Shown: piece after piece, positions 1-10,888 of the stretch
How the letters are laid out: every line of letters begins with the position of its first letter
How positions within the stretch are numbered: position 1 is the first letter of the stretch
NCBI GenBank assembly: GCA_040752415.1
Contig: JBFMGU010000326.1
Span: 1-10,888 of the forward strand
Source: Myxococcota bacterium
GTDB lineage: Bacteria; Myxococcota; JACRCW01
DNA: 10,888 nt
Direction of reading: 5' to 3'
The notes under the pieces: model-generated
Seen by the model: only the letters and a program-made list of their open reading frames with translations
Database searches by the model: none
What the model was told of the DNA's origin: nothing
Made by a program: the position numbers and the translations under genes

Positions 1-444
1 GGAGGACGCGGCGGGGGCATCGTGTTCGTCTTCGCGGACTACGTCCTGCCGGACAATGATTTCGGCAACGTGGAGGCGCTGCACGCCAACGGCGGCATTG
101 GCAACGTCGGCACCGTCGACAACGGTCTCCCTCCTCCACTTCCGCGCGCGCTGGGCAGTGAAGGCGGTGGTGGCGGCGGCGCGGGCGGCAGCGTGTTGCT
201 CTACGTGGGGAGCGTGGGCGCCGAGATTGCCGTGAGGGCCAATGGCGCCAACGGTGGCGACGGCGCTGGAACCGGTGCGGCGGGGGGCGGCGGCGGAGGC
301 GCGGGACGACCGGTCATCTACGGAGACTTCTCCAGCATCACGTGCGAGGCCGAGGGCGGTGCGGGAGGCGTGGGCCCCGGAGCCGCCAACGACGGACAGC
401 CCGCCAACTCCGGCACGTGCACCACGCGCGCACCCATCCGGTGA
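1..444 (+). CDS. C-terminal part of a glycine-rich, probably secreted/surface protein (5'-truncated by the window edge)
   Basis: Frame 1 is open from base 1 (GGRGGGIVFVFAD...) to TGA at 442-444, so the track's start at 22 is an internal GTG. Poly-Gly runs are followed by short hydrophobic strands (GGRGGGIVFV, GGGGGGAGGSVLLY, GGGGGGAGRPVIY) and alternate with ANGG/ANGANGG motifs. This pattern resembles myxobacterial glycine-rich (AgmC-like) proteins. Confidence 0.75.
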   Translation, partial: GGRGGGIVFVFADYVLPDNDFGNVEALHANGGIGNVGTVDNGLPPPLPRALGSEGGGGGGAGGSVLLYVGSVGAEIAVRANGANGGDGAGTGAAGGGGGGAGRPVIYGDFSSITCEAEGGAGGVGPGAANDGQPANSGTCTTRAPIR

Positions 445-462
445 CGACGAGCAACGGCCCTG

Positions 463-1290
463 TCAGCCTTTCACCGCGCCCGCCGTCAGCCCACCCACCA
501 GCTGCTTCTGCAGCGCAAAGAACAACGCCATCACCGGGATGGAAACCAGGATGGCCCCCGCCGCGAACAGTCCCCACGCCGTGCTCTTGGCGCCCACGTA
601 CTGCGCCAGCACCACCGGCAGCGTGTAGCTGGTCTCCCGGCTCATGAACTTGGCGGCCAGGATGTACTCGTTCCACGCCGTCATGAAGCTGAAGAGCGCG
701 GTGACGGCAATGCCCGGTCGCGCCAGCGGCAGGATGACCTTGGAGAGGATCTGCGCGCGGTTGGCGCCGTCGAGCATGGCGGCCTCCTCGAGGTCCTTGG
801 GCAGGGTGTCAAAGAAGCCCTTCAGCATCCACGTCGAGAACGGAACGCTCGTCGTGGCGTAGACCAGCACCAGGCCCACGAGCTGGTCGAGCAGGTTGAG
901 CCGGTCCAGGATGGCGTAGAGCGGAACCATCATCAGCGTGCCCGGGAACATCTGTGTGAGCAGCATGGCGCTCAGCGTGAGTCGACGACCGGGGAAGCGG
1001 AAGCGGCTCAGCGCGTAGGCAGCCAACGTCGCCAGCAGCACGCCCAACACCGCGGTGGCCAGGGAGACGGAGATGCTGTTGAAGAGCTGGTGGCCAAACA
1101 CCCACGTGCCATCCAGGCTGCTGTTGCCCACCACCTTGCGGAAATTCTCGTCGCTGACCTGCTGCGGGATGGGTGAGAGGCCCACCGCGAACGCCTGCGA
1201 CGGCGTCAGCGCCATGCGGATGACCCACAGCACCGGGTAGATGGTGGCAAAGCTGATGAGCACCAGCGCAACGTGGACAAGGACGTTCAT
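463..1290 (-). CDS. malG: Sugar ABC transporter permease, MalG family (275 aa)
   Basis: Motifs AAYALSRFRFPGR, TQMFPG and the EAA loop LPKDLEEAAMLDGA, plus FMTAWNEY and C-terminal QKQLVGGLTAGAVKG. The start is placed at ATG 1290 (MNVLVH...), 2 nt after the upstream TAG, with GGAG 5 nt upstream. The track's 1518 start overlaps the upstream gene by over 200 nt. Confidence 0.93.
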   Translation of the reverse strand: MNVLVHVALVLISFATIYPVLWVIRMALTPSQAFAVGLSPIPQQVSDENFRKVVGNSSLDGTWVFGHQLFNSISVSLATAVLGVLLATLAAYALSRFRFPGRRLTLSAMLLTQMFPGTLMMVPLYAILDRLNLLDQLVGLVLVYATTSVPFSTWMLKGFFDTLPKDLEEAAMLDGANRAQILSKVILPLARPGIAVTALFSFMTAWNEYILAAKFMSRETSYTLPVVLAQYVGAKSTAWGLFAAGAILVSIPVMALFFALQKQLVGGLTAGAVKG

Positions 1291-1292
1291 GG

Positions 1293-3524
1293 CTACTCCA
1301 GCGCCTTCTCCAGGCTGCCCGTGACGCGGTTGGTGAACAGCGAGTACCCCAGCAGGATGAGGAAGATCAGCGTGCTGTACGCCGCGCTGAGACCAAACGC
1401 GCCACCGGGCCCACGCTCGAACGCCCAGCGGAACGCCTCGGTGACGAGGAGGTCGGTGCGTCCGTCGGGATTGCCGCCGCTGACCAGGTAGACCACGTTG
1501 AACTGGTTGAAGGTCCACACGCTGCCCAGCAGCACCGCCGGAAGCAGCGCCGGCTTCAAGAGCGGCAGCGTGATGAGTCGGAACTGCTGCGCGCGACTGG
1601 CTCCGTCGAGACGCGCGGCTTCATACAGGTCCGAGGGAATGGACTGCAGCGCGCCCAGGCACACCACCATCATGAACGGGAAGCCCAGCCACGTGTTGGT
1701 GACCAGGTTGGCCAGGAATGCCGTCGTCACCTCGCCCATCCAGCTCATGCCGCGCGTGTTGAGCCCGAACTGCGCCAGCACCTCGTTCACCGCGCCCAGG
1801 TCCGGGTGGAACATGCCCTTCCAGATGAGCGCCGTGATGTAGCTGGGGACCGCCCACGGGATGATGAGCAGCACGCGGTAGAAGCCCTTCAGCTTCAATC
1901 CCTTGATGTTCAGCACCAACGCCAACGCCAGCCCAATCCCCACGTGCAGCGACACATTCAGCACCGTCCAGAACACCGTCATGCCCAGCGTGTACAGGAA
2001 GCGTCCGTCGGTGCCGGAGAGCAGGTCGCGGTAGTTGGCCAGGCCCACGAAGTCCCAGCGCCCGTAGGTGTGCCGGAAGAAACCCATGCCGATCCCGACG
2101 AGGAACGGGCAGAACGTCAGCACCGCCATCGCCACCAGCGCGGGTGACATGTAGACGTAGGCCAGTCGTGTGATGCGCGAATCGAACGTGCTGGAGAGCG
2201 CGCGCGTCATCTGGAGCTTGCGGTTGGTCCACACCCCCGACGCCAACGCCAGTCCCACCATCAGCAGCGTGAATCCGTGGAACGGGCCTTCCTCCTTGGG
2301 AACATCCACCTTGGCCAGCACGCCCTCCACCTTGCCTTGCGCCTCCTTGAGGGCCTCTTCCGCCGTCGTGGAGCCGTGCAGGACCAGGCCAAGCACGTTG
2401 TCCATGGGCGACCAGAGGCTCTTCATCGCCGGCGTGTTGGGCGTGGCGTAGGTGTTGGGGAGCTGGTCGCGGAAGGCCCAGAGAACTTCCCCGTCGGTGC
2501 GGCTGAGACCATCCCACGCGGACTTCAGCGCCACCGGCTGCTTCCCGACGAGAAGCCGTTCCCTCGCACTGGCTTCTCCGGCGAGAAACGCGGCGGCCAT
2601 CATGGCCAGCTCCTGGTTCTTCCCCTTGGCGCTGACGAACACGGCCTCGCTGCTGAGGAACGGGCGCGCGGGCTTTCCGCTCTCGCTGATGATGGGCAGC
2701 GGCGCCACACCGACGGGAATCTTGGGGTCCAGGTCCCCCAGCACCCACGGACCGGTGATGGCCATGGCGGCCTTCCCCTCGCTGAACAGCGCCGTCACCA
2801 GCGCCCCATTCACCTCCTGCGGGACGATCTTCTCCTGCTGCAGGAGCCGCGCGGCGAACTTCACGCTCTCCGCGTTCTCCTTGCTGTCCAGCTTGGGTCT
2901 TCCGTCGTCACCAAAGAGGGAACCGCCGAAGCCGAAGAGCCACGGCGCGTGGAAATAGAGCAGCCCGTTCTCGTAGACGAGGCCGTACTTCCCTTCGTCA
3001 ATGTTCGTGATCTTCCTACCCGCGGCGATCATCTCGTCGGTGGTGCGCGGCGGGGTGGGGAGCAGGTCCTTGCGGTACACCAGCGCCGCGCTCTTGAAGG
3101 CCAGCGGGATACCGTAGAGCTTGCCGCGGTAGATGAGCGGGGTCACCGTCTCGGGGAAGAAGCCGCGCAGCGTGGTCGGGTCCACCTCCCCTTCCATGGG
3201 ACGGAGGATGCCGGCCTCGGCCCAGTCACCAATGGTGTCGTGGGCGAAGATGAAGAGGTCCGGTCCGCGGTTGCGCGGGACCGCCGCGGTGATCTTGTCG
3301 ACGAGCGCGTCGTACGGGATGGCCAGCGGGTCCAGCGTGTATGGGACCGTGGCGTCGTCGTTGAGCCGCTTGGCCAGGTTCTCCAGCGCCTCGCGCTCTG
3401 TGCCGCGGTAGGCGTGCCACAACACCAGCCGCGTGCGACCACTGCTGGCGCCAGCGTCGGGAACCTCGTCGGCGCGCGCGGTGAACGGGAGGAGGAGCAG
3501 CGCTGCCAGGATGAGGCGACGCAT
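1293..3524 (-). CDS. malEF: Fused maltodextrin-type solute-binding protein and permease (MalE-MalF fusion, 743 aa)
   Basis: Signal peptide MRRLILAALLLLPFTARA. MalE-like motifs GPDLFIFAHD, YRKDLLPTPPRT, AMAITGPW and PNTPAMKSLW, then a short linker (~2275-2325). MalF motifs follow: LIIPWAVP, NTWLGFPFMM, EAA loop IPSDLYEAARLDGAS, FNQFNVVYL and TDLLVT. It is one uninterrupted ORF. GGAGG (3536-3532) lies 7 nt before ATG 3524 but only 1 nt before GTG 3530, so 3524 is preferred. Confidence 0.92.
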   Translation of the reverse strand: MRRLILAALLLLPFTARADEVPDAGASSGRTRLVLWHAYRGTEREALENLAKRLNDDATVPYTLDPLAIPYDALVDKITAAVPRNRGPDLFIFAHDTIGDWAEAGILRPMEGEVDPTTLRGFFPETVTPLIYRGKLYGIPLAFKSAALVYRKDLLPTPPRTTDEMIAAGRKITNIDEGKYGLVYENGLLYFHAPWLFGFGGSLFGDDGRPKLDSKENAESVKFAARLLQQEKIVPQEVNGALVTALFSEGKAAMAITGPWVLGDLDPKIPVGVAPLPIISESGKPARPFLSSEAVFVSAKGKNQELAMMAAAFLAGEASARERLLVGKQPVALKSAWDGLSRTDGEVLWAFRDQLPNTYATPNTPAMKSLWSPMDNVLGLVLHGSTTAEEALKEAQGKVEGVLAKVDVPKEEGPFHGFTLLMVGLALASGVWTNRKLQMTRALSSTFDSRITRLAYVYMSPALVAMAVLTFCPFLVGIGMGFFRHTYGRWDFVGLANYRDLLSGTDGRFLYTLGMTVFWTVLNVSLHVGIGLALALVLNIKGLKLKGFYRVLLIIPWAVPSYITALIWKGMFHPDLGAVNEVLAQFGLNTRGMSWMGEVTTAFLANLVTNTWLGFPFMMVVCLGALQSIPSDLYEAARLDGASRAQQFRLITLPLLKPALLPAVLLGSVWTFNQFNVVYLVSGGNPDGRTDLLVTEAFRWAFERGPGGAFGLSAAYSTLIFLILLGYSLFTNRVTGSLEKALE

Positions 3525-3526
3525 CT

Positions 3527-4597
3527 TCACCCCTCCATCCGCACGCCCTTGGCATCGAACAGGTGCGCGCTTCCCTCTTGGACGGACACGGGAACGCGCG
3601 TGCCCGGCTTCGGCTCCTCGCTCCCCACCAGCGACGTGAAATGCGTTCCCCCCAACGTGCCCAGCGCATAGCTCTCCGCGCCCAGGCGCTCCACCACTTC
3701 CACTTCCATCTCGCCCAGCACCTTGCCGTGCTTCCCCACGGTGACGTGCTGCGGACGGATGCCCAGCGTGACCTCACCCGTGCCCCTGGTGTCGACGTCG
3801 ATGAAGAAGCCCTTCCCGCTCACTGTTCCGTCGCTGAGCGTGCCGGGGAGGAAGTTCATGGTCGGCGTGCCCAGGAATCCCGCCACGAACTTGTTGGCCG
3901 GCTTGCGGTACACCTCCAGCGGCGGGCCCACCTGCTGCACGTAACCCTCGGCCATCACCACCACGCGGTCCGCCAGCGTCATGGCTTCCACCTGGTCATG
4001 CGTGACGTAGACGGTGGTGGTCTCGAACCGGCGACGGAGCCGGGCAATCTCCGCGCGCACCTCGCTGCGCAGCTTGGCGTCCAGGTTGCTGAGCGGCTCG
4101 TCGAAGAGGAACGCCTTGGGCTTGCGCACAATGGCGCGACCCATGGCCACGCGCTGCCGTTGTCCGCCGGAGAGCTGGCTGGGTTTGCGGTGCAACAGGT
4201 CCGTGAGGCCCAGGATGCCCGCGGCCTCCTTCACGCGCGTGTCCACCTCGGACTGCGGCGTCTTCCGCACGCGCAGGCCAAACGCAATGTTCTCGTAGAC
4301 GGTGAGGTGCGGATAGAGCGCGTAGCTCTGGAACACCATGGCCACGTCGCGCTCACCGGGGTGGACGGCGTTCACCTTGCGCTCGCCGATGAGGAGGTCC
4401 CCGCTGGTGGGCTCTTCCAGGCCCGCGATCATGCGCAGCGTGGTGCTCTTGCCGCAGCCGGAGGGCCCCACGAGGACCACGAATTCTCCGTCGGCAATCT
4501 CCAGGTCCAGGCGCGCCACGACGACCTTGGGCGCCAGGTTCTTCCGGCTGGCATCCACAAAGCTCTTGGTGACGCCACGAAAAGAGATGCTGGCCAT
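3527..4597 (-). CDS. malK: Sugar ABC transporter ATP-binding protein, MalK/MsmX/UgpC family (356 aa)
   Basis: Walker A GPSGCGKST, Q-loop VFQSYALYPH, signature LSGGQRQR, Walker B FLFDEPLSNLD and H-loop VTHDQ. It also has FVAGFLGTPTMN and a C-terminal TOBE-like region (LGIRPQH, VVERLGAE, HLFD). Confidence 0.95.
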   Translation of the reverse strand: MASISFRGVTKSFVDASRKNLAPKVVVARLDLEIADGEFVVLVGPSGCGKSTTLRMIAGLEEPTSGDLLIGERKVNAVHPGERDVAMVFQSYALYPHLTVYENIAFGLRVRKTPQSEVDTRVKEAAGILGLTDLLHRKPSQLSGGQRQRVAMGRAIVRKPKAFLFDEPLSNLDAKLRSEVRAEIARLRRRFETTTVYVTHDQVEAMTLADRVVVMAEGYVQQVGPPLEVYRKPANKFVAGFLGTPTMNFLPGTLSDGTVSGKGFFIDVDTRGTGEVTLGIRPQHVTVGKHGKVLGEMEVEVVERLGAESYALGTLGGTHFTSLVGSEEPKPGTRVPVSVQEGSAHLFDAKGVRMEG

Positions 4598-4609
4598 GGG
4601 GGAACCTGT

Positions 4610-6853
4610 TCAGAACGACGCGCTGACCGTGGCGATGCTGCGCATCACATGGTTGAGGTGCTGGTTCAGCTCGGGCTTGGAAGTGATCATATCCTTGTTC
4701 AGGTACTCCAACCGATACCAGAAACTCGCCGCGCCCATGACGTAGCGCGCCTCGACGTGAAGCTTGTTCTTGAACGTGTGGTAGTCGGGATAGTCGGCCA
4801 CGCCCCCCACCACGGCGCCGCTGCGGTTGAGCTCAAGCCAATAGCTGAAGTCATTGCCCGCGGCGAGCGTGAGGTTGTCCGTCACGGGGTAGTCCACGGC
4901 GGCGCGCAGGAAGAACAGGTGCCCGTAGTAGTCGTCCTCCGACGGCGTGAAATAGATGCGCCGGCCCTCGGCGTCGTTGGTGCCGGTGTCGCCGGTGGGG
5001 CTGCGCCAGTCGACGTCGAAGATGTACTTGCCCTTGGCGCGCAGCGTGATGCCGCGGAGGACGGGGACGGTGTAGGCGCCCTTGAGCATGGTGATGATGC
5101 TGAAGCGGTTCTGGTTCTGCGCGTAGACGGCGCGCGGGTCACGACCGCGGTCATTGGTGTTGGCGAACGTGTAGAAGTCCGTGTCCGTCATGCCCTCGTT
5201 GTAGAGGAAATCCGGGTACACGCTGCGCGTGTTGCGACCATTGCGACACATGCCCGGCTCCCAGATGGGGTCCACCGGGAGCGCGTTGATGATCTGCTGT
5301 TCCACGTCGACACCGGAGCGCTGCAGGTCGGTCTGTCCGGGGAAGCAGGTGTTGGTGTTGTAGTAGATGCCGGTGAGCTCCCCGAGGATCTGGCTGGTGC
5401 CGGGCGCCCACTCTCCCTGCAGCGTGACGCCGTGCCAGCCCACCGCGCTCTCGTAGAACGGGTCGACGAAGTCCTGGAACTCATTGGCCACGTTCAGCGT
5501 GGGGACCTGGCCGCCTTCAATGAACCCGTCGGTGAGCAGCACGTCCGCCTCCCGACGCGCACCCATCGTCGCCACCCAGTCCGGACCGATGTTGAAATAT
5601 TCGAGGCGGAGGAACGTGGCCCAGCCAAACGGGTCCAGGATCTCTCCGCGCGCAATGGCGGCCCAGCCATAGGCCACGCGGTACGGAATGGGACTGAACC
5701 CCTGGCTCCCCTCGACGGTGTTGAACGCCAGCTTGCGGTTCGGCTCACTGCGACTCACGCCCAACAGCGCCGTGCCCTTGAGCCACTCCCACTCCGCCTT
5801 TCCCGCAACGGTGCTGTTGAGATTGGTGTAGCGGAGGTTCGTCTGCACCACGCCGTCGCGCTCGTCGATCACGTTGTCGCTGCCAATGGCGTCGGGGTCG
5901 TCGGTGTCGGCCTCCTCGTCGACAATGAAGCTGTTGACGTTCTCCAGCTGCAGGTAGCGCCAGGGCTCGGTGGTGAACTTGGCAACGTAGACGGCGTCAC
6001 GCGCCCAGAAGGGGTTCTGCACCAGCGGGTCCTGGATGCCGGTGTTGTATCCCGCCGACGCGTACAGCTTGGGCAGCGCCACCCGCGCGAAGTGGTAGCT
6101 GAACCAGCGCTTGTACCCGCCGTCCAGGAAGATGCCGCGCGCGTTGTCGCGGTCGATGTAGCGCTGTTTCCCGACGGTGAAGGAGTTGAACTGGCCCAGG
6201 TCGCTGCTGCCGAAGTGCACGTAGCGCACCGTGGGGATGGGCGGGGCGGCGCGGATGAAGACGCCACGAAGCTGCATGTACGCCGCGTGGTCCATGCCCA
6301 GCGACTGTCCCGATCCGTCGATGCGACCGAAGTTGCCACTCACGGGGTCAATGCGACGGTCGCCGTTCTCGTAGAAGTCGGCCCACTGCATGCCCCAGCG
6401 GGAGGCCACGCGCGCGCCCGCCTCCACCTGGTCCCCCACGCGACCATTGAAGAGCAGCTGCAGCTCGCTGGCCGCGCCGTTGTTGCCGGAGAAGTTGTCG
6501 CCTTGCGGGTTGGGCGTGCCCCAGGTGACCGCGCCGTTGCTCTGGTCATTCTGGAAGAGCAGCTTGTTGTAGATGTCCGCGCGCATGGTCAGCGACGGAG
6601 GCGGAGGCGGCGGAGGAGCCAGGGCCGCCTGGTCCGCGCTGTACTGCTGCAGCCGCGCCTCGATGAGCTGCTCCACGTACGCCTGCTGTTCCGGCGTGAG
6701 CGGCGGTGGAGGCTGCGCGGTGTCGGCGGGGGGCGTGGTGGCGTCCTGGGCGCGTGCCGGGGATGAAGACAGCGCGGCCAGGAGGCTCAACGACGCGACG
6801 GAAAGGGACGGCCAGCGGGGCAAGTGCACCGTTGGGCGCGGAGTGTTGAGCAT
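4610..6853 (-). CDS. Putative outer-membrane beta-barrel protein of unassigned family (747 aa); candidate carbohydrate channel
   Basis: Signal peptide ends ...LSLLAALSSSPARA/QD, followed by a Pro-rich and helical N-terminal stretch. There are many amphipathic, aromatic-rich strands (e.g. FWYRLEYL, LFFLRAAVDY, LRLEYFNI) and no long hydrophobic helix in the mature part. The C-terminus IATVSASF matches the terminal-Phe beta-signal. The start at ATG 6853 has AGAGG upstream. The ORF is secure; the function is inferred. Confidence 0.75.
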   Translation of the reverse strand: MLNTPRPTVHLPRWPSLSVASLSLLAALSSSPARAQDATTPPADTAQPPPPLTPEQQAYVEQLIEARLQQYSADQAALAPPPPPPPSLTMRADIYNKLLFQNDQSNGAVTWGTPNPQGDNFSGNNGAASELQLLFNGRVGDQVEAGARVASRWGMQWADFYENGDRRIDPVSGNFGRIDGSGQSLGMDHAAYMQLRGVFIRAAPPIPTVRYVHFGSSDLGQFNSFTVGKQRYIDRDNARGIFLDGGYKRWFSYHFARVALPKLYASAGYNTGIQDPLVQNPFWARDAVYVAKFTTEPWRYLQLENVNSFIVDEEADTDDPDAIGSDNVIDERDGVVQTNLRYTNLNSTVAGKAEWEWLKGTALLGVSRSEPNRKLAFNTVEGSQGFSPIPYRVAYGWAAIARGEILDPFGWATFLRLEYFNIGPDWVATMGARREADVLLTDGFIEGGQVPTLNVANEFQDFVDPFYESAVGWHGVTLQGEWAPGTSQILGELTGIYYNTNTCFPGQTDLQRSGVDVEQQIINALPVDPIWEPGMCRNGRNTRSVYPDFLYNEGMTDTDFYTFANTNDRGRDPRAVYAQNQNRFSIITMLKGAYTVPVLRGITLRAKGKYIFDVDWRSPTGDTGTNDAEGRRIYFTPSEDDYYGHLFFLRAAVDYPVTDNLTLAAGNDFSYWLELNRSGAVVGGVADYPDYHTFKNKLHVEARYVMGAASFWYRLEYLNKDMITSKPELNQHLNHVMRSIATVSASF

Positions 6854-6861
6854 GTCTGACG

Positions 6862-6939
6862 GGTTCCTCTCGCGTCGTCGACCGATGGATGACCCAGGAA
6901 CCGACCCACCGCCCCGCATTCATCCGCGACGGCGGGCGG
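6862..6939 (-). promoter_or_regulatory. Two tandem stem-loops in the intercistronic leader of the beta-barrel gene; the second overlaps its likely RBS
   Basis: On the minus-strand mRNA, CCGCCCGC (6939-6932) pairs with GCGGGGCGG (6917-6909, 1-nt bulge). GGTTCCT (6902-6896) pairs perfectly with AGGAACC (6868-6862), which includes the AGGA of the putative Shine-Dalgarno. Confidence 0.35.
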
Positions 6940-6961
6940 CCCTATGTTGGCCTAAGCGGGA

Positions 6962-7768
6962 TCAGCCGCCGTAGACCATGGGCAGCACGGGCTTGGCCCA
7001 CTTGTCCTTGTTGGGCTTGAGGAGCTTGTGCTGCGCGTCCTTCTCGGCGTCACCGCCCTTGGCCGGGGAGACCAGCATGTCCATGAAGTGCGGGTCGTCG
7101 TCGGCGTCCATGCCGCCGCCAAAGCGGTGCGGCCCCTCGAACTCGTTGACCTTGCGGTTCAGCACGTCCTTGGCGTCGGGGTAGCCCTCGTTGGAGGACA
7201 CCAGGGCCTGCCAGCCCCAGGAGGCCTTCGGCTCACCCAGGTCCTTCTTGCTCACCAGCGCGGTGATGGTCTTGCCCTTGGCGCTGACGGAGCGGGGCAC
7301 CACCAACATCGCCTTGTGCTTGGGGCTCTTCTGGGCCACCTCGGAGCGGACGCGCGCGGCGGGCTGCGGGGAGATGAGGATGACCTTCTCGAACGCACTC
7401 TCGTCGGCAAACGTGGCGTTCATGCCAGCAATGGCCTGCGTCTCACCGCTCTTGGGCTTGTGGTCGGTGTCCACGTAGACCTGCACGAACTGCGTGGAGA
7501 AGTTGGCACCGCCCTGCTTGGCCATGCCCCACGGATCCTCGATGGAGGCGTCGAACGTGAGGTCGATCTGGATGTCCGGACCGGCCTCCTTCACGCTCAT
7601 CTCGACGAGATCAAAGCTGCCGCGCGTGTACACGGCGTCGGTGGGATAGGTGTAGCTGCCGGGGCCGTCGTCGTCACCCTTGGGGTCCTTGAGGGTGACG
7701 GAGAAGGCGGCGTGGGCGGGAAGCGCGTGGGTGAGCAGCGCCAGGATCAGGAGAGGAGAAAAGCGCAT
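6962..7768 (-). CDS. Secreted stand-alone glucodextranase C-terminal / DOMON-like domain protein (268 aa)
   Basis: Signal peptide MRFSPLLILALLTHALPAHA. Signature DPKGDDDGPGSYTYPT...GSFDL, then DPWG...NFSTQFVQVYVDTD and RFGGG...DPHFMDML. These motifs are characteristic of the Glucodextran_C/DOMON-like module found in glucodextranases and GH57 amylopullulanases. GGAGG (7779-7775) lies 6 nt before ATG 7768. Confidence 0.88.
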   Translation of the reverse strand: MRFSPLLILALLTHALPAHAAFSVTLKDPKGDDDGPGSYTYPTDAVYTRGSFDLVEMSVKEAGPDIQIDLTFDASIEDPWGMAKQGGANFSTQFVQVYVDTDHKPKSGETQAIAGMNATFADESAFEKVILISPQPAARVRSEVAQKSPKHKAMLVVPRSVSAKGKTITALVSKKDLGEPKASWGWQALVSSNEGYPDAKDVLNRKVNEFEGPHRFGGGMDADDDPHFMDMLVSPAKGGDAEKDAQHKLLKPNKDKWAKPVLPMVYGG

Positions 7769-7793
7769 GGTCAGCCTCCAGCAAGGGGTGGCC

Positions 7794-7823
7794 CTTCTAG
7801 TTCTCGGCATTGTTCAGGGTCAA
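7794..7823 (-). promoter_or_regulatory. Candidate sigma70-type promoter for the DOMON/beta-barrel/malK/malEF/malG operon
   Basis: Minus strand reads TTGACC (7823-7818), an 18-nt spacer, then TAGAAG (7799-7794). It lies 25 nt upstream of the 7768 start, in a locally AT-richer intergenic stretch. Confidence 0.5.
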
Positions 7824-7824
7824 C

Positions 7825-7850
7825 GCGCACCTGTCCGAGGGACGGCGCGC
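7825..7850 (-). terminator. GC-rich hairpin downstream of the discoidin-domain gene (possible terminator or pause site)
   Basis: Minus strand GCGCGCC-GTCC-CTC-GGAC-A-GGTGCGC forms an 11-bp stem with one G-U pair and one bulge, 18 nt after the stop. It has no U-tract, so a terminator role is uncertain. Confidence 0.3.
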
Positions 7851-7868
7851 CAGGCTTGAGACGCCCGC

Positions 7869-8834
7869 TCAGCCCTTCTTCTTCTGCTGCTTGCGGGAGA
7901 GCTCCTGGATTTCCCCGCTGCTGAGCAGGCTGCAGAAGGCCACTTCCGCCACGTGGGTGTCGTCCTTGCGGTCGCCCAGGTACACGCTGTCCACGCGCAG
8001 GACCATCTTCACCACCTCGGGCTCCGCCACCTTGATGAAACGCATCTCCGGCTTGTTGGCAAAGCTGACCTCCGTCTTGTTCCCCGCGAGGTCAATGCCC
8101 AGGTCGGCGAAGTCCAGGTTGGCGGAGGTGTCGCCGGTGGTGCTCTGCGTGCTCACCTCCAGGACCGCGCGGTGGATGCGGTTGAAGTCCCGGAAATCCC
8201 GTTGTCCGGTGCCCTTGCCCGGGTACACTGCCATCAGGCCCACGCCCACCGGCTTGGGAAACTCGAAGGTCAGCGACTCCCCGATCCCCGTCCCCGACGC
8301 ACCCTCCGCCCAGCTCGTCGTGATGTCCTGGTCGTAGACGTTCTTGACGTCGGCGTTGTCGGTGCGGACGGTGCTGGAGGCCTTGAGCTTGATGCCCCCG
8401 AAGGGATCCCCCGCGTCGCCACGGAGGCCCAGCTCCTTGCCCAGCGTGAGCGTGAGCGGGCGCAGGTCATCCGCGGCGCGGTCTCCGCGTGCAAGCTGCA
8501 GGTTCAGCTCCTTGCCCTGCACGCCCACGTCGGCGGGATAGGTGTCCTCCAGCAGCACGCAACCGGCGTTGCGCAGCACCCCGCCCTTCTGCTTGAGCAC
8601 CAGGATTCCCCCAGCGGTGTTGCCGTCGTCCTGGCGGTCGCGAAAGGCGAGGAGCGTCTCCTTGAGGACGTCGCCGTCGAGGTCCACGTCCAGCACCTTG
8701 GTGATGCGGTAGTCGCGCGCCAGGGCTTCATACTCGGGCGTGGCCTTGTACGGGCCGTCCTCGGCGCCACGGACCGCCCCCACGGCCAGTGTGGCAACCA
8801 GGGGAAGCAGACGGGAGACGAGGTGACGACGCAT
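7869..8834 (-). CDS. Secreted protein with a C-terminal discoidin-like (NADase-type glycan-binding / F5/8 type C-like) domain (321 aa)
   Basis: Signal peptide MRRHLVSRLLPLVATLAVGAVRGA and a Ca-binding-like loop DVDLDGDVLKE. The C-terminal motif series KASST...NVYDQDITTSWAEGASGTGIGESLTFEF...FNR...LRVDSVYLGDRKDDTHVAEVAF matches that fold family. ATG 8834 is preferred over the in-frame TTG 8843. Confidence 0.78.
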   Translation of the reverse strand: MRRHLVSRLLPLVATLAVGAVRGAEDGPYKATPEYEALARDYRITKVLDVDLDGDVLKETLLAFRDRQDDGNTAGGILVLKQKGGVLRNAGCVLLEDTYPADVGVQGKELNLQLARGDRAADDLRPLTLTLGKELGLRGDAGDPFGGIKLKASSTVRTDNADVKNVYDQDITTSWAEGASGTGIGESLTFEFPKPVGVGLMAVYPGKGTGQRDFRDFNRIHRAVLEVSTQSTTGDTSANLDFADLGIDLAGNKTEVSFANKPEMRFIKVAEPEVVKMVLRVDSVYLGDRKDDTHVAEVAFCSLLSSGEIQELSRKQQKKKG

Positions 8835-8888
8835 GGCTCTCAAGGGCTCTGGGTATCGGCCGGGGGTGGGGATGAGTTTCCGGGCCTG

Positions 8889-8916
8889 ATCATGCTCGCT
8901 TGGGCGTGGGGGTCAA
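8889..8916 (-). promoter_or_regulatory. Candidate sigma70-type promoter for the discoidin-domain gene
   Basis: Minus strand TTGACC (8916-8911), a 16-nt spacer, then CATGAT (8894-8889). Confidence 0.4.
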
Positions 8917-8935
8917 TTTTCGAGAAGACGCCGGT

Positions 8936-8964
8936 TTGACGGTCCCCGCCGGGGTGGATACGCC
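8936..8964 (+). promoter_or_regulatory. Candidate sigma70-type promoter for the acyl-CoA dehydrogenase gene
   Basis: TTGACG (8936-8941), a 17-nt spacer, then TACGCC (8959-8964; weak -10). RBS GGAGG follows at 8979-8983. Confidence 0.35.
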
Positions 8965-8990
8965 TGCGCGCGGGGGACGGAGGTTGCACC

Positions 8991-10721
8991 ATGCCAGGTG
9001 GTCGAGAGCGGCGCGGCGGAGGGTTCCTGTTTTCATCCCGTCTGGACGAGACGGTGTTCACGCCGGAGATGTTCACGGCGGATCAACTTGCGCTGCACGA
9101 CACCGTGGCGGCGTTCACCGCCAAGGAGGTCATTCCCCGCACTCCCGAGCTGGAGCGCAAGGAGCCGGGCCTGCTTCCGTCGCTGCTGCGCAAGATGGGG
9201 GAGCTGGGCGGCCTGGGCCTCGACGTGCCCGAGGAATACGGCGGCACCGGCCAGTCCAAGGTGACCAGCATGCTGGTGAGTGAGGCCACGAGCCAGGAAG
9301 CCAATTGGACGGTGACATTTGGCGCGCACACCGGCATCGGTTCGCTGCCCATCGTCTTCTTCGGGAACGCGGAGCAGAAGGCGCGCTATCTGCCCAAGCT
9401 GGCGACGGGAGAATGGGTGGCGGCCTATGCGTTGACGGAGAGCGGCAGCGGCTCCGACGCATTGAATGCCCGCGCCACCGCGCGGCTCTCCTCCGACGGG
9501 AAACACTGGATCCTCAACGGCCAGAAGCAATGGATCACCAACGCGGGCTTCGCGGACGTGTTCACGGTGTTCGCCAAGATCGACGGGGAGCGGTTCAGCG
9601 CGTTCATCGTGGAGAAGGGCTACCCGGGCGTCTCGGTGGGGCCGGAGGAGAACAAGCTGGGCATCCGTGGCTCGTCGACGCGCACGCTGATTCTCGAGGA
9701 CACGCCGGTGCCGGTGGGCAACCTGCTGGGAGAGGCGGGCAAGGGCCACAAGATTGCGTTCAACATCCTGAACGTGGGGCGGCTGAAGCTGGGGATCTTC
9801 GCCGTGGGCGGCGTGAAGTCCATCCTGAAGCAGGGGTTGAAGTACCCGCAGGAGCGCAAGCAGTTCGGCAAGCCCATCATCGAGTTCGGACTGATCCGGG
9901 AGAAGCTGAGCAACATCATCGTCGACCTCTACGCGCTGGAGGCCATGGGCTACCGCGCGGCCGGCGGCATCGACGAGTTCATTGCCGAGACGAGCAAGGG
10001 CATGGAGGGGCTGGAGGAGTTCAACGTGGAGAGCTCCATCCTGAAGGTGTACGGCTCGGAGCTGCTCTTCCGCACCGCCGACGAGGCGCTGCAGATCCTC
10101 GGCGGGTACGGCTACATGGAGGACTACCCGGTGGCCAAGGTGTACCGGGACGTGCGCATCAACCGCATCTTCGAGGGCACCAACGAGATCAACCGCATGC
10201 TCGTCCCCGGCGTGATCCTGAAGCGCGCCATGAAGGGCGAGTTGCCGCTCATGGACGAGTACACCGCCTTGGACCCCGACAACGTCCCCACCTACCGCCT
10301 CCCCGACGCGCCCCTGGCCCGCGCCACCGAGCAGGCCCGCATCCTCGCCGTGGTGCTCACCGGCAAGGCGGTGGCCAAGCACATGATGGAGCTGGAGAAC
10401 CAGCAGGAGATCCTCGCCGCGCTGGCCGACGTCATGATGAGCGCGTACGCGCTGGACAGCGTGCGTCGACGGGTGGCGCACACCGGCGGCGCACCGGATC
10501 ACCAGCTGCTGGGTGAGACGTTTGCCGCCGGTGAGGTGGACCGCGTCATTGCGCGCGCTTCCCGACTGGCACTGGACCTGGGCGGACCGGAGCTGCGCAA
10601 GCAGTTGTCGACGGTGCTGGAGCCGTTGCCGCTGAACCGCATGGAGGGGCTGAGGCAGGTGGCCACCGCGCTCGTCGAGCACAATGGGTACTGGCTGGGC
10701 GCGAGCGCACCGAGGAAGTGA
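8991..10721 (+). CDS. fadE: Acyl-CoA dehydrogenase, long form with C-terminal extension (FadE/YusJ, VLCAD/ACAD9-like; 576 aa)
   Basis: N-terminal GGGFL...VFTPEMF, then AYALTESGSGSDA, NGQKQWITNAG, KLGIRGSST, ERKQFG, GGYGYMEDY and RIFEGTNEINR with the catalytic Glu. An extra C-terminal helical domain contains QQEILAALAD. GGAGG lies 7 nt before the ATG. Confidence 0.93.
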   Translation: MPGGRERRGGGFLFSSRLDETVFTPEMFTADQLALHDTVAAFTAKEVIPRTPELERKEPGLLPSLLRKMGELGGLGLDVPEEYGGTGQSKVTSMLVSEATSQEANWTVTFGAHTGIGSLPIVFFGNAEQKARYLPKLATGEWVAAYALTESGSGSDALNARATARLSSDGKHWILNGQKQWITNAGFADVFTVFAKIDGERFSAFIVEKGYPGVSVGPEENKLGIRGSSTRTLILEDTPVPVGNLLGEAGKGHKIAFNILNVGRLKLGIFAVGGVKSILKQGLKYPQERKQFGKPIIEFGLIREKLSNIIVDLYALEAMGYRAAGGIDEFIAETSKGMEGLEEFNVESSILKVYGSELLFRTADEALQILGGYGYMEDYPVAKVYRDVRINRIFEGTNEINRMLVPGVILKRAMKGELPLMDEYTALDPDNVPTYRLPDAPLARATEQARILAVVLTGKAVAKHMMELENQQEILAALADVMMSAYALDSVRRRVAHTGGAPDHQLLGETFAAGEVDRVIARASRLALDLGGPELRKQLSTVLEPLPLNRMEGLRQVATALVEHNGYWLGASAPRK

Positions 10722-10730
10722 CAACGGGCC

Positions 10731-10756
10731 GGCCCACGTCGTCGACCGGGGCCTTT
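10731..10756 (+). terminator. Weak candidate intrinsic terminator after the acyl-CoA dehydrogenase
   Basis: GGCCC (10731-10735) pairs with GGGCC (10749-10753), with an inner GTC/GAC pairing, followed by TTT. The stem is imperfect and the U-tract is short. Confidence 0.3.
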
Positions 10757-10888
10757 CCCCCTCCCCCTCCCACTCCCGGGAAGTCAGAGGACCAGGCTCA
10801 AAACGTTCATCCCACGTCGCCGAGCGCGCATGTGCCGCCGTTGGGGACAGACGCGGCACCCAGCGGCCCTCTGACTTCCCGGGAGGGG
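10757..10888. repeat. Extragenic inverted-repeat element (REP/MITE-like), probably continuing past the window end
   Basis: CTCCCGGGAAGTCAGAGG (10773-10790) is the exact reverse complement of CCTCTGACTTCCCGGGAG (10868-10885), with a 77-bp spacer. Pairing resumes outward after one mismatch up to the last base. The left arm is preceded by hexamer-like units CCCCCT CCCCCT (10757-10768). Confidence 0.8.

Follow-up and report, generated by a model that had tools for sequence, protein, structure and literature searches.

The window, that is, the whole 10,888-nt stretch of Myxococcota DNA analysed here, contains on its minus strand the genes for a secreted PF09985 protein (hereafter, the partner), a candidate outer-membrane β-barrel protein, and the ATPase, binding protein–permease fusion, and second permease of an ABC importer (Table 1). 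Positions and junctions, read directly from the sequence, bear out the original prediction of five co-directional genes with gaps of 108 (from the partner gene stop to the barrel start), 12, 2, and 2 bp. The fused MalE–MalF, MalG, and MalK named in its title are all present, but the order given there, MalEF-G-K, is wrong, the genes being arranged as partner–barrel–MalK–MalEF–MalG. The barrel frame ends with TGA (4612–4610), followed by 12 nt and the MalK ATG at 4597; the MalK frame ends with TGA (3529–3527), followed by 2 nt and ATG at 3524 or overlapped by GTG at 3530 as the start of the fusion; and TAG (1295–1293) of the fusion is separated by 2 nt from the MalG ATG at 1290. Translational packing places a CUT1-type importer, composed of MalK, the MalE–MalF fusion, and MalG, behind the two exported proteins.

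Table 1. Genes and promoter-like sites of the locus
Feature	Coordinates	Strand	Properties
Discoidin gene: secreted protein with C-terminal NADase-type F5/8 type C (discoidin) glycan-binding domain	7869..8843	-	324 aa
Promoter-like site TTGACC-16-CATGAT, 5′ of discoidin-domain gene	8889..8916	-	consensus scan
Candidate promoter TTGACC (7823–7818)-N18-TAGAAG (7799–7794)	7794..7823	-	read from sequence
Partner gene: PF09985 (Glucodextran_C, 'DOMON-like') secreted protein	6962..7768	-	268 aa; PF09985 E 4.8e-48
Outer-membrane β-barrel candidate, unclassified	4610..6853	-	747 aa; signal peptide; no family match
MalK/UgpC-type ABC ATPase with OB_MalK + TOBE regulatory tail	3527..4597	-	356 aa
MalE–MalF fusion	1293..3530	-	745/743 aa (start 3530/3524)
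MalG-type permease	463..1290	-	275 aa; BPD_transp_1 6.2e-19

The five genes had been placed behind a single promoter. A promoter-like site is indeed present 5′ of the partner gene, with a ribosome-binding site (GGAGG, 7779–7775) between it and the partner ATG at 7768; in this region, the TTGACCC and GGAGGCTnACCATG blocks are identical in the closest relative (locus L031), in which the ribosome-binding site is also kept. The consensus scan, however, did not call this TTGACC-N18-TAGAAG site. Its sole sigma-70-type match is the site at 8916–8889, with 0.6 matches expected in shuffled sequences, and this site is poorly conserved in the closest relative. Since the only match of the scan precedes the discoidin gene, the transcription unit may comprise six genes, with the discoidin gene as the sixth. 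The discoidin protein matched PF25302 (E 4.1e-19) and NF047619 (E 9.2e-21), and its gene occupies the same position only in the closest relative (L031/L091).

Inner-membrane importer

The ATPase contains ABC_tran (E 5.2e-33), OB_MalK, and TOBE_2 domains. The fusion contains SBP_bac_1 (7.1e-35) and BPD_transp_1 (1.1e-21) in a single frame, in which a signal peptide is followed by a maltose-binding-protein-type domain (approximately residues 30–410), one linking transmembrane helix, and a MalF-type permease core. This combination of SBP_bac_1, two BPD_transp_1 permeases, and an ATPase with a MalK-type OB/TOBE tail is that of a CUT1-type importer. In NCBIfam, MalF (5.5e-57) and MalE (2e-41) were the best-scoring named families for the fusion, and MalG (NF008231; 3e-52, 178 bits) for the permease, while the ATPase scored best against the UgpC subfamily (NF008653; 459 bits, above the cut-off of 432), with the MalK equivalog second. 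Assignment as an E. coli-type MalEFGK2 equivalog was rejected, as all four scores fell below the equivalog cut-offs: 142 bits against 291 for MalE, 194 against 392 for MalF, 178 against 261 for MalG, and 390 against 568 for MalK. Though not an equivalog, the importer seems MalEFGK2-like in operation. Because of these scores, the exact substrate is not fixed, and may be maltose, maltodextrin, trehalose, or cyclodextrin.

Solved structures closest to the fusion are those of proteins binding maltose or maltodextrin (T. maritima MalE1, 4.9e-50; PDB ID 6FFL, 7.9e-34) and of the E. coli permease MalF (1.9e-48). The 6FFL structure is the solved MalE domain of a MalE–MalF fusion, the fusion transporter of Bdellovibrio bacteriovorus ('Maltose/maltodextrin transport permease homologue'). 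It resembles the present protein in having a MalE-type domain covalently tethered to the MalF permease, but corresponds to the inner-membrane half only of the system in the window. The tethered MalE, a component of the architecture originally proposed, is not peculiar to it, since fusions are common in the mal loci of the phylum with or without the barrel; they occur at 13 of 20 barrel-free mal loci, at 5 of 5 in the clade of the window, and twice in its genome.

The barrel candidate and its PF09985 partner

Neither Pfam nor NCBIfam assigns the 747-residue protein to a family, and the profile of its family matched no PDB sequence at E ≤ 10. It displays the general sequence features of outer-membrane barrels, namely a Sec signal, an amphipathic, alternating strand pattern, a lack of transmembrane helices (every 19-residue window after residue 40 has at most 12 hydrophobic residues), and a C-terminal aromatic β-signal (...SIATVSASF), the last residue being Phe or Trp in 118 of the 120 barrel relatives. 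With these hallmarks, it is predicted to be an outer-membrane barrel. PF13505 (OMP_b-brl) gave weak matches in 4 of 45 family members (best E, 0.015). The Pro-rich/helical N-terminal extension (approximately residues 25–85) appears as a short helical stalk flanked by Pro-rich linkers. The barrel gene is single copy in this genome.

That the barrel resembles neither LamB nor TonB-dependent transporters, as originally stated, agrees with the Pfam and family profile tests and with the hhalign comparison with LamB, in which no relation was detectable. LamB maltoporin (PF02264) was rejected, with no Pfam match for the window protein and no PF02264 match at E ≤ 10 among the 45 family members; the barrel is approximately 300 residues longer than the LamB proteins of sister loci, without profile similarity. 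Between the barrel family and 7 LamB-type proteins from the phylum, hhalign gave a probability of only 6.9%, so that by sequence profile the barrel and LamB are not homologous. A TonB-dependent receptor of the SusC/MalA type was rejected likewise: Plug and TonB_dep_Rec are absent from the window protein and its 45 relatives, and TonB receptors encoded near the barrel in other loci were detected normally. The third rejected candidate was the alginate export porin (PF13372), with no Alginate_exp match at E ≤ 10 among the 45 members and an hhalign probability of 3.5% against a set of 11 Alginate_exp proteins from the phylum. The real Alginate_exp gene of this genome is located on another contig.

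Large barrels make up the Atlas and language-model neighbours of a homologue with 47% identity; some belong to clusters fused to SLH or glycogen-binding CBM48 domains, and all serve as leads only. The DUF6029, 'Alginate export'-labelled Fibrobacterota, SLH-barrel, and CBM48-barrel clusters gave feature scores of 0.93–0.98 and TM scores of 0.46–0.78 with the Atlas model of this homologue, a model of low confidence (pTM, 0.64; pLDDT, 0.57). No barrel family member, however, matches DUF6029 or Alginate_exp at E ≤ 10, and these neighbours are themselves unstudied.

The partner matches PF09985 with 164 bits (cut-off, 22) over profile positions 3–215 of 228, and is the product of the sole PF09985 gene in this genome. 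It has a Sec signal (cleaved between ...AHA and AF), an N-terminal DPxGDDxGPGxYxYPT motif, and no catalytic domain. It matches residues 779–876 of Arthrobacter globiformis glucodextranase (GH15; PDB ID 1UG9/1ULV; E 5e-13), domain C of which is the founder of PF09985; unlike that domain, the partner is free-standing, exported, and genetically coupled to a putative outer-membrane porin instead of a hydrolase. A DOMON-like fold is suggested by the database names of its relatives ('carbohydrate-binding DOMON domain-containing protein').

Distribution and genomic context of the barrel

As expected from the suggestion that similar loci exist in other myxobacteria, the barrel was found in 120 of 401 genomes of the phylum, related genomes in this and the following counts not being independent samples. 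Corallococcus, a cultivable carrier, also has proteins of this family. PF09985 is present in 119 of the 120 barrel-positive genomes versus 22 of the 281 barrel-negative ones, and where 1.5 kb or more is available upstream of the barrel (110 loci), the partner gene immediately precedes it in the same orientation in 89; of the 21 loci missing it, at least two (L133 and L170) are scoring artefacts, as judged from their gene calls. The partner and the barrel form an evolutionary unit, of which no description was found in the literature searched. In favour of a link to uptake, a MalG orthologue (E ≤ 1e-60) is encoded in 116 of the 120 barrel-positive genomes; on the other hand, MalG orthologues are also encoded in 148 of the 281 barrel-negative genomes, and a LamB-family match is found elsewhere in the genome in 33 of the 120 barrel-positive ones, so that the distributions are not complementary. 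No LamB-family match was found in the genome of the window. Three genomes (G039, G072, and G082) have two barrel copies each, one inside and one outside a glucan locus, a pattern that fits substrate-specialised paralogues.

Examination of the neighbourhood of barrel homologues, proposed as a check on the original prediction, came out in its favour, in that they adjoin a PF09985 gene and very often malEFGK and α-glucan hydrolase genes. Of 79 distinct loci flanked on each side by 6 kb or more, 39 have at least two mal genes, 42 have GH13/pullulanase genes, and 46 have either; with 20 closely related loci left out, mal or GH13/pullulanase genes were found at 26 of 59. The linkage appears in three different gene orders and at least five GTDB families, and all six members of the clade of the window with enough flanking sequence have barrel–MalK–MalEF–MalG or its divergent form. 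PUL-like loci contain, immediately downstream of the barrel, a second PF09985 paralogue of greater length along with two exported proteins that lack annotation. At the other 33 of the 79, mal/GH13 genes are absent within 6–9 kb and the neighbours are unrelated (for example, DnaK–DnaJ upstream and, downstream, a protein with a gp19 domain); the barrel tree has its largest clade in this non-sugar context. Because of these 33 loci, a link to glucan loci does not hold for the barrel family in its entirety, and its members are not inherently channels for glucans. Few sugar ABC systems occur in these genomes, the 11-Mb genome of the window having only two MalG-type permeases at E ≤ 1e-10, one of which the barrel adjoins, and 6 ABC-type sugar transport proteins being reported for M. 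xanthus (PMC3924187); chance adjacency of the barrel and mal genes is therefore unlikely.

The strongest evidence comes from the syntenic layout GH13–MalK–MalE–MalF–MalG–PF09985–X, in which the position X is occupied by the barrel in 19 loci and by LamB in 8. Among barrel-negative genomes with this layout, all 6 loci tested by Pfam had LamB (PF02264; E 6e-97 to 2e-113), and two further LamB-slot loci were assigned by coordinates and tblastn. The 8 LamB-paired partners constitute a clade (support, 0.996) that is sister (0.993) to the 19 barrel-paired partners of the same layout. The barrel holds the slot taken by a true LamB porin in sister genomes, an in-situ replacement. This swap and the neighbourhood linkage make it most likely that the barrel is the equivalent of a maltoporin.

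Possible roles in α-glucan uptake

It is probable that the locus specifies an entire uptake route across the envelope for maltodextrins or α-glucan fragments, in which the barrel is a functional equivalent of LamB with the PF09985 protein as its accessory. GH13 enzymes or pullulanase would release oligosaccharides outside the cell, and these would cross the outer membrane into the periplasm through the putative channel of the larger barrel unrelated to LamB, to be captured by the membrane-tethered MalE domain and imported by MalFGK2. Because it is found with either kind of porin, the PF09985 protein would be an accessory of the porin step, likely periplasm-facing and attached to the channel or close by, and could there grip the emerging glucan chain or couple the channel to the importer. 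The barrel–partner pair may be a channel module recruited to α-glucan loci in several lineages and used for other solutes elsewhere. In the maltose system of E. coli, the outer-membrane part is encoded as malK–lamB–malM with malEFG; similarly, the present locus encodes a binding-protein-dependent MalFGK2 importer together with an outer-membrane channel candidate and a small exported accessory (MalM or PF09985), but the accessory is encoded upstream and MalE shares one chain with MalF. TonB-dependent glycan transporters are represented by SusC/SusD of Bacteroides and MalA of Caulobacter, and are comparable in mediating glycan entry in a polysaccharide-utilisation-type locus with GH13, pullulanase, and binding proteins; in contrast to SusC/SusD, the 45-member barrel family lacks the receptor domains and the partner is not SusD-like.

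Capture of starch or glycogen chains by a surface-exposed DOMON-like protein, which would feed the barrel in the manner of SusD/E/F, appears quite unlikely. It accords with the Pfam description of PF09985 as an accessory module of secreted glycoside hydrolases, with the glucodextranase match, and with a lipobox-like Cys in 13 of 49 sugar-context versus 0 of 21 non-sugar partners (by a crude regular expression, some of the 13 being false calls), partners of the PUL-like clade often having such a Cys with a Gly/Ser/Ala-rich linker; also, the 30–45-residue linker in natural partner–barrel fusions (P0116–P0118, P0148, and L045) is long enough for threading through the pore. The free partners, however, carry ordinary Sec signals, their conserved domain beginning at the cleavage site, and in the fusions the partner domain precedes the barrel, as periplasmic domains of outer-membrane proteins usually do. 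Moreover, LamB, with which this partner subfamily is also paired, is an 18-strand porin unable to export a folded 27-kDa protein, and two lipoprotein-form partners carry Lys at +2, an inner-membrane retention signal in Myxococcus. Given the pairing with LamB, the plain Sec signal, and the N-terminal position in fusions, a periplasmic or periplasm-facing partner, as judged from signal type and fusion order, is the simpler and most likely reading, the partner being confined neither to this barrel nor to capture at the cell surface.

It is also unlikely that the two proteins are a general porin or envelope-structural pair, such as an SLH-barrel-like tether from the outer membrane to the cell wall, devoid of glucan specificity and adjacent to mal genes through shared regulation or history only. 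The non-sugar loci and the largest clade of the tree would suit such a pair, as would the designation 'SLH-like' for PF09985 in Pfam, the Atlas neighbour cluster in which a similar barrel bears SLH domains (TM, 0.57/0.52), and the helical stalk of the window's barrel; it is at odds with the recurrence of mal/GH13 linkage across gene orders and families, the dedicated maltoporin in the same slot of sister loci, the retention of one barrel in the glucan locus of each two-copy genome, and the rarity of sugar ABC systems. Even the occurrence of PF09985 both free and enzyme-fused (as described in Pfam) and the exported proteins following the barrel in PUL-like loci leave it highly improbable that the pair serves in secretion or display, with the barrel exporting glucan-active proteins or the partner, or anchoring them at the surface, and PF09985 acting as a docking module: the locus has no candidate cargo besides the partner and the discoidin protein, LamB, which fills the same slot, is a porin and not a protein exporter, and the barrel shows no similarity to known secretion barrels in Pfam, PDB, and family profile searches.

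With the barrel as a maltoporin equivalent, the presence of this unrelated protein in the LamB slot points to an unstudied route for starch-like sugars across the outer membrane. A more specific, though unlikely, extension is that PF09985 proteins are a hitherto unrecognised class of porin adaptors that dock at the periplasmic mouth of two unrelated channels, the barrel and LamB, grip the glucan, and pass it to the tethered MalE, so that, with the large barrel, long chains are imported. If this is true, long glucan chains, such as the glycogen of lysed prey, would enter the cell without TonB energy, and the system would represent a third, mechanistically distinct architecture for glycan import across the outer membrane.

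Gene unit and inner-membrane importer

The window is the complete contig C253 of an 11-Mb genome in 520 contigs, belonging to the phylum that holds the myxobacteria; the relatives discussed below carry the record labels Myxococcota, Myxococcales, or "Deltaproteobacteria" MAGs. Six minus-strand genes lie in series, with the discoidin gene first and the MalG gene last (table). The last five follow the order partner (PF09985 protein)–barrel–MalK–MalEF–MalG, and the gaps between them, read base by base at each junction, are 108, 12, 2 (a 4-nt overlap if a GTG start is used), and 2 nt, in full agreement with the original prediction of a five-gene unit. The PF09985 gene is preceded by a TTGACC-N18-TAGAAG element and a GGAGG ribosome-binding site, both with core blocks conserved in the closest relative. 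The sole site called by a promoter consensus scan is upstream of the discoidin gene, and the unit may comprise six genes with the discoidin gene included. The discoidin protein consists of an unannotated N-terminal half and an F5/8 type C glycan-binding domain; its gene is separated from the partner gene by a 100-nt gap, among the relatives only the closest one (L031/L091) has it at this place, and it may be a glycan-binding sixth member of the operon. On its other side is a FadE-type gene transcribed divergently from it; a gene of this type adjoins the locus in the closest relative too. No RNA family was found in an Rfam search of the window, and no sequencing run, RNA data sets included, was listed for positions 463–8900.

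The inner-membrane half of the system is ordinary. Its MalE domain has its closest matches in the maltose-/maltodextrin-binding proteins of Thermotoga and Pyrococcus and in 6FFL, the MalE domain of the Bdellovibrio MalE–MalF fusion; the permease part of the window's fusion is nearest to E. coli MalF. The importer components score below NCBI's cut-offs for the E. coli equivalogs, and the transported sugar is therefore not fixed. The tethered MalE, previously regarded as a distinctive feature, proved to be frequent in the phylum, with MalE–MalF fusions in 5/5 relatives of the window's clade and also in 13/20 barrel-free loci. Polysaccharide export was ruled out, because an ABC system with a binding protein is of the importer type. 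A second binding-protein–permease fusion, followed by a MalG-like permease, is encoded on contig C244 of the same genome and represents its only other MalG-type system; no ATPase, barrel, or PF09985 gene was found near it, and the contig also carries DnaK- and DnaJ-like genes.

Coordinates of features in the window and in related loci (L-numbers)
Feature	Sequence	Length (aa)	Position	Strand	Family or score
Discoidin protein, secreted, NADase-type	window	324	8843-7869	-	PF25302
Partner, secreted PF09985 (Glucodextran_C) protein	window	268	7768-6962	-	E 4.8e-48
Candidate barrel, exported protein	window	747	6853-4610	-	no Pfam or NCBIfam family
MalK/UgpC-type ATPase	window	356	4597-3527	-	ABC_tran, OB_MalK, TOBE_2
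MalE-MalF fusion	window	745	3530-1293	-	SBP_bac_1 plus BPD_transp_1
MalG	window	275	1290-463	-	BPD_transp_1
FadE-type acyl-CoA dehydrogenase	window		8991-10721	+	NF058590, 669 bits
Second binding-protein-permease fusion	L192 (G000:C244)	757	5473-7746	-	
MalG-like permease	L192 (G000:C244)		4670-5476	-	
Frame containing a barrel homologue	L040	1272	6187-10005	+	
Two Pfam-less proteins after barrel	L047		9911-11275, 11206-12264		
Two Pfam-less proteins after barrel	L056		9969-11378, 11395-12393		
AHH-nuclease and Imm11/SUFU immunity-type proteins	L071		11930-13369, 13382-14635		
IPT/TIG protein	L194		10657-14097		
IPT/TIG protein	L203		10325-13777		
IPT/TIG protein	L204		5224-9831		
IPT/TIG protein	L195		5645-9790		
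IPT/TIG protein	L212		10444-13554		
IPT/TIG protein	L196		13570-16623		
IPT/TIG protein	L209		12180-14921		

The predicted barrel family and its PF09985 partner

The barrel protein, a candidate outer-membrane barrel, begins with a signal peptide and a Pro-rich/helical extension, shows an alternating strand pattern with at most 12 hydrophobic residues per 19-residue window everywhere past residue 40, and ends in ...SIATVSASF, a C-terminus typical of outer-membrane proteins; a terminal F or W is found in 118 of the 120 barrel relatives listed. Within the extension (residues about 25–85), a short helix (EQQAYVEQLIEARLQQ) is flanked by two proline-rich stretches. This helix, shared by the window's barrel with its closest relatives but absent from more distant members, is similar in appearance to the stalks found on SLH-barrel proteins.

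The family is small and unnamed, with 397 proteins at 90% clustering, every one "hypothetical" (the 90% cluster of the barrel in locus L071 includes Corallococcus proteins under the name "hypothetical protein"), and only 133 clusters at 50% identity among 1.84 billion representatives. Distant members are labelled Pseudomonadota, Syntrophaceae, and Steroidobacteraceae (MAGs); the pairing and the fusions described below were confirmed within a single phylum. The family profile found no match by sequence among solved structures at E ≤ 10, and none of 45 members matched LamB, Plug, TonB_dep_Rec, Alginate_exp, or DUF6029 at the same threshold; profile–profile comparison with the Alginate_exp and LamB proteins of the phylum gave 3.5% and 6.9%, respectively. 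For a 47%-identical homologue, language-model and Atlas-model comparisons point to large uncharacterised barrels, in some cases with SLH or glycogen-binding CBM48 domains; these serve as leads only, because the Atlas model of that homologue is of low confidence. Mean-field covariation of the barrel (267 sequences, Neff 142, reduced alphabet) yielded signals that were all due to gaps near the chain termini, with no strand ladder to be read from them. A profile search with alignment A1 of the family brought no new lineages among the 120 matches listed. Related loci were not found with the single barrel protein, and no stretch was conserved across the wide alignment; they were retrieved with the narrower alignment A2.

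Of the 122 distinct loci pooled from two samplings, 110 extend 1.5 kb or more upstream, and in 89 of these a PF09985 gene is located directly upstream of the barrel on the same strand; at least two of the 21 misses (L133 and L170) are artefacts of the gap rule by gene calls. Across the 401 genomes of the phylum, the barrel occurs in at least 120 and PF09985 in 141. PF09985 is present in 119/120 barrel genomes, the sole exception being 75% complete, and in only 22/281 barrel-negative ones (the pairing tallies take in the unpublished genome G195). Natural partner–barrel fusions (proteins P0116–P0118 and P0148, and locus L045) are built of a signal peptide, the PF09985 domain, a low-complexity linker of 30–45 residues, and the barrel. 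Partner and barrel are a unit. Their pairwise distances correlate with r = 0.82 (69 pairs), a value that is merely descriptive because shared ancestry accounts for it equally well. In locus L040, a barrel homologue is part of a longer frame in which about 600 residues on the N-terminal side lack annotation; no PF09985 gene is adjacent, and a gene for a TPR-TonB receptor is next door.

Glucan loci and the slot shared with LamB

Flanks of at least 6 kb on either side are available for 79 loci; two or more mal genes were found in 39 and a GH13 enzyme or pullulanase in 42; either kind of gene occurs in 46/79, or in 26/59 after subtraction of 20 closely related loci. The expected company of barrel homologues with DOMON-like and mal genes was borne out, by the 89/110 loci with PF09985 and the 46/79 with mal or GH13/pullulanase genes. 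Three gene orders surround the barrel: (i) in the window's clade, partner–barrel–MalK–MalEF–MalG; (ii) in a PUL-like clade, pullulanase/GH13 followed by the partner, which is often lipoprotein-like, and the barrel, then two exported proteins lacking annotation, a PF09985 paralogue of greater length, and MalE–MalK–MalF–MalG; and (iii) in the large-genome loci L071–L090, GH13–MalK–MalE–MalF–MalG–partner–barrel–PF09985 paralogue–GH13–pullulanase. The genome of the window contains one barrel, one PF09985 gene, and 14 GH13 matches, but its MalG-type permeases number just two, one of which abuts the barrel; a search of it for LamB gave no match. The remaining 33/79 loci have unrelated neighbours and no sugar genes nearby, and the family is therefore a predicted channel-plus-partner module, linked to glucan loci in some of its branches only. 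In the two-copy genomes G039, G072, and G082, one barrel is inside a glucan locus and the other outside.

In the PUL-like loci L047 and L056, the first of two conserved Pfam-less proteins after the barrel is about 454 aa long, begins like a lipoprotein, and has a Trp-rich C-terminal part resembling a binding module, and the PF09985 paralogue that follows the pair has about 415 aa. In the α-glucan locus L071, genes for an AHH-nuclease and an Imm11/SUFU immunity-type protein separate the PF09985 paralogue from the GH13 gene. The non-sugar clade (L122, L133, and L154; barrel at about 9000–11000) has a conserved DnaK–DnaJ–partner–barrel context, followed by a 360–400-aa protein whose C-terminal domain is of the T4 gp19-like tail-tube type.

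MalG orthologues were found in 264/401 genomes (116/120 with the barrel and 148/281 without), and the mal loci of barrel-free genomes were therefore compared. In one barrel-free group, GH13, a LamB-like protein with a weak score (32 bits), and pullulanase precede MalK–MalEF–MalG. In the barrel-free loci L213–L220, the layout GH13–MalK–MalE–MalF–MalG–PF09985 continues with a complete LamB porin (PF02264, E 6e-97 to 2e-113 in 6/6 Pfam-tested loci; two more by coordinates), that is, order (iii) with LamB replacing the barrel. The eight LamB-paired partners form a clade (support, 0.996) whose sister group (0.993) consists of the 19 partners that accompany the barrel in order (iii), and a LamB-family match was found in 18/22 PF09985-positive, barrel-negative genomes. 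Two unrelated barrels sharing one slot of a conserved operon are a classic sign of functional equivalence. Because LamB and the unrelated barrel occupy such a slot, we read the barrel as a predicted maltoporin equivalent. Strictly complementary distributions of the two were ruled out, as they coexist in 33/120 barrel genomes. Barrel-free mal loci also encode, no more than a few kb away from MalK/MalEF and in several loci directly after MalG, a giant protein (913–1535 aa) whose sole Pfam match is an N-terminal IPT/TIG domain.

Location of the partner and implications

The partner is found with either porin type, barrel or LamB, and is therefore assigned to the porin step as such, not regarded as a plug tailored to a single barrel; its supposed specificity for the barrel architecture did not hold. 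PF09985 is widespread on glycoside hydrolases, and the source records name the partner "carbohydrate-binding DOMON domain-containing protein"; by analogy with this company, the partner would bind glucans. In the original prediction it captures glucans at the cell surface, and the lipoprotein-like forms in PUL-type loci keep that placement alive. The plain Sec signal of the partner, the N-terminal position of the PF09985 domain in the fusions, and the pairing with LamB stand against it, and from these features we favour a periplasm-facing rather than surface-exposed location.

To our knowledge, only two routes for α-glucans over the diderm outer membrane are established, LamB-type porins and TonB-dependent transporters of the SusC/MalA type. 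No description of a PF09985–barrel or PF09985–LamB module was found in the literature searched, which mostly excludes subscription journals, and a passage of PMC5286417 does no more than list the domain. Of the third architecture originally proposed, a predicted non-LamB, non-TonB outer-membrane route coupled to MalEFGK stands, backed by the exchange with LamB in one slot; the placement and specificity of the partner and the novelty of the tethered MalE do not.

The present locus and more than a hundred similar ones in Myxococcota combine an unnamed barrel family, unrelated to the LamB and TonB-dependent types, with an apparently obligatory DOMON-like partner, at the genomic position of LamB. 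If the barrel conducts maltodextrins, it would represent a new porin family and provide the first function for PF09985. According to PMC3924187, M. xanthus has only six ABC-type sugar transport proteins. The barrel route may explain how predatory myxobacteria, very poor in sugar transporters, harvest prey glycogen or starch.

Follow-up and report, generated by a model that had tools for sequence, protein, structure and literature searches.

A large outer-membrane barrel protein encoded with a Glucodextran_C partner beside malK in Myxococcota is a probable maltodextrin channel

Fragments of starch and glycogen cross the outer membrane by two well-understood routes, the LamB-type maltoporins and the TonB-dependent SusC or MalA transporters. 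LamB is an 18-strand barrel of ~420 aa in its mature form that carries an aromatic greasy slide, and TonB-dependent transporters have 22 strands. The locus studied here, a stretch of 10,888 nucleotides from a Myxococcota bacterium (the window), encodes a maltodextrin-type ABC importer just downstream of a large predicted outer-membrane protein, and it raises the question of which kind of protein this is and whether it supplies the importer. An earlier note made from the sequence had put it forward as a candidate new maltodextrin porin family. Read along the minus strand, the features of the gene string are:

8889..8916, minus strand: sigma-70-like promoter match TTGACC-16-CATGAT (consensus match only, 9/12)
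7869..8843, minus strand: exported protein with an NADase-type (F5/8 type C, discoidin-like) glycan-binding domain (PF25302, E 4e-19; NF047619, E 9e-21)
6962..7768, minus strand: exported Glucodextran_C (PF09985) partner protein (E 5.7e-48)
4610..6853, minus strand, stop codon included: barrel gene, encoding a 747-aa protein (the main finding)
3527..4597, minus strand: MalK/UgpC-type ABC ATPase with MalK OB and TOBE domains (Pfam, NCBIfam)
1293..3530, minus strand: MalE-MalF fusion of a solute-binding protein and a MalF-type permease (NF007011 MalE, NF008232 MalF)
463..1290, minus strand: MalG-type permease (NF008231 MalG, E 5e-52, residues 79-351 of the long ORF)

The promoter match lies upstream of the first minus-strand gene and is the sole site of its kind in the window, where shuffled sequences would lead one to expect 0.6. 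That first gene has a homologue beside the module in only 1 of 80 loci (L001) and is thus not a conserved part of it. The partner gene directly precedes the barrel gene, and together they form the Glucodextran_C-plus-barrel module. As the earlier note had stated, the barrel gene sits directly upstream of malK, with 12 bp between its stop codon and the malK-like start at 4597; malE-malF and malG follow. The MalE-MalF fusion holds SBP_bac_1 at residues 69-321 and BPD_transp_1 at residues 531-736, and malG likely starts at the ATG at 1290, its listed ORF extending to 1518. The genome that contains the window (96.8% complete) has no LamB match, at least ten GH13 places and one single PF09985 gene.

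The ORF at the barrel gene spans 4610-6919 on the minus strand (769 aa), and the ATG at 6853, with GAGAGGA 11 nt 5' of it, gives the 747-aa protein, which we divide as follows:

6749..6853, minus strand: signal peptide, residues 1-35 (cleavage between ARA and QD predicted by eye)
6593..6748, minus strand: N-terminal extension, residues 36-87 (specific to the window's clade)
4613..6592, minus strand: barrel region, residues 88-747 (modeled from covariation and hydrophobic phase)
4613..4642, minus strand: C-terminal beta-signal strand RSIATVSASF, residues 738-747 (from sequence)

The predicted signal peptide has a positive n-region, the h-region LSVASLSLLAAL and its cleavage site after residue 35. 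The 52-aa extension that follows consists of a Pro-rich stretch, a short amphipathic helix-like stretch (EQQAYVEQLIEARLQQY) and then poly-Pro; it is missing in most of the family, and distant relatives align to the protein only from residue ~87-94 on. The C-terminus, IATVSASF, fits a family consensus RSIAxVSASF with an almost invariant final F, and a Corallococcus relative ends in KAFMKAQF. A signal peptide together with a C-terminal beta-signal ending in an aromatic residue is the generic mark of a BAM-assembled barrel, and both of these features, which the earlier note had claimed, are present here. Its claim of abundant Trp, Tyr and Phe likewise stands, with W+Y+F making up 12.6% of the mature protein (D+N, 13.3%; 2 Cys). 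At ~710 aa, the mature protein is also, as claimed, much longer than LamB.

We then asked whether any described family accommodates the protein. It belongs to a real gene family, with 397 homologues at E≤1e-3 out of 8000 candidates, and about a third of the sampled Myxococcota genomes (91 of 301) carry a member. Pfam gave no Plug, TonB_dep_Rec, LamB or OprB match to the window protein at E≤0.1, a weak-match scan (E≤5) of 48 family members (alignment A1) likewise detected none of these four in any member and yielded no consistent family, and an NCBIfam search with the protein returned no match. PDB searches with the single protein, the A1 profile and a superfamily profile (A3), LamB chains included, produced no meaningful or barrel match; the sole A1-profile match under E 0.01, PDB 4aly (E 0.007), was aligned to the low-complexity N-terminus and was set aside. 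The earlier note had named profile comparison as a check, and hhalign with A3 was negative on both counts, giving a probability of 0.6% against a 6-sequence LamB alignment and 0.5% against seven DUF6029 (PF19494) proteins. At the level of sequence the protein is therefore a large outer-membrane barrel protein from no described family, as the earlier note had suspected.

These searches bear on each of the known identities that could be considered. LamB (PF02264) is out, given the blank Pfam result, the hhalign probability, the mature length and a 22-strand model; the earlier note had also held that the protein is not LamB. A TonB-dependent transporter is improbable as well, with neither Plug (PF07715) nor TonB_dep_Rec (PF00593) matched, yet the modeled strand count is likewise 22. 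In agreement with the note's statement that TonB-dependent architecture is lacking, strand 1 of the Corallococcus relative P0278 would begin only ~5 residues past the signal peptide. Membership in DUF6029 was rejected on the absence of a Pfam match and the hhalign result, the likeness being confined to language-model features. The general porin profiles (Porin_4, OprB, OMP_b-brl) do not match the window barrel; among 32 distant relatives, P0250 reaches Porin_4 at 29.5 bits (cut-off 27) and P0148 reaches OMP_b-brl at E 0.009, under that profile's cut-off. The nearest neighbors in language-model features are DUF6029 clusters (0.94-0.95) and a cluster named 'alginate export' (0.97), all of them outer-membrane barrel families. 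Public records list the Corallococcus relatives as 'hypothetical protein', plus one automatic 'Porin' label, and a search of the accessible literature turned up no account of the barrel or of the Glucodextran_C-plus-barrel module.

To describe the fold we used a model built from covariation and hydrophobicity rather than a predicted structure, with a covariation set of 260 family sequences (Meff 141). In our model, the barrel region is an up-down antiparallel sheet of 22 strands that leaves no space for a plug; its turns on the periplasmic side are short and its outer loops long, all 10 even connections (turns) being 2-7 aa long and all 11 odd ones (loops) 16-84 aa. An even number of amphipathic antiparallel strands with short turns and long loops is thus found in the covariation model, whose strand limits come partly from the same data. 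Covariation scores exceeded the 95th percentile of non-consecutive pairs for 18 of the 21 consecutive strand pairs, an enrichment that is in part circular, the same covariation map having helped to set the strand limits. Of the top 80 covariation pairs, 24 link adjacent strands and 31 link two same-side loops, and a turn is linked to a loop just once. In 18 of 21 ladders the registry given by covariation matched the hydrophobic phase, a number that fell to 4 of 21 once the registry was shifted by one. The ladder between first and last strands was not significant (best score 1.27, rank 42 of 209 non-consecutive pairs) and its registry, 99 with 738, is physically plausible; the closed form of the barrel is putative.

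Two loops of this model stand out:

5435..5590, minus strand: loop L7 (GARREADVLLTDGF...TLNVANEFQDF), residues 422-473 (covariation model)
5108..5359, minus strand: loop L8 (...YPDFLYNEGMTDTDFYTFANTNDRGRDPR...), residues 499-582 (covariation model)

L7 is the most conserved element, with 20 of its 52 positions at least 90% conserved, and a covariation hub, the top 80 pairs connecting it with L1, L3, L4, L5, L6, L8, L9 and L11. L8, the longest loop, connects strands 15 and 16, themselves direct pairing partners (489-592, 490-589, 495-584 and 497-584), and its residue 562 covaries with L1, L2, L6 and L10. The earlier note had quoted two Asp/Asn-rich segments, placed them between strands and suggested that they could fold into the pore. 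Both exist, at residues 452-468 and 556-574, and they are the family's most conserved motifs, from which we took the search patterns ANEF[QIM]D[FW]x[ED] and [FY]ANT[NT]DRGR. The model would place them in the very long outer loops L7 and L8, and the hub-like behavior of L7 is what would be expected of an in-folded loop, making L7 a candidate constriction loop. In LamB the constriction is of the L3 type, whereas here the long L7 and L8 would take its place.

The Glucodextran_C gene is a near-obligatory partner of the barrel, almost always preceding it and sometimes fused to it. A homologue of the window's partner (P0005) occurs in 58 of 80 genome loci and in 56 of these ends no more than ~250 nt upstream of the barrel on the same strand; conversely, a partner-seeded search found the barrel directly downstream in 54 of the 63 metagenome loci that have at least 400 nt downstream. 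In the fused relatives (P0124-P0126 and P0148), the Glucodextran_C domain and a Pro/Ala-rich linker occupy the place of the N-terminal extension. A trio form, with a PF09985 paralogue after the barrel, is found in L088, L089, L180 and at least 12 metagenome loci; the window has no such second paralogue, malK following the barrel instead.

The window's partner has a plain signal peptide and no lipobox, and 111 of 135 partner N-termini are likewise without a lipobox. The nearest known relative, of the partner and not of the barrel, is domain C of the Arthrobacter globiformis glucodextranase (1ug9/1ulv, PF09985). It is the partner's sole PDB relative (1ug9, E 1e-21), aligned across the whole domain, and the motifs DPxGDDxGPG and HRFGGG are common to both; unlike the glucodextranase domain, the partner comes without catalytic domains, either on its own or joined to an outer-membrane barrel.

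We next examined where the module sits in other genomes. In a Corallococcus genome and a second 12-Mb genome the gene order is GH13-malK-malE-malF-malG-GDC-barrel-GDC2...GH13 (GDC, Glucodextran_C gene), the barrel being a 28%-identical relative of the window barrel (E 8e-51). Two complete genomes (G165 and G059) have GH13-malK-E-F-G-GDC-LamB-PUD, where the Glucodextran_C gene between malG and lamB is the genome's only PF09985 gene. In four metagenome loci at least the part malG-GDC-LamB is visible, followed in one (L137) by a PUD gene, and the LamB of the malG-GDC-LamB loci matches PF02264 at E about 1e-100. The Corallococcus-type barrel and LamB thus take up one and the same place in the operon, following malG and the Glucodextran_C gene, which strengthens the link to a maltodextrin transporter made in the earlier note. 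Further barrel loci contain GH13, GH57, GH77 and extra Glucodextran_C genes. Most family members do not adjoin mal genes: a MalK-like gene (≥54% identity) lies within 8 kb in 12 of 80 genome loci and GH13 in 7 of 80, and the neighbors in many loci are unrelated, DnaK/DnaJ, kinases and regulators among them. LamB-family genes occur alongside the barrel in many genomes (G217, G012 and G005, for example), so that genome-wide mutual exclusion was rejected and neither simply stands in for the other.

The arrangement recalls malK-lamB-malM of E. coli, where an outer-membrane protein is likewise encoded inside a maltodextrin ABC-importer operon and an exported accessory protein, MalM, is co-encoded; to our knowledge, MalM has no known function. 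The barrel's partner differs in being a Glucodextran_C domain protein, and the barrel itself, at ~22 modeled strands, has no sequence or profile similarity to LamB. As the barrel and a small partner of sugar-binding type occupy LamB's position, they are probably an unstudied gate for starch fragments. From these sequence comparisons we consider it likely that the barrel is a LamB-analogous channel for maltodextrins or alpha-glucans working with a probably periplasmic partner. Maltodextrins and other short chains of alpha-glucan would enter through it across the outer membrane and so supply the MalE-MalF/MalG/MalK importer encoded just downstream. Chains would cross by passive diffusion through a lumen narrowed by L7 and L8; these long outer loops, which are highly conserved, charged and aromatic, would do the work of the constriction and polar tracks of LamB. 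The soluble, exported and probably periplasmic Glucodextran_C protein may dock at the N-terminal end of the barrel, where in some relatives it is covalently fused through the Pro/Ala-rich linker, and there receive or hold the emerging glucan chain. The family would then add a third outer-membrane route, unrelated in sequence to either of the known ones and equipped with a dedicated partner protein, and stand-alone Glucodextran_C (PF09985) proteins would gain a concrete role as accessories to outer-membrane maltodextrin channels of either type.

A bolder form of this channel, which we put forward tentatively, is a two-part glycan gate. Here a plugless 22-strand barrel with its lumen shaped by L7 and L8 would be served at the periplasmic mouth by the DOMON-like Glucodextran_C domain, free or fused, which would draw long alpha-glucan chains in, or ratchet them, with no need of TonB. 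If true, this would rank as a third way of taking up starch, next to diffusion through LamB-type slits and transport powered by SusC/TonB. SusC of Bacteroides and MalA of Caulobacter are large barrels with the same strand number as our model, have glycan-binding partner proteins and are tied, as proposed here, to the outer-membrane passage of starch-derived chains. Unlike them, the barrel has no plug, TonB box or family match, and its partner is mostly a soluble exported protein rather than a SusD-type lipoprotein.

Explanations other than a passive channel draw on some of the same observations. A gated or energized translocon for long alpha-glucans would have its ~22-strand plugless barrel opened and closed by the partner or fused domain, or by the Pro-rich N-terminal extension coupled to an inner-membrane component such as the window's membrane-tethered MalE-MalF fusion. 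The modeled strand count shared with TonB-dependent transporters, the near-obligatory partner sometimes fused N-terminally where those transporters have plugs, and the coincidence in the window's clade of a helix-bearing extension with a MalE-MalF fusion would all suit it. We nevertheless regard it as unlikely: there is no TonB box or likeness to plug domains, no ExbBD or TonB genes were among the scanned neighbors, the extension is absent from most of the family, and the partner also accompanies true LamB, a porin that needs no gate. LamB in the same slot, an import porin, equally argues against an export porin for cell-made alpha-glucan or exopolysaccharide, like AlgE, PgaA, BcsC or the myxobacterial Wzp, with Glucodextran_C as periplasmic chaperone of the outgoing chain. 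This reading, which we hold to be very unlikely, takes its appeal from the 'alginate export' and DUF6029 neighbors and from GH13, GH57 and GH77 enzymes, which serve glycogen metabolism too. PMC9603273 uses HHpred to relate DUF6029 to Wzi-type barrels that have no plug and lie close to genes for polysaccharide export, and Wzi- and Wzp-type proteins are 18-stranded, glycan-chain-handling outer-membrane barrels of Myxococcota in export loci beside OPX genes. The present barrel, by contrast, showed the 0.5% profile-profile probability given above, and it shares its operon with an ABC importer that has a MalE-type binding protein rather than with a synthase or a Wzx/Wzy or OPX export set.

The extreme conservation of Asp, Glu and Arg in L3, L5 and L7, unusual for a porin, could instead mark a surface glycoside-hydrolase or glycan-binding site in an outer-membrane-embedded enzyme or lectin. 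GluM of Corallococcus sp., a myxobacterial outer-membrane beta-barrel described in reviews as a beta-1,6-glucanase, offers a precedent. Dedicated amylases are already present in the loci, however, the slot is common to LamB, a pure channel, and the public labels of the Corallococcus relatives are 'hypothetical protein' and one automatic 'Porin'; we find the idea hardly probable. Least probable of all to us is a structural protein tethered to the cell wall, its 'SLH-like' Glucodextran_C domain binding peptidoglycan or a wall polymer. In the fusions the domain does precede the barrel, with a Pro/Ala-rich linker between them, as in the SLH-plus-barrel tethers OmpM and SlpA and the cyanobacterial Som porins, and many loci have no nearby sugar genes. 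Against this, the only PF09985 gene of two complete genomes sits between malG and lamB, the domain's only solved relative belongs to an alpha-glucan hydrolase, and presence in 91 of 301 genomes is patchy for a core envelope tether.

Returning to the LamB-analogous channel, the idea is open to genetics and electrophysiology because carriers include cultured genera (the Corallococcus-type relatives). On the history of the pairing, a 144-row quick tree nested the LamB-associated partners within the barrel-associated ones with unstarred support of only 86-91; this nesting was not borne out by an AU test, in which barrel-associated partners as one clade were not rejected (p 0.47). A downstream lipoprotein family (P0275, P0276) had no Pfam match at E≤1, and P0275 had no PDB match. 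In 44 of the 80 loci the putative glycan-binding partners of the barrel include a lipoprotein that shares a domain with GH57 enzymes, and our findings point to an uncharacterized lipoprotein family as a third component.

The barrel gene belongs to a minus-strand gene string on the window, which is a complete contig (C253) from an uncultured Myxococcota bacterium whose genome measures 11.0 Mb at 96.8% completeness (~66% G+C). The string reads, in order of transcription:

7869-8843, minus strand: exported protein with an NADase-type discoidin (F5/8 type C) glycan-binding domain, heading the string
6962-7768, minus strand: exported Glucodextran_C protein (PF09985, E 5.7e-48)
4610-6853, minus strand: barrel gene, third in the string
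3527-4597, minus strand: MalK/UgpC-type ATPase
1293-3530, minus strand: MalE-MalF fusion, one 745-aa ORF
463-1290, minus strand: MalG

An earlier note had placed the barrel directly upstream of malK, and this holds: 12 bp separate the two genes, followed by malE-malF, which overlaps malK, and malG. The sole promoter-like match in the window lies upstream of the first gene of the string, and an acyl-CoA dehydrogenase gene diverges from the string on the plus strand. The MalE-MalF ORF joins a maltose-binding-protein homologue to a MalF-type permease, an arrangement that would tether the binding protein to the inner membrane. Five close relatives (loci L001, L002, L007, L008 and L011) have a match of the same fusion length, and in Corallococcus-type loci MalE and MalF are separate genes. 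The window variant of the module has this fusion, a single partner with no second paralogue, and a Pro-rich N-terminal extension on the barrel. A 787-aa relative of the discoidin-domain protein precedes the module in L001 only. Two long ORFs, 3563-6766 on the plus strand (1067 aa) and 9033-10886 on the minus strand (617 aa), were rejected as shadow frames of high-G+C DNA antisense to real genes, and the contig begins within a Gly-rich plus-strand ORF (1-444) that matches the N-terminal model of AgmC, a gliding protein, only faintly (E 0.089).

Sequence features described in the earlier note are confirmed in the barrel protein, including a plausible signal peptide (read by eye, cleaved between ARA and QD after residue 35), a terminal beta-signal (IATVSASF), abundant Trp, Tyr and Phe (12.6% of the mature protein) and both of the Asp/Asn-rich segments it quoted (Asp plus Asn, 13.3%). 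Also as described, the protein has no plug, TonB or LamB signature: Plug, TonB_dep_Rec, LamB and OprB are absent from its Pfam matches at E≤0.1, and none of them matched 48 family members even at E≤5. Its reading as a non-LamB protein agrees with hhalign, which compared the superfamily alignment with LamB at a probability of 0.6%; membership in DUF6029 was rejected at 0.5%. NCBIfam gave no match to the window protein, and PDB searches with the single protein, the family profile and the superfamily profile returned no barrel or other meaningful match.

Among 8000 candidates we found 397 homologues at E≤1e-3, and every one that carries a source name is labelled 'hypothetical protein'. A profile search of 1.84 billion representatives returned only 216 proteins at E≤1e-3, and the family profile matches 91 of 301 sampled Myxococcota genomes, a tally that includes one unpublished genome (G195) on which no other result depends. 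PF09985 is the sole Pfam domain among the 120 homologues listed, where it occurs in three fused forms of ~960 aa; one distant relative exceeds the Porin_4 cut-off. A branch at 28% identity (E 8e-51) includes a 732-aa member identical to public Corallococcus records, again annotated 'hypothetical protein'. The nearest protein-language-model clusters are outer-membrane barrels (an unnamed Myxococcota cluster, one named 'alginate export' at 0.97, and DUF6029 at 0.94-0.95), which we treat as no more than a lead. Our literature search found no publication on the barrel or on the Glucodextran_C-barrel module, and we judge the barrel to be a new protein family with a known kind of job and a new partner.

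To model the fold we combined mean-field direct-coupling analysis of 260 distinct full-length members (Meff 141, 591 columns) with an alternating-hydrophobicity profile. The model gives 22 antiparallel strands across residues 88-747, with 18 of 21 consecutive strand pairs exceeding the 95th percentile set by the 209 pairs that are not consecutive. Even connections are all 2-7 residues long and odd connections all 16-84, the classical arrangement with turns on the periplasmic side and loops outside. The top 80 couplings comprise 24 between adjacent strands, 31 between loops on the same side, 18 between a strand and a loop or turn, six between non-adjacent strands and one between a turn and a loop. 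As a cross-check between the two data types, in 18 of 21 ladders the covariation registry places residues that are alike in hydrophobicity across from one another, falling to 4 of 21 when shifted by one. The model has two weak points: its strand limits come in part from the covariation map itself, and closure of strand 1 on strand 22 is without support (score 1.27, rank 42 of 209), even though the best-scoring position, 99 with 738, makes physical sense.

The earlier note had guessed that the Asp/Asn-rich segments fold into the pore, and in the covariation model two outer loops behave as would be expected of this. Loop L7 (422-473), which includes RREADVLLTDGF and TLNVANEFQDF, is conserved more strongly than any other element (at least 90% at 20 of its 52 positions), and it couples to L1, L3, L4, L5, L6, L8, L9 and L11. 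Loop L8 (499-582), which includes FANTNDRGRDPR, is an 84-residue excursion between two directly pairing strands. This pattern would fit loops folded into or over the lumen. The protein has no room for a plug domain: in the Corallococcus relative strand 1 starts ~5 residues past the signal peptide, and the 52-residue Pro-rich, helix-bearing N-terminal extension of the window protein is clade-specific.

The Glucodextran_C partner is present in 58 of 80 species-genome loci, and in 56 of these its gene shares the strand of the barrel gene and stops ~250 nt or less upstream of it; 7 of the 22 loci without a partner homologue have less than 110 nt of upstream sequence. An independent, partner-seeded census found the barrel directly downstream in 54 of 63 metagenome loci with at least 400 nt downstream. 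We also classed 146 motif-bearing partner domains from all loci gathered by their next gene, which was the barrel for 105, LamB for 8 (with two further LamB matches among short loci) and neither for 18; the other 15 were in loci too short to class. Of the 18, 14 group in a clade of their own, made up of second paralogues that follow the barrel. Natural fusions run from signal peptide through Glucodextran_C and a Pro/Ala/Lys-rich linker of 30-45 aa to the barrel. Of 135 distinct partner N-termini, 111 carry an ordinary signal-type hydrophobic run and no lipobox, and ~6 belong to convincing lipoproteins. The partner is most simply placed in the periplasm, because it is mostly soluble, exported and fusible to the barrel N-terminus via a flexible linker. 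Its only solved relative is domain C of a glucodextranase (1ug9, E 1e-21). Thermus thermophilus alone matches PF09985 among 14 well-known control genomes. In two loci the gene immediately before Glucodextran_C encodes an outer-membrane protein of the FadL/TodX family (L026:5508-7022, L061:5639-7159).

Maltodextrin operons place this partner beside either LamB or the new barrel. Locus L088, in a Corallococcus genome, and L089, in a second 12-Mb genome, have the order GH13 - malK - malE - malF - malG - Glucodextran_C - barrel - Glucodextran_C(2) ... GH13, where the barrel comes from the family's distant branch. The operon of G165 and G059, two complete 5-Mb genomes belonging to another genus, reads GH13 - malK - malE - malF - malG - Glucodextran_C - LamB - PUD-domain protein ... 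GH13, and its gene before LamB is the only PF09985 gene of the genome. The order malG - Glucodextran_C - LamB, at the least, recurs in metagenome loci L129, L131, L136 and L137, with a PUD-domain gene after LamB in L137 too, and L119 has a LamB-type C-terminus by eye; LamB in the Glucodextran_C-LamB loci matches PF02264 at E ~1e-100. A third genome of the genus of G165 and G059 (G197) carries GH13 - Glucodextran_C - new barrel - lipoprotein - lipoprotein - Glucodextran_C(2). Since Glucodextran_C precedes LamB or the new barrel in the same operon slot, the same partner serves either, and nothing argues more strongly than this shared slot for the new barrel doing the job of LamB. In the genome of the window, at 96.8% completeness, LamB has no match and GH13 at least 10 places. 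We consider it likely that the barrel is an outer-membrane maltodextrin/alpha-glucan channel, and the first reading of the earlier note is supported.

The small PUD protein (pullulanase-associated domain, PF03714) follows LamB in L137 (within 336-3980), L179 (G165) and L181 (G059), and the LamB accessory pair of Glucodextran_C before and PUD after was not found in the literature searched. In L088 (11430-14135), AHH-nuclease-domain and Imm11/SUFU immunity-type proteins are inserted between Glucodextran_C(2) and the distal GH13.

By function and operon position the closest known system is LamB with its malK-lamB-malM operon, although no membership test placed the barrel protein in that family. 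TonB-dependent transporters are alike in size and modelled strand number, but the barrel is without plug, TonB box or profile match. Polysaccharide export barrels (AlgE, PgaA, Wzp and DUF6029/Wzi-like, as outlined in PMC9603273) are nearest by language-model features, whereas the new barrel's operon is an import operon. Enzymatic barrels have a precedent in GluM, an outer-membrane barrel glucanase of Corallococcus known here from reviews, by description rather than sequence (PMC10800785, PMC10433427). Several results count against the assignment as a maltodextrin channel or limit it. A MalK-like gene (≥54% identity) lies within 8 kb in no more than 12 of the 80 genome loci, GH13 occurs in 7 of 80, full-length GH57 in four and GH77 in one, and unrelated genes adjoin the barrel in many loci. 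Of 301 sampled genomes, 75 have LamB-family genes above the Pfam cut-off, and LamB and the barrel occur together in many genomes. A quick tree built from 144 partner domains nests the LamB-associated ones, as a single group, within those associated with the barrel. Its supports are unstarred, and the alternative to this nesting was not rejected by an AU test of 40 rows (p 0.47).

In 44 of the 80 genome loci the gene right after the barrel encodes a ~470-aa lipoprotein (e.g. L071:9887-11293, L028:9824-11230), which is not the case in the window's own clade. This lipoprotein has no Pfam match, and one copy (P0275) also has no PDB match. Its C-terminal domain (YDDGTNGDE...IWT) is common to GH57 proteins and recurs in a 1410-aa protein whose gene neighbours a GH13-like gene at another place in this genome. 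The lipoprotein is a candidate surface glycan binder and would be a third component of the module. A second lipoprotein of ~335 aa (L071:11312-12316) comes next in 14 loci.
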